From Vicinamibacteria bacterium (GTDB lineage: Bacteria > Acidobacteriota > Vicinamibacteria > Marinacidobacterales > Marinacidobacteraceae): 64,000 nucleotides of DNA. Where the stretch lies: the NCBI GenBank assembly GCA_965199715.1, contig OZ241322.1, forward strand, positions 1,376,001 to 1,440,000, in the 5' to 3' direction. The translations under genes and the position numbers were made by a program. Shown piece by piece: positions 1 to 64,000 of the stretch (positions within the stretch are counted from its first letter, which is position 1; every line of letters starts with the position of its first letter). Under the pieces are notes generated by a model. That model ran no database searches. It worked only from the letters and a program-made list of their open reading frames with translations, and was not told the DNA's origin.

Positions 1-1092
1 CGGATGCCCCATCTGGAGCAGGTCGTACCGCATCCGGGCGTAGTCCTTCGAGAGGATCGTCTCGAGGGGCAGCGGATGGCTTTCGGGGTCGTTCTGCCGC
101 GCGCCCTCGGAGTACACGAGGCGGCTCGCGCGCACCATTTGAAGGAGAGACTCGGGGGATTCGGTGGGCGGTCCGTGCCGTTCGAGGTCGAAATTCTCCA
201 GCATGTGGAGCATCTCGATCAGGTGCGTGCCGCCGTTGTCGGGCGGAGGCGACCCGGCGATCCGCCAGTCGCCGTAGCTGCCCCACGCGGGCTCCTGCCA
301 CCTCGGCTCCCACGCCGCGAAGTCGTCCGGGGTCAGGACCCCGCCGGCCGCCTGGACGACCTCCGAGACCCGCCTCGCGAAACCCCCGCGGTAGAACCAG
401 TCGCTCCCCTCCTCGGCGAGCCGCTCCAGCGTGTCGGCGGCTCGCTTCTGGACGAGGTGGAAGCCGGGGCGCGGGATGGCCCCATTCTCGAAATACATCT
501 CCCGCCCTTCGGCGGTGCGCCCGATCTTGTCGGACTGGGTGAACACCTCGCCCCACAGGAACGGGTGCATCGGGAAGCCCTCGCGGGCGTAGGCGACGGC
601 CGTCGCCATCAGGTCCTTCCGCGGCAGCGATCCGTGGCGGTCGTGGGCGGCCTCGAAGCCGCCCCAGAAGCCGGGGACCGCCACGCCGCGCCCGGTCGCG
701 AGGTCCATCACCGAGAAGCCGGGCAGCGGCGCCGTCGGCGTGTTCACGTTGCCGTTGACGTACGTGGTCTCGCCGGTCGCCGCCTCGTGGTAGAGCATCG
801 AGAGGCAGCCGGTGATCGTCGTCATGTGCGGCTCGACGACGGTCTGGGTGATCGACGCGGCGAGCGCGGCGTCGCAGGCGTTGCCGCCCCGGTTCAGCAC
901 CTCCACCGCCTCCCGCGTGGCCAGCGGATGCGAGGTGATGGCCATGCCTCCGGGTCCGGCGGCGGGGGCCTTCTCGCCGAAGTGGGCGAGCTCCAGCAGC
1001 CGGTCGCGCTCTTCGGTCGAAGGGGCGGCCGTTCCGGAGCGGGGAAGCGACGCGCCGGCGGCCGCGGCGATCATGAAATGTCGGCGACGCAT
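1..1092 (-). CDS. gamma-glutamyltransferase family protein, Tat-like signal (3' end runs off the window)
   Basis: Translated by hand (absent from the ORF track): MRRRHFMIAAAAG...GMAITSHPLATREAVEVLNRGGNACDAALAASITQTVVEPH, the GGT N-terminal motif; its ATG overlaps the upstream TGA. Confidence 0.85.
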   Translation of the reverse strand, partial: MRRRHFMIAAAAGASLPRSGTAAPSTEERDRLLELAHFGEKAPAAGPGGMAITSHPLATREAVEVLNRGGNACDAALAASITQTVVEPHMTTITGCLSMLYHEAATGETTYVNGNVNTPTAPLPGFSVMDLATGRGVAVPGFWGGFEAAHDRHGSLPRKDLMATAVAYAREGFPMHPFLWGEVFTQSDKIGRTAEGREMYFENGAIPRPGFHLVQKRAADTLERLAEEGSDWFYRGGFARRVSEVVQAAGGVLTPDDFAAWEPRWQEPAWGSYGDWRIAGSPPPDNGGTHLIEMLHMLENFDLERHGPPTESPESLLQMVRASRLVYSEGARQNDPESHPLPLETILSKDYARMRYDLLQMGHP

Positions 1093-2159
1093 CAGGCGAT
1101 CGTATCCGCGAGCGCCTCGAGCGCGGGGCGGAGGTCGTCCGCGGTCATCCAGCCGAGGTGCCCCACCCGCAGCACCTTCCCGGAGAAGCGGCCGAGGCCG
1201 CCGCCGAGAACGATTCCGCGCTCGGCGAGGCGCGCGGAAACCGCCTTCCACTCGACGCCGTCCGGGAGCCACGCCGCGGTCACGGTCGGGGAGCGGAATC
1301 CCTCGGGGGCGACGATCCGAAGCCCCATCCGCCCGAGTTCGCGCCGCGCGAACGCGGCGGCTTCGGCGTGGCGCGCATGCGTCGCCGTCGCGCCTTCGGC
1401 GATCATCAGCTTCACGCCGGCGTCCATCGCGAAGAGCACGGGAACTGCCGGAGTGAAGGGGGGGATCTCCCGCCGGTAGTTCGCGAACTTCCAGTAGAAC
1501 CGCGGGAGCCGGGCTTCCGCCTCGGCGGCCTCGGCCCGGGGCGAGGTCCAGACCATCGCCATACCCGGCGGCAGCCCCCACGCCTTCTGCGATCCGGTGA
1601 ACGTGACGTCGCACCGGTCCACGGCGAGCGGGGCCGCGCCGAGGCTCGAGACGGCGTCCACGAGCGCGAGCGCGTCGCTCTCGGCGCGCACGACGTCGAT
1701 CAGCTCCTCCACCGGATGGAGGACGCCGGTCGAGGTCTCGCAATGGGTGAGGAGCACCGCCCGAACCTCCGGCGACTCCCGCAGCGCCTCCCGAAGGCGG
1801 TCCGGCGAAGCGGCCTCGCCCCATTCCACGCCGAGGCCGCGGGCGTCGAGCCCGTAGGCCCGGGCCACGGCGAGGAAACGTTCGGCGAACTGTCCGCCGC
1901 CGAGGCCGAACACCCGGTCGCCGGGCGAGAGCGCGTTGACCAGCGCCGCCTCCATCGCGCCAGTGCCCGAAGCGGTCAGCAGCAGCGGCCGCCGTTCGCT
2001 TCCGACGACTTCGGCGAGCCCCGACTGGATCCGCTCGAGGAGACGGCGCATCTCCGGCCCCCGGTAGGAAATCATCGGGCGCCCGAGCGCCGCCGTGACC
2101 TCGGTGCGGAGCGGAACCGGTCCGGGGATCCGGAGCCCGCTCAGCGACTCCGGGACCAC
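1092..2159 (-). CDS. class V PLP aminotransferase (alanine-glyoxylate/serine-pyruvate family)
   Basis: IPGPV, SGTGAMEA, HCETSTGV, VDAVSS, TGSQKAWGLPPG (PLP lysine), LRVGHLG; GTG start inferred. Confidence 0.9.
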   Translation of the reverse strand: MVPESLSGLRIPGPVPLRTEVTAALGRPMISYRGPEMRRLLERIQSGLAEVVGSERRPLLLTASGTGAMEAALVNALSPGDRVFGLGGGQFAERFLAVARAYGLDARGLGVEWGEAASPDRLREALRESPEVRAVLLTHCETSTGVLHPVEELIDVVRAESDALALVDAVSSLGAAPLAVDRCDVTFTGSQKAWGLPPGMAMVWTSPRAEAAEAEARLPRFYWKFANYRREIPPFTPAVPVLFAMDAGVKLMIAEGATATHARHAEAAAFARRELGRMGLRIVAPEGFRSPTVTAAWLPDGVEWKAVSARLAERGIVLGGGLGRFSGKVLRVGHLGWMTADDLRPALEALADTIA

Positions 2160-3202
2160 TCCCCCTCGTCGGGGCTGCCGAGGAGATCCGCGTCCGCCGC
2201 GAACTGGAACAGCCGGTCCGAGGTCGCGACCACGAGCGCGCCCCTGCCGTTCAGGGCGACCCCCACGACCGGCGGACCGCTGATGATCCGCCGCGCGCCG
2301 GTCCCGGTGGACATGAACACCCCGGAGTCGCCCGCAAGCCCCTCGGCGACGAGAAACCGATCCTCCGCGTCGAACGCGATGCCCTGCGGACGCCCGAACC
2401 CGGTGTGGATCCGGCTCGGAATTCCGCCCGGCTGAAACTCGACGATCTGGTCCCGGGCCGAGAGCGTCGGCCCCGACACGAACAGGAATCCCGCCGAATT
2501 GAAGGCGAGGTGGTACGCGGAAATGGACGGGCGCATCGGCGAGAGCACGCTGACCTCGCCCTCCGGCGTGGCGAGGAAGAGCGTGCCGCCCCGGTCGCCG
2601 ACGACCAGGTCGCCGGTGGGCGCGAAGCAGATCCCGGTGGGACAGCCGAAGTTCTCGCCGAACACGCGGAAGCGGTTCTTGTCGTCCATCCGATAGACGC
2701 AGCCGTCCTCCCGCGACGAGACGTACAGCGCCTCGTCCGGGCCCCAGGCGAGACCGGTCGGGTTCACGATCCCCTCGCCGAGCGGCTCCGGCTGTCCCTC
2801 CCCCGGCGGAATCCGGTAGATGGGATCGGGGATCGCCTCGCCGCGCCGGCCGCTGACGGTGCTGTAGAGGTTCCCCCGGGGGTCGAACACCGGGTTGGAG
2901 ACGATGTGCAGCTCCTCGGCGACCGGCCGACCGACCGTGATCGGCCACGGCTCCGTCTCGCGCGCGCCGACCGCGACGCGCAGCTCCTCGCCCGCGCCCT
3001 CGGGCACGCGCACGGCGAGGCGCATCGAGGACGCCCGCAGCACGTGCGCCGGCTTCTCGCCGAGCCAGACGCGCAGCCCCGCCGACTCGTCGATCTGGAA
3101 GCCGCGGCCGGCGACGTCGAGCCGTCCGCCGGGGATCACGTGGCGCGGCCAGACCCTTTCGACCTCCAGCCGGGGGCGGCGGGAGCGGGCGGTTCCGGCC
3201 AT
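2141..3202 (-). CDS. IPT/TIG domain + SMP-30/NHL-like beta-propeller protein
   Basis: N-terminal Ig-like segment (PGGRLDVAGRGF), then repeats NPTGLAWGPD, PTGICFAPTG, PQGIAFDAE. Confidence 0.75.
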   Translation of the reverse strand: MAGTARSRRPRLEVERVWPRHVIPGGRLDVAGRGFQIDESAGLRVWLGEKPAHVLRASSMRLAVRVPEGAGEELRVAVGARETEPWPITVGRPVAEELHIVSNPVFDPRGNLYSTVSGRRGEAIPDPIYRIPPGEGQPEPLGEGIVNPTGLAWGPDEALYVSSREDGCVYRMDDKNRFRVFGENFGCPTGICFAPTGDLVVGDRGGTLFLATPEGEVSVLSPMRPSISAYHLAFNSAGFLFVSGPTLSARDQIVEFQPGGIPSRIHTGFGRPQGIAFDAEDRFLVAEGLAGDSGVFMSTGTGARRIISGPPVVGVALNGRGALVVATSDRLFQFAADADLLGSPDEGEWSRSR

Positions 3203-3262
3203 GCGCGAATCAGGGAACTCGGGGGGTCCCGCCAGCCTACCACCGGCTAGCATCGCCGCCCC

Positions 3263-3718
3263 ATGACCGAGGCCGCTTCCCGCCGGTGCGTCGCGGTCAT
3301 CGGGGGCGGCGATGCGGAGGGCGGGGCGCTCGAGGACGCCGAAGCGGTCGGACGCCTCCTCGCCCGGGCCGGGGCGGACCTCGTGTGCGGCGGCCTCGGC
3401 GGGGTCATGGAGGCCGCCTGCCGGGGCGCGGCCGAGGCGGGCGGGCTCACGATCGGGTTGCTCCCGGGGGCGGATCCGCGCACGGGGAACCGGCATCTGC
3501 GGCGGCCGCTCCCGACCGGGCTGGGCCACTTGCGCAACTTCCTCGTGGTGCACGTCGCGGACGCGGTCATCTGCCTTCCCGGCGCCAGCGGAACCCGTTC
3601 GGAGGCGGCGATGGCCCTGACGCTCGGGAAGCGGGTCGTGACCCTCGGCCATGACCTTGCGGGGTGCGAGCGGTCTCGCTCGCCCGAGGCCGCGGTGCGC
3701 GCGGCGCTCGGAGGATGA
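3263..3718 (+). CDS. TIGR00725/LOG-family (SLOG) nucleotide-binding protein
   Basis: VAVIGG, VCGGLGGVMEAACRGA, TGLGHLRN, GASGTRSE. Confidence 0.85.
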   Translation: MTEAASRRCVAVIGGGDAEGGALEDAEAVGRLLARAGADLVCGGLGGVMEAACRGAAEAGGLTIGLLPGADPRTGNRHLRRPLPTGLGHLRNFLVVHVADAVICLPGASGTRSEAAMALTLGKRVVTLGHDLAGCERSRSPEAAVRAALGG

Positions 3719-6700
3719 GCGACGGATTCGGGCCGCTGCTGGACGCGGTCCGGAAGCGGCGGCGGGCCCGCGCCATCGGCCGGCTCTACGGGTCCGCCCG
3801 GACGCTCGTCGCCGCCGCCCGGGCGACGCTCGCCGGGGGGCCGACGGTTCTGGTCACGGCGCGCGACCCGGCGGCGGTCGCCGCGGACCTCGAAACGCTC
3901 CTCGGCGCGCTCGGGTCGAAGCTGCCGGTGCTGCGGCTTCCGGGGACCGCGGTGAATCCCTACGGCGGCGGGGAACCCCACGCGGAAGTGCTCGCGCTGC
4001 GCGCCGAGGCGCTCTTCGCCCTCGCGTCGGGGCGGCGCGCGCTCGTGGTCGCCTCCCCGGCGGGTTTCCTGACCCGCACCGTGCGGCCCGAGCGGCTGCT
4101 CGAGGCCGGCGCCCGGGTCCGCATCGGGGACGAGACGCCTCCGGCGGCGCTCGCCGAGCGCCTCGCCCTCGCCGGCTTCCGCTTCGAGGATCCGGTCTCG
4201 GGCCCCGGCGAGTTCGCCCGGCGCGGCGGCATCCTCGACGTGTTCCCGGCGAACGCCGAGCTGCCCACGCGCATCGAGTGGTTCGGCGACAAGGTCGATG
4301 AGCTGCGCCCGTTCGACCCGGGCACCCAGCGAAGCGGCGGCGAGGAGAACCGGCCGGACTCGCTCGAGATAGCGCCGGGGGTCGAGTGGGTCGGGCTCCC
4401 CCCGCAGCCCGGCCGCCCGCATCCCGCCTTCTCGCTGCCGGGAACCCGGGGCTACGACGCCTCGATCCTCGACTACGCCGAGGGGGCGGACATGCTCGTC
4501 GAGGAGCCCGAGCAGATCCGCGACGTCGCGGCGACCGAGCTCGACCGGGGGGTCCAGTGCCGGCTGAAGGCCCCGAGCCGGCTGACTGCGGGCGCGGCGG
4601 CGCCGCAGGCGCTCCTCATGGATCTCGGGTCGCTCGACCGGTGGCTGCGGGAACCGCCGCCCCGGGGTCCGGTCGCGCTGCGCGAGCTCGACTCCGCGGA
4701 CGGCGACGACCTGCCGGCGCGCCCGGCCGAGTCCTTCGCCGGAAGGCTCCCCGCGTTCCTCGCCCGCCTGAAGGAGACCCCGACGGACTTCCACCTGTTC
4801 GCCCCCGGACGCGCGGCGGCCACGCTCGAGGCGAAGGTGCGGGAAGCGGGGCTGCGGGTCTTCGTGCATGAGGGCCGGTTCGACGAGGGCTTCGAGATCC
4901 CCTCGCTCGGTCTCGAAATGCTTTCGGGGGCCGTGCTCGTCGCCGCGCCGCCCCGGACGCCGGCCAAGTCGCGCAGCCGGGTGTTCGCGTCCGACTTCCG
5001 CGACCTGAAGCCGGGCGACCTCGTCGTCCACGCCGAGCACGGCGTCGGGAAGTTCCTGCGGATCACCCGCGTCGGCGACTCCCCGGACGCGCCCGACATG
5101 GTGCAGTTGGAGTACGCGAAGGGCGCCCGCCTCTATCTCCCGGTGGACCGACTGGACCTGCTCGACAAGTACCGGGCGACTTCGGAAGCCGCGCGGCCGA
5201 CGCTGGACCGGCTCGGCGGAACTGCGTGGGCGCGCAGGAAGCGCCGCGCCGAAAAGGCCGTCCACGACATCGCCGACGACCTGATCCGCCTCTACGCCGA
5301 GCGCCGCCGGATCGAGGGGTTCGCCTTCCCCCGGGACGTCCCCGGGATGGAGGAGTTCGAGGCCGGGTTCGGGTGGACCGAGACCGAGGACCAAGCGCGG
5401 ACCATCCGCGAGGTGTTCGCCGACATGGAGGCCGAAAACCCGATGGACCGGCTCGTGGCCGGCGACGTCGGCTTCGGCAAGACCGAAGTCGCGCTGCGGG
5501 CCGCGTTCAAGGCGGCCATGAGCGGCAAGCAGGTCGCGATCCTGACCCCCACCACGGTGCTCGCCGACCAGCACGCCCGGCTCTTCCGCGAGCGCTTCCG
5601 CGAATTTCCGGTGCAAGTGGAGATGCTCTCCCGCTTCCGCAAGCCGAAGGAGCGCAAGGCGGTGGTGGCCGGGCTCGCCGACGGGACCGTGGACGTCGTG
5701 ATCGGCACCCATCGCCTGCTTTCCCGGGACGTGGAGTTCCGGGATCTCGGGCTGCTCGTGATCGACGAGGAGCAGCGCTTCGGGGTAGCCGCGAAGGAGC
5801 GGTTGAAGCGGCTCGCCGCCCGCACCGACCACCTCGCCCTCACCGCCACGCCGATCCCGCGCACGCTGAACCTGTCGCTGTCGGGCATCCGCGACATGTC
5901 GGTCATCGAGACCCCGCCCCGCGACCGCATCGCGGTCCAGACCCACGTGCTGCCCTTCGATCCGGACCGGGTGGCCGAGGCCATCCGGTACGAACTCGCC
6001 CGCGACGGCCAGGTCTATTTCGTCCACCACCGGATCCAGTCGCTCGGCGCGATGCGCGAGACTCTCGCCCGGCTCGCGCCCGAGGCGAGGGTTCTCATCG
6101 CCCACGGCCAGATGCCCGAGACGGGACTCGAACGCGCCTTCGCCGCCTTCCAGCGCGGCGACGCCGAGGTCCTGCTCTCCACCACCCTCATCGAGAACGG
6201 ACTGGACCTGCCCCGCGTGAACACCCTCATCGTGAATCGCGCCGACGCCTTCGGGCTCGCCCAGCTCTACCAGCTCCGCGGCCGGGTCGGGCGCTCGAAC
6301 CGCCGGGCGTGGGCGTACCTGCTGGTCCCCGAGGGCGGCGAGCTGTCGGAGCGGGCCCGCCCGCGCCTCGCCGCGCTGCGGGAGTTCAGCGAGCTCGGCG
6401 CCGGGTTCCGCATCGCGGCGCTGGACATGGAGCTTCGCGGCGTGGGCGACCTGCTCGGCGCGGCCCAGCACGGCCACATGGAGGCGGTCGGCTTCGACAT
6501 GTACTACCGGATGCTCGACGCCGCGGTCGCCGAGGCGCGGGGCGAGGCCGCCCGCGACCGCTGCCAGCTCAACCTGCGGTTCCGCCTGCGCGTGCCGGAG
6601 AGCTACCTCGGCGATCCGCAGCACCGGATGTGGCTCTACAAGCGGGTCTCCGCGGCGCGGGGCGCCGGGGAACTGGACCGCCTCGAGGACGAGGTCCGGG

Positions 6701-6939
6701 ACCGCTTCGGCCCGCCGCCGCCGGCGGTCGGCCTCCTGTTCCGCCACGTCCGGCTCGGCGTCCGGGCCGAGGCGCTCGGCTACGCCCGCATTTCCCGCGA
6801 CGGCTCGACGCTGACGCTCGAGACCGGCGACCAGGACCGGCGCCGCAACCTCAAGACGCCCTTGCCCGACGGGGCGGACCCGGCGACGGTCCTCGACTCG
6901 CTCGACATGGCGCTCGCCGCCGTGGAGGCGCTGCCGTGA
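3715..6939 (+). CDS. mfd: transcription-repair coupling factor
   Basis: RGGILDVFP, CarD-like VVHAEHGVG, GDVGFGKT, DEEQRFG, TATPIPRT, QLRGRVGR, TRCF C-terminus. Confidence 0.97.
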   Translation: MSDGFGPLLDAVRKRRRARAIGRLYGSARTLVAAARATLAGGPTVLVTARDPAAVAADLETLLGALGSKLPVLRLPGTAVNPYGGGEPHAEVLALRAEALFALASGRRALVVASPAGFLTRTVRPERLLEAGARVRIGDETPPAALAERLALAGFRFEDPVSGPGEFARRGGILDVFPANAELPTRIEWFGDKVDELRPFDPGTQRSGGEENRPDSLEIAPGVEWVGLPPQPGRPHPAFSLPGTRGYDASILDYAEGADMLVEEPEQIRDVAATELDRGVQCRLKAPSRLTAGAAAPQALLMDLGSLDRWLREPPPRGPVALRELDSADGDDLPARPAESFAGRLPAFLARLKETPTDFHLFAPGRAAATLEAKVREAGLRVFVHEGRFDEGFEIPSLGLEMLSGAVLVAAPPRTPAKSRSRVFASDFRDLKPGDLVVHAEHGVGKFLRITRVGDSPDAPDMVQLEYAKGARLYLPVDRLDLLDKYRATSEAARPTLDRLGGTAWARRKRRAEKAVHDIADDLIRLYAERRRIEGFAFPRDVPGMEEFEAGFGWTETEDQARTIREVFADMEAENPMDRLVAGDVGFGKTEVALRAAFKAAMSGKQVAILTPTTVLADQHARLFRERFREFPVQVEMLSRFRKPKERKAVVAGLADGTVDVVIGTHRLLSRDVEFRDLGLLVIDEEQRFGVAAKERLKRLAARTDHLALTATPIPRTLNLSLSGIRDMSVIETPPRDRIAVQTHVLPFDPDRVAEAIRYELARDGQVYFVHHRIQSLGAMRETLARLAPEARVLIAHGQMPETGLERAFAAFQRGDAEVLLSTTLIENGLDLPRVNTLIVNRADAFGLAQLYQLRGRVGRSNRRAWAYLLVPEGGELSERARPRLAALREFSELGAGFRIAALDMELRGVGDLLGAAQHGHMEAVGFDMYYRMLDAAVAEARGEAARDRCQLNLRFRLRVPESYLGDPQHRMWLYKRVSAARGAGELDRLEDEVRDRFGPPPPAVGLLFRHVRLGVRAEALGYARISRDGSTLTLETGDQDRRRNLKTPLPDGADPATVLDSLDMALAAVEALP

Positions 6940-7817
6940 GGGCGGCGCTCGCCGCTCTCGCCCTGGCCGCGGGCTGCGCCCCGTCGCCCGGAGCGCAGCG
7001 GCCGATCGTCACGCTCGGCGAGGAGGCGGTCCTCGTCGCCGACTTCGAGAGCTTTCTCGCGTCGAGCGCGGGGTTCGCGCCGTCGCCCTCGCCCGCCGTG
7101 CTGAGCGCGCTTCTGGACGACTTCGTCGAGGAACGGCTCCTCGCCCTCGGGGCCCGCGACGCCGGAATCCGCGTCTCCGCCATGGACGTCGTCGCCGAGA
7201 TGACCGTGCTCGCCGCCGCCCCGACGGCGGACGAGGCGGCCGGGCCGGATTCCGGGAGCCTCGAGGAGGGCGTCCGCCGCCGGCTGCTGGTGCGGCGGTT
7301 CCTCGACGAGGCGGTCCTCGCCGACCTCGAGATCTCGGACGAGGAGGTCGCGCTCGAGCTGGAGGCCGACGAGCCGCTCTACCGGCGGCCCGAGATCCTC
7401 GAGCTCTCGGAGGCCATGTTCCGCACCCGCGCCGAGGCCGACGAGGCGGCCGCCGCGCTCGGCGAGGATCCGGACTCGCCGGGGCCGGAGTTCCGCCGGG
7501 TGGGGGTCTTCCAGGAAGGCGAGCTGCCGGAGACGATCGCGGCCGCGGTGCGGGGCCTCGACGCCGGAGAATTCAGCGGCGCGATCGGCACCGCGACCGG
7601 TTTCGGGGTCTTCCGGGTGGACCGGCGCGAGGACTCCGGCCCGATGGACCCCGACGAGGCGGGAGCCGTGGCCCGGCGAGCGATCCTCGAACGGCGGGCG
7701 AACGAGCGGATCGCCGACGCGCTCCGCGACCTGCGGGCGCGGTATCCGGTCGTCGTCTACGCCGGGCGGCTGCCCTTTCCCTACCTCGGACGCGAGGCCG
7801 CCGAAGACGCGCCCTGA
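6936..7817 (+). CDS. SurA/PrsA-like peptidyl-prolyl isomerase/chaperone lipoprotein
   Basis: Lipobox LAAGC, helical SurA-N-like region, degenerate parvulin (GEFSGAIGTATGFGVFRV); GTGA overlap with mfd. Confidence 0.7.
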   Translation: MRAALAALALAAGCAPSPGAQRPIVTLGEEAVLVADFESFLASSAGFAPSPSPAVLSALLDDFVEERLLALGARDAGIRVSAMDVVAEMTVLAAAPTADEAAGPDSGSLEEGVRRRLLVRRFLDEAVLADLEISDEEVALELEADEPLYRRPEILELSEAMFRTRAEADEAAAALGEDPDSPGPEFRRVGVFQEGELPETIAAAVRGLDAGEFSGAIGTATGFGVFRVDRREDSGPMDPDEAGAVARRAILERRANERIADALRDLRARYPVVVYAGRLPFPYLGREAAEDAP

Positions 7818-7869
7818 CGGGAGGAACGCCCGTCCGCTGTGGAAGAATTGACGGTCCGCCCACGACTAC

Positions 7870-9225
7870 ATGAGCCTTCACAAGATTCGGCGCGGGTTCG
7901 ACGTGCCGCTGGCCGGGGCGCCGCCTGCAGGACCGGCCTCGCCATGGATTCCCGGGGAAGTCGCCCTCGTCGGCGCCGACTATCCGGGGATGCGCCCGGC
8001 GATGCGCGTCGAGCCGGGCGACCGGGTGAACCGGGGCTCGGTGCTCTTCGAGGACCGCAAGACCCCGGGGGTGCGGTTCACCGCTCCGGTCGGCGGGCGG
8101 GTGAAGGCGGTGCATCGCGGCGAACGGCGGGCGTTCCGGTCGCTCGTGATCGAGCTTTCCTCCGGCGAACGCGGCGGACGCCCCGACTCCGGGCGCCGCT
8201 TCCGGGTCTCGGGAGGTCGGCCCGAGTCGGGCGGCGAGGACGAACTGCGGGAGTCGCTGCTCGATTCGGGCGAGTGGACTTCGATCCGCACCCGCCCGTT
8301 CGGCCGGGTCGCGAATCCGGCGAGCCGCCCGCAGGCGATCTTCGTCACCGCGATGGACACGGCGCCGCTCGCGCCGGATCCGGTCGCGGCCGTCGCCGGC
8401 CGCGAGAACGACCTCCAGTGGGGGGTCGCCGCCCTCGCGCGGCTCACCGACGGCCCGGTCTTCCTCTGCTCGGCGCCGGGAAAGCGGCTTCCGGTTCCCG
8501 AATCGGACCGGGTGCGGCACGAGGAATTCGCCGGCCCCCACCCTGCGGGGACCGCCGGCCTCCACGTCCACCGGCTCGCGCCGGCGGCGCGGGGCCGCGA
8601 GTCGTGGCATCTCGACGCGCAGGATCTGGCGGCGCTCGGGCGCCTGCTGCGCACGGGCGACCTCGATCCGATGCGCGAGATCGCCGTGGGCGGCCCGCCG
8701 GTCCCGCGCCCGCGCCGGCTGCGGGCCCCGCTCGGATCGGGAACCGCGGGGCTTGAAGGCCCGGGCGACGTCCGGGCGATCTCCGGGTCGGTCCTGACGG
8801 GCCGCGCCGCCAGCGGCGACGAGGCGTACCTCGGCCGCTACCACCGGCAGGTCACCTTCCTCGAGGAGGACCGGCGCCGGCGGTTCCTCGGCTGGCTCGC
8901 CCCGGGCGCGGGCGCGCTCTCGGCGAGCCGGGCGTTCCTGTCCGCGCTGCTGCCCCGGAGGCCCCGAAACCTGACCACCGGGACCCACGGTTCGCGCCGC
9001 GCCATCGTCCCGATCGGCGTGTACGAGAAGGTGACTCCCTTCGACATTCCGCCGGTGTTCCTGCTGCGGGCGCTTCTCATGGAGGATCTGGAGCGGGCGG
9101 AGGAACTGGGCGCGCTGGAGCTGATCGAGGAGGACCTCGGGCTTCTCAGCTTCGTCTGCCCGGCCAAGAACGACTACGCCCCGGCGCTGCGCCGGGTGCT
9201 CGACGCCCTCGAGAAGGAAGGCTGA
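7870..9225 (+). CDS. nqrA: Na+-translocating NADH:quinone reductase subunit A
   Basis: KIRRGFDVPLAGAP, RTRPF, GPHPAG, LELIEEDLGLLSFVCPAK. Confidence 0.95.
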   Translation: MSLHKIRRGFDVPLAGAPPAGPASPWIPGEVALVGADYPGMRPAMRVEPGDRVNRGSVLFEDRKTPGVRFTAPVGGRVKAVHRGERRAFRSLVIELSSGERGGRPDSGRRFRVSGGRPESGGEDELRESLLDSGEWTSIRTRPFGRVANPASRPQAIFVTAMDTAPLAPDPVAAVAGRENDLQWGVAALARLTDGPVFLCSAPGKRLPVPESDRVRHEEFAGPHPAGTAGLHVHRLAPAARGRESWHLDAQDLAALGRLLRTGDLDPMREIAVGGPPVPRPRRLRAPLGSGTAGLEGPGDVRAISGSVLTGRAASGDEAYLGRYHRQVTFLEEDRRRRFLGWLAPGAGALSASRAFLSALLPRRPRNLTTGTHGSRRAIVPIGVYEKVTPFDIPPVFLLRALLMEDLERAEELGALELIEEDLGLLSFVCPAKNDYAPALRRVLDALEKEG

Positions 9226-9230
9226 TCCCG

Positions 9231-10466
9231 GTGCTTCGTCCGCTCCTCGACCGGCTCGGCGCCCCGTTCGGGCCCGGCGGCAGGCTGGAGCGCCTGTGGC
9301 CGATGTGGGACGCCCCGGACACGTTCCTGTTCACGCCGGGCAAGGCGACCGAGGGTCCGGCGCACGCCCGCGACCGCCTGGACATGAAGCGCCTCATGTT
9401 CACGGTGGTGGTCGCGCTCGCCGGAACGGTCGCGATGGCGTTCTACAACACCGGCCACCAGGCGAACCTCGCGATCGCGACGGGCGGCGAGCCGCTGCCG
9501 GGCTGGCGCGCGATGGTCATCGAGAGCCTCGGGGTCGGCTACGCGCCGGAGAGCGTCCTCGCGTGCGTGGTCCACGGCGGACTGTGGTACCTGCCGGTGC
9601 TGCTCGTCACCTTCATGGTGGGCGGGACGTGGGAGATGGTGTTCGCGGTCGTGCGGCGGCACGAGGTCAGCGAGGGCTTCCTCGTGACCGGGATGCTCTT
9701 CCCGCTCATCCTGCCGCCCACGGTCCCGCTGTGGCAGGTCGCGGTCGGGATCACCTTCGGCGTGGTCGTGGGGAAGGAGATCTTCGGCGGTTCCGGCTAC
9801 AACATCCTGAACCCGGCGCTGGCCGCCCGCGCCTTCCTCTTCTTCGCCTATCCGGCCGAGCTCTCCGGCGACCGCGTGTGGATCGCCGCCGACACCGCCC
9901 CGGACGCGGTCAGCGGCGCGACCTGGCTCGCGCGGCTCAGCCTCGAGGGCGAGGAAACGTTCGGCGCCGCGTTCCATCCGGCGGGCGCCGCCGGGATCAC
10001 CCCGTGGGACGCCTTCCTCGGCCTCATGCCCGGCTCGATGGGCGAGACCTCGGTGATCGCGTGCCTGTTCGGCGCGGCGGTGCTGGTCCTGACCGGGATC
10101 GGCTCGTTGCGGATCATGCTCGCGGTCGCCGCCGGGACGGTCCTCATGGGCGGCCTCCTGAACCTCGTCGGTTCGGACACGAACCCCTTCTTCGCGGTGC
10201 CCTTCTGGTGGCACTTCCTGCTGGGGGGCTGGGCCTTCGGGGCGGTCTTCATGGCCACCGAGCCCGTGACCGCGCCGGGCACGAACGGCGCGCGCGTCGC
10301 GTACGGGTTCCTCATCGGCGTGCTCGTGGTGCTCATCCGGGTCGTGAATCCGGCGTACCCCGAGGGGATGATGCTGGCGATCCTGCTGATGAACGTGTTC
10401 GCCCCGCTCATCGACCACTTCGCGCTCCGGGCCGCGGTCCGGCGGCGCGCCGCCGCGCGGGGCTAG
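9231..10466 (+). CDS. nqrB: Na+-NQR subunit B
   Basis: RDRLDMKRLM, GKEIFGG, flavinylation motif DAVSGAT, GSMGETS, PEGMMLAIL. Confidence 0.96.
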   Translation: MLRPLLDRLGAPFGPGGRLERLWPMWDAPDTFLFTPGKATEGPAHARDRLDMKRLMFTVVVALAGTVAMAFYNTGHQANLAIATGGEPLPGWRAMVIESLGVGYAPESVLACVVHGGLWYLPVLLVTFMVGGTWEMVFAVVRRHEVSEGFLVTGMLFPLILPPTVPLWQVAVGITFGVVVGKEIFGGSGYNILNPALAARAFLFFAYPAELSGDRVWIAADTAPDAVSGATWLARLSLEGEETFGAAFHPAGAAGITPWDAFLGLMPGSMGETSVIACLFGAAVLVLTGIGSLRIMLAVAAGTVLMGGLLNLVGSDTNPFFAVPFWWHFLLGGWAFGAVFMATEPVTAPGTNGARVAYGFLIGVLVVLIRVVNPAYPEGMMLAILLMNVFAPLIDHFALRAAVRRRAAARG

Positions 10467-10476
10467 AGTCAGGATC

Positions 10477-11247
10477 ATGGACAGCGCGGGCGCGATCTTC
10501 CGGTTGGCGGCGCTCGTGTGCCTCGTCTGCTCGCTGCTCGTCTCGGGCGCGGCGGTCCTCCTGAAGCCGCGCCAGACCGAGAACGCCGAGCGCGACCGGC
10601 AGCGCAACGTGCTCGTCGCGAGCGGCCTCGCGGGCGCCGGCGAGGACATGACCGACGACGAGATGGCCGAGCGGTTCCGCAGCGTGCGCGCCGTGGTCGT
10701 GGACCTCGCCACCGGCGAGACGCTCCCCGACGTGGACCCGGCCGAGGTGGATCCGCTCCTCGAGGCCAGCGACCCGGCGCGCTCCCGCGCCGCCCCCGAG
10801 AACCCGGCCCGCATCCGCCGCATCGAGAACCGCTCGGTCGTCTGGCGGGTCGAGGACGACGGCGAGCTGGAGGTCCTCGTCCTGCCGGTGCGCGGCCAGG
10901 GCCTGTGGTCGGTGCTGCACGGCTTCGTCGCACTCGACCGCGATCTGAACACGGTCCGGGGCATCACCTTCCACGAGCACGCGGAGACCCCCGGGCTCGG
11001 CGGCGAGGTGGACAACCCGGACTGGAAGGCGCTGTGGCCCGGCCGCCGGGCGTTCTCCGAGGCCGGGTTTCCGGTGATCGAGGTCGCCCGGGGCGCCGCC
11101 GGCCCGGTCGCCGAGGATCCGCACCGGGTGGACGGGCTCGCCGGCGCGACGATCACGAGCCGCGGGGTCACGAACCTGCTGCGGTTCTGGCTGGACGAGA
11201 ACGGCTTCGGTCCCTACCTCGAGCGCCTTCGGGCGGAGGCCGGCTGA
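10477..11247 (+). CDS. nqrC: Na+-NQR subunit C
   Basis: [18 protein letters not shown] motif [13 protein letters not shown]. Confidence 0.95.
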
Positions 11248-11873
11248 TGGCCGAGACCCCGATGAAGCGGGTGTTGCTGGACCCGCTCGTCCACAACAAC
11301 CCGATCGCGCTTCAGGTGCTCGGGATCTGCTCGGCGCTCGCGGTCACGACCGGCATGGAGACGTCGGCGGTGATGAGCGTCGCCGTGATCGGTGTGAACG
11401 CGCTGTCGAACCTGTCGGTCTCGCTGCTGCGCCACCGGATCCCCACGAGCATCCGGATCATCGTGCAGCTCACGATCATCGCCTCGCTGGTCATCATCAC
11501 CGACCAGATCCTCAAGGCGTACGTCTATGAGGTGTCGCGCCAGCTCAGCGTGTTCGTGGGACTCATCATCACGAACTGCATCATCATGGGCCGGGCCGAG
11601 GCGTTCGCGATGCAGAACCCGCCGCTGCGCAGCTTCATCGACGGCCTCGGCAACGGGATCGGCTACGCGACGCTGCTCATGATCACCGGGGCCGCGCGCG
11701 AGGTGTTCGGCTCGGGGACGTTCTGGGGCTATCCGGTCCTGCCGCTCGCGTCGGAGGGCGGCTGGTTCACGCCGAACGGCCTGATGACGCTCTCGCCGGG
11801 CGCGTTCTTCGTCATCGGCTTCCTGATCTGGATCCTGCGGGTCTTCCGGCCCGAACAGGTGGAGAGCGACTGA
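11247..11873 (+). CDS. nqrD: Na+-NQR subunit D
   Basis: [38 protein letters not shown]; TGATG overlap with nqrC. Confidence 0.96.
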
Positions 11874-12490
11874 TGCTCGAGAACTACCTCAGCATCGTGG
11901 TCAAGGCCGTCTTCGTCGAGAACATGGCCCTCACGTTCTTCCTCGGCATGTGCTCGTTCCTCGCGGTCTCGCGCCGCGTGACCACCGCGATCGGCCTCGG
12001 CGCGGCGGTGATCTTCGTGCTCACCGTGACGGCGCCGCTGAACCACGCGATCAACGACTGGCTGCTGCGGCCCGGCGCGCTCGGGTGGGCTCACGAGGCG
12101 CTCGCCGGGCAGGACCTCTCGTTCCTGCGGTTCCTGACCTTCATCGGGACGATCGCCGCGACGGTCCAGATCGTGGAGATGGTCCTCGACCGGCACTTCC
12201 CCGCGCTCCACGCCGCGCTCGGCGTGTTCCTGCCGCTGATCGCGGTGAACTGCGCGATCCTTGGAGCCTCGCTGCTCATGATCGAGCGGGGGCTGACGCT
12301 GCCCGAGGCGACCTTCTTCGGACTGGGCTCGGGGATCGGCTGGGCGCTCGCCATCGCCGCGCTCGCCGGGATTCGGGAGCGGCTGCGCTACCACCAGATC
12401 CCGGCCGGGCTGCGCGGGCTTGGGATCACCTTCCTGCTCACCGGACTCATGGCCATCGGGTTCATGGCCTTCGGCGGCATCCAGCTCTAG
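11873..12490 (+). CDS. nqrE: Na+-NQR subunit E
   Basis: [40 protein letters not shown]. Confidence 0.96.
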
Positions 12491-13720
12491 ATGGCGACGA
12501 TCCTCCTCGGCGTCGCCGGGTTCGCCGGGGTCATCCTGGCGCTGGTGTGGGTGCTGATCCTCGCCCGTGAGCGCCTCGTCGCGACGGGCGAGGTGCGCAT
12601 CCGCATCAACGGCGACGAGGCGCGCGACATCCGCACGCCGGCGGGCGGCACGCTCCTCGGCACGCTCGCCGCGAACCAGCTCTTCATCCCCTCGGCGTGC
12701 GGCGGCAAGGGAAGCTGCGGGGTCTGCACCCTGACGGTCACGAGCGGGGGCGGAGCGGTCCTGCCGACCGAGCGCAACCACCTCACCCGGGGCGAGGAGC
12801 GCGGCGGGGTGCGGCTCTCCTGCCAGGTCAAGGTGAAGCAGGACATGGAGGTCGAGATCCCCCCGGAGCTCTTCAGCGTGCGCCGCTGGAAGTGCCGGGT
12901 GATCTCGAACGACAACGTGGCGACGTTCATCAAGGAACTGCGGCTCGCGCTCCCCGAGGGCGAGGAGGTGCCGTTCCGCGCCGGCGGCTACATCCAGATC
13001 GAGTGCCCGCCCTACGAACTCAGCTACCGGGACTTCGAGATCGACGGCGAGTACCGGGACGACTGGGACCGCTTCAACATGTGGCGGTTCGAGTCGTCGG
13101 TGGCGACCGACGAGGAGGTCGTGCGCGCTTATTCGATGGCGAACTACCCCGAGGAGCGGGGCGTCATCTTCCTGAACGTCCGCATCGCCTCGCCGCCGCC
13201 GCGCCAGCCCGACGTCCCGCCCGGCAAGATGACCTCGTGGCTCTTCAGCCTGAAGCCGGGCGACGAGGTGACCATCTCGGGCCCCTTCGGCGAGTTCTTC
13301 GCGAAGGAGACCGAGGCCGAGATGATCTTCATCGGCGGCGGCGCCGGCATGGCCCCGATGCGCTCGCACATCTTCGACCAGTTCCGGCGCCTGCGGACCT
13401 CGCGCAAGGTCTCCTTCTGGTACGGCGCGCGGAGCCTTCGGGAGGCGTTCTACCAGGAGGACTTCAACCGGATCGCGGCCGAGTTCCCGAACTTCGAATG
13501 GAAGCTCGCGCTCTCCGAACCGCTCCCCGAGGACGGCTGGAACGGCTTGACCGGGTTCATCCACCAGGTCCTCCTCGACGAGTACCTGAAGAACCACAAG
13601 AGCCCCGAGGACGCGGAGTACTACCTGTGCGGCCCGCCGATGATGCTGAAGGCATGCCTCCAGATGCTGGACAACCTCGGCGTGGAGCCGCAGAACATCG
13701 CGTTCGACGATTTCGGCTAG
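12491..13720 (+). CDS. nqrF: Na+-NQR subunit F (2Fe-2S, FAD, NADH-binding)
   Basis: [12 protein letters not shown]...[31 protein letters not shown], terminal DDFG. Confidence 0.97.
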
Positions 13721-14676
13721 TGCGCCGGCTCGCGCTCGCGCTCGCGCTCGTCGGGTGCGCCCCGGAGCCCGAGATCCGGGAAGCGTCCGGCGAGGCGTTC
13801 GGAACCCGCTGGACGGTGCGGGCGCGGGGACCGGGACCCGATCTTGCGTCGCTGGTTCCGCCGGCGCTCGAGCGGGTGGACGAAGCGATGTCCAACTGGC
13901 GGGACGACTCGGAACTGTCGCGGCTGAACCGGTCGGACCCGGGCCCGCAGCCGGTGTCGCTCGAACTCGCGACCGTGCTCGCCGCGGCGATCCGGATCCA
14001 CGAGGAGTCGGGCGGAGCGTTCGACGTCACCGTCGCGCCGCTGCTCGCGCTGTGGGGATTCGGGCCGGGCGGCCCGCGCGACGCGCCCGCCGGGGCGGAG
14101 ATCGAGGACGCGATGGCCCGGACCGGAAGCGGGCGGCTCGCGCTGCTTGGGACGACGCTCGCCCGCGACCGGCCGGGAGTCGAGATCGACCTCTCGGCCA
14201 TCGCCAAGGGGTACGCCGCGGACCTCGTGCACGAAGCGCTGGTGGCGGGCGGATCCGCGGAACACCTCGTCGAGATCGGCGGCGACCTGCGCATCCTCGG
14301 CGCGTGGCGGATCGGCGTCGAGAACCCGGGCCCGGCGCTGGCGCCGGGCGTGGCGCGGTCGTTCCGGCTTCGGGACGGGGGCGTCGCGACCTCGGGCGGA
14401 TACCGCGACTTCCGGGAGGAGGACGGCGGGTTCCTCACCCACGTCCTCGATCCCCGGATCGGGCGGCCGGTCCCGCGCCGCTCCGGCTCGGTCACCGTGT
14501 TCGCGCCCACGGCGCTCGAGGCGGACGCCTGGGCGACCGCGCTCTTCGCGCTGGGGCCCGTGGACGGCGCGGCGCTCGCCGAGCGGCGGGGACTCGCCGC
14601 GCTGTTCCTGACGGCGGGTCCGGACGGGGAGATCGAGGAGCGGACGACGGCGGCATGGCGCGGTAGCCTTCGCTGA
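13720..14676 (+). CDS. apbE: FAD:protein FMN transferase
   Basis: Lipobox LVGC, DSELSRLN, FDVTVAPL, DLSAIAKGYAAD, ATSGGY, HVLDPR, ADAWATA. Confidence 0.92.
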   Translation: MRRLALALALVGCAPEPEIREASGEAFGTRWTVRARGPGPDLASLVPPALERVDEAMSNWRDDSELSRLNRSDPGPQPVSLELATVLAAAIRIHEESGGAFDVTVAPLLALWGFGPGGPRDAPAGAEIEDAMARTGSGRLALLGTTLARDRPGVEIDLSAIAKGYAADLVHEALVAGGSAEHLVEIGGDLRILGAWRIGVENPGPALAPGVARSFRLRDGGVATSGGYRDFREEDGGFLTHVLDPRIGRPVPRRSGSVTVFAPTALEADAWATALFALGPVDGAALAERRGLAALFLTAGPDGEIEERTTAAWRGSLR

Positions 14677-14678
14677 GG

Positions 14679-14858
14679 ATGTTCTCGACTCTCGGCGTCC
14701 TGCTCCTGGGGCTGCTCGTGACCGGCGGGTCGATCTTCCTGCTCGGGGTCGGCTCGCTGCTGCGGCGGCGCTGCACGCTCAGCACCTGCGGGACCGAAGC
14801 CGCCCGCGAGGCGTGCGCCGAGTGTCCGGTGGCGCGCGCCGGGAGCGGCCGGACGTAA
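14679..14858 (+). CDS. nqrM: NqrM-like Na+-NQR maturation peptide (59 aa)
   Basis: Translated by hand: MFSTLGVLLLGLLVTGGSIFLLGVGSLLRRRCTLSTCGTEAAREACAECPVARAGSGRT; one TM helix then 4 Cys, directly after apbE. Confidence 0.7.
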   Translation: MFSTLGVLLLGLLVTGGSIFLLGVGSLLRRRCTLSTCGTEAAREACAECPVARAGSGRT

Positions 14859-14948
14859 CCGAGTCTTGGCGGGGCGTTCGCCGCGGGCCCACCGATCGCC
14901 GTTCCCGCCGCGGCGAGACTGCCGCCTCGCTTCGAGGGATCGCTCATC

Positions 14949-16850
14949 ATGTTCCGTCTTCTGTTCCCGGCGCTCCTGCTGGCGCCGGCGCCGCTCGCCG
15001 CGCAGACGCTCACGAGCATCCAGGGCTTCGTCACCGACGACACCGGGGCGGTCCTGCCCGGCGCGACGCTCGAACTGGCCGACCGGGAGCGCGGCCAGGT
15101 TCGGACCGCGCTCACGAACGGCGACGGGTCCTAAGCGCTGCGGAGCGTTGCGAGCGGCCGCCAAGACCTGACCGCCTCGCTCTCGGGCTTCCAGCCGCAG
15201 CGCCTCGAGGACGTGCCGGTGCTCGTCGGGCAGGCGCTCGACTTCGACTTCCGGCTCGCGCTGGGCTCGGTGGAGGAGACCGTCGTGGTCACCGGCGAGG
15301 CGCCGCTGCTCGAGGTGGGGCGCGGCGGGGCGGCCGGCTACGTCGAGGCCGAGGAGATCACGCAGATTCCGATCTCCGGGCGCGACTTCGTCCAGTTTGC
15401 GCTCCTGAAGCCGACGGTCAAGGTCGAGCCCCAGCGAAGCGGGACCTCGCTGTCGGGGCAGCGCGGGGTCAACTCGGGGCTCACGATCGACGGCGTGGTC
15501 GCGAAAAGCACGTTCTTCGGCTACGGGCGCGGCGGCGAGACCACCGAGAACGGCGGCCTCGTCATCGCGCAGGAGTCGGTGCGCGAGTTCCAGGTGGTCA
15601 CGAGCGGCTACTCCGCCGAGGCCGGGCGGTCCGGCGGCGGCTACATCAACGTCGTCACCAAGGGACGCGACCAACGCGTTCGCCGGCTCCAGCTTCCTGT
15701 TCTTCCGCGACCAGCGCCTCGTGTCCCGGCTTCCGCAGTCGCTCCTCGACGCCTCGCAGGGCGTGGACCCCGGCGACGGGCGCTACGACGTGGACGAGTT
15801 CCGCCGCTAAACTGGGGCGCCTCGGTCGGCGGACCGATCCGCAAGGACCGCGCCCACTTCTTCGTCTCGTGGGACCAGACCGACCGCAGCCAGCCGTTCA
15901 TCCGGGACATCCGGGGGCGGGGCCAGTTCGACGCGGTGAACGCCCGCTATCCGGAGGCGCTCGCCGGATTCGAGCCGAACGCCGACGGGACCGCCTCGGC
16001 GGATCCGGTGGAAGGGCGCACCGCGAGCGGCCAGTTCGTACGCGAGACCGGCAACCTCATCCGGTTCGCCAAGCTCACCCACGCGCTCGGCGACCGGCAC
16101 ACCCTCTCCGCCCGGTACAACTTCACCGACTTCGCCCGGCTTTCCGACTACGTCGGCGAGGAATCGCGGAAGGAGGAGCGGACGCACTCGATGGTCGGGT
16201 CGCTCGTGTCCCGGATCGGCGAGACCGGCGTGAACGAGCTCCGGGTGCAGTACGCGCTCGACTGCCTCGACCGGTGCGCGAACCTCCCGGACTCCGGGCT
16301 GCAGGCCAACTTCCGCATCTTCTCGCCGGCGTTCGCCTCCTTCGGCAAGCCGTGGCGGCTCCCCATCGACGTGGACGAGTCGCAGTTGGCAGACCGCTTC
16401 TCCGTCCTCAGCGGCAACCACGAGCTGCGGATCGGCTTCGGCTTCAACCAGGACTACTTGAGCGAGCACTTCGCGAGCAACGCCGACGGGCGGTACGACT
16501 TCGACTCGGTGGACGACTTCCTGAACGGGCAGGCGGCGCGGGCGCATCTTCTTCGGGGACGTGTCCCACCCGAACTTCGAGGTGACGCAGCGGACGCTCG
16601 GGATCTACGCGCAGGACGCTTGGAGCCCGAACCCGCGCCTGACCCTCAACCTCGGCGTCCGCTGGGACGACGCCTTCCACCCGGACGAGTTCGAGCACGT
16701 GCTGCCGGAAGGGACGAGCATTCCGGGCGACCTCGACAACTTCGGCCCCCGCTTCGGCTTCGTCTGGTCGCTCGACGAGCGCAGCCTGATCCGGAGCGGC
16801 GCCGGCCCGTTCTACGGACGCACGCCGACGGTCCTGCGCGCCCCCCCTGA
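14949..16850 (+). pseudogene. Oar-type TonB-dependent receptor with carboxypeptidase-regulatory-like N domain; disrupted and truncated
   Basis: GFVTDDTGAVLPGAT, VEETVVVTGEAP, SVREFQVVTSGYSAEAGR, YAQDAWSPNPRLTLNLGVRW; in-frame TAA at 15132, frameshifts near 15668, 15810 and 16545; most of the barrel is missing. Confidence 0.85.
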
Positions 16851-16913
16851 GCCGCAGACCCGCGGCCATTCCACAGCGAGGCGCCCGCCGGACGCTCCGG
16901 GATCCGCTTCGGC

Positions 16914-17654
16914 CTACAGCGCGACCCGCGAGAACGTCTCGGTCTCGAGCTCCCGGTATCGCTCGGCGTCCGCGGTGCGCTCCCGGGGGATCGCCTGGAC
17001 CACGTGCGCGCCGAACTTGAGCGCGCCGCGGATCCCGGGCCAGAGGTCCTCGTCCCCCGAAACCACGACGAGCGTCTCGCGGGTCTTGTACGCGAAGCGC
17101 ATCAGATCGACCACGATCATCGAGTCCACGAGCTTCTGTTCCCCGCGCTCCAGAACGTCCTCCGGCGCGACCTCGCAGCCGGGCATGGGGCAGCGGCCGC
17201 GGTTGACGAAACGCTGGACTCCGCCGATGGGACAGCTCTGTTGAACGAAGCACTCCGCGGGGGGCGTGGTGCCACACTTCAGGTTCTCGGGGAACGGGCG
17301 GCGGCGGTAGGTGTGGGTGAGGTCCACGTCGTCGTCCGCGAGCGAACGCGCCAGTTCCACCATGACGGAGACGGCGACCAGATCGTTTCCCGCCGCCACG
17401 TCGAGCCGGCGCGGGATTTGGTCGAGTTCCCGAACGAGCCCGCCCGCCCGTCCGGACGGCTCCGGCCCTTCGAACCAGCCGCCGTACAGCCGGCAGCGGA
17501 CGCCGGGCCGGCCGTCCCGATGGTCGGCGCGCCCCTCGTCCACCTCCGCGGCGAGCGACGGACCGAGCGCGTCGAGCAGATCGTCCACGACGTAGCGCAC
17601 GCCCTGGCGGCGCTCGTCCCGGTCGATGTTGTCGTAGTCGATGAGCAGGATCAC
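16914..17654 (-). CDS. NYN/LabA (PIN-fold) nuclease domain protein with Cys-rich insert
   Basis: LLIDYDN, EQKLVDSMIVVD, VVVSGDEDLWP acidic motifs. Confidence 0.8.
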   Translation of the reverse strand: MILLIDYDNIDRDERRQGVRYVVDDLLDALGPSLAAEVDEGRADHRDGRPGVRCRLYGGWFEGPEPSGRAGGLVRELDQIPRRLDVAAGNDLVAVSVMVELARSLADDDVDLTHTYRRRPFPENLKCGTTPPAECFVQQSCPIGGVQRFVNRGRCPMPGCEVAPEDVLERGEQKLVDSMIVVDLMRFAYKTRETLVVVSGDEDLWPGIRGALKFGAHVVQAIPRERTADAERYRELETETFSRVAL

Positions 17655-18609
17655 GACTCCGACTCCGAGTCGTCTTCCAGCGCGTCGTCCAGCTTGTCGA
17701 CGTACGGGTCGAAGGTGCGCTTCATGGCGGCGGCGGCCTCGTTGAGCTCCCGCAGCTTCGCCGGATCGGGCTTCCCCTCATGGCTGACGTCGACGCCGTA
17801 CGGCACAACCCAACGGTTCGCCCCGATCTGATCCCATGCGAGCGGGCGCCGGAAGCCGCACTCGGCGAACTCCCGGTCTATCTCCTGCTGGTGCTTCCGG
17901 AGGGCGGCCAAGGCGCGAATCCACTTCTTCCCGCTGTTCGTGACCACGACCCGCGATGTCTTGCTGTTGGCGGCGACCCGGTAGATCAGCCCCGGTTTTC
18001 CGGGCGGGAGTCGTAAGGATGCCGTCGAGGCTCGGAGTCCGATGGCTGAAGGGGGATTCGATGTTCTCCCGGCGCGCCTGCTCATAGAGGAGCGTCATGA
18101 AGTTCCGCTTCTTGACCGGCGTCGGCGAGAGCTCGGCGGCGTCCGGATGCGATTCCACTTCCGGCGGTTCGACGACCACGGAAAACAGCGGCGCGGGATC
18201 CGGTCCCCGCGATCCGGATCGCCCGAACCGTGACCAACCAGACGTGTCCGATCCCACGTTCGTTCAGCGTCTCCACCGCCCGCGCGGTTCGGGTCGCGCC
18301 TCCCCGGCGATCCCTACGGCCCGCTGGACGTCGCGCTCGGAGAGATAACGTCACGAGCTGCCCGAGACGCCGGTGATCCGTCTTCCCGAATTGGTTCTCG
18401 ATGACCACGTCGCCGAAATCGGTTTCCGCCACCAGATCGAGCCAGAACGCTCCGGCCTGGACCTGCCCGCGGACGCTCGTCAAGCCCAGGCCGAGCAGCT
18501 TGTCCAGTTCCTCGACGTCGTCCCGGAGCCAGGGAGTGAAATCTCGGTCTTCGGTCTTCCAGACGTCCTTGAGGGGCACGTCCCCGATTCTGCTGATCTT
18601 CTTGGCCAT
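17651..18609 (-). pseudogene. DUF4268-like PD-(D/E)XK nuclease-fold protein, frameshifted
   Basis: VPLKDVWKTEDRDFTPWL, DLVAE...VVIENQFGKTDH.RLGQLVT, PAPLFSVVVEP and the C-terminal helical part lie in different frames (about 4 indels). Confidence 0.75.
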
Positions 18610-18614
18610 CGCCG

Positions 18615-19766
18615 TCAAACCCCCCGGCCCCCCTCGCGAAGCTCGTCCAGCGGGTAGAACGTCCCCCGCCACTCCACGCCGCCCCGCGACAGCGTCCGCA
18701 CCGCCGATTTCCAGATCAGGACCGTCACGAGCGTTCCGAACGCCGGCAGCAGGATCACGGTCCACAGCGGGGTTCGCTGGTCCACCGCCCCCACGACGTA
18801 CAGCGACGCGGCCACCAGGCCGGTGACCGACGCGAACGCCGCCGTCCAGCCGCCGAGCCACGCGCCGACAACGGGCCAGACGAAGAACGCGATGGTGGCC
18901 ACGGTCCCGGCGAACGCCGCCCGGAGCGAGTAGCCGTAGCCGGGGAAGATCCCTCGGGTGAGGCCTCGCACCATCGCGCGGAAATTCGGGTACCACTCGA
19001 CCCGGATCAGCTTCCTGCCGCGGACGAGGCGCGAGGCGCCGCCGGCCTCCTTCATCAGGCGGCCGAGCCCGATGTCGTCCAGAACCTCGAGGCGGAGCGA
19101 TTCATGGCCGCCCGCGGCGCGGTAGACGGATCGCCGCACCAAGTTGAACGCGCCGACGCCGGCGTGAGCGGAGCTGCGCGGGTCGGGGATGCGCCAGGGC
19201 TTGAGATGCATGCTCAGGGACATCAGGAACATCGTCGCGAACGCCTGCATCCATCCCGGCAGCGAGAAGTGGGGAAACACCGTCAGGTGGTCGAGCGAGC
19301 GCCGCTCGGCGAGCGCGAGGGCGTGGCGCAGCGTCGAAGGCTCCATCACGACATCCGCGTCGGTGAACAGCAACCACGCGCCTCGGGCCGCCTGCGAAGC
19401 TCGGTGGAGCGCATGGCACTTGCCGAGCCAGCCCGCCGGCAGCTCGTCGATGCGGATCGTGCGCAGCCGCTCGTGCTCGGCGGCGAGCCGGGCGAGGATC
19501 TCCGGCGTGCGGTCCGACGAACGGTCGTCCACCGCGATGACCTCGAAGTCGGGGTACTCCTGCGCGAGATGAGACAGCGCCGCGGCCTCGACGCCCTCCT
19601 CCTCGTCGAGCGCCGCAAAGATGATGCTGACGCGGGGCGTCGCGCCGCCGTCCGTCGGCATGCGGTGGAGCTCCTCCACCTTGCGGGCGCCGAGCAGGGC
19701 CTCGATCGCCAAGCTGACCGCGACGACGCAAATCAGCGCGGACAGCGCGAAGAGGATCGTCTCCAT
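18615..19766 (-). CDS. membrane glycosyltransferase family 2 (CrtQ/HpnB-like)
   Basis: VDDRSSDRT, GWLGKCHAL, FTDADV, LDDIGLG, terminal VEWRG. Confidence 0.88.
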   Translation of the reverse strand: METILFALSALICVVAVSLAIEALLGARKVEELHRMPTDGGATPRVSIIFAALDEEEGVEAAALSHLAQEYPDFEVIAVDDRSSDRTPEILARLAAEHERLRTIRIDELPAGWLGKCHALHRASQAARGAWLLFTDADVVMEPSTLRHALALAERRSLDHLTVFPHFSLPGWMQAFATMFLMSLSMHLKPWRIPDPRSSAHAGVGAFNLVRRSVYRAAGGHESLRLEVLDDIGLGRLMKEAGGASRLVRGRKLIRVEWYPNFRAMVRGLTRGIFPGYGYSLRAAFAGTVATIAFFVWPVVGAWLGGWTAAFASVTGLVAASLYVVGAVDQRTPLWTVILLPAFGTLVTVLIWKSAVRTLSRGGVEWRGTFYPLDELREGGRGV

Positions 19767-19778
19767 TCCGAAACTCCG

Positions 19779-21188
19779 TCAGTCGAACGCGGCGAGAACC
19801 GCCCCCACGGTGCGGTTGAGGTAGGCGTCGAAGTCGCCGGGGCTCGGGCCGAGCCGGACGAACACCAGATCCTCGGACGGAATCACCATGGTCACCTGGC
19901 CCATGAAGCCGGCGGCCCAGTAGGCGTCGAGCGGAACGTCGGGGTGGCGCCCGCCGGCGTTGAGCCAGAAGAGTCCGCCGTACTCCTGTTCGGCGGCTCC
20001 CGGGTTGGGCGCGCTCACGAACTCGGACCAACCCTCGGGAAGGATGCGCTCGCCGCCCATCACGCCGTCCTCGAGGTGGAGCAGGCCGAACCGCATCCAG
20101 TCGGCGGCGCTCCCATAGTCGTACCCGCTGAGGATGAAATTGCCCCACGGATCGGTCTCCAGCACGAAGTCGCGGGAGCCGATGCGGTCGAACAGCGCGC
20201 GCTGCGGGAACGTCAGGTACTCGCCGCCGTCGGCCTCGACTGTCTCGCGGACGATCCGCCCGAGCGAGAGCGGGTCGGAGTTGCGGTAGCGGAACTCGGT
20301 TCCGGGCGGAATGCCCGCGGGCTGCGAAGAGGCGTGCTCGAACACGTCCAGCGCGTCGAAATAGACCCGCATGTGCTCGTTTTCGGGGATGAGCGAGGAC
20401 GCGCCGGCGAGGCCGAGGTTCTCCATGTCGAGGCCGCTGGTCATCGTGAGCAGGTGCCGCATCAGGATCGGGGCGCGCTCGTCGCCGGGCTCGCGCCATT
20501 CGGCGATCGGCGCCGGGTCGTCGAGGCCGAAGTGGCCCTGCTGGACGAGCGCGCCGATGAGCGCGGCGGTGACGCTCTTGCCTTCGGACCAACTGATCTG
20601 GGGCGTGTTGCGGGTGAATCCGGGTGCGTAGCGTTCGCCCACGATCCGCCCGAAGCGCACGACGGCGATCGCGCGGGTGTTCTGCCCGGCCGCCATCGCC
20701 GCGCCCAGCGCCGCGTCGAGCGCGTCCCGGTCCACGCCCTCCTGGTCGGGCTCCTCGGCGTCGAGGTCGCCGAGCGGCCACGGCGTAGCCGCCGCGTCCG
20801 GCTGGTTGCGCGGCACCGGAACCGGCTCGTAATGAACGGCGTCCATGCCGTCCTCGAGCAGGACGCAGCCCTGGTCGTCGTGGTACTTCGCGGTGCGGGG
20901 GTTCACGTCCGCCGCCCAGACGGTCGCGCTCCGGGCCTCGGCGTCCATGCGCCATTCGAAGTCGTCCTGCCACGCGAACGCCGGGAACGGCCGGACGTCC
21001 TCGGCGAGCACGGTCTCGGGAGCGCGCTCGGTCACGCGCCCGACGACGTACACGCCGGCGCACAGGTGGTGGGCGGCGATCCCGGCGGCGTAGCGGCGAA
21101 AGCGATCGTCGAGGGCTTCGCCGTCGTTTGTCGGAGCGCCGCAACCGGCGAGCTCGAGAACCAGCAGGAGGATCGGAAATCGGAACAT
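19779..21188 (-). CDS. beta-lactamase class C-like serine hydrolase lipoprotein
   Basis: Lipobox LAGC; SEGK (SxxK), HLLTMTSGL, FRYRN, AAGFMGQ. Confidence 0.85.
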   Translation of the reverse strand: MFRFPILLLVLELAGCGAPTNDGEALDDRFRRYAAGIAAHHLCAGVYVVGRVTERAPETVLAEDVRPFPAFAWQDDFEWRMDAEARSATVWAADVNPRTAKYHDDQGCVLLEDGMDAVHYEPVPVPRNQPDAAATPWPLGDLDAEEPDQEGVDRDALDAALGAAMAAGQNTRAIAVVRFGRIVGERYAPGFTRNTPQISWSEGKSVTAALIGALVQQGHFGLDDPAPIAEWREPGDERAPILMRHLLTMTSGLDMENLGLAGASSLIPENEHMRVYFDALDVFEHASSQPAGIPPGTEFRYRNSDPLSLGRIVRETVEADGGEYLTFPQRALFDRIGSRDFVLETDPWGNFILSGYDYGSAADWMRFGLLHLEDGVMGGERILPEGWSEFVSAPNPGAAEQEYGGLFWLNAGGRHPDVPLDAYWAAGFMGQVTMVIPSEDLVFVRLGPSPGDFDAYLNRTVGAVLAAFD

Positions 21189-21196
21189 GGTCGGCC

Positions 21197-22120
21197 TCAG
21201 AGAATCGCCCACGCGACGTAGGCGGCGTAGGCGGCCAGCAACGCGGCGCCCTCGGTGCGGGTCAGCCGCTTGCCCGTCCACAGGAACCAGCCCGCGACGA
21301 GCGTGAGAACGATGACCCCCGGAACTTCGCCGGTGACGACTCGGGGATCGACGCCGACCGGGGAGGCCACGGCGGCGACGCCGAGGGCGCCCAGGACGTT
21401 GAACAGGTTGCTCCCGATCACGTTGCCCACCACGATCTGGATCTGGTGGCGCCGGACGGCGGCTACCGAGGTCGCGAGCTCGGGCAGCGAGGTCCCGATC
21501 GCGACCACGGTGAACCCGACCGTGACCTCCGAAACCCCGAGCCCCCGGGCGATGTCCGAGGCGCCGCGCACGAGGAAGTCGGCCCCGACGACGAGCGCCG
21601 CGAGACCGGCCAGAACGAGCAGCAGGCTGCGCCCGACTCCGGCGGCCTCGTCTTCCTCGGCCGGCGCCGGAAAGTCGCGGCTCCAGCGGATCGAGAGCAG
21701 GTTGAACGCGAGAAGGAGCCCGACGAGCGCCGCTCCCCAGCCGCGCCCCACCTCGCCGGCGAGAGCGAGCGGAAGCAGCAGCAGCGTCGCGAGCAGCATG
21801 CACCAGTACTCGCGCCGGATGCGCGGCCAGCCCACGTCGAACGCCTTGAGGACCGCGGTCACGCCGAGGATCAGGCCGAGGTTCGCGGCGTTGCTGCCGA
21901 TCACGTTGCCGACCGCGATTCCCGGGCTGTCGCGCAGGACGGCGACGAGGCTTGCGCCGATCTCGGGCGCGGAGGTTCCCCAGGCGATGACGGTGAGCCC
22001 GATCACCAGCGCGCTGATGCGCAGGCGCCGGGCGAGCGACGCCGCGCCGTCCACCAGCCAGTCGGCGCCGAACGCCAACCCGGCGAGGCCGAGCGCCACG
22101 AACACCGAGGAAAGCAACAA
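21197..22120 (-). CDS. calcium/sodium antiporter (YrbG family); start uncertain
   Basis: Two alpha repeats: GTSAPE...GNVIGSN and GTSLPEL...GNVIGSNLFN. Confidence 0.9.
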   Translation of the reverse strand: MLLSSVFVALGLAGLAFGADWLVDGAASLARRLRISALVIGLTVIAWGTSAPEIGASLVAVLRDSPGIAVGNVIGSNAANLGLILGVTAVLKAFDVGWPRIRREYWCMLLATLLLLPLALAGEVGRGWGAALVGLLLAFNLLSIRWSRDFPAPAEEDEAAGVGRSLLLVLAGLAALVVGADFLVRGASDIARGLGVSEVTVGFTVVAIGTSLPELATSVAAVRRHQIQIVVGNVIGSNLFNVLGALGVAAVASPVGVDPRVVTGEVPGVIVLTLVAGWFLWTGKRLTRTEGAALLAAYAAYVAWAIL

Positions 22121-22146
22121 GGAAGCGCAAGCGTACCGGAGGGTGC

Positions 22147-22200
22147 GTTTTCCCCAACGAGGACGGGGTTTTCCACAAATTGGGGAATACGGGGAAAACC
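22147..22200. promoter_or_regulatory. nested inverted repeats / DnaA-box-like motifs in a divergent intergenic region
   Basis: GTTTTCCCC(22147)/GGGGAAAAC(22191); TTCCCCAA(22150)/TTGGGGAA(22180); TTTTCCACA at 22169. Confidence 0.45.
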
Positions 22201-22296
22201 CGGGCGCCCGAACCGGCGGAATAGACTTCGGGGGAACCCGTGGTTGCGTTGCGTCGTCTTGTGTGCGAGTGCCTGAAGCGCGCCGGGAGGACGAGT

Positions 22297-23787
22297 ATGG
22301 GACAGCGCGTCGCGACTGCATTGCTCGCCGCGCTCCTCGGCGCGACGGGCGCGAGCGGCGGGCAGCAGGCGGCGGGGCCGGCCGAATCGGTGCTCGCGCA
22401 GTACGGCGCGCTCCTCGAGCAGGAGACGCTGAGCTTCACGCTCGACCAGGCCGTGGCCGTCGCGGTGGAGCTCCACCCGGAAGTCCGCTCCCAGCGCGAG
22501 CGGTTCGCCGAGCTCGACGCCTCGATGGACGAGGTCCGCGCCGACTTCCTGCCGAACGTGGACCTCGCGCTCTCCGCGCTCCGGACGCGCGATCCCGGTT
22601 TCAGCAACAGCCCGTTCTTCTCGCGGCTGATCGACGACGGCGGCGGCGGGGGATTCCCCGGCGGCGACCCGTCCGCGTTCGGCGGGGCCTTCACCTTCGG
22701 CACCTACCTGTGGGACTTTCAGCTCTCGCAGACCCTGTGGTCGCAGGGATGGCTGAGCTCCGCCGCCGCGGTCCGCGCCAGCCGGGAGCGGGTGTCCCTG
22801 ACGCTCGCCGAGACGCAGAACCGGATCGCCCGCGACACGGCGCACCGGGTCTATTCGTGGCTGCTTTCCTCGCGCACTCGCGACGTCCTCGAGGAGGCGG
22901 TCCGCGTGCGGGAACGCGCCCTCGACGTGGCGCGGGACCGGCTCGATTTCGGGGCCGGCGAGCGGCTGGACGTGCTGCGCGCCCAAGTCGCGCTGGCGCG
23001 GCTGCGCCGGGACCTCCGAGCGGTCGAGGAGACGCTCTCGGTCGAGCAGGCGGGCGTGAACGCGCTCGTCGGCCGGGATCAGGACAAGGCGATCGAGGTG
23101 ATCGACACGCTGCGCCTGCCCGATCCCCTGCCGCGGCTGCTTCCCGTCGAGGCGCTCGCCGAGATCGCGAGCGTGACCCGTCCGGCGGTCCGGCAATACG
23201 CCAAGGATCGCGAGATCCTCCGGATCGAGGGGGACGCGACGGTCGCCCGCCTCCGGCCCGAGGTCAGCGGGAACGCGAGCTTCGGCGTCAGCACCTTCGC
23301 GCTCGGCAACACCACCGAGATCGACCGCCGCAACTGGACCGTCGGGGTCCGGCTCAACTGGACGCTGTTCGACGGGCTGCGCACGCCGTCGCGGCTCGCG
23401 GCGCTGCGGTCGCAGCAGACGCGCAGCGAGTGGGACCAGTCGGAGTACGAGGCCACGGTCGAGGTGCTGTTGCGCGACCAGGTGCGCCGCTGGAACGACG
23501 CGCTGACCGCCATCGAGGACGCGCAGCTCGCGCTCGAGGAGACCCGCGAGGCCTACCGGATCGCGGCGGCCGAGCGCGACGCCGGCTACGCCATCGAGCT
23601 GATGGTCATGGAGGCGAGCCACCTCGAGCGCGAGGTCGAGCTGGACATGCTGCGCAGCACGCACGACGCCCTGGCCGCGCTGGCCGAGGTGAAGTTCCTC
23701 GTCGGCTTCCACGCCAGCGCGCCGCATTCGGTCGTTTCGGACGTCGGGCCCGCTGCGGCGGACGGCCCGCTCCAGGAGGAGAAGTAA
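22297..23787 (+). CDS. TolC family outer-membrane efflux protein
   Basis: Signal peptide, TLDQAVAVA, FLPNVDL, VGVRLNWTLFDG; GGAGG RBS. Confidence 0.88.
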   Translation: MGQRVATALLAALLGATGASGGQQAAGPAESVLAQYGALLEQETLSFTLDQAVAVAVELHPEVRSQRERFAELDASMDEVRADFLPNVDLALSALRTRDPGFSNSPFFSRLIDDGGGGGFPGGDPSAFGGAFTFGTYLWDFQLSQTLWSQGWLSSAAAVRASRERVSLTLAETQNRIARDTAHRVYSWLLSSRTRDVLEEAVRVRERALDVARDRLDFGAGERLDVLRAQVALARLRRDLRAVEETLSVEQAGVNALVGRDQDKAIEVIDTLRLPDPLPRLLPVEALAEIASVTRPAVRQYAKDREILRIEGDATVARLRPEVSGNASFGVSTFALGNTTEIDRRNWTVGVRLNWTLFDGLRTPSRLAALRSQQTRSEWDQSEYEATVEVLLRDQVRRWNDALTAIEDAQLALEETREAYRIAAAERDAGYAIELMVMEASHLEREVELDMLRSTHDALAALAEVKFLVGFHASAPHSVVSDVGPAAADGPLQEEK

Positions 23788-23788
23788 C

Positions 23789-24871
23789 GTGATCCGCAAG
23801 TTCCGGCGCCGCCGCCCCGCCGTCATCGCGCTCGCCGTCGCGCTCGTCGGGGCGGTTGCGCCGTCCGGCTGCGGCGCCGCCGGAGAATCCGGCGAGGCCC
23901 CGGCGGAGGCCCGCGACCTGCGCGTCCCCGTCGAGACCGCGACGATCACCCCGGAGACGCTCGTGGACGTGCTGCAGATCGCGGGGCGGCTCGAGCCGGC
24001 CGCCGAGGTGCGCGTGGCCGCCGAGCTGGGCGGCACGGTGTCCGACGTCCTCTTCGACAAGGGAGACCAGGTGGAGCCGGGCGCGCCGCTGGCGCGGGTC
24101 GGCGTGGACCTTCTGGAGGCCGCGGTCCGCGAGGCCGAGGTCTTCCTCGACGGGGTCCGGGTGGACTTCGAGCGGGCCCGGGCGCTCAAGGAGCGCGACG
24201 CGGCTCCCGCTCGCGAGTTCGAAGCGGCGGAGGCCGCGCTCGACAACGCCGAGGCGCGCCTCGCCACGGCCCGGATCCGCCTGTCGCGCTCGGCGATCGT
24301 CGCCCCGTCGGGCGGCGTCGTGGTGGAGCGGCACGTGGAGCCAGGAGAGGTCCTCGCCCCGGGGAGTCCGGTCGCGGACCTCCACCGGATCGCGACGCTG
24401 CGCGCCACGATCGGGATCCCGGAGCGGGACATCGCCTTCTTTCGCGTCGGCTCCCCCGCCGTGCTGACCCTCGACTCCTATCCGGGCGAACGGTTCGAGG
24501 GGCAGGTCGCGTGGATCGCGCCGGCCGCGTCCTCGCCGGGCCGGGTGTTCGAGTCCGAAATCGAGGTTCCCAACCCCGACCGGATGCTGCGCTCCGGCCT
24601 GATCGTGCGGGCCGACCTCGAGCGGCAGGTCTTCGAGGACGCGGTCGTCGTGGCGCGGGACCTGGTGGTCGAGCGCGACGGGGCGCCGCACGTGTTCGTC
24701 CTTGACGGAGACCGCGTCGAGATGCGGCGCGTGGAGCTCGGGCCGGGCCGGGGCGACCAGGTGATGGTGGCGTCGGGCCTCGAGATCGGGGAGACGGTGG
24801 TCGTCGCCGGGCACCGGGACCTGCTCGACGGCCAGGAAGTGCGCGTCGCCGGCGGAGGATCGGGCGAATGA
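23789..24871 (+). CDS. RND efflux periplasmic adaptor subunit
   Basis: VAAELGGTV..V..DKGDQV, IVAPSGGVV, VELG...GL..GETVVVAG. Confidence 0.9.
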   Translation: MIRKFRRRRPAVIALAVALVGAVAPSGCGAAGESGEAPAEARDLRVPVETATITPETLVDVLQIAGRLEPAAEVRVAAELGGTVSDVLFDKGDQVEPGAPLARVGVDLLEAAVREAEVFLDGVRVDFERARALKERDAAPAREFEAAEAALDNAEARLATARIRLSRSAIVAPSGGVVVERHVEPGEVLAPGSPVADLHRIATLRATIGIPERDIAFFRVGSPAVLTLDSYPGERFEGQVAWIAPAASSPGRVFESEIEVPNPDRMLRSGLIVRADLERQVFEDAVVVARDLVVERDGAPHVFVLDGDRVEMRRVELGPGRGDQVMVASGLEIGETVVVAGHRDLLDGQEVRVAGGGSGE

Positions 24872-27800
24872 CCCAGAAGAAGGAAAACTGGGACGCCGTC
24901 CATTTCCACGACGCGCCGAAGCTGAAGTGGACCCGCAACGCGATCGGCCACCCGCTCACGGTGTACTTCTTCATCGCCGTGATCTGCCTCGCCGGCGTGG
25001 GCGTGTACACCTCGCTGCCCAGGGAGTCGTTCCCCGAGGTCGAGGTCCCGTTGGTCCTCGTCCACACGATCTACCCGGGAGTCAGCCCGACCGACATGGA
25101 AGCGGTGGTGACGCGGCCGATCGAAACCGAGATCAAGGCGGTGAGCGGCGTCAAGGAGATGCGCTCCACGACGAGCGAGGGCGTCTCGATCATCGAGGTC
25201 GAGTTCGAGACCGGCGAGGACCGGCAGGAAGTCCTCACGCTGGTGCGCGAGCAGGTGGACCTCGCCCGTCCGCTGCTCCCGGCGGAGGCCGAGGAGCCGC
25301 TGGTCCGGGATCTCGACTTCGCGGAATTCCCGGTCATGGTGGCCACGCTCTCGGGGCCGGTGGGCGCCGGACGGCTGACCGACGTGGCGGAGGAGGTCCA
25401 GGAGGATCTCGAGACGCTCGCCGGCGTCAGTCAGGTGAGCCTCGTCGGCGGCCGGGAGCGCGAGGTCGAGGTGCAGGTGGACCCCAAGCGGCTCCAGTTG
25501 TTCGAGCTCAGCCTCACCGACGTGGTCGCCGCGATCGCCCGCGAGAACCGCAACGTTCCCGGCGGGGAGATCAACATCGGCGGCCTCGACTACCTGGTCC
25601 GCCTGCCCGCCGAGATCCGCGATCCCTCGCAGATCGAGGACTTCGTCGTCAAGGTGCGCGAGGGCGATCCGGTGTTCATCCGCGACGTGGCCGACGTCCG
25701 GTTCGGGTTCAAGGACGAGGAGACCCGGTCCCGGGTGGATCGGGAGCCGGCGGTGACCCTGACGATCACGAAGCAAGCCGGCGCGAACCTCGTCGGGGTC
25801 GCGGACCTCGTCAACGAGCGGCTGGACGACTGGGACGACCGGCTGCCGCCGGGAGTCCAGACGGCCGTCATCGGCGACATCTCGGTGGAGATCCGCCGGA
25901 TGGTGAACGAGCTGGAGAACAACGTCATCTCCGGGCTGCTGCTGGTCGTGGCCTGCCTCATGGCCTTCGTGGGGCTGCGCAACTCGTTCTTCGTCGGCGT
26001 GGCCATTCCGTTCTCGATGCTGCTGGCCTTCCTCGCCATCGGCGCGATCGGCTACACGCTGAACATGATGGTGCTGTTCAGCCTGATCCTAATGCTCGGG
26101 ATGCTGGTGGACAACGCGGTCGTGATCGTGGAGAACATCTACCGGCACCGGGAAATGGGCGAATCCGGGAAGGAGGCCGCGCTGCGGGCCACCCGGGAAG
26201 TCGCGAGCCCGGTGATCGCCTCGACGATCACGACGCTGTGCGCGTTCTCGCCGCTGCTGGTCTGGCCCGGCATGATCGGGAGCTTCATGTCGTACCTGCC
26301 GGTGACCGTCATCATCGGCCTCTCCGCGTCGCTTCTCGTCGCCCTCATCATCAATCCCACGCTGTGCGCCCACCTGATGCGGGCGCCGAAGGCGGTGCGC
26401 GCCGCGCGGGCGGCGGGGGTCCCGTTCGAGGCCCCGCCGCTCGGTTCGGCGGAAGCGATCGCGAACGAGCACGCTTTCCGCCGCGCCTATCGCCACACGC
26501 TCGAATGGGCGCTCGTGCGGGGCGAGAACGAGGGCAGCCGTAGCTGGATGCTGAGGAACTGGGCCCTTCCGACCGTGTTCACGCTGAGCAGCACCACCGC
26601 CATCGTGCTCGCGATGGGGGGCATGTCCACCGGGGCCAGCTCGCTGTTCGCGCCGGCCGCGGCGCTCGGCGGACTCGCGCTGGTCGCCTTCCTGCTCCAG
26701 GGAGTCCTGTGGGCCTCATGGACGCTCGTGCGGCGGCTCTTCGGCTGGGGGCCCTACATCACGGACCACCGGGCCGGAATCATCTGGGCCATGGGTTCCC
26801 TGCTGTTCGTGACCGTGGGGGTGTACGCGTTCGTCGGACCGGGCACCGAGCTGTTTCCGGACGTGGAGCCCCGGCAGATCACGATCAACATCGACGCGCC
26901 GACCGGAACGGGCCTCGAGTCCTCGAACGCGCTCGTGGCCGTGGTCGAGCAGCTCACCGGGGACACGCCGGATCTCCAGAACCAGGTGGCGAGCGTCGGC
27001 GGCGCGACCGTCGGCGTGAACCCCGGCGAGAACATGGGAGGGGGCCGGCAGCACGTCAGCCAGGTCTCCCTCTACCTCCACGAACGGACCGAGCGGCAGC
27101 AGCGCGACTCCTTCGTCACGATGGAGCAGGTGCGGGCGCAGCTCGCCGGGCTGGTGGGCGCCGACGTCAAGGTGGACAAGCCCGACGACGGCCCCCCGAC
27201 CGGAGCCGCGGTCTCGGTCCGGATCATGGGCGACGACCTCGACGAGCTCTCCCGGCTCGCCGAAGTCGCCGAGTCGCGCATCCGGGACGTGGACGGCCTC
27301 GTGAACCTCGACAGCGACATCGAGGCCGGCAGCCCCGAGTTCGTCGTGGACGTGAACCGCGAGGAGGCGATGCGGGCCGGCGTGAACACCCAGATCATCG
27401 CCGCCACCGTCCAGACCGGCGTCCTCGGCGCCGAGGCGTCGAAGTACCGGGTGGCGGAGGACGAGCACGACATCCGCGTCCGCCTGATTCCCGAGGCCCG
27501 CGAATCGCTCGACGCCATCTCCGAGCTCACGGTGCCCGACAAGGACGGCCTGCCGGTGCCCATCCGCACGGTGGCGTCGATCCGCCAGTCGATCGGGCCC
27601 GCCGCGGTGCACCGGGTGGACATGAACCGGACCGTCACTCTCGAGGGCGATGTCGCGCAGGAGTCGGGGCGCACCGACGGGGCGGTGCGGGACGACGTCG
27701 CCGCCGAGATGGAGGCCATGGACTGGCCTCCCGGCTATCGCTGGGAGTTCTCGGGATCCAACGAGGAGGAGCTCGCGGCCACCGCATTCCTCTCCCGCGC

Positions 27801-28374
27801 CTTCGTGATCGCGGTGCTGCTCATCCTCGGCGTGCTGGTCACCCAGTTCGACTCGCTGGTGCTGCCGCTCGTCATCACCTCCTCGGTGGCGCTCTCGATG
27901 ATCGGCGTCTTCTGGGGGCTGATCCTGACGGCGACCCCGTTCGGGATCATCATGACCGGGATCGGGGTGATCTCGCTGGTCGGGATCGTGGTGAACAACG
28001 CGATCGTGCTGCTGGACTTCATCCGCCAGTTGCGACGCGACGGGATGAGCCGGCGCGAAGCGGTCGTGACCGCGGGCTCGATCCGGCTGCGCCCGGTGCT
28101 GCTGACCGCCATCACGACGGTGCTGGGGCTGATCCCGTTGACCGTCGGAGTGAACGTGGACTTCTTCAACCAGACGATCACGACCGGAGGCGAGAGTTCG
28201 CAGTTCTGGTCGGCGATGGGAGTCGCCGTGATTTTCGGCCTGTGCGTCTCGACCGCGCTGACGCTGATCGTCGTCCCCGTCATGTACGACGCGGTGGACG
28301 GCTCCGTCGAGAGGTTCGGCGAGTGGCGGCGCAGCCGGAAGCAGGCCGCCGCCGCTCTCAACCCGGCCGGCTAA
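24868..28374 (+). CDS. RND efflux permease (AcrB/AcrD/AcrF family)
   Basis: LPRESFPEV, GMLVDNAVVIVENIYR, GIVVNNAIVL, RLRPVLLTAITT. Confidence 0.95.
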   Translation: MTQKKENWDAVHFHDAPKLKWTRNAIGHPLTVYFFIAVICLAGVGVYTSLPRESFPEVEVPLVLVHTIYPGVSPTDMEAVVTRPIETEIKAVSGVKEMRSTTSEGVSIIEVEFETGEDRQEVLTLVREQVDLARPLLPAEAEEPLVRDLDFAEFPVMVATLSGPVGAGRLTDVAEEVQEDLETLAGVSQVSLVGGREREVEVQVDPKRLQLFELSLTDVVAAIARENRNVPGGEINIGGLDYLVRLPAEIRDPSQIEDFVVKVREGDPVFIRDVADVRFGFKDEETRSRVDREPAVTLTITKQAGANLVGVADLVNERLDDWDDRLPPGVQTAVIGDISVEIRRMVNELENNVISGLLLVVACLMAFVGLRNSFFVGVAIPFSMLLAFLAIGAIGYTLNMMVLFSLILMLGMLVDNAVVIVENIYRHREMGESGKEAALRATREVASPVIASTITTLCAFSPLLVWPGMIGSFMSYLPVTVIIGLSASLLVALIINPTLCAHLMRAPKAVRAARAAGVPFEAPPLGSAEAIANEHAFRRAYRHTLEWALVRGENEGSRSWMLRNWALPTVFTLSSTTAIVLAMGGMSTGASSLFAPAAALGGLALVAFLLQGVLWASWTLVRRLFGWGPYITDHRAGIIWAMGSLLFVTVGVYAFVGPGTELFPDVEPRQITINIDAPTGTGLESSNALVAVVEQLTGDTPDLQNQVASVGGATVGVNPGENMGGGRQHVSQVSLYLHERTERQQRDSFVTMEQVRAQLAGLVGADVKVDKPDDGPPTGAAVSVRIMGDDLDELSRLAEVAESRIRDVDGLVNLDSDIEAGSPEFVVDVNREEAMRAGVNTQIIAATVQTGVLGAEASKYRVAEDEHDIRVRLIPEARESLDAISELTVPDKDGLPVPIRTVASIRQSIGPAAVHRVDMNRTVTLEGDVAQESGRTDGAVRDDVAAEMEAMDWPPGYRWEFSGSNEEELAATAFLSRAFVIAVLLILGVLVTQFDSLVLPLVITSSVALSMIGVFWGLILTATPFGIIMTGIGVISLVGIVVNNAIVLLDFIRQLRRDGMSRREAVVTAGSIRLRPVLLTAITTVLGLIPLTVGVNVDFFNQTITTGGESSQFWSAMGVAVIFGLCVSTALTLIVVPVMYDAVDGSVERFGEWRRSRKQAAAALNPAG

Positions 28375-30320
28375 CCGGGCGCGAACAGGTTTCGCGCGCG
28401 GTCGAGGCTGTCCGGGTCGCCCAGCAGCACCAGCGTGTCGCCCTTCCGGTAGCGCGCCTCGGCCTGGCCCTCGCGGATCGGCCGTTGGTCCCGGATGAGC
28501 GCGACCTGGATGACGCCCGTCGCCTTGCGCAGGTCGAGCGAGGCGGCCGATTCCCCGAACGCCGCCTCGACCTCGATCAGGTCGAGCGCTTCGTGGAACC
28601 CGAGCTGCTTGAGCCGGTCCAGCCGGAGGCCGGCGTGCTCCCGATCGCGGAAGAGGCCGTAGTGCTCGGCGCGGAGCGATTCGAGCCGCCGCCAGATCCG
28701 GGTCGGGGGCGCGCCGTAGGACTCGAGCGCGCGGGCGAAGAGCTCCACTGAGGCTTCGAACTCCTCGACGACCACGTGGGTGGCTCCCAGCGCCAGAAGC
28801 TCGTCGATCGCCCGGACGAAGCGCGTCCGCACGAGGACGCGGACCTCGGGATTCAGGTCGCGGGCGGCGGCGGCCCCGCGCCGCTCGGCCTCGAGCGAAT
28901 TGATCGCGAAGACGACGGCGCGGGCGTTCGCGATCCCGGCGCGGCGCAGGAGCCCTTCGCCCGCGCCGTCGCCGTACAGCGCCGTGACTTCGTCGGCCCG
29001 AGCCTGCCGGACGAGGCTCAGGTTCTCGTCCACGACGACGACGCCCACGCCCGCCGCCTTGAGGGCGCGGGCGAGGTAGCGACCGGCGAGGCCGTAGCCG
29101 ACGACGATCGTGTGATCGGCGAGCCCGCCGGTCCGCTCGTCCTCCGGATCGGGCGCGTCGCGCCGGAGCCGCGCGGAAACCGCCGGGCCGACGTGGATCA
29201 GCAGCGGCGCGACCGCCATCGAGAGCACCGCCACGCCGAGGAACAACTGGTAGTGGTCGCCGAGGAAGAGGCCGAGCGGCAGACCGACAGCCGCGAGGAG
29301 GAAGGCGAACTCGCCCACGTGGGCGAGGCCCAGTCCGACCGGAGCCGCCGTCGGGAGCCGGGCGCCCCCCGCGAGGACGCCGGCGGCGGCCAGGAGCGAC
29401 TTCGCGACCAACGCGGCGGCGACGATCCCGAGCACGACGAGCGGCTGCGCGAGCAGGGCGTCGGGCTCGAGCAGCATCCCGACCGACGCGAAGAACACCG
29501 CGCTGAACAACGCGCGGAACGGCAGCACGTCCGACAGCGCCTGCGCGCCGTAGCGGGATCCGGAGAGGATGAGTCCGGCGATGAAGGCCCCGATCGCGAG
29601 CGAGAAGCCGGCGCGGAAGGAGACGAACGCCGCGCCGAAGGCGAGGAACGCGATGCACAGCGTGAACAGCTCGCGATCCCGCAGCAGCGCGATCCGGCCG
29701 AGCGCCCACGGGGCGACGACCCGGCCGCCGAGGACGAGCGCCGCGATGATGAAGAGGCCCCGGCCGAGCTCCCGGACCGCCGCGCCGGCGGCGGCGCCCT
29801 CGAACCCGCCGAGCAGCGGCAGCGCGAGCACGAGCGGCAGCACCGCGAAGTCCTGATAGACGAGCAGCGCGATGGAAGCCCTGCCGACCGGCGCGTCCAG
29901 CTCGCCCCGGTCGGCGAAGCTGCGCGAGACGATCGCGGTGGAGGACATCGACGCGAGCGCCCCGTAGAAGAGCGCGCTCGGAACCGGGACTCCGAGCGCC
30001 AGCGCGCCGAGGAAGAAGGCGCCGATCGTTCCGAGGACCTGGATCGAGCCCCCGACGAGGATCATCCGGGCCCAATGCCGAACCTTCGCGGGCGACAGTT
30101 CGAGCCCGACGGCGAACAGGAGCAGCGCGACGCCGAGCTCCATCAGGGTCTTGATGGAGTCGGGGACCGCGATCAGGCCGAGTCCGGCCGGCCCGACGAG
30201 CACGCCGGAGAGCACGAAGCCGAGAAGCGGCGGGGCCTTGATCCGGTGCGCGAGCGCCACGATCGGGATCGCGAGCCCGGCGAGCAGCAGCAGGTCAGGC
30301 AGCAGTCCAATGTCGATCAC
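28371..30320 (-). CDS. CPA2/Kef-type cation:proton antiporter with TrkA-N and TrkA-C domains
   Basis: ELGVALLLFAVGLE, SSTAIV, YQDFAV, GAFIAG, VVGYGLAG, YGD, C-terminal RCK-C. Confidence 0.92.
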   Translation of the reverse strand: MIDIGLLPDLLLLAGLAIPIVALAHRIKAPPLLGFVLSGVLVGPAGLGLIAVPDSIKTLMELGVALLLFAVGLELSPAKVRHWARMILVGGSIQVLGTIGAFFLGALALGVPVPSALFYGALASMSSTAIVSRSFADRGELDAPVGRASIALLVYQDFAVLPLVLALPLLGGFEGAAAGAAVRELGRGLFIIAALVLGGRVVAPWALGRIALLRDRELFTLCIAFLAFGAAFVSFRAGFSLAIGAFIAGLILSGSRYGAQALSDVLPFRALFSAVFFASVGMLLEPDALLAQPLVVLGIVAAALVAKSLLAAAGVLAGGARLPTAAPVGLGLAHVGEFAFLLAAVGLPLGLFLGDHYQLFLGVAVLSMAVAPLLIHVGPAVSARLRRDAPDPEDERTGGLADHTIVVGYGLAGRYLARALKAAGVGVVVVDENLSLVRQARADEVTALYGDGAGEGLLRRAGIANARAVVFAINSLEAERRGAAAARDLNPEVRVLVRTRFVRAIDELLALGATHVVVEEFEASVELFARALESYGAPPTRIWRRLESLRAEHYGLFRDREHAGLRLDRLKQLGFHEALDLIEVEAAFGESAASLDLRKATGVIQVALIRDQRPIREGQAEARYRKGDTLVLLGDPDSLDRARNLFAPG

Positions 30321-30369
30321 GATGCGTCCAGAATCGTTGTCACTCTACCCGGCGGTACGCTCCCCGGCC

Positions 30370-31848
30370 ATGCTCGCCTTGATCCTTCTCCTGGCCGCCG
30401 CAGGGGCCCAAACGGACCGGGAGGTCGTCGCCGAAATCCGCGAGGAGGGCTTCCACCGGTCGGAGCTCCCCGAGACGCTGTCGTACATGACCGACGTGCT
30501 CGGCGGGAGGCTGACGAATTCGCTCGCGATGGACCGGGCGCAGGACTGGGCGATGTCGGAAATGGAACGGATCGGCCTCGACGCCATCGTCCGCGAGCCG
30601 TTCATGGACTACGGGGCGAGCTGGGACAACGAGTTCTTCTCGCTCCACATGACCGCGCCCGGCTACCAGACGCTCGTCGGATACCCGATCGCCCACACGC
30701 CGGGAACCGAGGGCCGGGTGAGCCTCGACGCGGTGATCGCCGACGTCCGCCTGCGCGAGGACCTCGAGCCGCTACGGGGCCGGCTTCGGGGCAAGGCGGT
30801 CCTCTCGACCCCGCCCGCGGCGGTGGACCGCGCGGTCTTCGCGACCGGTCGTCCCGAGCGCAGCGACGAGGAGATGCGCCGGATCGAGCGCGACGTCCTC
30901 CCGGCACGGCCGCGGACGCGCCCGTCGCCCGATCCGCGGCTGCTCACCCCGGTGGAGCGCCTGCGCTTCTTCGTCGAAGAGGGCGCGGCGGCGGTGCTCG
31001 AGTCCCGCAGCGGCTGGCCGGGGGCGGTCCGGGGCTTCGCCCGTCCGGGGGCCAAGGTGGATCGCTGGGACCGAGAGGCCACACTCGCCTCGGTTCCCGT
31101 CGTGGCGGTGACGCCCGAGCACTACAACCGCATGCACCGCATCCTCGGGCGGGGGATTCCGGTGTCGATCGACCTGGAGATCCGCAACCGGCACGGAGCC
31201 GAGCGCACCGAGGCGGAGAACCTGTTCGCCGACATCCCCGGATCGGACCTCGCCGACGAGCTGGTCATGATCGGCGCCCACTTCGACACCTGGCACGCGA
31301 GCCCGAACGCTTCCGACAACACGTCGGGCGCAGCGGTGATGCTGGAGGCGATGCGGATCCTGAAGACGCTCGGGAGAACCCCGCGGCGGACGATCCGGAT
31401 CGCGCTGTGGTCGGGCGAGGAGCAGGGCATCTTCGGTTCGCGGGCCTACGTCGCCCGCCACTTCAGCGACTCCGAGAGCCGGGAGAAGCTGTCGGCGTAC
31501 TTCAACCAGGACTACGGGCCGGGCCGGTATCGGGGGATCTGGCTCCAGGGCAACGAGCATGTCCGCCCGATCTTCGAGGAGTGGGCGGCGCCGCTGGCCG
31601 ACCTCGGGTTCACCATGCTCGCGCCCGGCAGCGTGGGGAGCACGGACCACGTCGCCTTCGACGAGGCCGGCCTGCCCGGTTTCCAGTTCCTCCAGGCGCG
31701 CGTGGGCGGCACTGGCGGCCACACGAATCTGGACTTCCTCGAGACCCTGCCGATCGACGACCTGAAGCGCAACGCCGTCATCACGGCCGTGTTCGCGTGG
31801 CGCGCCTCGATGGCCGACGCGAAGCTCCCGCGGAAGGGCCGCCGCTGA
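30370..31848 (+). CDS. secreted M28 family metallopeptidase with PA-like insert
   Basis: IGAHFDTW, ASDNTSG, WSGEEQG, NQDYG, STDH, HTNLD. Confidence 0.88.
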   Translation: MLALILLLAAAGAQTDREVVAEIREEGFHRSELPETLSYMTDVLGGRLTNSLAMDRAQDWAMSEMERIGLDAIVREPFMDYGASWDNEFFSLHMTAPGYQTLVGYPIAHTPGTEGRVSLDAVIADVRLREDLEPLRGRLRGKAVLSTPPAAVDRAVFATGRPERSDEEMRRIERDVLPARPRTRPSPDPRLLTPVERLRFFVEEGAAAVLESRSGWPGAVRGFARPGAKVDRWDREATLASVPVVAVTPEHYNRMHRILGRGIPVSIDLEIRNRHGAERTEAENLFADIPGSDLADELVMIGAHFDTWHASPNASDNTSGAAVMLEAMRILKTLGRTPRRTIRIALWSGEEQGIFGSRAYVARHFSDSESREKLSAYFNQDYGPGRYRGIWLQGNEHVRPIFEEWAAPLADLGFTMLAPGSVGSTDHVAFDEAGLPGFQFLQARVGGTGGHTNLDFLETLPIDDLKRNAVITAVFAWRASMADAKLPRKGRR

Positions 31849-31876
31849 CCGCAATCGTCATACTTCCGGGCCGCCC

Positions 31877-32446
31877 GTGAGCTATTTCGATCTCCGATCC
31901 GAGCTGTGGCGGGACGGATTCGAGGCCGCGACGCCGTTTTCCGACTACGTGGCCGCCGGGAACGAACGGGAGCGGGCCAACTGGGCCCGGACGACGGTCG
32001 CGACGCCCGTGGACGCCGCCGAGCGGCTCGACTCCGCCGGGCGAATCCTGAACGTCCTCTGCCTGAGCGGGCTCTGGTGCGGCGACTGCGCCCGCACGGT
32101 CCCGGTCTGGGACCGGCTCGCCCAAGCCGCCGGCCCCGGCGTGGACTTCCGCGTCCTCGACCGGGACGCCCGCCCCGAGGTCCGGGACGAGCTGCGGATT
32201 CTCGGAGCGATGCGGGTTCCGGTCGCCGTGTTCCTGACCGAGGACTTCCACGAGGTCGGCCGCCTCGGCGACCGCCCGCTGTCGGTGTACCGGGACAAGG
32301 CGGTCACCGAGCTCGGAGCCGCGTGCCCGCTGCCGGGCGCGGCCGGGCCGCTCGCCGCCGAGATCGCGGAGTGGGGCGACGACTTCGAGCGCCTGATCCT
32401 CATGGCGCGCCTCGCGCCCGGGCTCCGCCGTCGCCACGGCGACTGA
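31877..32446 (+). CDS. thioredoxin-family protein
   Basis: WCGDC motif, RVPVAVF cis-Pro motif. Confidence 0.85.
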   Translation: MSYFDLRSELWRDGFEAATPFSDYVAAGNERERANWARTTVATPVDAAERLDSAGRILNVLCLSGLWCGDCARTVPVWDRLAQAAGPGVDFRVLDRDARPEVRDELRILGAMRVPVAVFLTEDFHEVGRLGDRPLSVYRDKAVTELGAACPLPGAAGPLAAEIAEWGDDFERLILMARLAPGLRRRHGD

Positions 32447-34221
32447 TGCGGGACCTCTGGCGCCGGCTCGGGCCCTACCTCGCCCCGTACGGGCGCCGGA
32501 TCGCGGTCGGGCTGGGCGCGCTGCTGCTCTGCCGGATCTTCTATCTGGTCGTCCCGCAGATCCTCGAGCGGGCCATCGACGCGGTGCGGGCGGGCGAGAC
32601 GGCCGGGTTGTGGCGCTTCGCCGCGCTGATCGTCGTCGCCGCGGGCGGCTCGGCGGTCTTCCGGTACTTCATGCGCTGGTACCTGATCGGGGTCTCGCGG
32701 TACGCCGAGTACGACATGCGGCGCGACTTCTACCGGCGCCTCCAGGAGCTGCCCGCTTCGTTCTACGCCCGCTTCCGGGTGGGGGACATCCTCTCCCGCG
32801 GCGCGCAGGACATGAACGCGGTGCGCATGGTGCTCGGCCCCGGGCTCATGTACCCGGTCGAGACCGTCATCACCACGATCGGCTGCTTCGCGTTCATGCT
32901 CGCGATCAGCCCGCGGCTGACGCTCGTGGCGATCGCGGTGATGCCGGTCGTCTCGATCCTGATGAAGGTGCTCGGGCAGGAGATCTTCCGGCGGTCCGAG
33001 GTCGTCCAGGCCAAGATGGCGGACATCTCGGCGGTCGTCCAGGAAAACGCCGCCGCGGCGCGGCTCGTCCGGGCGTTCGTCCAGGAGGACGCCCAGCGCG
33101 CGATCTTCGCGAAGGAGAACGAGTCCTACGCGGCGCGCAGCATGGAGCTGGTGCAGGTCAGCGCGGCGCTGTTCCCCCTGCTGATGGCGCTCATCGGCGG
33201 CGGGCTCGCGGTCACGCTCATGTACGGCGGCCAGCTCGCCGCCGCCGGAACGATCACGGTCGGGGAACTCGTGGCCTTCCTCTTCTACTACGGCTACCTG
33301 ACGTGGCCGATGATCGCGCTCGGCTGGGTGGTGAACATCCACCAGCGCGGCGCAGCCTCGATGAAGCGGCTCGCGGCGATCCACGACGCCGCGCCGCTCG
33401 CCGCGCCGCCGCTCGAGGGGCCGCCCCGGGAGCTCGACGCGGCCCCGGAGATCCGGTTCGAGGGCGTCACCTTCGCGCACCCGTCGCGGGAGAACGGCGC
33501 GGTTCCCCGTCCGGTGCTCAAGGACTTCGACCTGACGATTCCGGCGGGCCAGACGGTCGCGCTGGTCGGCCGCACCGGCTCCGGAAAGACGACCCTCGCC
33601 CGGCTGATCCCCCGCATCCACGACCTTGACGGGGGGACGCTCCGGATCGACGGGAGGGACGTGCGCGAGTTCGCGCTGGAGGAGCTTCGCGGCGCCGTTG
33701 GGTTCGTCCCGCAGGACAGCTTCCTCTTCTCGGCGAGCCTTCGCGACAACCTCGCCTTCGGGGAGGCGGACGCGCCCATGGAGGAGGTCCGGCGGGTCGC
33801 CCGCGAGGCCGGCCTCGAGAGCGACATCGACGACTTCCCCGACGGATTCGAGACGGTCGTGGGCGAGCGCGGCGTCACCCTCTCGGGAGGCCAGCGGCAG
33901 CGGACCGCGATCGCGCGGGCGCTGCTTCTGGACGCTCCCATTCTCATCCTCGACGACGTGCTGAGCGCGGTCGATTCGGACACCGAGTCGCGCATCCTCG
34001 CCGCGGTCCGCCGCGCGGCGCGTCATCGCACCACGGTCATCGTGGCCCACCGCCTGAGCACGGTGCGGGACGCGGACGTGATCTGCCTGCTCGACGCCGA
34101 CGAGGACGGCGTCACCCGGATCGCCGAGCGCGGAACCCACGACGAGCTCCTCGCCCGGTCGGGCCTTTACGCCGCGATGTACCGGCGGCAGCTTCTGGAG
34201 GAGGAGCTCTCGCGGCTGTGA
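32446..34221 (+). CDS. ABC exporter half-transporter (MdlA/YheI-like, degenerate Walker B)
   Basis: TMD plus GRTGSGKT, LSGGQ, ILDDVLSAVD. Confidence 0.92.
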   Translation: MRDLWRRLGPYLAPYGRRIAVGLGALLLCRIFYLVVPQILERAIDAVRAGETAGLWRFAALIVVAAGGSAVFRYFMRWYLIGVSRYAEYDMRRDFYRRLQELPASFYARFRVGDILSRGAQDMNAVRMVLGPGLMYPVETVITTIGCFAFMLAISPRLTLVAIAVMPVVSILMKVLGQEIFRRSEVVQAKMADISAVVQENAAAARLVRAFVQEDAQRAIFAKENESYAARSMELVQVSAALFPLLMALIGGGLAVTLMYGGQLAAAGTITVGELVAFLFYYGYLTWPMIALGWVVNIHQRGAASMKRLAAIHDAAPLAAPPLEGPPRELDAAPEIRFEGVTFAHPSRENGAVPRPVLKDFDLTIPAGQTVALVGRTGSGKTTLARLIPRIHDLDGGTLRIDGRDVREFALEELRGAVGFVPQDSFLFSASLRDNLAFGEADAPMEEVRRVAREAGLESDIDDFPDGFETVVGERGVTLSGGQRQRTAIARALLLDAPILILDDVLSAVDSDTESRILAAVRRAARHRTTVIVAHRLSTVRDADVICLLDADEDGVTRIAERGTHDELLARSGLYAAMYRRQLLEEELSRL

Positions 34222-35966
34222 GAAGCGACCGCAAGCTGCTCGCGCACGTGCTGCCCTACGTGCGGCCCTACTGGCGCTTCATCGCGCTCGGGGTCGCGCT
34301 GGTGCTGGTCCACACCGGCGCGCAGCTCGCGGGCCCCTACCTGACCCGGATTGCGATCGACGACCACGTCGCCTCGGGCGACGCGACGGGGCTCCCCGGA
34401 ATCCTCGCTCTCTACCTCGGGGTCCTGACGATCGGGTTCCTCGCCGCCTACGGCCAGGCGTGGGTCGTGAACCTGTTCGGCCAGCGGGTGATGCGCGACA
34501 TCCGCCGGGACGTCTTCAACCACGTCCAGAAACTCCACACGAGCTGGTTCGACCGCCACCCGGTCGGGCAGGTCATCACCCGCGCCACGAGCGACGTGGA
34601 CGCGCTCAACGAGCTCCTCAGCTCCGGCGTGGTGATGATCATCACGGACATCGTCCTGCTGGTCGGGATCGTGACCGCGCTCGCGATCATGAACTGGCAG
34701 TTGGCGCTCGTGACCTTCGGCGCGGTGCCGGCGCTGTTCGTCACCGGCTGGATCTTCCGGCGGCGGGTGCGTCCCGCCTTTCGCCGGGTGCGGGGCGCGG
34801 TCGCGGCGCTGAACGCCTTCATCCAGGAGACCCTCACCGGGATCGAGGTGCTGCAGCTCTTCCGGCAGGAGCGGCGCCGTTCGCGGGAGTTCCGCAAGCT
34901 CAACCGGGAGCACACGGGCGCCCACCTCGAGACGGTGTTCTGCTTTTCGGTGTTCTACCCGGTGGTCGAGATGATCACTGCGGTCACGGTCGCACTCATC
35001 GTCTGGTACGGCGGGCTGCGCATCGGGGCGGGGACGCTCTCCGTCGGCGGGCTGGTCGCGTTCCTGATGTACTCGGAGATGTTCTTCCGCCCGATCCGGG
35101 ACCTGACCGAGAAGTTCAACATCCTCCAGGGGGCGATGGCGGCGTCCGAGCGCATCGTGGAGCTGCTCGCGACCGAGCCCGAGGTCCGGACCCCGGCGGC
35201 GCCGAAGCTGCCGGCGCACCGCCACGGCTCGATCCGCCTCGACGCGGTCTCCTTCGCCTACAACCCGGACGACTGGGTGCTGAAGGACGTGAGCCTGCGG
35301 GTCGCGCCGGGCGAGACGGTCGCGCTCGTCGGCCACACCGGGTCCGGCAAGACCACGCTGGCGAGCCTGTTGCTGCGGCTCTACGACGTCCAGCGCGGCG
35401 CGGTGGTGGTCGATGGGGTGGACGTGCGCGAGTGGGAGGTCTCGCAGTTGCGGCGGCAGTTCTCCATGGTCCAGCAGGACGTGCACATGTTCTCGGGGTC
35501 GATCCTCGACAACATCCGGCTCGGCGACGCCGATGTGAGCGAGGAGCGCGCCCGCCGTGCGGCCGAGGCGGCCGAGGTCACGAGCTGGGCGCGGTCGCTG
35601 CCCCAGGGCCTCGACACGGTGCTCGGCGAGCGCGGCGGCGGGCTCTCGCAAGGCCAGCGCCAGCTCGTCGGAATCGCCCGCGCCATGGCCCGGAAGTCGC
35701 GCGTGCTGGTTCTTGACGAGGCGACCTCCAGCGTGGACACGGAGACCGAAAGCCACGTGCAGACGGCGCTCTCCCGGGCGCTCAAGAACCGGACCAGTCT
35801 CGTCATCGCGCACCGGCTCTCGACGATCCGCGGCGCCGACCGGATCGTGGTGCTCCACCGGGGCCGGATCCGCGAGAGCGGGACCCACCAGGAGCTTCTC
35901 GCCGCCGACGGGATTTACCGTACGCTGCACGAGCTGCAGTTCGATCAGGAAGCCGTCGTCACGTGA
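34218..35966 (+). CDS. ABC exporter half-transporter (MdlB/YheH-like)
   Basis: TMD plus GHTGSGKT, LSQGQ, VLDEATS. Confidence 0.92.
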   Translation: MRSDRKLLAHVLPYVRPYWRFIALGVALVLVHTGAQLAGPYLTRIAIDDHVASGDATGLPGILALYLGVLTIGFLAAYGQAWVVNLFGQRVMRDIRRDVFNHVQKLHTSWFDRHPVGQVITRATSDVDALNELLSSGVVMIITDIVLLVGIVTALAIMNWQLALVTFGAVPALFVTGWIFRRRVRPAFRRVRGAVAALNAFIQETLTGIEVLQLFRQERRRSREFRKLNREHTGAHLETVFCFSVFYPVVEMITAVTVALIVWYGGLRIGAGTLSVGGLVAFLMYSEMFFRPIRDLTEKFNILQGAMAASERIVELLATEPEVRTPAAPKLPAHRHGSIRLDAVSFAYNPDDWVLKDVSLRVAPGETVALVGHTGSGKTTLASLLLRLYDVQRGAVVVDGVDVREWEVSQLRRQFSMVQQDVHMFSGSILDNIRLGDADVSEERARRAAEAAEVTSWARSLPQGLDTVLGERGGGLSQGQRQLVGIARAMARKSRVLVLDEATSSVDTETESHVQTALSRALKNRTSLVIAHRLSTIRGADRIVVLHRGRIRESGTHQELLAADGIYRTLHELQFDQEAVVT

Positions 35967-36373
35967 GACTCGACCGGGAGGCCGTCCTCCGCATCCTCCC
36001 CCACCGGGAGCCGTTCGTCTTCCTCCACGGCGTGCGCGAACTCGAGCCGGGGGTCCGGGCGGAGGGGTTCGTGACGATTCCGGCGGACCACCCCTACGCG
36101 CTCGGCCAGGACTCCGCGCCGCCCGGACTCGTGATCGAGGCCATGGCGCAGACGGGCTGCGTCGCCGCGGCCGATTCCACCGAGACCCCGATGCGAGGGT
36201 TGTTCCGAGGCATCCAGGATTTCGCGATGGACGCGCCGGCTCCCTTCGGCGAGCGCCTCACGCTCCTCGCCGAAGTGACGAAAAAGCGCGGGCGGCTCGT
36301 CGAGGTCCGGACTCGGGCGCTCGTCGCCGGCCGCGAGATCGCGTCCGCCAACCTGTCGTTCGCGACGCTTTGA
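35963..36373 (+). CDS. FabZ-like hotdog-fold protein
   Basis: ILPHREPFVFL, PGLVIEAMAQ. Confidence 0.75.
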   Translation: MRLDREAVLRILPHREPFVFLHGVRELEPGVRAEGFVTIPADHPYALGQDSAPPGLVIEAMAQTGCVAAADSTETPMRGLFRGIQDFAMDAPAPFGERLTLLAEVTKKRGRLVEVRTRALVAGREIASANLSFATL

Positions 36374-36374
36374 C

Positions 36375-37562
36375 ATGCCGCTGCTGATCCTCGTCCTCAT
36401 GGCCGGCCAGTTCCGGGGGCCGGATCGGGACGGTCAGGTCCACGTGTGGCCGGACGCGCTGCGCAGCGCCGAGAACTGGCCGGCGGAACTCGAGGAGGTC
36501 TGGCGGGTTCCGGTCGGCCTCGGGCACGCCAGCCCGCTCGTGGACGGGGATTCCGTCTTGCTGTTCGCCCGAAGAGGCGAGGACGAGGCGCTCCATCGAC
36601 TGGACCTCGCGGACGGAAGCGTCGAGTGGACGGTCTCGAACCCGGCCCCCCACGCGATGCACCGGGCGGCGCTCGATCACGGGCCGGGCCCCAAGTCCAC
36701 CCCGACGCTCGACGGCGGCCTCGTGTTCACGCTCGGGATCTCGGGGATCCTGAGCGCGCATGACGCGGCGACCGGGGAACTGCGCTGGCGGCGCCGTCGC
36801 TACGAGGAGACCCCGCTGTACGGGACCGGGAGCTCGCCGCTGGCGCGCGACGGCCGCGTGTTCGTCCACGTCGGCGGGACCGAAGACGGAATCCTCGCCG
36901 CGCTGGACGCCGAAACCGGCGAGACGATCTGGGAAGTTCCCGACGCCCCGGCCTACGTTTCGCCCGCGGTCGCGCCGGTCGCCGGGCTTCCCACGCTCAT
37001 GACCATGAGCCTGTCGCGCATCCTGCTGCTGCGCCCCGACAACGGGCGTGTCCGCTGGGAGACGCCGTTCCGAACGCCCTACGACCAGAACGTCGCGAAC
37101 CCGCTCGCGCTGGGCGACGTCGTCGTCTTCGGCGGGCTCGACCACCCGACCTTCGCGGTGCGCTTCTCCGTCGAGGGCGAGTCGCTCGTCGGCGAGACCG
37201 TCTGGGAGGCTGACCGGACCCGCCTCTACATGAGCAGCCCAGTGCTCGCCGGCGGGCGCCTCTTCGCGTTCGGCGAGCAGAACAGCGGCCAGTTCATCGC
37301 CTTCGACCCGGCGACCGGCGCGGACGTCTGGCGCTCGCCGCCGCGCTCGGGCGAGAACGCGGCGTTCCTCGTCCACGGCGAGACCGTCCTCGCGCTCACC
37401 GAGCAGGCCGACCTCATGGTGCTCGACGCCGCGAAACCGGACTTCCGCCCGGTGCGCACCTACTCCGTCGCCCCGAGCCCGACGTGGGCGCAGCCGGTTC
37501 CGGTCGCGGACGGGTTCCTCATCAAGGACGAGACCCACCTCGCCCGGCTGCGCGCCCCCTAG
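36375..37562 (+). CDS. PQQ-like beta-propeller repeat protein
   Basis: QFRGPDRDG, GHASPLV, repeated LD..TG...W motifs. Confidence 0.85.
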   Translation: MPLLILVLMAGQFRGPDRDGQVHVWPDALRSAENWPAELEEVWRVPVGLGHASPLVDGDSVLLFARRGEDEALHRLDLADGSVEWTVSNPAPHAMHRAALDHGPGPKSTPTLDGGLVFTLGISGILSAHDAATGELRWRRRRYEETPLYGTGSSPLARDGRVFVHVGGTEDGILAALDAETGETIWEVPDAPAYVSPAVAPVAGLPTLMTMSLSRILLLRPDNGRVRWETPFRTPYDQNVANPLALGDVVVFGGLDHPTFAVRFSVEGESLVGETVWEADRTRLYMSSPVLAGGRLFAFGEQNSGQFIAFDPATGADVWRSPPRSGENAAFLVHGETVLALTEQADLMVLDAAKPDFRPVRTYSVAPSPTWAQPVPVADGFLIKDETHLARLRAP

Positions 37563-37572
37563 AATCGGACCC

Positions 37573-39897
37573 GTGGCGATCAACACCCAGACCATCGGGC
37601 AGCGGGTCCGCCGTCGGGAGGACCCGGCGCTGATCACCGGCGCCGCCCGGTACACGACCGACATCCCGCTCGACGACGCGGCGCATCTCGCGATCGTGCG
37701 CAGCCCCTATCCGCACGCCCGGATCCTCTCGATCGAAGCGGACGACGCCCGCGCCATGCCCGGCGTGATCGGCGTCTTCACCGGCGCGGACGTCCTCCCC
37801 AAGCTGAAGAAGTCCTTCCCGGTCGGACGGTCCACCGACGCCGGCGGGTTCACCGAGCTGCACCTTCCGAAGCGTTGGCCCATCGCCGGGGACCGCGCCC
37901 GGGCGCAGGGCGACCCGGTCGCGTTCGTGGTCGCCGAAACCGCGGCGCAGGCCGCCGACGCGGCCGTCGAGGTCTTCGTGGACTACGAGGCCCTGCCGGG
38001 CAGCGGCACGTCCCGGGCCGCCCGCGCCGAGGGGGCGGGCCTGCTCTACCCCGACGTGGCCGGAAACCGATGCTTCCAGTGGGACATCAAGGCCGGCGAG
38101 AAAGGCCCGGTCACCTCGTCGCCGCCCGGAGCGGACAGCGTGGACGTGGAAGTCGAGTTCCGCATCCAGCGGCTGATCCCGAGCGCGATGGAGCCGCGCG
38201 CCGCCGCCGCGACGCTCGACGGCGACCGGCTCGTCGTCTGGACCACGACGCAGGCGCCGCATTCCGCCCGCGACAACCTCGCCCGCATCCTCGGTCTCGA
38301 CAAGGCGGACGTGCGGGTCATCGCCCCCGAGGTGGGGGGCGGGTTCGGCGCAAAGGCCAACATCTACCCCGAGGAAGTGCTGGCGGCGTGGCTCGCGCTC
38401 CGCCTGAAGCGCCCGGTGCGGTGGACGGCGACCCGCACCGAGGACTTCCAGACGACGACCCACGGGCGGAACCTCTACGCGACGCTCGGGGTCCGCGCCG
38501 GGCCCGACGGCCGGATCGAGCACTGCGACCTGACCTCGCTCTTCGACTGCGGGGCCTACTACAGCAAGCCGGGTCCGACCACGCCGGGGCTGACCGGCGC
38601 GATGATCCCGGGTCCCTACGCGATCCGCTCGGTGGACGCCCGCGCCGAGGGAGCGTTCACGAACACCGCCCCGAACGAGCCGTACCGGGGATCCGGCCGT
38701 CCCGAAGCCACCTACATGATCGAACGGGCCATGGACGTCCTCGCCGGGCGGCTCGGGATCGATCCGGCGGAGATCCGCCGCCGCAACCTGATCCCCGAGG
38801 ACGCGTTCCCGTTCCGCACCGCGACCGGGCTGCTCTACGACAGCGGCGCCTACGTGACGGCGCTCGACCGGGCGCTCGAGGCGGGCGACTACGCGGGGCT
38901 GCGCGCCGAGCAGGCTCGCCGGCGGAAGTCGGGCGGGAAGCCGCTCGGGATCGGGCTCGCCTGTTACGTCGAGATCTGCGGGTTCGGGCCGTGGGAGGCG
39001 GGCGGCGTGGAAGTCGGGCCGGACGCTTCGGTCACGGTGCGCACCGGCACCTCCCCGCACGGGCAGGGCCACGCGACCGCGTGGGCGCAGATCGCGTCGG
39101 AGGCGCTCGGCGTCCCCGCCGAGTCGGTGCGGGTGCTCCACGGCGACACCGACGAGAGCCCCCGGGGGATCGGCACCTTCGGCAGCCGCAGCGCCCCGGT
39201 CGGCGGCGCCGCGGTGTTCTCGAACGCCGAGACCGTCCGGGAGCAGGCGCGGCTCGCCGCCGCCGAGCTGCTGGAGGCGGCGGCGGCGGACGTCCGCTTC
39301 GAGAACGGGCGCTTCTTCGTCGCCGGCTCGCCGGCCCGGGGCGCCTCGTGGCCGGAGGTCGCCGCCTTCGTCCACGGCGACGACGCTCCCGAGTCCGTGC
39401 GCGGGAAGCTCCGGGCGGACACGGATTTCCGGCCGCCGGGCGAGACCTTCCCGTTCGGAACCCACCTCTGCGCCGCCGAGATCGACCCCGAAACCGGCGC
39501 GATCGGGATCCTCCGCTACGTCTCGCTGGACGACTGCGGGCGGGTCATCAACCCGCTCATCGCCGAGGGCCAGGTCCACGGCGGGCTCGCGCAGGGCATC
39601 GGGCAGGCGCTGTGGGAGGAGGCGATCTACGCCGACGACGGCTCGCTGCTGACCGGCACGCTCATGGAGTACGCGGTGCCCCGCGCCGACATGCTCCCGG
39701 CGTGGGAGCTCCACCGGACGGTGACCCCGACCGACCTGAACCCGCTCGGGGCCAAGGGCATCGGCGAGGCGGCCACGATCGGCTCCACGCCGGCGGTCGC
39801 GAACGCGGTCATGGACGCGCTGCGGCCCTTCGGGGTCGAGCACATCGACACGCCGCTGACCCCCGAGAAGGTCTGGCGGGCGATGCGCGGCCGCTGA
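37573..39897 (+). CDS. xanthine dehydrogenase family molybdopterin-binding large subunit (form II CoxL-like)
   Basis: RREDPALITG, VGGGFGAK, PYRGSGRPE, HGQGHAT, GQVHGG, KGIGEA. Confidence 0.92.
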   Translation: MAINTQTIGQRVRRREDPALITGAARYTTDIPLDDAAHLAIVRSPYPHARILSIEADDARAMPGVIGVFTGADVLPKLKKSFPVGRSTDAGGFTELHLPKRWPIAGDRARAQGDPVAFVVAETAAQAADAAVEVFVDYEALPGSGTSRAARAEGAGLLYPDVAGNRCFQWDIKAGEKGPVTSSPPGADSVDVEVEFRIQRLIPSAMEPRAAAATLDGDRLVVWTTTQAPHSARDNLARILGLDKADVRVIAPEVGGGFGAKANIYPEEVLAAWLALRLKRPVRWTATRTEDFQTTTHGRNLYATLGVRAGPDGRIEHCDLTSLFDCGAYYSKPGPTTPGLTGAMIPGPYAIRSVDARAEGAFTNTAPNEPYRGSGRPEATYMIERAMDVLAGRLGIDPAEIRRRNLIPEDAFPFRTATGLLYDSGAYVTALDRALEAGDYAGLRAEQARRRKSGGKPLGIGLACYVEICGFGPWEAGGVEVGPDASVTVRTGTSPHGQGHATAWAQIASEALGVPAESVRVLHGDTDESPRGIGTFGSRSAPVGGAAVFSNAETVREQARLAAAELLEAAAADVRFENGRFFVAGSPARGASWPEVAAFVHGDDAPESVRGKLRADTDFRPPGETFPFGTHLCAAEIDPETGAIGILRYVSLDDCGRVINPLIAEGQVHGGLAQGIGQALWEEAIYADDGSLLTGTLMEYAVPRADMLPAWELHRTVTPTDLNPLGAKGIGEAATIGSTPAVANAVMDALRPFGVEHIDTPLTPEKVWRAMRGR

Positions 39898-41085
39898 CTA
39901 GGCGGACATCCCCCGCGCCGCGATCGGCCAGACCGCCTCCACGACGCCGCCGCGCACCGCGTGCATGCGGTCGTAGAGGTTCACCACCGGGTCGCAGTGC
40001 GACACGATGAGCTCCAGCTTGTCCCCGACCTTGTAGGTCCGGCTGGGATCCTCGTAGCGGATCGTCCCGAATTCGTCGGAGCCCGACGTGTAGCTCATCC
40101 CGGTCTCGCCCTTCACGAGGGGCCATGGCCGGTTGATCGTGCACGCCTTCGCGCCGGCGTCGGTGGTCGCGCGCCCGTCGTACTGCGCGTTCAGCACCGT
40201 CGCGAGGATCGTGAGCGAGGACTCGAAGTCGTCGTAGATCTCCGGGTTGTCGCGGCCCCCGATCACGAGGTACTGCGCATCCATGAACGCGTAGCTGCCC
40301 ACCTGCACGTCGGTCAGACCGGGAGTCTCGTGGTCGATGTTGTAGGTGCCGGTGCCGCCGCCGCTGAAGATCCCGGAATCGAGACCCGACGCCCGCATCC
40401 GCTCGCAGGTGTCGGCGGCGGCGGCGAGGCGCTCGAGCGTCTGCGCCCGCCGGGCCTCGAAGCCCATGACGTGCTGCGAGCCGCCGTCGTAGCAGAGCAG
40501 GCCCCGCAGCCGCAGCCCCGGCAGCCGGTCCACGAGCTGCGCGAGCCCGAGCGCCGGCGCGCCCGGCGTGATTCCGGTGCGGTGGCCCCCGGGATCCACG
40601 TCCACGACCACCTCGGCGGTGATTCCCGCCGCCTCGGCGGCCTCCGAGAGCATCCGGGCGTTCTCCTCGGAGTCCGTCGCCTGGACGAACCCCGGGCAGC
40701 GCCGGCGCAGGCCCATCGCCCGGCGGATCTTGTAGGGCGTGACGTTGCTCGTGGTGAGCAGCAGCTCGTCGATCCCATGGTCGAACAGCGCCTGCGCCTC
40801 GCTCACCTTCGCGACCGAGATGCCGACCGCGCCGGCGTCGAGCTGCATCCTCGCGATGGCCGGACACTTGTGGGTCTTCGCGTGCGGGCGCGGCGCGATC
40901 CCGTTGGCCGCCGTGACCCGCGCCATCTTCGCGACGTTGCGCTCGAGCGCGTCGAGATCCACGAGGAGCGCCGGCGTGTCCAGATCCCACATCGAGACCC
41001 CGTATTCGGCCGCCGCCAGCGCCGGAAGGGCCGCCGTCGCGCCCGCGGCGCCCAGAAATCCTCGTCGAGAAAGGGACATCGTCAT
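39898..41085 (-). CDS. Tat-exported DSD1/D-threonine aldolase-family PLP enzyme
   Basis: SRRGFLG Tat signal; DTPALLVD, RPHAKTHK, SGGGTGT, SDEFG, HCDPVVN. Confidence 0.88.
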   Translation of the reverse strand: MTMSLSRRGFLGAAGATAALPALAAAEYGVSMWDLDTPALLVDLDALERNVAKMARVTAANGIAPRPHAKTHKCPAIARMQLDAGAVGISVAKVSEAQALFDHGIDELLLTTSNVTPYKIRRAMGLRRRCPGFVQATDSEENARMLSEAAEAAGITAEVVVDVDPGGHRTGITPGAPALGLAQLVDRLPGLRLRGLLCYDGGSQHVMGFEARRAQTLERLAAAADTCERMRASGLDSGIFSGGGTGTYNIDHETPGLTDVQVGSYAFMDAQYLVIGGRDNPEIYDDFESSLTILATVLNAQYDGRATTDAGAKACTINRPWPLVKGETGMSYTSGSDEFGTIRYEDPSRTYKVGDKLELIVSHCDPVVNLYDRMHAVRGGVVEAVWPIAARGMSA

Positions 41086-41130
41086 GCCGCCGAAGATAGC
41101 CGACCGCCGTCTTGGTAGCATCGACTTCCC

Positions 41131-42723
41131 ATGCGCCTGCTGCTCGCCGCGCTCCTGACCGCCGCTCCGGCGGTCGCCGAGGAGGGGATTCCGGTCACGA
41201 GCCCGCTGGTGCGGGCGGCCTGCGGAAGCTGCCATCCGAGCGACGACGACGGCCGGATGACCCGCATCTCGCACCAGCGCAAGTCCGCCGAGGGCTGGCA
41301 GATCACGATCGTGCGCATGATGCGCACCGGCAACGTGGACTTGGAGCCCGAGGACGCGCGGGCGATCGTCCGGTACCTGACCGACAGCCACGGGCTGGCC
41401 CCCGAGGAGGAGCGCCCGGTCTTCCACCAGGCCGAGCAGCGCGCCTTCCAGGAGACGGTGGGCGAGGACGAGGAACTGCTCCAGGAGACCTGCTCGCGCT
41501 GCCACCTGACCGCCCGATTCCGCGCCCAGCGGCGCACCGCCGAGGAGTGGGACCTGCTGAAGGGCATGCACGTCGGCTACTTCCCGGTCATCGAGTTCCA
41601 GACCTTCCGCGGGTCCCCGGCGGCGGACGGAAGCTGGGCCGTCGATCGGGCGCTCGACCAACTGAAGGAGAAGTACCCGTTCTCGACCCCCGAGTTCGAG
41701 GCGCACCGGGCCAAGGGGCCGGGCGCCGGGATCGCCGGGCGCTGGACGGTCCGGGGCCATCTTCCGGGCGCCGGGCCGATCGGCGGATTCGTCGAGTTCG
41801 AGCCCGGTCCGGACGGAGACTGGCGGGAACGGACGACGTTCGTCCATCGGGACGGCACCGTCGAGGAGCGCACCGGCTCCGGAGTCCTCTACGGCGGCTT
41901 CTCGTTCCGGGGCCGGACCGACGGGCCGGTGCTCGGCGAACGGCGGGCCGCGCTCCTGCTCTCGGACGACGGCGCGACGCTGACCGGGCGCATGTTCCGG
42001 GGACGCTTCGGCGAGGACGGCGTGGAGCTGACGCTGACCCGGGGCGCGGGAGCCTCGGCGGCCTGGCCGCGTTCCGCCAGGCGCGGCGAAACGGTGAGCC
42101 TGCGCATCCTCGGCGACGGGTTCGCCCACGCGGACGGCCTCGACTTCGGGGCCGGGGTCACGGTGACGCGGACGCGGGTCGTGTCCGGGCAGGAAATCGC
42201 CGCCGAGGTCGCCATCGACCCCGACGCCGGGATCGGCTACCGGGATCTGGCGCTCGGCGGGACGCGGCTCGTGGACGGATTCGCGGTCCACGACGGGATC
42301 GGCTACGTGAAGGTGACTCCGGAGCAGGCGCTCGCCCGGGTCGGCGGCGCGGTCGCGCCCCGCCAACCGGCGCAGTTCGAGGCGGTCGGCTGGCATTCGG
42401 GCCGGGACGGCGAGCCGCTCACCGGGGACGACCTCGACCTCGGGCTGCTGGACGTCTCGTGGAGCACCGCCGAGTACTACATCCGCGACGAGGACGCGGA
42501 CACCCGCTTCGTCGGGAACGTGAACCAGCGCGGCCTGTTCACTCCGGCGCTCGACGGCCCGAACCCCGAACGCCCGCTGAACGCCGACAACATGGGCGAC
42601 GTCTGGATCGTCGCCGAGTACGCGGCCCCGGACGGCCGGACCCTGCGGGGCCGCGCCCGGCTCGTCGTGGCTCCGCCCGTGTTCATCCACTGGGACCTCT
42701 TCCCGGAGCGCGCCGGCCAATGA
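41131..42723 (+). CDS. qhpA: quinohemoprotein amine dehydrogenase alpha subunit (diheme c)
   Basis: Signal peptide, CGSCH and CSRCH heme motifs, RISHQRKSAEGW, ARVGG, GLFTPA..GPNPER...NMGD. Confidence 0.93.
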   Translation: MRLLLAALLTAAPAVAEEGIPVTSPLVRAACGSCHPSDDDGRMTRISHQRKSAEGWQITIVRMMRTGNVDLEPEDARAIVRYLTDSHGLAPEEERPVFHQAEQRAFQETVGEDEELLQETCSRCHLTARFRAQRRTAEEWDLLKGMHVGYFPVIEFQTFRGSPAADGSWAVDRALDQLKEKYPFSTPEFEAHRAKGPGAGIAGRWTVRGHLPGAGPIGGFVEFEPGPDGDWRERTTFVHRDGTVEERTGSGVLYGGFSFRGRTDGPVLGERRAALLLSDDGATLTGRMFRGRFGEDGVELTLTRGAGASAAWPRSARRGETVSLRILGDGFAHADGLDFGAGVTVTRTRVVSGQEIAAEVAIDPDAGIGYRDLALGGTRLVDGFAVHDGIGYVKVTPEQALARVGGAVAPRQPAQFEAVGWHSGRDGEPLTGDDLDLGLLDVSWSTAEYYIRDEDADTRFVGNVNQRGLFTPALDGPNPERPLNADNMGDVWIVAEYAAPDGRTLRGRARLVVAPPVFIHWDLFPERAGQ

Positions 42724-44144
42724 GCGGAACCCGCGTCGCCGCCGGCGAGATGCATCGGTTCACCGGCGGGAGCCGCAACTTCGCCTTCCTCGTCCCGTCC
42801 TCGATGATCTTCGAGCTGGACGAGGCCAGCGACCGGGTGCTCCGGCGGCTCGAGGACGGCCCGAAGCCGCCCGGCGAGGTGGTCACGAGCCCCGAGGAGG
42901 CGGACGCGCTGCGGGAGCTCGCCGGCATCGGGGCGGTCTCCCGGGAGGGCGCACCGCTGATCCCGATCGGCGGCCTCGCCGAAGTCGAGACCCCGCCGCC
43001 GATCCGCACCGTCGTCCTGAACGTCACGAACTCGTGCAACCTCGCCTGCCGCTACTGCTACGAGTACGGCGACGACCGGATCGCCGCCGCCGAGGTTCCC
43101 GCGGCGATGACCGAGGAAGTGGCGCGGCAGTCGGTCCGGCGGCTCATCGCCGACTCGGGCGAGGCGAAGGACCTCCAGGTCACCTTCTTCGGCGGCGAGA
43201 CCCTCCTCAACTGGAAGGTGATTCCGGGCACCGTGGAGTTCGCGCGGGAGGAGGCCCGGAAAGCGGGCAAGCGGGTGGATTTCAGCCTCACCACGAACGC
43301 CACGCTGCTCACGACCCAGGTCTCGCAGTGGATCGCCGACAACGGGATCGGGGTGACCATCAGCGTGGACGGCCCGAAGGAGTTCCAGGACTCCATGCGG
43401 GTGTACGGCGGCGGCATGGGGAGCTACGACGTGATCGCGCCGCGGATCCGCGAGTTCCTCAAGCTCCAGAAGCGCCCGGTGGGAGCGCGGGTGACCCTCA
43501 CCTCGCAGACGCTCGACGTGCCCCGCATCTTCGAGCACCTGATCGGGCTCGGGTTCTACGAGGTCGGCTTCGCGCCGGTAACCTCTTCGCCGGGCCAGGA
43601 CTACGCGCTGGACGACGGCGGCTTCGACGAGCTGCTGGACCAGTTCCGGGCGCTCGCCGACAGCTATGTCGAGACCGCGGCCAAGGGCGGCTACCTCGGC
43701 TTCTCGAACCTGACCGACCTGCTCGGCGAGATCCACCAGGGCGTGAGCAAGGCGTACCCGTGCGGCGCCGGCCTCGGCCTCGTGGGCGTCGCGCCCGGCG
43801 GGGAGATCGGTCTCTGCCACCGCTTCGCCGGCTCGGGCGACCACGATCTGGGCCACGTGGACACCGGGATCGACGACGCGAAGCGCGTGGAGCACCTCGA
43901 GAAGGCGCACATCGACGCTCGCACGGACTGCAGCCAATGCTGGGTCCGCAGCCTGTGCTCGGGCGGCTGCTACCACGAGGCCCAGACTCGCTACGGCGAC
44001 CGGTTCCGCCCCAATCTGCACTACTGCGACTGGATCCGCGACTGGACCGCGCTCGGCCTGTCGGCGTACGGTCGGCTGCTCGAAGCGAACCCCGCGTTCC
44101 TGAAACGCTTTGACGGCCCGGCCCGGGAGCGGCTGAACCCGTAG
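42720..44144 (+). CDS. qhpD: radical SAM/SPASM thioether-forming maturase
   Basis: CNLACRYC, FFGGET, CGAG...LCHRF, CSQCWVRSLCSGGC...HYC; ATGA overlap with qhpA. Confidence 0.93.
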   Translation: MSGTRVAAGEMHRFTGGSRNFAFLVPSSMIFELDEASDRVLRRLEDGPKPPGEVVTSPEEADALRELAGIGAVSREGAPLIPIGGLAEVETPPPIRTVVLNVTNSCNLACRYCYEYGDDRIAAAEVPAAMTEEVARQSVRRLIADSGEAKDLQVTFFGGETLLNWKVIPGTVEFAREEARKAGKRVDFSLTTNATLLTTQVSQWIADNGIGVTISVDGPKEFQDSMRVYGGGMGSYDVIAPRIREFLKLQKRPVGARVTLTSQTLDVPRIFEHLIGLGFYEVGFAPVTSSPGQDYALDDGGFDELLDQFRALADSYVETAAKGGYLGFSNLTDLLGEIHQGVSKAYPCGAGLGLVGVAPGGEIGLCHRFAGSGDHDLGHVDTGIDDAKRVEHLEKAHIDARTDCSQCWVRSLCSGGCYHEAQTRYGDRFRPNLHYCDWIRDWTALGLSAYGRLLEANPAFLKRFDGPARERLNP

Positions 44145-44154
44145 GAGGCCCGCG

Positions 44155-44481
44155 ATGAAGCACCTGAAACCGAAGAACGTGAAGGCTCGCTACGCCACCG
44201 AATGGCTGGAGGAGGGCGGAAGCGCGAAGGCGACCGCCGACGATCCCGGCCCACACTACCCGTCGGGCTGCACCACGATCTTCTCGCCGGGCTGGGAGGT
44301 GGACGCGACCGGCGGAACCGCCGCGCTCTGCCAGCCGATGGAGCGCGATCTCTACGACTGCTACAAGACCTGCTACTGGCCGGCGCAGGTGCCCGACTAC
44401 CTCAGCAACAGCCCCGACTGGCACAAGAACTGCGCCGCGGCCACCCAGGACTGGCGCGAAATCGACCTGATCTTCCCCTGA
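44155..44481 (+). CDS. qhpC: QHNDH gamma subunit precursor (CTQ peptide)
   Basis: Leader MKHLKPKN..A; core GCTT.F.PGWE, LCQPME.DLY.C...C.WPAQV.D; AGGAGG RBS. Confidence 0.93.
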   Translation: MKHLKPKNVKARYATEWLEEGGSAKATADDPGPHYPSGCTTIFSPGWEVDATGGTAALCQPMERDLYDCYKTCYWPAQVPDYLSNSPDWHKNCAAATQDWREIDLIFP

Positions 44482-45545
44482 TGCTTCCACGCGCCCTCGC
44501 CCTCCTCCTGCTGGCGCTCCCGGCGGCCGCCGAGGAGCCGAACCGGTTCCTCGCCGGGGTCTGGCCGGACCGCCTGATCGCCTTCAACCAGGAGACGCTC
44601 GTCTTCGAGCCGATCGGCGCGCTCCGCCACGGCGTCTCCACCGGGCAGGCGCGATCCCCCGACGGGCGCTTCTTCGTCTTCGTGACCGGGCGGCAGGAAG
44701 CGGTCGAGATCTTCGATTCCGAGGCGCTCGCGGTCGTGGATGAGTTCCGGCTCTCGACCGGCGCCCGCCGCATCCGCATCCAGCGCGCCACCCCGGACCC
44801 CCGAGCGGAGCGCATCTTCCTGCGGACGGTGGAAGTGGTCGAGGAGTCGGACCGCTTCCTCCACGACACCAAGGAGGAGATCCAGGTCTTCGACCGGGCC
44901 CGGGGCGAGATCGTCCACCGGATCCCGGCGGGCGAGTTCGTGAACCCGTGGCTCTCGGCGATCCACTTCAGCCCGAGCGGCGACCGCATGTACCTGCTCG
45001 GCGTGGACTCGCTCGTCGAGATGGATCCCGAGACCTGGGAGGTCCTCGAGCGGGTCGAGTGGAACGAGCCGCTCGCCCCCGGCTTCGGCGCGCCCCGGGG
45101 CGCCCGGCTGCGGCTCGTCGAACCCGGGCGGCTGTTCGGGATCTACCGGACGACCGAGCCGATGCAGGGCATGGACCTGTTCGGCGTGCTGGAGATCCGC
45201 CTTCCCGAGAAGTCCGTCGCCAGCTTCGAGGTCGGTCCGGGGATGCGCGTCGGCCAGTTCGCGCTCTCGCCGGACGGAAAGTTCGGGTACGCCGGGCTCA
45301 GCGACTTCGCGGTCATCGACATGGAGACCAGGGAAGTCGTCCTGCGCAAGAAGGGCTTCGAGCGGGGCCGCACGAACACCTCGCTCATCGTTTCGGCGGA
45401 CGGCGCGCGGCTGTTCATCTCCGGCGTCGGCGACACGATGTACGTCCATGACGCGCGCACCCTCGAACGCGAGACCGAGGTCTTCGCCGGGGGCGACTTC
45501 ATGATCTCGCCGACCGAGATGCGGCGGAGCGGCTCGGGCAACTGA
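44481..45545 (+). CDS. qhpB: QHNDH beta-subunit-like beta-propeller
   Basis: Signal peptide, repeated SPDG blades, position directly after qhpC; divergent sequence. Confidence 0.7.
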   Translation: MLPRALALLLLALPAAAEEPNRFLAGVWPDRLIAFNQETLVFEPIGALRHGVSTGQARSPDGRFFVFVTGRQEAVEIFDSEALAVVDEFRLSTGARRIRIQRATPDPRAERIFLRTVEVVEESDRFLHDTKEEIQVFDRARGEIVHRIPAGEFVNPWLSAIHFSPSGDRMYLLGVDSLVEMDPETWEVLERVEWNEPLAPGFGAPRGARLRLVEPGRLFGIYRTTEPMQGMDLFGVLEIRLPEKSVASFEVGPGMRVGQFALSPDGKFGYAGLSDFAVIDMETREVVLRKKGFERGRTNTSLIVSADGARLFISGVGDTMYVHDARTLERETEVFAGGDFMISPTEMRRSGSGN

Positions 45546-47203
45546 CCTCCGGCGCCTCGCCCGACCTCTACGGCCGGGCGTTCCGGCTGACCCGGCCCTA
45601 CTGGCGGCGGCTGCCGCCGGTGCTCGCGCTCTCGGTGGTTTCAGGGCTTCCGGGGCATCTCTGGCCGCTCTTGGTCCAACCGCTCGTGGACGGGGCGCTG
45701 CTGGGCGGCGATTTCGGCCTCCTCGTGCGGCTCGCCGGGGCGATGGCGGCGATGCAGGTGGTCGGCCTGCTGCTCTCCTCGTACACCGGCTACCGCTACG
45801 TCTCGGTCTCGGCGCGGGCGCTCTTCGAACTGCGGCTCACCGTCTATCGGAAGCTCCAGAAGCTGTCGCCGCGCTTCTTCGCCGAATCGCGCACCGGGGA
45901 CGTGCTCTCCCGGCTGAACACCGACGTCTCGGAGCTGCAGCGGACCGCCGGCGACCTGCTGCTGTCGCTTGTCTCGAACGTCCTCGGCCTCGCGGTCTCC
46001 GTCACCATGGTCGCGTGGCTCGCCCCGTCGCTGCTCGTTCCCTCGCTCGTCGCCGTTCCCCTCGCGTCGGTCGCGCTCTCGAGGCTGCGCGGGCGGGTGA
46101 TCCGGGAAAGCCGCCAGCTCCGGGAGGCGGGCGCGTCCGTCGGAAGCCTGCTGGTCGAGTCCATCCTCGGGCTGCGCCAGACGGTCGCCTTCGGCCAGCA
46201 GGCGCGCGAGGCGAAGCGGTTCGGGCGCGAGAACGACCGCTTCATCGACGCCCTGCTGCAGGCGCGGCGGACGACCTACGTGGCCGCCGGGATTCCGTCC
46301 TCGGTGGTCGCGCTCGCCGGCGCGGCGACGTTCCTCTACGGCGGGTTCCTCGTCATGGAGGGCGCCCTCACCCTCGGGACGCTCGGAGCCGCGATGATCT
46401 ACCAAGGACGGCTCTTCGGCCCGATCCAGGGGCTGATCGGCCAGCGCCTCTCGCTGCAGGCGGCGCGGGCCTCGCTCGAGCGGGTCTTCCATCTGCTGGA
46501 CCAGCCGGACGGAGTGCGGCAGGCGAAGGACCCGGTCGCGCCCGGCGCGGGACCGTTCCGGCTGGACCGGGTGGGGCTCGCGTACGGCCGCGGCGCGGTG
46601 CTGGACGGGCTTTCGCTGACGCTTCCCGAGCGCTCGCTTACGGCGCTGCTCGGCCATACCGGGGTCGGCAAGACCACGGTGGCGGACCTCATCCTGCGGC
46701 GGATGGATCCGGACTCGGGCCGGCTCGGCTGGGGCGCGACCGATCTCCGCCGCATCGACCTCGGAGCGCTGCGCCGCCGGGTCGCGGTCGTGGAGCAGGA
46801 GCCGTTCCTGTTCCACGACTCGATCCTCGCGAACATCCGCTACGGCGCGCCCGACGCGACGCTGCGGGAGGTGCGCGAGGCGGCCCGGCTCGCCGCGCTC
46901 GACGGGTTCCTCGCCGAGCTGCCGGGCGGGTTGGAGACGGTGGTCGGCGAACGCGGCCAGTCGCTCTCCGCCGGACAGCGCCAGCGAATCGCGATCGCGC
47001 GGGCGGTGATCACCGACCCGGCGCTCATCGTCCTCGACGAGCCCAGCTCGGCGCTCGACGAGGCGACCGAGGCGCTGCTGGTCGAACGCCTCGTCCCCTG
47101 GCTGCGGGAGCGGATGGCGCTCGTGATGACCCATCGCCCGGCCTTCGTCGAGGCGGCGGACCAGGCGTTCGCGCTCCGGAACGGACGGGCGGAACCGATG
47201 TGA
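45542..47203 (+). CDS. ABC exporter (QhpF-like); probable CTG start
   Basis: TMD plus GHTGVGKT, LSAGQ, VLDEPSS; the open frame extends 5' to the CTGA overlap (..RLTRPYWRRL). Confidence 0.85.
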   Translation: MTSGASPDLYGRAFRLTRPYWRRLPPVLALSVVSGLPGHLWPLLVQPLVDGALLGGDFGLLVRLAGAMAAMQVVGLLLSSYTGYRYVSVSARALFELRLTVYRKLQKLSPRFFAESRTGDVLSRLNTDVSELQRTAGDLLLSLVSNVLGLAVSVTMVAWLAPSLLVPSLVAVPLASVALSRLRGRVIRESRQLREAGASVGSLLVESILGLRQTVAFGQQAREAKRFGRENDRFIDALLQARRTTYVAAGIPSSVVALAGAATFLYGGFLVMEGALTLGTLGAAMIYQGRLFGPIQGLIGQRLSLQAARASLERVFHLLDQPDGVRQAKDPVAPGAGPFRLDRVGLAYGRGAVLDGLSLTLPERSLTALLGHTGVGKTTVADLILRRMDPDSGRLGWGATDLRRIDLGALRRRVAVVEQEPFLFHDSILANIRYGAPDATLREVREAARLAALDGFLAELPGGLETVVGERGQSLSAGQRQRIAIARAVITDPALIVLDEPSSALDEATEALLVERLVPWLRERMALVMTHRPAFVEAADQAFALRNGRAEPM

Positions 47204-47763
47204 CGCTGCGGATCGCCGTCGTGGACAGCGGGATCAACCCGGCGCACCGGCACGTGGGCCCGGTGGCGGGCGGGGTGCGCATCCGCATGCGCGACGGCCG
47301 GCTCACGTTCGACGACGACTGGCGCGACGGCCTCGGCCACGGGACGGCGGTGGCCGCCGTGATTTCCGACGGGCTGGACCCGGACCAGTTCGCGCTGCTT
47401 TCGGTCCGGATCTTCAACCGGCGCCTCGACGCGCCGCCCGAGGCCGTGGCCGCCGGGATCGAGTGGGCGGTCGAAAACGGCGCGGACCTCGTCAACCTGA
47501 GCGTCGCGACGTCCGGCGAAATCCGGGCGGCGGTCCCGGTGTTCGCGCCGGCCGGACTTTCGGGCGCGATCGGGGTGGAAGCCGACGACCGCCTTGGCTA
47601 CGGGACGGTCCTGCCCGGCCCGCCGATCCGCGCCTCGCCGTGGGCGCGCCCGCTGCCGCCGCTGCCCCGGGAGAAGAACTTCCGCGGCGTGAGCTTCGCG
47701 GTGGCGGCCGCCGTCGGCCGGGCGGCGCGGCTACGGCTTCAGGGGGAGGCGAGCAGCACGTAA
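47200..47763 (+). CDS. small cytoplasmic subtilisin-like S8 protease (QhpE-like leader peptidase)
   Basis: IAVVDSG, GHGTAVA, VNLS, GVSFA catalytic motifs; no signal peptide. Confidence 0.85.
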   Translation: MTLRIAVVDSGINPAHRHVGPVAGGVRIRMRDGRLTFDDDWRDGLGHGTAVAAVISDGLDPDQFALLSVRIFNRRLDAPPEAVAAGIEWAVENGADLVNLSVATSGEIRAAVPVFAPAGLSGAIGVEADDRLGYGTVLPGPPIRASPWARPLPPLPREKNFRGVSFAVAAAVGRAARLRLQGEASST

Positions 47764-48236
47764 TTCGCCTTGCAGTGGCGCTCGAGCTCCTCGGCGAGAT
47801 CGCCCGCGGCGTTCCTGAGGCTCGCGCCCTGTTCGCGCTCGTCCAGCCCGATCAGCGGCTTCACGTCCCGCTCGATGATCGCGATGGCGTTCACCGAATG
47901 GGTCTCGACGACGACGCTTCCCTCGACCATGATGGGCGTGCCGTTCAGGATGTGCCGGTTCACCTTGGGCTGCATCTTCTCGGCCACCCGGTAGCCGGCG
48001 ACCCGCAGCACGATCCGCGCGGCTTCCGGCTCCTCGACGATACGGAACCAGCGATCCCGGTCGCCGACCCGCTCGCGCACCGCCTCCACCGCGGAGAGGA
48101 TGCGGATCAACGCGTCCTCGTCGGCGGCGTCGCCGGCGACCACGGCGACCACGGCGACCGGGAACGGTTCGGGCGGGTTGCGGGGGGCCTGCGGCTCGAA
48201 CGCGGCCGCGAGCAGGGCGAGAGCGACGAAGCGCAT
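47739..48236 (-). CDS. hypothetical exported protein
   Basis: Signal peptide, GC3-biased codons, resembles 54935-55357. Confidence 0.65.
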   Translation of the reverse strand: MRFVALALLAAAFEPQAPRNPPEPFPVAVVAVVAGDAADEDALIRILSAVEAVRERVGDRDRWFRIVEEPEAARIVLRVAGYRVAEKMQPKVNRHILNGTPIMVEGSVVVETHSVNAIAIIERDVKPLIGLDEREQGASLRNAAGDLAEELERHCKANYVLLASP

Positions 48237-48243
48237 GGCCCCC

Positions 48244-49491
48244 TCATGGTAGCCAAGGCGCGGCCTCGCCGTCCGCCGCGCCGAAGGAGAACGTCCGCAC
48301 CGCCGAATCGGCGAGCGAGTCCCGCAGCAGCTCGTCCATCCCGGGCAGGAGCCGGGCCTCGAGCGACGCGAGCCCTCCGGGGCGCGAGCGGGTCCGGGGC
48401 GAGCGGGCGATGAGGGCGCAGCAGTCCTTGGCCGGCTCGGCCGAGACGTCGTGGGTTCCGATGGCCTCGGCGCGGGCCATGATCGCGGCCTTGTCCAGCC
48501 CGATCAGCGGCCGCAGCACCGGCATGGACACCGCGGCGTCCACGGTGATGAGGTTGCCGATCGTCTGCGAGGCGACCTGCGAGAGGCTGTCCCCGGTCAC
48601 GAGCGCCGCGGCCTCGAAGCGTTCCGCCGCCGCTTGGGCGCACCGGAGCGCGAACCGGCGGAAAAGGAGCGCCTCGTAGCCGGTTCTCGACCCGGCGAGC
48701 TCGAGGTCCAGCCGGACGAACGGCACGAGCACCAGCCGAGAGCGCCCGGTGTAGCGCGACAGCGCGGCGACGAGCCGGGAGACCTTGACGACCGAGGGAT
48801 CGTCGGAATGGGGATGCCCGGGCGCGACGTGCAGGAAGTCCACCTGCGCCCCCCGGCTGGCCAGCATCCACGCCGCCACCGGCGAATCGAACCCGCCCGA
48901 GAGCAGCGCGAGGAAGCGGCCCGCCACGCCCACCGGCAGCCCCCCCGGCCCCCGCCGCCGCTCGGTCCACACGCAGCAGGCGTCCTCGTAGTTGTCGATG
49001 CGCACGGTGAGCGCCGGCGCGGACAGGTTCACCCGGCGCCAACCGGTTCGCTCGAGGACGGCGGCGCCGACGGCGTCGGCGATCCCCTGGGAACGGATCG
49101 GGAACCCCGGATCCCGCCGGCGCGCGCGGACCGCGAAGCCCGCCTCGGGATCGTCGGGGCGGCCGGCTTCCGCCAGCTCGCAGGCGAGCTCGACGAGCTG
49201 CGGGACCAGCCCGTCCCCGGTTCCGTCATGGGGAATCGCGTGCGCGGGGATCGCGAGCTCCACCCCGAACACCGTGCGCAGCGCCTCCAGAACCGGGTCG
49301 ATGCGCTCGGGATCCACGGCCTCGATCCAGACCCGGTCGCGCATGGAGCGCACCCGCCAGCCGCAGCCGACGCTGTCGAGCCGCGCCCGCAGGTTGCGCT
49401 TGAGCGCCTCGCGGAATCGGGGCCGGTTGCGGCCCTTGATCCGGACCTCGGGCGACCGGATCAGGATGCGCCGGGAGGCGAGCGGGAACAA
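48244..49491 (-). CDS. thiI: tRNA 4-thiouridine synthase (THUMP + PP-loop, no rhodanese domain)
   Basis: EVRIKGRNRPRF, GPGGLPVG, LLSGGFDSPVA, TGDSLSQVASQT, RPLIGLDK, DCC. Confidence 0.92.
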   Translation of the reverse strand: MFPLASRRILIRSPEVRIKGRNRPRFREALKRNLRARLDSVGCGWRVRSMRDRVWIEAVDPERIDPVLEALRTVFGVELAIPAHAIPHDGTGDGLVPQLVELACELAEAGRPDDPEAGFAVRARRRDPGFPIRSQGIADAVGAAVLERTGWRRVNLSAPALTVRIDNYEDACCVWTERRRGPGGLPVGVAGRFLALLSGGFDSPVAAWMLASRGAQVDFLHVAPGHPHSDDPSVVKVSRLVAALSRYTGRSRLVLVPFVRLDLELAGSRTGYEALLFRRFALRCAQAAAERFEAAALVTGDSLSQVASQTIGNLITVDAAVSMPVLRPLIGLDKAAIMARAEAIGTHDVSAEPAKDCCALIARSPRTRSRPGGLASLEARLLPGMDELLRDSLADSAVRTFSFGAADGEAAPWLP

Positions 49492-49496
49492 CGGGG

Positions 49497-49570
<74 letters not shown>

Positions 49571-49583
49571 GCCCCGCAATCAC

Positions 49584-49659
49584 TGGTACGCCTGAGAGGA
49601 CTCGAACCTCTGACTTCTTGCTCCGGAGGCAAGCGCTCTATCCACTGAGCTACAGGCGC
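49584..49659 (-). tRNA. tRNA-Arg(CCG)
   Basis: GCGCCTGTAGCTCAGTGGATAGAGCG-CTTGC-CTCCGGA-GCAAG-AAGTCAGAGGTTCGAGTCCTCTCAGGCGTACCA. Confidence 0.96.
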
Positions 49660-49682
49660 TCCCAGCCGGACGGGGCAGTGTA

Positions 49683-51137
49683 TCAACCGGGCGTCAGCGC
49701 CCGCTTCACGACATCGTGCACCCGCGTCGCCGACCCGAGTCCGGCCGCGCCCTCGGAGCCCGGCCCGAAACCGATGAGCGGCACCGGCTCGTTCGTGTGC
49801 CCTCCGGTGGACCAGACGACCCGGATGTAGGGCGCGAGGGCCCGCGCCGCGAGCGCGGTCCGGATCGATCCCGAGTCCGCGTAGAAGCCGGCGAAGTCGC
49901 GGGTCGCCGGAGGATCCCGGTTGAGCTGTCCGGCGAGATCGGCCGCCTCCTCGTCGGTCAGGCGGACGCCGGTCGCGGTCTCGAGCGCGTCGGCGAGCTC
50001 GGGCGCGGCGAACGGCCGGTCGAGGTCGGCGAGGGTCTCGACCAGCGACCGGCGCGCCGAGGCGATCCGGTCGAGGTGCTCGCCGACGCCCATCGCCGGC
50101 CCCCGGAACGCCCCGGCGTAGTCCCATTCCACGAAGTCCGGGACCGGATCCGGGTCGCCCGCGGCGTAGCTGAGCGAAAAGCCGCCGGTCCCGTGGTCGG
50201 CGGTGACGAGGACGAGCGTGTCGCCGCGCTCCCGGGCGAAGTCGCCGGCCGCCCGGATCGCCTCGTCGAAGTCGAGGATTTCGGGCAGCATCGCCCCGGC
50301 GTCGTTGTCGTGGCCGGCGTAGTCGATGCGCCCGCCCTCCACCATGAGGAAGAACTGCCGGTCGGAGAGCGCGTCGAGCGCCGCCCGGGTCATGTCGGCG
50401 AGGGTCGGCACCGTCTCGTCGAGCCCGTCCCACGTGCGGTCGAGCACGAAGGGAAGGTGGCCGGACGCGAAGACGCCGAGAAGCCGCTCGCCCTCGGCCG
50501 CCGCGAGCGCGGCCCGGTCGCCCACGACCTCGTACCCGGCCTCGCGCGCCTCGGCGATCAGGTTGCGCCCGTCCTCGCGGCGCGAGTCCCCGTCGATCGC
50601 GACCCCGGGAACGTGGTCCGAGACGCGGCTGCCCTCGGGGACCATCACCCGGCCGCCGCCGCCGAGCAACACGTCCACCGGCGGATCGTCGAAGAGCTGG
50701 TCGGCGAGGCCCGGCTCCGGGGTGTAGCGCGAGGTGCTGTGGACGGTGAACGACGCCGGCGTGGCGTGGGTCAGGTTCATGTTCGAGACGAGCCCGGTCG
50801 CGAGGCCCTGTCGCGCCGCCCACTCCATGACCGTCTCCACCGGCTCGCCGGAGACGGCGTTCACGCTGAGCGTGCCGGGCAGCATCCGCTGGCCGGTGGC
50901 CATCTGCGACGCCGCCGCCGCCGAGTCGGTCACGAGGAACCCGCTGGGATCGACGACGGCGTACCCGATGTGGCCGTCGTTCGCGAGTTCGGCCATCGCG
51001 AGCGGCCCGTGCGCCAGCCCGAGCGCGAGATGGTTCATCCCGAAGCCGTCCCCGATGAAGAGGATCACGTTGCGGGGCGGCTCGGGCTGCGCGCAGCTCC
51101 CGAGCGCCATCGCCGCGAGGAGCGCCGCTTTTCTCAT
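49683..51137 (-). CDS. phoA: alkaline phosphatase (PhoA family) lipoprotein
   Basis: ILFIGDG, VTDSAAA, THATPA, VEGGRIDYAGH, VTADH, GHT. Confidence 0.92.
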   Translation of the reverse strand: MRKAALLAAMALGSCAQPEPPRNVILFIGDGFGMNHLALGLAHGPLAMAELANDGHIGYAVVDPSGFLVTDSAAAASQMATGQRMLPGTLSVNAVSGEPVETVMEWAARQGLATGLVSNMNLTHATPASFTVHSTSRYTPEPGLADQLFDDPPVDVLLGGGGRVMVPEGSRVSDHVPGVAIDGDSRREDGRNLIAEAREAGYEVVGDRAALAAAEGERLLGVFASGHLPFVLDRTWDGLDETVPTLADMTRAALDALSDRQFFLMVEGGRIDYAGHDNDAGAMLPEILDFDEAIRAAGDFARERGDTLVLVTADHGTGGFSLSYAAGDPDPVPDFVEWDYAGAFRGPAMGVGEHLDRIASARRSLVETLADLDRPFAAPELADALETATGVRLTDEEAADLAGQLNRDPPATRDFAGFYADSGSIRTALAARALAPYIRVVWSTGGHTNEPVPLIGFGPGSEGAAGLGSATRVHDVVKRALTPG

Positions 51138-51177
51138 GGGGCGGGGAGCTTACGCGGGCGGGGCCGATAATGCGGTC

Positions 51178-51708
51178 GTGCCCCCCGTCTCGATTCGCCC
51201 CGCCATCGAAACGGACGCCCCCCGGATCGCGGAGATCTACGCGCACCACGTGCTCCACGGCGTCGCCACGTTCGAGGAGATCCCGCCCGAACCCGAGGAG
51301 ATGGCCCGGCGGATGCGCGAGATCCGGGCGGCCGGGTATCCCTGGCTCGTCGCCGAGGAAGGGGGCCAGATCGTCGGATTCGCCTACGCCGGCGTCCACA
51401 AGGCGCGGGCGGCCTACCGCTACACGGTGGAGGACTCGATCTACCTGGCGGCGGACCGGCTCGGCCGCGGGATCGGCTCGGCGCTGCTCGGCCGGCTCAT
51501 CGAGGTCTGCGACGACGGCGGGTTCGCCCGGATGATCGCGATCATCGGGGGCGGCGAGAACGCCGCCTCGATCGCGCTCCATCGGAAGCACGGATTCGAG
51601 GTCACGGGCCGCGTGGACGGGATCGGGTTCAAGTTCGGGCGGTTCGTGGACGTCGTGTACATGATCCGGGCGCTCTCGGGCGAACCGAATCGATCCGGCG
51701 TGCGTTAG
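51178..51708 (+). CDS. GNAT N-acetyltransferase (phosphinothricin/MnaT-like)
   Basis: ATFEEIPP, AYRYTVEDSIY, GRGIG, NAASIALH, GFKFGRFVDV. Confidence 0.9.
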   Translation: MPPVSIRPAIETDAPRIAEIYAHHVLHGVATFEEIPPEPEEMARRMREIRAAGYPWLVAEEGGQIVGFAYAGVHKARAAYRYTVEDSIYLAADRLGRGIGSALLGRLIEVCDDGGFARMIAIIGGGENAASIALHRKHGFEVTGRVDGIGFKFGRFVDVVYMIRALSGEPNRSGVR

Positions 51709-51710
51709 GG

Positions 51711-51743
51711 CTTCCGGGGCGGACGTGCGTCCGCCGCCGGAAG
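51711..51743. promoter_or_regulatory. 14-bp GC-rich hairpin between the GNAT gene and the next operon
   Basis: CTTCCGG-GGCGGAC gtgc GTCCGCC-g-CCGGAAG; no U tract. Confidence 0.5.
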
Positions 51744-51754
51744 GAAGCCGCAGC

Positions 51755-53467
51755 GTGACCCGGAAGTTCCGATTTCGCTTGTCACGGGCCGGCGAGACGA
51801 CCCCCGAGCCCGACCCGTTCCCCCCGATTCCGGAACCGGCGCTCACCGAAGAGGAGCGCGCGCTCGCCGAGACCGAGGCGCTGCGGGGCGTGCCGGCCTT
51901 GTCCGCGACGACTCCCTCTCCGGGCGAACGCCGGGTGGAGGGCCGCTTCCGGCAGGCGATGGCGGCGATCCAGTCGGCCGCGACCGCCGCGCTCACCGAG
52001 CTCGGAGCGCGGCTCTCAGAGTCGCGCCACGAGGCGAACCGGCTCGAGGCCGACGCGGCGCGGGAACGGGAGCGCGTCCGGTCGCTCGCGAACGTGGACG
52101 CGGCGTGCCAGCGTCTCGACAACCGCTACCGGCGCTCGCGCGCGGCGGCTAGCGAGCTCGCCGGCTTCCGCCGGGCGCGGGGCATTCCGGACCACGTGAA
52201 CCCGCGCCCCCGGTCGCGCGGCTGGATCTGGCTGCTGCTGATCGTCTCGCTCGCCGAGACCTCGGCCAACGGGATCCTCCTCCACAGCGCCTCGACCGAG
52301 GGCGTCCTCGCGAACTGGCTCTTCGCCGGGCTGGTCACGGCGATGAACGTGGGCCTTCTGGGCTGGCTGGTCGGCGACCTCATCGCCCGGCGGATGCTCG
52401 GCGCGACCCCCGGCCGGACGTGGCTGCTCGCCGGGGCGCTCGCGCCGTGCCTCCTGCTCGCCGGACTCCTCCACTTCGGGTTCGCGCACTACCGGGACGC
52501 GGTTTCGGCGCTCGATTCCTCCCAGTCGGCCGCGATCCTCGACCTCGACGACATCGACGCCGGCGCGACCGAAGCGGAGCCGCAGCCGACCATCTCGGTC
52601 GAGGAGGCGGTGGTCGGCGAGCTGCGGGCGCAGTTCCTGTGGTGGACTCCGGGCGCCGAGTTCGGCGGTCCGCCCCGCATGGTTCCCGCCGGGAACGTCG
52701 GATACCGGGCCGAGAACGGCGGCCTCGTCCGCGTGGAGGACGCGCTCGCCGGCCGGTTCGACGGCTGGCGCTCGGTGCTGCTCGCCGGGGTCGGGTTCGC
52801 GGCGCTCCTGCTCGCGGGGTGGAAGTGGTTCGGCGGGCGCGAGCCGATCCCGCACTTCGCCCGCCTCCACGAGGCGCGGGAGGCGGCGGCGCGGGCGCTC
52901 GAGCGCGAGTACGAGGCCGCGGTCAGGACGCTGGAGGAAGCGGAGCGCGGACACCTCGAGCGGCTCGCCGAAGCGGAGCGGGCGCTCGTCGCGCTCGGCG
53001 GCGCGTGCGAGAAGCTGGACGCGAGCCGACGCGAGACGCTGGCGAAGGAGGCGGAGCGGCTCCTGCGGATCGCCGAGGCCGGGGTCGTCGCGGTCGAGGA
53101 CTACCGCGAGGCGAACCGCCAGCGGCGGCTCACGAGCGACCCGACTCCGGCGTTCTGGGAATCGCCGTGGGGACCGGACGTCACCGCCCGGAATCCCGAC
53201 GAGGACGCCCGCTGGCGCCAGCACGTCGGCGAGCACCATTCGCTCGTGATGGCGACGGCGGAACGCGCGCGCCAGGCGGACGCCGCGCACGGGCCGGTGG
53301 TCGCCGAAGCGTTCGCGCAAGCGCGGGAACGGCTCGGTCAGGCGGCGCGGATTCCGGGCGCCCGCCGCCGGCCGCCGACGGGAAAGCCGCCGGCCCCGCC
53401 GCCCGACTTCCGGCTCGTCCCCGGCGGAAACCCCGAGCGCCGGCTGGAGGCCGCGCCCCGGGCGTGA
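51755..53467 (+). CDS. hypothetical membrane protein, about 4 TM helices flanked by long helical/coiled-coil regions
   Basis: Long ORF with hydrophobic segments (WIWLLLIVSL, WLFAGLVTAMNVGLL, WLLAGALAPCLLL, VLLAGVGFAALLL); alternative start at 51725. Confidence 0.75.
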   Translation: MTRKFRFRLSRAGETTPEPDPFPPIPEPALTEEERALAETEALRGVPALSATTPSPGERRVEGRFRQAMAAIQSAATAALTELGARLSESRHEANRLEADAARERERVRSLANVDAACQRLDNRYRRSRAAASELAGFRRARGIPDHVNPRPRSRGWIWLLLIVSLAETSANGILLHSASTEGVLANWLFAGLVTAMNVGLLGWLVGDLIARRMLGATPGRTWLLAGALAPCLLLAGLLHFGFAHYRDAVSALDSSQSAAILDLDDIDAGATEAEPQPTISVEEAVVGELRAQFLWWTPGAEFGGPPRMVPAGNVGYRAENGGLVRVEDALAGRFDGWRSVLLAGVGFAALLLAGWKWFGGREPIPHFARLHEAREAAARALEREYEAAVRTLEEAERGHLERLAEAERALVALGGACEKLDASRRETLAKEAERLLRIAEAGVVAVEDYREANRQRRLTSDPTPAFWESPWGPDVTARNPDEDARWRQHVGEHHSLVMATAERARQADAAHGPVVAEAFAQARERLGQAARIPGARRRPPTGKPPAPPPDFRLVPGGNPERRLEAAPRA

Positions 53468-54195
53468 GGAGCCTTGCGCTCGCCGGGGCGCTTGGCCTCG
53501 CCGCTTGTTCCGGTGGAACCGACCCGTGCGCCGACTGGCCGGCGGGCCGTCCCGCCCGGACCGTCGTCGTCGTCATGGACGCGACCGACGGGCTCTCGCG
53601 CCCGCAGCGCGAGGACATGTGGAGCCGCATCCGGCCGGTCGCCGAAGACGCCCCCGCCGGATCGCGGTTCCATCTCTTCGAGGTCGGCGACGAAGCGCGC
53701 CTCGCCGCGTCGATCCAGCGTCCGCCGCACGCCTGCGAGGTGAGCCACTGGAACGACAACCCGGATCAGCGCCGGGCGCAGTGGGCGAACAGCTACCTGC
53801 GCCCGCTCCGGGACGCGCTCGGGGCGCTGTCGCGCGCGGCCCCGAGCGACTCCTCGCCCATCGCCCAGGCCGTCCACGCCGCCGCCCGCCGCTTCGACGA
53901 CGCGCCCGAAGCGGAGCGACGACTGATCCTCGTGTCGGACCTCATCCAGAACGCGCGCGCCGACTTCTACCGGGGCGTGCCCGACTTCGCCCGGTTCCGC
54001 GAATCCGCGCTTTTCGGTGACGTGCGCACCCGGCTCCTCGAAGGCGCGACGGTGACGGTCATGCAGCTCCCGCCCCAGCGCGACGGCCTCGCGGACGAGG
54101 CGGCGTTGCGGCGCTTCTGGACGGACTACTTCGCGGATCAGGGCGCGGAAGCGGAATTCGTCCGGTTGGAAGGCCCCCGCGCCAGCCAGTCCTGA
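53464..54195 (+). CDS. vWA-like domain lipoprotein
   Basis: Lipobox LAAC; VVVVMDATD, SPIAQA, LILVSDLIQN resemble vWA strands/MIDAS; GTGA overlap. Confidence 0.7.
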   Translation: MRSLALAGALGLAACSGGTDPCADWPAGRPARTVVVVMDATDGLSRPQREDMWSRIRPVAEDAPAGSRFHLFEVGDEARLAASIQRPPHACEVSHWNDNPDQRRAQWANSYLRPLRDALGALSRAAPSDSSPIAQAVHAAARRFDDAPEAERRLILVSDLIQNARADFYRGVPDFARFRESALFGDVRTRLLEGATVTVMQLPPQRDGLADEAALRRFWTDYFADQGAEAEFVRLEGPRASQS

Positions 54196-54914
54196 ACGTC
54201 GTCCGCCGCCGTCGCGAGTCCGGCGCGGATCAAATGGCGGTTCGCCTCGATGTCCAGGCACGCGAACGGCCGACCCTGCCGGCGGGCCTCCCGCAGGGCA
54301 TGCATCGCGCCGCCGTGCGCACCGGTCTCGATCACGAGGACGGCGTCCGAGAGCCCGCTCTGGAGGCGGTCCCGCTCCACGAAGGCGTACCCGCGCGGCG
54401 GAGTCCCGATCGGGTACTCGCTGACGAGGGCGCCGCCGCGCTCCAGCAGCCGTTCCGCGAGCGCGGGAATCTTCCGGTCGAGGCCGTGGGCGAGCACCGC
54501 GACCCCGACTCCGCCGGCCTCGAGGCAGCCCTCGTGCGCGTGCGTGTCGCATCCTCGCGCCAGGCCGCTCACGATCACTTGTCCCGCCCGCGCCGCCGAA
54601 CGCGCGTACTCGGCTGCGGCGACGCGCCCGGCCGGAGTCGGGCTTCGCGTCCCGACGACCGCCAGGCCCGCCGGAGACCGAAGCGCCGCCGGGTCGCCGC
54701 GCACGAACAGGACTGCGGGCGGGTCGGGAATGTCCCGCAGGCGCTCCGATTAGTCCGGGTCCGGGAACGAAACGGCCCGCACGCCCATGTCCCGGCTGCA
54801 GCGCAGCAGCGCGTCGGCTTCCGTCCGAGCCGGATCCCCTTCGTTCGGCGCTCGATGGAGAAGGCGCAGCGCCGTCCGCCGGCCGACTCCGCGCCGCCGC
54901 ATCAACGCCACCAA
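54138..54914 (-). pseudogene. DprA/Smf-family protein with an internal stop
   Basis: GVGRRT...FPDPD*SERLRDIPDPPAVLFVRG...AVVGTR, VSGLARGCD, LVSEYP, RDRLQSGLS; in-frame TAA at 54750-54752. Confidence 0.82.
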
Positions 54915-54934
54915 CGCGACAGTGGCCCCCGTCG

Positions 54935-55357
54935 CTACTGCGGGCAGTGCTCCTCGCACCACGACTCCAGCTCCCGCAGGAACTCCCCCGCCAGCGACTC
55001 GGCGTTCATCCGCGCCATGTCCCGCGGGCCGTCGATCCCGATGATCAGATGGATCTCCCCGTCGAGCTGCATCGCGCCGACGACGCGCCACGACTCGTAC
55101 ACCCGCTCCTGCTCGGTGAGGCCGGGCCCCGCGACATCGAGGTAGCCGAACTGCATCATCCGGGTGCTGCGGCTGACCTGGAAGTCGGTGAGCCGCAGGT
55201 TCAGGTCCGCCGACTCGCGGTCCGGGACGAGGACGAAGTCGCGCTCGTCCTCCAGCATGGCGCGGATCGCCTCGGTGACGTCCACGAGCGGCAGCTCCGC
55301 GTCCGGCGGCGGCGGGGCGAGCCAGATCGAGACCGCCGCGGCGAGGAGCCAACCCAT
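54935..55357 (-). CDS. hypothetical exported protein
   Basis: Signal peptide MGWLLAAAVSIWLA; resembles 47739-48236. Confidence 0.65.
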   Translation of the reverse strand: MGWLLAAAVSIWLAPPPPDAELPLVDVTEAIRAMLEDERDFVLVPDRESADLNLRLTDFQVSRSTRMMQFGYLDVAGPGLTEQERVYESWRVVGAMQLDGEIHLIIGIDGPRDMARMNAESLAGEFLRELESWCEEHCPQ

Positions 55358-55385
55358 GCGATCCGATGGTACGGCGGTTCGGCCC

Positions 55386-56240
55386 TCAGCTTCCAGCGCG
55401 ACCCAGCCGCCGGAGCAGGTCGTCCTGGAGCCCCGGCCGCGGCGCATGGCACCAGCGCACCGGCCGCCCCCCATCGGCGGGAATGAGCGCGCCGCCCCGC
55501 ACGACGACGGCCTCGGGCGCGCAGTCGAGAAGGTCCGGAGCGACGACCGAAGCCACCGCGTAGGAGTCGAACGGATACGTCGCCCGCACGCCGGTGCGCT
55601 CCTCGAACCAGTCGAGATAGTCCTCTATCGGGCCGCGGAAGACCCGGGCGAACGGCGCGTCCCACAGGCGACTCCAGTCGGCCTCGGTCACCGGCGCGCG
55701 CACCGCGAACTCGAACGGGACGAGGGTGATCGGGGCGCCAGTCCCGAGCACCGTCGCCACGGCGTCGGGGTCGAGGTCAAAATTGAAGTCGCCGTATTCC
55801 TCGTCGCCGCCCGGAAACCGCAGCGGCCCGCGCCGACCCACGACCAGAACCACCCGTTCGAGCCGGGCCGCGAGCTCGGGCTCCTCCTGAAGCGCGGTCG
55901 CGAGGTTCGTGGCCGGTCCCAGCAGGAACACCGTGAGCGGCCGTTCCCGCGACGCGGCGGCGAGCGCCCGGGAGGCCGGCGTCGGTTCCCGCGACGCGGA
56001 CGCGGCCCCGGCGTGGACGGAAAGGCCGGCCGGGCCGTATTCCGCTGCGATGCGCCGCGCGATCGGGAGCCCGGTCTCGAACGGCGCGTTGCCGAAGACC
56101 ACGCTGACTCCGGCGATCTCGAGTTCGGGCGAGCGGAACGCCTGCACCATCGCGACCCCGTCGTCGGGCTCGTGTCCGCCCCGCATCACCGCGGGATCCA
56201 CGTCGATCCACGCCCAAACGGCGAGCAGGACGAGCGTCAG
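55386..56240 (-). CDS. nucleoside hydrolase (IU-NH family); probable CTG start
   Basis: WIDVDP...DDG, VFGNA, LGPATNLA, DFNFDLDPDA, FD. Confidence 0.85.
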   Translation of the reverse strand: MTLVLLAVWAWIDVDPAVMRGGHEPDDGVAMVQAFRSPELEIAGVSVVFGNAPFETGLPIARRIAAEYGPAGLSVHAGAASASREPTPASRALAAASRERPLTVFLLGPATNLATALQEEPELAARLERVVLVVGRRGPLRFPGGDEEYGDFNFDLDPDAVATVLGTGAPITLVPFEFAVRAPVTEADWSRLWDAPFARVFRGPIEDYLDWFEERTGVRATYPFDSYAVASVVAPDLLDCAPEAVVVRGGALIPADGGRPVRWCHAPRPGLQDDLLRRLGRAGS

Positions 56241-56407
56241 GCCGGGAAGGTCTCCGCGAGACGCTGGCCGATGTACCACGGCCAGATCACGATCGCGAAG
56301 AACCCCTGCCGGAAGCCGAGGTCCACGAACCCGATGGTGAACAGCCACCCGGTCATCCAGATGCTGAAGCCGAGGCTGCTCTGTTCGATCTTGATGCGTT
56401 CGCTCAT
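56237..56407 (-). CDS. small membrane protein (56 aa)
   Basis: MSERIKIEQSSLGFSIWMTGWLFTIGFVDLGFRQGFFAIVIWPWYIGQRLAETFPA; ATGA overlap, GAGGAG RBS. Confidence 0.7.
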   Translation of the reverse strand: MSERIKIEQSSLGFSIWMTGWLFTIGFVDLGFRQGFFAIVIWPWYIGQRLAETFPA

Positions 56408-58263
56408 GCGGCGTCTCCTCGGTGTTCGGCGGGAGCATCGTAGGGATTCGGGACCCGTCCCGCCAGCAGCGACGGGTAGCCGCCCTTCAGGAATTCCTGC
56501 GCCAGATCGTACGTTCCGTCGTCGTCGTTCCGGCGGATGGCGCGCCGCAGTTCCCGGATGCGCTCCCGGGAGCCGGCGCAGAAGCTCTCGACCAGCGGCA
56601 GGACGTCCACTTCGCGGGCCCCGTCCGCAATGAGCGCCTCGGCGCGGGCGACAGTCGCCACCTGCGCGTAGAGCTCGGCTCCGAAGTCCACGAAGCGCCC
56701 GAGCTGCACCTGCCGCTTCTCGAGCGCGGGGCCGTGGCGCGCCATCGCGTGGAAGAGGCTGCGAGCGAGGCGGCGGCTCGACCTCGCGACGTAGCGCAGG
56801 CGCCGCCGCGCCCACGGGGCGCCGCCGGGCGGAGCGCCCGCGGGAAGCCACTGCTTGAGGTACCACGGGACGTAGAAGCCCGCCGCCTTCACCGCCGCGC
56901 CGACCCGCTTCGCCATCGGGATCGACGGATGCGTCATGGCGCCGGCCCGCCGCAAGTGCGGATCCAGCACCTCGCGCGAGATGAACAGCCGGAGAATCTC
57001 GCTGGACCCCTCGAAGATGGTGTTGATCCGGTTGTCCCGCAGCGTCCGTTCCGCCGGGAACGGCCGCTCGCCGCGCGCCTCGAGCGAGGCCTCGGTCTCG
57101 TAGCCGCGCCCGCCGAGCACCTGGACCGCCTCGTCGGCGATCCGCCACGCCGCCTCGGAGGAGTACATCTTCGAGATCGCGGCCTCGATCCGGATGTCCG
57201 CGCCGCCGATATCGACGAGCAGCGAGGTGAGCTCGGACATCGCCTCCATGGCGAACGTCGTGGCCGCCATCCGCCCGATCTTGTCGGCGATCGCCGCGTG
57301 GCGACCGATGGGAGACCCCCACTGGACGCGCTCGTTGGCCCACGTCTTCGACATGTAGAGCGACCGCTTGGCCGCTCCGATGCAGATCCCCGGCAGCGTC
57401 AGGCGGCCGGTGTTCAGCGTGGTCAGCGCGACCCGCAGCCCCTTGCCGGGCGGCCCCAGCACGTGGTCGCGCGGAATCCGCACGTTCGTGAACCGCATCA
57501 CGCCGTTGTAGAGAGCCTTCAGGCCCATGAACCGGCAGCGGCGCGCGACCTCCACGCCGGGCCACGCGGCGTCCACGATGAACGTGGTGATCCCGTCCCC
57601 GGTGCGCGCCATGACCACGAGCCAGCGGGCCTTCGTTCCGTTGGTGCACCACAGCTTCTCGCCGTTGAGCAGGTAGCCGTCGTCCGTCAGCGCCGCGTGC
57701 GCCTGCATCCGGGCCGCGTCCGAGCCCACGCTGGTCTCGGTGAGCGCGAACGCCGAAATGTCGCCCGCGGCGACCGCCGGCAGGAACCGCTGCTTCTGCT
57801 CCTCGGTCCCGAACATCAGCACCGGCTGCGCGATGCCGATGGACTGGTGCGCCGAAACGAGCGAGGCGAGGCTGCCGCAGTGGCTCCCGAGCAGCACGGC
57901 CGCCCGCGTGTAGGTGCGCTGCGACAGCCCGAGGCCGCCGTACTTCTCGGGGATCTTGATCCCGAAGGCGCCGAGCCGCCGCAGTCCGGCGAAGACCTCG
58001 TCGGGGATCTCGCCGGTCCGGTCGATCTCGGGCGCGTCCACCTGCTCGAGCAGGAACCGCTCGAGCCGCTCGAGGAATTCCGAACCGCCCGGATCCTCGC
58101 CGGCGTCGGGCCACGGGCGGACCAGATGGAGCGCCGGCCGCCCGAGGAACAGCCCGCCGGCGAAGGTCGGATACCGCCAGCCGGTCTCCCGCGCCGCCTC
58201 GGCCAGCTCGAACGCCGCTCGCTTCCCCGCGCTCATCCGCGACGTGTCGATCGCCGTGCTCAT
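56404..58263 (-). CDS. acyl-CoA dehydrogenase (ACAD9/VLCAD-like)
   Basis: AHQSIG, AFALTE..VGSD, LNGEKLWCTNG, TLNTGR, GGRGY, IFEGSSEI. Confidence 0.93.
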   Translation of the reverse strand: MSTAIDTSRMSAGKRAAFELAEAARETGWRYPTFAGGLFLGRPALHLVRPWPDAGEDPGGSEFLERLERFLLEQVDAPEIDRTGEIPDEVFAGLRRLGAFGIKIPEKYGGLGLSQRTYTRAAVLLGSHCGSLASLVSAHQSIGIAQPVLMFGTEEQKQRFLPAVAAGDISAFALTETSVGSDAARMQAHAALTDDGYLLNGEKLWCTNGTKARWLVVMARTGDGITTFIVDAAWPGVEVARRCRFMGLKALYNGVMRFTNVRIPRDHVLGPPGKGLRVALTTLNTGRLTLPGICIGAAKRSLYMSKTWANERVQWGSPIGRHAAIADKIGRMAATTFAMEAMSELTSLLVDIGGADIRIEAAISKMYSSEAAWRIADEAVQVLGGRGYETEASLEARGERPFPAERTLRDNRINTIFEGSSEILRLFISREVLDPHLRRAGAMTHPSIPMAKRVGAAVKAAGFYVPWYLKQWLPAGAPPGGAPWARRRLRYVARSSRRLARSLFHAMARHGPALEKRQVQLGRFVDFGAELYAQVATVARAEALIADGAREVDVLPLVESFCAGSRERIRELRRAIRRNDDDGTYDLAQEFLKGGYPSLLAGRVPNPYDAPAEHRGDAA

Positions 58264-58307
58264 TTCGTTCCGATTCTACGCGCGGGCGGGGTTGGTATCG
58301 TAGGGAA

Positions 58308-59465
58308 GTGCACCGGCGCGGACTTCTGAAGGCGGGCGGGGCGGGCCTCGTCGGCGCCGCGCTCGGCGGCTGCTCGGCGCGTCCCGCGCCCGACCTCCCG
58401 AGGCCGTCGCTGCGGCTGCCGCCCGCGCTCGTCTCGGAGGACCGGATCATCCGCACCACGGTGGGCCTCAGGCCGCACCGCCCGTCGGGCTTCATGGTCC
58501 GGGCCGACCGGCTCGACGCGAAGACCGTGATCCACAACTACGGGCACGGCGGCGCCGGGATCTCGCTCTCGTGGGGAACCGGACGGATGGCGGCGGAGCT
58601 CGCGCTGGATCACCAGGACCGGCGGGCGGCCGTGATCGGCTGCGGCGCGGTCGGCCTCGCGACCGCCCGTCAGCTTCAGCGGCGCGGGTTCGAGACGACG
58701 ATCTACGCGATGTCGGTCCCGCCCGACACGACGTCCAACATGGCGTGGGCGGGGTTCACTCCGGCCGCGTGGGCGGTGGAGCACCGCGCCCGCACTCCCG
58801 AGTGGGATCGGCGGTTCCGCGAGGCCGCCGAGACTTCGTTCCGCGAGTTCCAGTGGCTGAACGGGCGCGGCTACGGGATCAGTTGGATCGACCGGTATTC
58901 GTTGACCGACCGGGAACCCCGGTCCGTTGGCCCGCGGCCCGGGGGCCGCCAGCCGCTGGTTCCGGAGCGCCTCTCGCCCGGGCGCGTCGTCCTCGGACCC
59001 GGCGAGCACCCGTTCCCGACCCGGTTCGCGACCCGGCGGAGCACGATCCGGGTGGAGCCGGCGATCTACCTCGACGCCCTCGTCCAGGACTTCCGGGACC
59101 GGGGCGGCCGCATCCGCATCCGCAAGTTCGAGGATCTGCGGGACGTCGCGGCGCTCGACGAGTCGCTCGTCATGAACAGCAGCGGCCTCGGCGCGCGCGC
59201 GCTTTTCGGCGACGAGGCGCTGATCCCGCTGCGGGGCCAGCTCGCAGTGCTCGTGCCGCAGGCGGAGGTGAACTACTCGCTCGCCGCGCCGACGATCGAG
59301 CCGCCGCCGGGGGTGACCGGGCTCGGGATGATGCCCCGGCGCGACGGAATCGCGCTCGGGGGCACGATGGAGCGCGGCGAGTGGTCGCTCGAGCCCAACG
59401 CCGAGGCGCGGGACCACGTCGTCAGCGGCTTCCGGCGGGTGTTCGCCCGCATGGCCGCCGTCTGA
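58308..59465 (+). CDS. Tat lipoprotein, D-amino-acid oxidase family FAD oxidoreductase (permuted)
   Basis: RRGLL...GGC signal; VGLRP, HNYGHGGAGISLSWG, VIGCGAVG, TTS, NSSGLGA, PLRGQ. Confidence 0.87.
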   Translation: MHRRGLLKAGGAGLVGAALGGCSARPAPDLPRPSLRLPPALVSEDRIIRTTVGLRPHRPSGFMVRADRLDAKTVIHNYGHGGAGISLSWGTGRMAAELALDHQDRRAAVIGCGAVGLATARQLQRRGFETTIYAMSVPPDTTSNMAWAGFTPAAWAVEHRARTPEWDRRFREAAETSFREFQWLNGRGYGISWIDRYSLTDREPRSVGPRPGGRQPLVPERLSPGRVVLGPGEHPFPTRFATRRSTIRVEPAIYLDALVQDFRDRGGRIRIRKFEDLRDVAALDESLVMNSSGLGARALFGDEALIPLRGQLAVLVPQAEVNYSLAAPTIEPPPGVTGLGMMPRRDGIALGGTMERGEWSLEPNAEARDHVVSGFRRVFARMAAV

Positions 59466-59466
59466 A

Positions 59467-60168
59467 CTATTCGGCGACCCGCGTGAGCGTGAGGATCTGG
59501 ACGATCGCCGGAGGTACGAAGTACGGCGGGACATCGAGCAGCGAGATGGGTTCGCGCGGCTCGGTGTCCGGGTCCATTCCCTTGCGGAACTCGGTTCCCT
59601 CGCGGGTTCCGGCGTCGTAGGCGATCAGCTCGGCCATCGTCTCCTCGACCCAGTTCCCGGTCTCGTCCACGAAGCAGAGCGAGGCGGCACCGAAGAACCA
59701 GTCGGGGCTGGGGGAGAACATCTGGGCGTAGGTCACGCACGGCCGGTCGATGTGCAGCTCGGTGGTCGCGCCCCCGGTCAGCACGAAGGCGAGGAGATCG
59801 TCCTGGTGATCGAACAGGACCTCGGCCCCCATGGCCTCGGCCTCGGCGAGAAACACCGACGAGTCGCCGGCCTCGGCGAGCCGCTTCAGGCCGTCGCTCG
59901 CGATCGCGCCCTCGGCGAAGAGCTCGAGGTCGGCGGAGTGCGCCACCATGGCGAGCGGGGGCGCGGTGCCCACGCCGTCGGGCAGCGAGCCCGGGACGCG
60001 GGGGCTGATCCGGATCTCCGGCACTGCCCACGTGTACGACGCGGTCTCCGGCGGCGGCTCGGGTTCGGGCGCCGGCGCCGGCGCCGGCGCCGGGGCGGGA
60101 CTGGTTGAATCGCCGTCGTCGCAGGCGGCGAACGCGAGCAGGGAACCCATCAGGAGGAAGCGCTTCAT
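59467..60168 (-). CDS. spondin_N domain lipoprotein
   Basis: Lipobox FAAC, Pro/Ala linker, ASDGLKRLAEAG, MFSPSPDWF, YDAGT. Confidence 0.82.
   Translation of the reverse strand: MKRFLLMGSLLAFAACDDGDSTSPAPAPAPAPAPEPEPPPETASYTWAVPEIRISPRVPGSLPDGVGTAPPLAMVAHSADLELFAEGAIASDGLKRLAEAGDSSVFLAEAEAMGAEVLFDHQDDLLAFVLTGGATTELHIDRPCVTYAQMFSPSPDWFFGAASLCFVDETGNWVEETMAELIAYDAGTREGTEFRKGMDPDTEPREPISLLDVPPYFVPPAIVQILTLTRVAE
60068..60091. repeat. (GGCGCC)x4 tandem repeat encoding a Pro-Ala linker
   Basis: Read directly from the sequence. Confidence 0.8.
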
Positions 60169-60179
60169 GGCCGCTGAGT

Positions 60180-60950
60180 CTAACCAAGGCGCCCCGTGAA
60201 ACTCCGCATCGCGGCGTGGATGCCGAAGAACCGCGCGATCGGGTCCAGCCAGGCGGCGGGAAGCAGCCGGAGCAGCTTGAGCGAGTGGACGAACCACGGC
60301 AGGACCACGACCGCCCGGTCGCGCTCGACGGCGCGGATCGCCGCCGCCGCGACGCGCTCGGGTTCGAGGATCGGAAGCAGCGACGGGAAGCGCGTGCGCA
60401 CTCCGGCGAACATCCCGGTGTTCACGAAGAACGGGCACACGAGCGTCGCGCCGACCCCGGACCCGCGCAGCTCGGCGCGGACGGACTCGTGGAACCCGAC
60501 GGCGCCGAACTTGGAGGCGCAGTAGTCCGACAGCGCCGGAACCCCGACGAGGCCGCCCGCCGAGGCCATCGTCACGAGACGCCCCGAGCCCCGACGGATC
60601 ATTCCCGGCAGGAAGGCGCGGGTCGTCCAGAACAGCGCCTCGAGGTTGACCCGGAACGTGCGGCGGACATCCTCGGGGGTCAGGTCGGCGAAGCGCTTGC
60701 CCGAGACCACGCCGGCGTTGTTCACGAGCACGTCCACCGGGGGCAGCCGGTCGCGGGCGGCGAGGACCGCGTCCGGATCGCCCACGTCCACGACATCGGT
60801 CGCGAACTCCTCGCCGAGCGCGGCGAGAGCGTCCCGATCCACGTCCCACACGGCGACCCGCGCGCCCCGCGCCGCCGCCATCCGGGCGATCAGGAGGCCC
60901 ATCCCCCGCGCCCCGCCGGTGACGAGGACCTGGCGTCCCCCGAGCCTCAT
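60180..60950 (-). CDS. short-chain dehydrogenase/reductase
   Basis: TGGARGMG, NNAG, YCASK. Confidence 0.92.
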   Translation of the reverse strand: MRLGGRQVLVTGGARGMGLLIARMAAARGARVAVWDVDRDALAALGEEFATDVVDVGDPDAVLAARDRLPPVDVLVNNAGVVSGKRFADLTPEDVRRTFRVNLEALFWTTRAFLPGMIRRGSGRLVTMASAGGLVGVPALSDYCASKFGAVGFHESVRAELRGSGVGATLVCPFFVNTGMFAGVRTRFPSLLPILEPERVAAAAIRAVERDRAVVVLPWFVHSLKLLRLLPAAWLDPIARFFGIHAAMRSFTGRLG

Positions 60951-62353
60951 GGGAAGTACGGCCTCAGCGCCGATTCCGGGGGCGGCGGGGTGAGCCGGCT
61001 CACGACGGCTCCGGCGAGAAGCGACGCGAGCACGCCGGGGACGACCGGATGGATCAGCTCCGACCCGAACGCCCGCCAGCCGAACACGACGACCACCCCC
61101 GCGATCATGGCGGCGACGGCGCCCTCCCGCGTCAGCCGCCGCCAGTACACGCCCACCACGACCGGGACGAAGAACGCGCTGGCCATGATCGCGGTGAACA
61201 GGAGCACGATGAACTGGACCAGCTCGCCCTCGCCCACTCCGCTCAGGATCAGCGCGAGCGGCGCGGTTCCGACCAGCAGGATGCCGATGCGGGCGGCGGC
61301 GAGCCGCGCCCGGGGCGACGCCTTCGGGCGCAACGCGCCGAGGATGTCGTGCGAGAGCGCCGAGCCGGCGACGAGCAGCAGCGAGTCCACGGTGGACATG
61401 ACCGCGGACGCGATGGCGGCGAGCAGGATCGCGCCGAGGATCGGCGGCAGCGCCGCGGACGCGATCAGCGGCATCGCGATGTCGCCGCTCGGCAGGCTCG
61501 GGAAGAGCCCCATCGAGGCCAGCGCGAGCAGGAACACGAGCAGGTTCACGCCGGTGGCCACCGCCATGGCGAGAAGCAGGCCGCGGCGGATCGAGCGCTG
61601 GTCGCGCATCGCGTACAGGCGCACCAGCTTCTCCGGGGTGGCGATCCCTCCGAGCAGGAACGAGATCCCCATGGTGAACAAGAGCAAACCCGGCAACTGC
61701 CCGAAGTCGAAGGCCTCCGGACGGAGAGCCTCGACCGCGGCGAAGACCCCGGCCGGGCCGTCGAGCAGGCGCCAGACCATGGGCACGGCGACGAGCGCGC
61801 CGACCACCATCACGACCAGCTGGACGAGATCGGTGTAGACGACGGCCACCATGCCGCCGACGGCGGTGTAGGCGAGCAGGATGACGGTGAATGCGGCCAT
61901 GCCCCACGCCGGGGGCGCCCCGAACACGGTCTCGGCGATGAGGCCGCCGGCGATGACCTGCGCCTGGATGTACACCGTGGTGGCGATGAGGATCACGACC
62001 GCGGCGAGCGCGCGGGCGCGGCGGCTGTAATAGCGGCGCTCGAGGAACGCGGGAAGGGTGAGTTCGCGCGTGCGGGCGAAGCGCGGCGCGAGCGCGCCGG
62101 CCATGAACCAGTAGCTGAGCGGGATGAAGAGGACGAGCCAGGCGAATTCCCAGCCGACCGAGTGGATCACGCCCACCGTGCCGATGTAGGTGCCGGCGCT
62201 CGCGTGGGTCGCGGCGAGGGTCGCGCCCCCGAGAAACCAGCCGAGCCTTCCGCCCGCGATCCAGTAGTCGCCCTCGGTCCGGGTGCGGCGGAGCGCGGTC
62301 CACCCGATCGCGAAGATCGCGGCGAGGTAGGCGCCGAAGACGACGGCGGTCAG
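60947..62353 (-). CDS. sodium:solute symporter (SSS/PutP-PanF family); probable CTG start
   Basis: DYWIAGGRLG...SAGTYIG, TLPAFLERRY, YTAVGGMVAVVYTD, SAVMSTVDS. Confidence 0.9.
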   Translation of the reverse strand: MTAVVFGAYLAAIFAIGWTALRRTRTEGDYWIAGGRLGWFLGGATLAATHASAGTYIGTVGVIHSVGWEFAWLVLFIPLSYWFMAGALAPRFARTRELTLPAFLERRYYSRRARALAAVVILIATTVYIQAQVIAGGLIAETVFGAPPAWGMAAFTVILLAYTAVGGMVAVVYTDLVQLVVMVVGALVAVPMVWRLLDGPAGVFAAVEALRPEAFDFGQLPGLLLFTMGISFLLGGIATPEKLVRLYAMRDQRSIRRGLLLAMAVATGVNLLVFLLALASMGLFPSLPSGDIAMPLIASAALPPILGAILLAAIASAVMSTVDSLLLVAGSALSHDILGALRPKASPRARLAAARIGILLVGTAPLALILSGVGEGELVQFIVLLFTAIMASAFFVPVVVGVYWRRLTREGAVAAMIAGVVVVFGWRAFGSELIHPVVPGVLASLLAGAVVSRLTPPPPESALRPYFP

Positions 62354-62445
62354 TCGGAGCGCTCCTGCCGCCGCATCCAGACCCAGTACGCGGCGAGCAT
62401 CGCGGCGAAGGCCGCGAACACGCCCCAGAACGAGAACCGGGTCAC
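62350..62445 (-). CDS. 31-aa single-TM peptide preceding the symporter
   Basis: MTRFSFWGVFAAFAAMLAAYWVWMRRQERSD; 4-nt overlaps at both ends. Confidence 0.6.
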   Translation of the reverse strand: MTRFSFWGVFAAFAAMLAAYWVWMRRQERSD

Positions 62446-62927
62446 GGGGAGCGGGTCGCCCGGAAGGCGCCGAACCCCGCGAGCGCGAGAAGCGCGGCCA
62501 GCGTGGCGAAATCGACGGCGCGGGCGAGCGTGAGCGCCGGCGCGTCGTCGGGGACCACCCGGAAGCGCAGGAACGACGGCGGGGCGGGCAGGTCGAGCCG
62601 CGTCGGGAACGGGTCCTCGACGCGGTAGCCCGCCGGGGCGTGGATCGAGCCGGCGAAATCGAGGTCCCCCGATTCGGGAAGGGGCACGGGAACCCGGAAC
62701 CAGCCGTCCGGGCCGGGCGCGACCTCGGTCTCGACCGCCCCGGCGGCGTCGGGGCGGACGGTCTCCAGTTCCCACGTCTCGCCGCGCGAAAGGGCCCGGT
62801 GCTCGGGGGCCGGCGAGCGGAAGACGGTCCGCGCCCGCCCGGCGTCGGGCGCGGTCAGGGTGACCGTGGTCTCGACGGCCGGCTGCGCTCCGGCGAGGGC
62901 GAGGACGAGCGGAAGCGCCCTCACCAT
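62442..62927 (-). CDS. hypothetical protein with signal peptide and C-terminal TM anchor
   Basis: MVRALPLVLALAGAQ...FATLAALLALAGFGAFR; overlaps the dipeptidase stop. Confidence 0.6.
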   Translation of the reverse strand: MVRALPLVLALAGAQPAVETTVTLTAPDAGRARTVFRSPAPEHRALSRGETWELETVRPDAAGAVETEVAPGPDGWFRVPVPLPESGDLDFAGSIHAPAGYRVEDPFPTRLDLPAPPSFLRFRVVPDDAPALTLARAVDFATLAALLALAGFGAFRATRSP

Positions 62928-64000
62928 GCTTCCCGCAGCACGCGCAGCGCGTTGCCGCCCATCACCTTCGCGATGTCGTCGTCGCCGTAGCCGCGCTTCA
63001 CCAGCCAGCGCAGGATGTTGCGCGATCCCTCGACCGGGTTCTCGATGCCGGCGACGTAGGGGACGCGCTCGAAGCCGCCGCCGCTCGCCTTCTTGATCGA
63101 CAGCGCCGAGGCGTAGACCCCGTGCAGCCCGACGTGGTCGCCGAACACGGTGTCGGGCCCGAAACCGACGTGGTCGATCCCGACCAGGTCGGCCACGTAC
63201 TCGAAGTGCTCCATGAAGGAGTCGAGGTTGTGCTTCGGATGGCGCTTCGTGAGGGTGGTGTGCGGCGCCGCCTCGATCCCGATGATCCCGCCGCGCTCGG
63301 CGCAGGCGCGCAGCACGTCGTCCGGGGCCATCCGGCGGGTGTTCCACAGCGACCGCGCGCCGATGTGGGTGTTGGAGACCGGCTTGTCGCTCGCCTCGAT
63401 CACGTCGAGCGTGGTCCGGTCGCCGCAGTGCGCGGTGTCGATGAGCATCCCGACCTGGTTCATCCGGCGCACGACCTCGCGCCCGAACATGGTGAGCCCG
63501 CCGTCGTTCTCCTCCTTGAGACCGCTGCCGAGCGCGTTCGACTCGCTGTAGGTGATCCCCATCTCGCGCACGCCGAAGCCGTAGAGCACTTCGACCCGGT
63601 CGAGCTCGTTCTCGACCGGCGACGCGCCCTCGATGGCCGCCACCCACGCCAGCTTGCCCTCGGCGTGGGCGCGGAGGACGTCCTCGACCGTCTTGCAGTG
63701 GATCAGGAAGTCCTGGTGGGCGATGTCGGCGAGACGCATGCCGAGGTCGTGGAGCACCTCGTTCCACTTCCAGCCGCGCTGCGACTGGATCCGGCAGATC
63801 CCGTCGAGCAGGTTGTCGAAGACGCAGTCCCAGTCGCTCTCGGCCAGCGCGGCGAAGGGAGTGAAGACCCGCCCGTCGCGGACGTAGTCGGGCGTGTCGG
63901 CGATGGACCGGGGGAAGGAGCCCAGGTGCTCGTGGAGCGAGATCAGCACCAGCTCGGCGGCGAGCCGCTCCGCACGCTCCTCCTCGGACGCCGAGAGCGG
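62921..64000 (-). CDS. membrane dipeptidase family M19 (5' end outside the window)
   Basis: SLHEH, IEGA, GLTMFGREVVRRMNQVGMLIDTAH, NTHIGAR, GIDHVGFGPD, KVMGGNALR. Confidence 0.9.
   Translation of the reverse strand, partial: PLSASEEERAERLAAELVLISLHEHLGSFPRSIADTPDYVRDGRVFTPFAALAESDWDCVFDNLLDGICRIQSQRGWKWNEVLHDLGMRLADIAHQDFLIHCKTVEDVLRAHAEGKLAWVAAIEGASPVENELDRVEVLYGFGVREMGITYSESNALGSGLKEENDGGLTMFGREVVRRMNQVGMLIDTAHCGDRTTLDVIEASDKPVSNTHIGARSLWNTRRMAPDDVLRACAERGGIIGIEAAPHTTLTKRHPKHNLDSFMEHFEYVADLVGIDHVGFGPDTVFGDHVGLHGVYASALSIKKASGGGFERVPYVAGIENPVEGSRNILRWLVKRGYGDDDIAKVMGGNALRVLREAW

Follow-up and report, generated by a model that had tools for sequence, protein, structure and literature searches.

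We found that the genome of a soil-type Vicinamibacteria bacterium (Acidobacteriota; assembly G000, 93% complete) very probably carries a genuine operon for a quinohemoprotein amine dehydrogenase (QHNDH) of the alpha-beta-gamma, CTQ-bearing type and, ~94 kb away from it, an intact orthologous qhpG, operon and gene having been split by a single inversion of ~101 kb. We give this reading a probability of about 0.85. The window, that is, the whole stretch of DNA that was analysed, is 64 kb long. A preliminary description had reported that no qhpG is present in it, which is correct for those 64 kb, and had taken the locus to lack the gene, which was an effect of the window's edge: a profile search of the whole genome with NF049967 finds it intact ~94 kb downstream of the operon, outside the window. 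Of the three explanations offered there for the cofactor, the trans-encoded enzyme is the one that survives; neither a route independent of QhpG nor another cofactor finds support. Because the claim of CTQ biogenesis without QhpG fails, no new cofactor chemistry is implied; for enzyme activity, cofactor chemistry and expression of this QHNDH we give what we infer.

The operon (41131-47763) comprises six genes, all on the plus strand, in the order qhpA-qhpD-qhpC-qhpB-ABC exporter-mini-subtilisin, and is bounded on either side by opposite-strand genes (39898-40992 and 47739-48236, both minus strand). The same content and layout had been proposed before, and both NCBIfam and Pfam profile matches and our reading of the junctions bear them out. 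The qhpA/qhpD junction is an ATGA overlap, qhpD and qhpC are separated by a 10-nt gap containing GGAGG, qhpC and qhpB overlap by 1 nt, and the exporter and qhpE genes share a GTGA overlap. All seven qhp genes, counting the distal qhpG, are open and full length, with a GC3 of 0.91-0.95, similar to their neighbours. The upstream flank (39898-40992, minus strand; Pfam Ala_racemase_N, 82 bits, and D-ser_dehydrat, 61 bits) encodes a predicted D-serine-dehydratase/D-threonine-aldolase-like PLP enzyme (DSD-like) and is divergent from qhpA. It adjoins qhpA in every locus of the host's family (f1) that was examined. As it is kept at 87-88% identity in three sister genomes without qhp, it is independent of the system.

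Identity was judged by the curated equivalog cut-offs of NCBIfam. The dihaem cytochrome c alpha subunit QhpA (41131-42723, 530 aa) reaches 403.2 bits on TIGR03908 (cut-off 274.35), matches all four Pfam QHNDH-alpha domains and aligns over its full length with 1JMX_A (E 3.8e-69) and 1JJU_A (E 3.3e-63); it begins with a signal-like segment, and its two CXXCH motifs (CGSCH, CSRCH) align with the haem motifs of 1JMX_A. The radical SAM/SPASM protein QhpD (42720-44144, 474 aa; Pfam Radical_SAM) scores 504.7 bits on TIGR03906 (cut-off 453), its next-best family being PapB at 270 bits, under that family's own cut-off, and its translation contains the cluster motif CNLACRYC. By analogy, QhpD is the predicted maturase for the Cys-to-Asp/Glu thioethers of QhpC. 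The gamma subunit precursor QhpC (44155-44481, 108 aa) scores 136.3 bits on NF037958 (cut-off 50), comprises a ~32-aa leader followed by the mature, CTQ-bearing chain, and is 92% identical to the QhpC of the nearest cluster. Alignment to 1JMX_G and 1JJU_C shows Cys7, Glu16, Cys27, Asp33, Cys37, Cys41, Trp43 and Asp49 all kept. Following the literature on 1JJU for numbering and pairings, we take Cys37/Trp43 to be the CTQ pair and Cys7-Glu16, Cys27-Asp33 and Cys41-Asp49 to be the thioether pairs; in precursor numbering the CTQ residues are Cys69 and Trp75, both conserved here. Tyr replaces Trp42, and one additional Cys stands close to the C-terminus. QhpA, QhpC and QhpD thus exceed their equivalog cut-offs and align over their full length with the solved Pseudomonas and Paracoccus subunits; the preliminary description had named a nesting of QhpA/C among characterised QHNDHs as contrary to its own reading.

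The beta subunit is the divergent member. QhpB (44481-45545, 354 aa), encoded directly 3' of qhpC and with a signal-like N-terminus, falls far short on the equivalog model TIGR03907 (QH_beta; 35.0 bits, cut-off 223.2), matches 1JJU_B by sequence at E 0.002 and shares no more than 16-18% identity with the betas of known structure. Its AlphaFold2 model (pLDDT 83.8, pTM 0.82) nevertheless has 1JJU_B (E 3.5e-19) and 1JMX_B (E 1.3e-15, TM 0.74/0.77) as the best two among at least 500 Foldseek matches. A homology chain leads the same way, from the host beta to those of the sister family f3 (~250-317 bits) and from these to TIGR03907 (85-90 bits over positions 9-325). Despite its sequence divergence, QhpB is therefore modelled as a QHNDH beta with a seven-bladed propeller fold. 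The divergence pointed out earlier is genuine, yet it belongs to the lineage as a whole and is no oddity of this locus: the QH_beta cut-off was not reached in any of the 61 genomes searched (best 90 bits, in f3). A new substrate class for QHNDHs with such a beta is possible.

A further reading can be entertained only tentatively, and we consider it rather unlikely: that acidobacterial QHNDHs, the one described here included, form a distinct subclass with a fourth, QhpD-made thioether, Cys93-Asp99, and an active-site pocket reshaped for a different amine. The fifth gamma cysteine, C93 in ...DWHKNC-AAATQ-DW..., is conserved in acidobacterial QHNDHs, the Trp42 position is Tyr or Phe in them, and no cysteine able to pair with C93 was found in the alpha and beta subunits. 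The Cys93-Asp99 spacing is +6, equal to that of Cys27-Asp33. The reshaping of the pocket is proposed because of C93, the Tyr/Phe for Trp42 and the beta of 16-18% identity taken together.

The fused permease/ATPase ABC exporter (45542, or 45620, to 47203) is qhpF-like in its conserved position within the cluster. All its listed matches are generic and under their cut-offs (MsbA_rel, 294 bits), and no QhpF-specific model came up in the NCBIfam scan. Translation likely starts at 45542 with a CTG that shares the sequence CTGA with the qhpB stop: when the form begun at this codon is compared with the exporters of relatives, alignment sets in at its residue 4-7, and the conserved YRRAFRLT-PYWRRL segment lies upstream of the GTG at 45620, the earliest in-frame ATG/GTG/TTG, with none at the conserved N-terminus. 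The last gene (47200-47763, 187 aa) encodes a QhpE-like mini-subtilisin that matches Pfam Peptidase_S8 and scores 92.6 bits on NF049966 (cut-off 165), where only positions 1-97 of 219 are covered. Its N-terminal half aligns with subtilisins and it keeps the DSG, GHGT, NLS and GVSFA motifs (Asp, His, Asn, Ser), but it is without ~35-40 internal residues found in the proteins of 14 relatives. By analogy it is a putative leader peptidase for QhpC.

By analogy with Paracoccus and Pseudomonas, QhpD would place three Cys-to-Asp/Glu thioethers in the QhpC precursor, QhpG would dihydroxylate Trp75 (Trp43 of the mature chain), QhpE would cut off the leader of ~32 residues, and the ABC exporter would carry the cross-linked gamma subunit into the periplasm. 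There gamma would join the Sec-exported dihaem alpha and the propeller beta, and CTQ would be completed.

The distal qhpG lies at G000:C1:1516946-1518202(-). Its product scores 212-213.3 bits on NF049967 (curated cut-off 240; model positions 1-397 of 423), far above GoxB at 74 bits and a third-best match at 60 bits, and in the PDB it matches best the 'peptidyl tryptophan dihydroxylase' 7CTQ_A (E 3.2e-15), residues 4-398 of the product aligning with 8-402 of the structure. It is 57-61% identical to 11 QhpGs of f1 and 35-41% identical to nine of f3, of which 8 exceed 240 bits, 7 across the full model. It has all 69 invariant columns of the alignment with these 20 proteins, and is without ~20 residues near the C-terminus that are present in relatives. 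Arg70 and Glu84 of QhpG are described as highly conserved in PMC7876137. In the phmmer alignment to 7CTQ they align to His and Arg in the distal protein; every one of the 21 clade sequences has this His, also those that exceed the NF049967 cut-off. The GTG start of qhpG overlaps by one base the stop of the gene for a PD40-repeat protein, unrelated and co-oriented. We treat the gene as a member of the family: although its score is under the curated cut-off, best family, best PDB match, PD40-qhpG synteny shared with orthologues above that cut-off and 57-61% identity to these make it, as judged from sequence, a qhpG orthologue. The genome-wide search for QhpG, which the preliminary description had proposed as a check on itself, thus yields an orthologue (213 bits, best PDB match 7CTQ) that co-occurs with the cluster.

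Gene order in relatives points to how operon and qhpG came apart. In other genera of the family a CDF-PD40-qhpG unit, conserved across the f1 loci examined, is followed by the DSD-like gene and then by qhpADCB-ABC-E, and in G014, G006 and G011 qhpG abuts the DSD-like gene beside qhpA. In the host the order is Mo-hydroxylase(+) / DSD(-) qhpADCB-ABC-E(+) dn165(-) ThiI(-) ... CysMet(+) / qhpG(-) PD40(-) CDF(-), with slashes at the junctions; in G014 it is Mo(+), 3.8 kb, CysMet(-), ~122 kb, ThiI(+) ... qhp(-) DSD(+) / qhpG(-) PD40(-). Mo-hydroxylase and CysMet, one on the outer and one on the inner side of the breakpoints, are 1-4 kb apart in four of five relatives tested (G007 being the exception) and ~100 kb apart in the host. 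A single inversion of ~101 kb, common to the genus and with one breakpoint between qhpG and the DSD-like gene, which marks one of its junctions, would account for the split, and the distance of qhpG from the operon would be due to this old rearrangement. The same junctions are present in three sister genomes, and no repeat was found at the breakpoints. qhpC and qhpG are ~96 kb apart in the host and ~233 kb apart in G008; in 16 other f1 genomes with both genes on one contig the distance is 4.5-25 kb. In f3 and f7 it is 3.1-3.8 kb in seven genomes; among the nine f3 genomes that gave the QhpGs above, it is ~3.1 kb in three and 3.8 kb in a fourth. The locus of G059, examined gene by gene for f3/f7, has the order G-A-D-C-B-ABC. 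Four f3 genomes have qhpC and qhpG on different contigs.

Co-occurrence was assessed in 61 genomes, 39 with QhpC and 22 without. QhpG matches above the curated 240 bits were found in 31 of the 39 and in none of the 22; at a line of at least 200 bits, which was chosen after the scores were known and is not curated, the counts are 37/39 versus 1/22. Both QhpC-positive exceptions, G053 and G054, are 74-75% complete, and the single QhpC-negative genome over 200 bits (G035, 201.6 bits) matches a partial model. The three same-genus genomes G001-G003 have no QhpC and no QhpG match better than a 136-bit paralogue; dn165 abuts the DSD-like gene at the expected operon site, and tblastn found no remnant of qhpA, qhpD, qhpC, qhpB, qhpE or qhpG. 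Read from these genomes, operon and qhpG appear to have been lost together in three sister species, at two separate loci. The joint loss came after the loci had been separated and is good comparative evidence for the need for QhpG outside Proteobacteria.

As three sister species lost the system, selection on it may be relaxed in this genus. That the system is eroding there, with reading frames still open and active enzyme no longer made, a stage before complete loss, seems improbable to us. It would fit the shortened QhpE with its 97 of 219 model positions, the exporter without a canonical start codon at its conserved N-terminus, the C-terminal deletion and sub-threshold score of QhpG, the retention of qhpC or qhpG in 0/3 same-genus genomes, and a beta with 59-64% identity to the rest of the f1 betas, compared with 66-95% among those themselves. 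However, the seven genes are open with the GC3 of their neighbours, QhpC keeps every functional residue at 92% identity to the nearest cluster, QhpA and QhpD exceed their equivalog cut-offs, QhpE keeps its Asp, His, Asn and Ser motifs and QhpG its 69 invariant columns. Furthermore, the translationally coupled overlaps are preserved, and the host QhpG is as near to f3 QhpGs as other f1 proteins are (37.5% vs 37.6%).

For MADH and LodA, an autocatalytic first hydroxylation has been proposed. A QhpG-free origin of the cofactor in this host, be it CTQ or another, by autocatalysis or through the halogenase-like flavoprotein G000:C1:2115888-2117120(-), is highly improbable: qhpG does stand outside the operon with no regulator tying it in, this second match to the QhpG model reaches 137 bits, and the Tyr for Trp42 and fifth Cys of gamma mean that the chemistry could differ in detail, but an intact orthologue is present, paired with qhpC in 37/39 genomes and, although at a locus of its own, co-lost with it in three sister species. 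Moreover, gamma keeps Cys69 and Trp75, and the paralogue is nearer to the halogenases CmlS, PltA and ChlB4 (181-185 bits) than to QhpG, lacks 7CTQ among its 44 PDB matches and is found in each of the three sister genomes without QhpC as well (135-137 bits).

The preliminary description had also reported the absence from the window of qhpR, whose product we take to be an AraC-type, amine-responsive regulator. This holds as far as a search of the whole 93%-complete genome with HTH_18 (PF12833) reaches, with no match at E up to 0.001 and matches in 8 of 14 control genomes. A text search of the literature for 'qhpR' found no relevant paper.

Compared with the qhp systems of Paracoccus denitrificans and Pseudomonas putida (1JJU, 1PBY, 1JMX, 1JMZ; QhpG 7CTQ), the host has genes for the same seven functions, those for QhpE, QhpF and QhpG by our assignment, the same gamma catalytic and cross-link residues, a full-length alpha match with both haem motifs and a predicted beta fold nearest to 1JJU_B and 1JMX_B. 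Unlike them, its qhpG lies ~94 kb off and follows an unrelated PD40 gene, the whole-genome search gave no AraC-type regulator, beta is 16-18% identical, Trp42 of gamma is replaced by Tyr and a fifth Cys is added, QhpE has 187 aa with internal deletions and the exporter probably starts with CTG. PMC7876137 states that arrangement, order and strands of qhp genes differ among species. Other Vicinamibacteria clusters (f1, f3, f7; one of them from 'MAG: Vicinamibacteria bacterium', OZ246946.1) share with the host the order qhpADCB-ABC-E, the divergent beta and the five-Cys gamma and, in f1, also the divergent DSD-like neighbour and the CDF-PD40-qhpG unit; what sets the host's genus apart is the 101-kb inversion and the absence of the system from the remaining three species. 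GoxB and LodB, which act in CTQ maturation of GoxA and LodA, are likewise FAD-dependent peptidyl-Trp modifiers and make up the second and third best NCBIfam families for the host QhpG, but at 74 and 60 bits they stay far below the 213 on the QhpG model, and the substrate gene here is not of the lodA or goxA type.

The locus constitutes a clean case of a gene for a single-turnover maturase parted from its substrate operon by an inversion, and it illustrates that the whole genome has to be checked before a gene not seen in a 64-kb window is called missing from its cluster. The locus further draws attention to a large acidobacterial clade of QHNDHs, as yet uncharacterised, in which beta is very divergent and gamma has five cysteines. 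Soil Acidobacteriota are abundant, so their amine substrate could be of consequence for the turnover of nitrogen and carbon in soil.

Downstream, the 165-aa protein dn165 (47739-48236, minus strand), with no NCBIfam or Pfam match, is convergent with qhpE and overlaps it by 25 nt, and ThiI (48244-49491, minus strand) is next. Of 12 f1 genomes examined, 11 have homologues of both downstream of the qhp cluster, 1-5.5 kb off and adjacent to it in none; in the examined stretch of G006 neither was detected.

The qhp operon occupies positions 41131-47763 and consists of six genes, all of them on the plus strand. It starts with qhpA (41131-42723, 530 aa; TIGR03908, 403 bits against a cut-off of 274), followed by qhpD (42720-44144, 474 aa; TIGR03906, 505 bits, cut-off 453), qhpC (44155-44481, 108 aa; NF037958, 136 bits, cut-off 50) and qhpB, which encodes a beta-propeller (44481-45545, 354 aa; TIGR03907, 35 bits, cut-off 223). 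The last two genes encode an ABC exporter with generic NCBIfam matches only (45542 or 45620 to 47203, 553 aa from a CTG) and the small subtilisin QhpE (47200-47763, 187 aa), which scored 92.6 bits with NF049966 (cut-off 165) and covers only model positions 1-97 of 219. Among the operon proteins, Pfam detected the gamma domain and the full set of four QHNDH-alpha domains. Genes A and D overlap by ATGA, a 10-nt gap with GGAGG separates D from C, C and B overlap by 1 nt, and the exporter and qhpE overlap by GTGA. Both flanking genes lie on the minus strand: on the 5' side a DSD-like gene with Ala_racemase_N and D-ser_dehydrat domains (39898-40992), and on the 3' side dn165, a 165-aa gene of unassigned family (47739-48236), with ThiI beyond it. 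The frames of flanking ORFs were chosen by GC3 before the NCBIfam/Pfam scan; at the less GC-rich loci L047 and L048, from the sister family f3, genes were taken as stop-to-stop ORFs and searched with phmmer. Coordinates, junctions and family matches agree with the preliminary description of six genes closed by opposite-strand flanks.

The subunits identify the predicted product as a quinohemoprotein amine dehydrogenase (QHNDH). The alpha chain can be aligned from end to end with 1JMX_A and 1JJU_A, the two CXXCH motifs falling in register, and gamma matches the mature chains 1JMX_G (E 1e-24) and 1JJU_C (E 1e-23). With respect to these two chains, gamma keeps Cys7, Glu16, Cys27, Asp33, Cys37, Cys41, Trp43 and Asp49, being Trp42 to Tyr the sole change among such sites. 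The beta subunit is weakly recognisable from sequence (1JJU_B, E 0.002). An AlphaFold2 model built with 26 clade sequences (pLDDT 83.8, pTM 0.82) retrieved 1JJU_B (E 3.5e-19) and 1JMX_B (E 1.3e-15, TM 0.74/0.77) as the first and second Foldseek matches in the PDB, with generic YVTN and WD40 propellers ranking below them. The QH_beta cut-off was reached in none of the 61 related genomes searched: f3 betas match the whole model at 85-90 bits and those of the family to which the window belongs score 25-30 bits; the beta of our genome and those of f3 match each other at ~250-317 bits. On these sequence comparisons, beta divergence is a trait of the lineage and not a peculiarity of the source genome. 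A clade beta profile matched 108 representative clusters at E <= 1e-30 among 1.84 billion proteins, so the family is sizeable.

The cluster had been described as lacking qhpG. This holds for the window and not for the genome (two contigs totalling 2.66 Mb, with 93% completeness and the window at C1:1376001-1440000). A search of the whole assembly with the QhpG model NF049967 gave two matches, the best of them at C1:1517015-1518193 on the minus strand, with 212 bits over model positions 1-397 of 423. The corresponding gene (C1:1516946-1518202, minus strand, 418 aa, GC3 0.92) is found beyond the window, ~94 kb downstream of the operon end and ~96 kb from qhpC. As a protein it scored 213.3 bits, with GoxB ranking second at 74, and its closest solved relative is the QhpG structure 7CTQ_A (residues 4-398 against 8-402). 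It shares 57-61% identity with 11 orthologues of its own family and 35-41% with nine f3 QhpGs, eight of which are above the QhpG cut-off, as well as 69 out of 69 invariant alignment columns. Its sub-threshold score is due to the absence of ~20 residues near the C-terminus. In the phmmer alignment with 7CTQ, the Arg70 of the QhpG paper corresponds to a His shared by 21/21 clade sequences, and Glu84 to an Arg beside a gap.

A Pfam Trp_halogenase search of the genome also retrieved a halogenase-like flavoprotein of 410 aa (C1:2115888-2117120, minus strand), which was rejected as QhpG. It scores higher with the halogenases CmlS, PltA and ChlB4 (181-185 bits) than with QhpG (138 bits), and 7CTQ is absent from its 44 PDB matches. 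It contains WxWxIP, which we take to be a halogenase motif. The second NF049967 match (C1:2116146-2117102, minus strand, 137 bits) is this paralogue; equivalents at 135-137 bits occur in three QhpC-less sister genomes, and similar matches in most of the 61 genomes. The same halogenase-like protein (L022:1333-2562) has ChlB4 (181 bits) and PltA (170 bits) among its PDB matches.

The co-occurrence of QhpC and QhpG was tallied in the same 61 genomes, with the unpublished G036 counted solely as QhpC-negative. QhpC is present in 39 of them, and a QhpG match exceeds the curated 240 bits in 31 of these 39 and is at least 200 bits in 37, the latter line being set post hoc, after the scores were seen. 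The two remaining genomes (G053 and G054) are 74-75% complete. Among the 22 QhpC-negative genomes none is above 240 bits and a single one is above 200 (G035, 201.6 bits, model positions 20-329). In the three same-genus sister species (G001-G003) QhpC was not found, and the best QhpG-model match is the 136-bit paralogue. In G001 and G002, dn165 lies within ~100 bp of the DSD-like gene, at the site that the operon occupies in the source genome; in G003, whose genome has ~72% GC, the slot between the genes for a PD40-repeat protein and a Cys/Met-PLP enzyme, where the source genome has qhpG, is 1.8 kb of 58% GC DNA with no qhpG. When the sister-species loci (L067-L070) were searched by tblastn, no traces of qhpA, qhpD, qhpC, qhpB, qhpE or qhpG were detected, and the PD40 gene was not found in G001 and G002 with the source-genome query at E <= 1e-100. 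That the two loci were lost from the same lineages argues strongly, on comparative grounds, for the distal qhpG serving the qhp operon. A qhpG elsewhere in the genome, together with this co-occurrence, refutes by the preliminary description's own standard the QhpG-independent route or new cofactor that it had put forward alongside a trans-encoded enzyme. According to the QhpG paper (PMC7876137), all the qhp genes are required, they vary among species in arrangement, order and coding strand, and the operon is present in >1300 species.

The separation of qhpG from the operon can be explained by an inversion. In loci taken from 12 genomes that represent the family's other genera, the recurring order is a CDF transporter, an 810-aa PD40-repeat protein and qhpG in one direction; after a variable distance of 0 to ~20 kb there follow the DSD-like gene in the opposite direction, qhpA, D, C, B, the exporter and qhpE, and further on dn165 and ThiI, again opposite. 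In three genomes (G014, G006 and G011) qhpG adjoins the DSD-like gene. In the source genome, the DSD-like gene (-), the operon (+), dn165 (-) and ThiI (-) follow a Mo-hydroxylase gene (+), and ~90 kb beyond ThiI the Cys/Met-PLP enzyme (+) is followed by qhpG, PD40 and CDF, all on the minus strand. Flipping the segment from the DSD-like to the Cys/Met gene (C1:1415898-1516962, ~101 kb, from window position 39898 past the window end) restores the family order. According to this model, the Mo-hydroxylase and Cys/Met genes are expected to be neighbours in relatives, and they are 1.2-4 kb apart in four of the five genomes tested (G008, G011, G014 and G006) and 283 kb apart in G007. In G014, ~122 kb separate the pair from the end of the cluster where ThiI lies, a placement that the inversion requires. 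Since same-genus genomes also show the DSD/Mo-hydroxylase and PD40...Cys/Met junctions, the inversion, common to the three sister species, predates the species. Its junctions are gene-tight, with convergent stops abutting at one end and a 17-nt overlap at the other. A blastn-short search for inverted repeats within ±1.5 kb found no repeat at either junction; the best match nearby (23 nt, E 2.9e-05) is in direct orientation and ~0.5-0.7 kb off. The Mo-enzyme adjoins the amine dehydrogenase operon only owing to the inversion, and it persists in sister genomes without qhp. It is the large subunit of a Mo-hydroxylase of the aldehyde oxidase/xanthine dehydrogenase family (37573-39897, plus strand), and a BamB/PQQ_2 propeller protein is encoded just upstream (36375-37562, plus strand).

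The PD40/DPPIV_N-repeat protein of 810 aa is secreted, and its gene (C1:1518202-1520634, minus strand; L041:10202-12634) is always immediately 5' of qhpG in the family. In the source genome one base belongs both to the GTG start of qhpG and to the TAG stop of PD40, so qhpG is probably translated together with PD40 and not with the qhp operon. In four f3 genomes (G051, G031, G048 and G046; loci L029, L030, L032 and L033) the best qhpG and qhpC are on different contigs, which suggests a second way of splitting the qhp genes. At these loci qhpG adjoins an ABC-exporter-like gene with 190-216 bits to the window's exporter.

It could also be argued that the qhp system is decaying in this genus, where sister species have lost it. 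In addition to the C-terminal gap of ~20 residues in QhpG, QhpE is without ~35-40 internal residues, after the NLS oxyanion motif, that 14 relatives carry, and the conserved N-terminal segment of the exporter, LYGRAFRLTRPYWRRL, sits 5' of the first ATG, GTG or TTG. Judging from the sequence, the exporter is likely to start at the CTG at 45542, the only plausible start, which would give CTGA with the qhpB stop; exporters of relatives are ATG-started and of ~560 aa. Nevertheless, all the reading frames are open, the codon bias of the qhp genes resembles that of their neighbours and gamma shares 92% identity with the nearest cluster, so we regard decay as quite improbable. QhpE itself retains the DSG, GHGT, NLS and GVSFA motifs.

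Regarding regulation, QhpR is presumably an AraC-type regulator, and no HTH_18 (AraC-type) domain was detected in the whole genome, which is 93% complete. A literature text search for qhpR gave nothing relevant among the matches listed. A preprint on Group 18 Acidobacteria already lists QHNDH in an acidobacterial genome (10.1101/2021.04.09.439258), and MAGs of Blastocatellia and Bryobacter contain proteins that NCBI annotates as gamma subunits.

Gamma also carries a fifth cysteine, Cys93 (codon at 44431-44433, context HKNC-AAATQ-DW), at a position that is Ala in both solved gammas. The cysteine was also noted at loci L002-L021. We surveyed the source genome and the 120 nearest 90%-identity QhpC clusters (best 120 of 726; proteins P0151-P0270). 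Among these 121 sequences, 119 have five cysteines in mature gamma, and the Trp42 site is Phe in 67, Tyr in 52 and Ala in 2. A disulfide of Cys93 within the heterotrimer is excluded, since in the source genome the only cysteines of alpha are the four haem ones and beta has none. Cys93 may be a free thiol or, possibly, form a fourth QhpD-made thioether with Asp99, at a spacing of +6.
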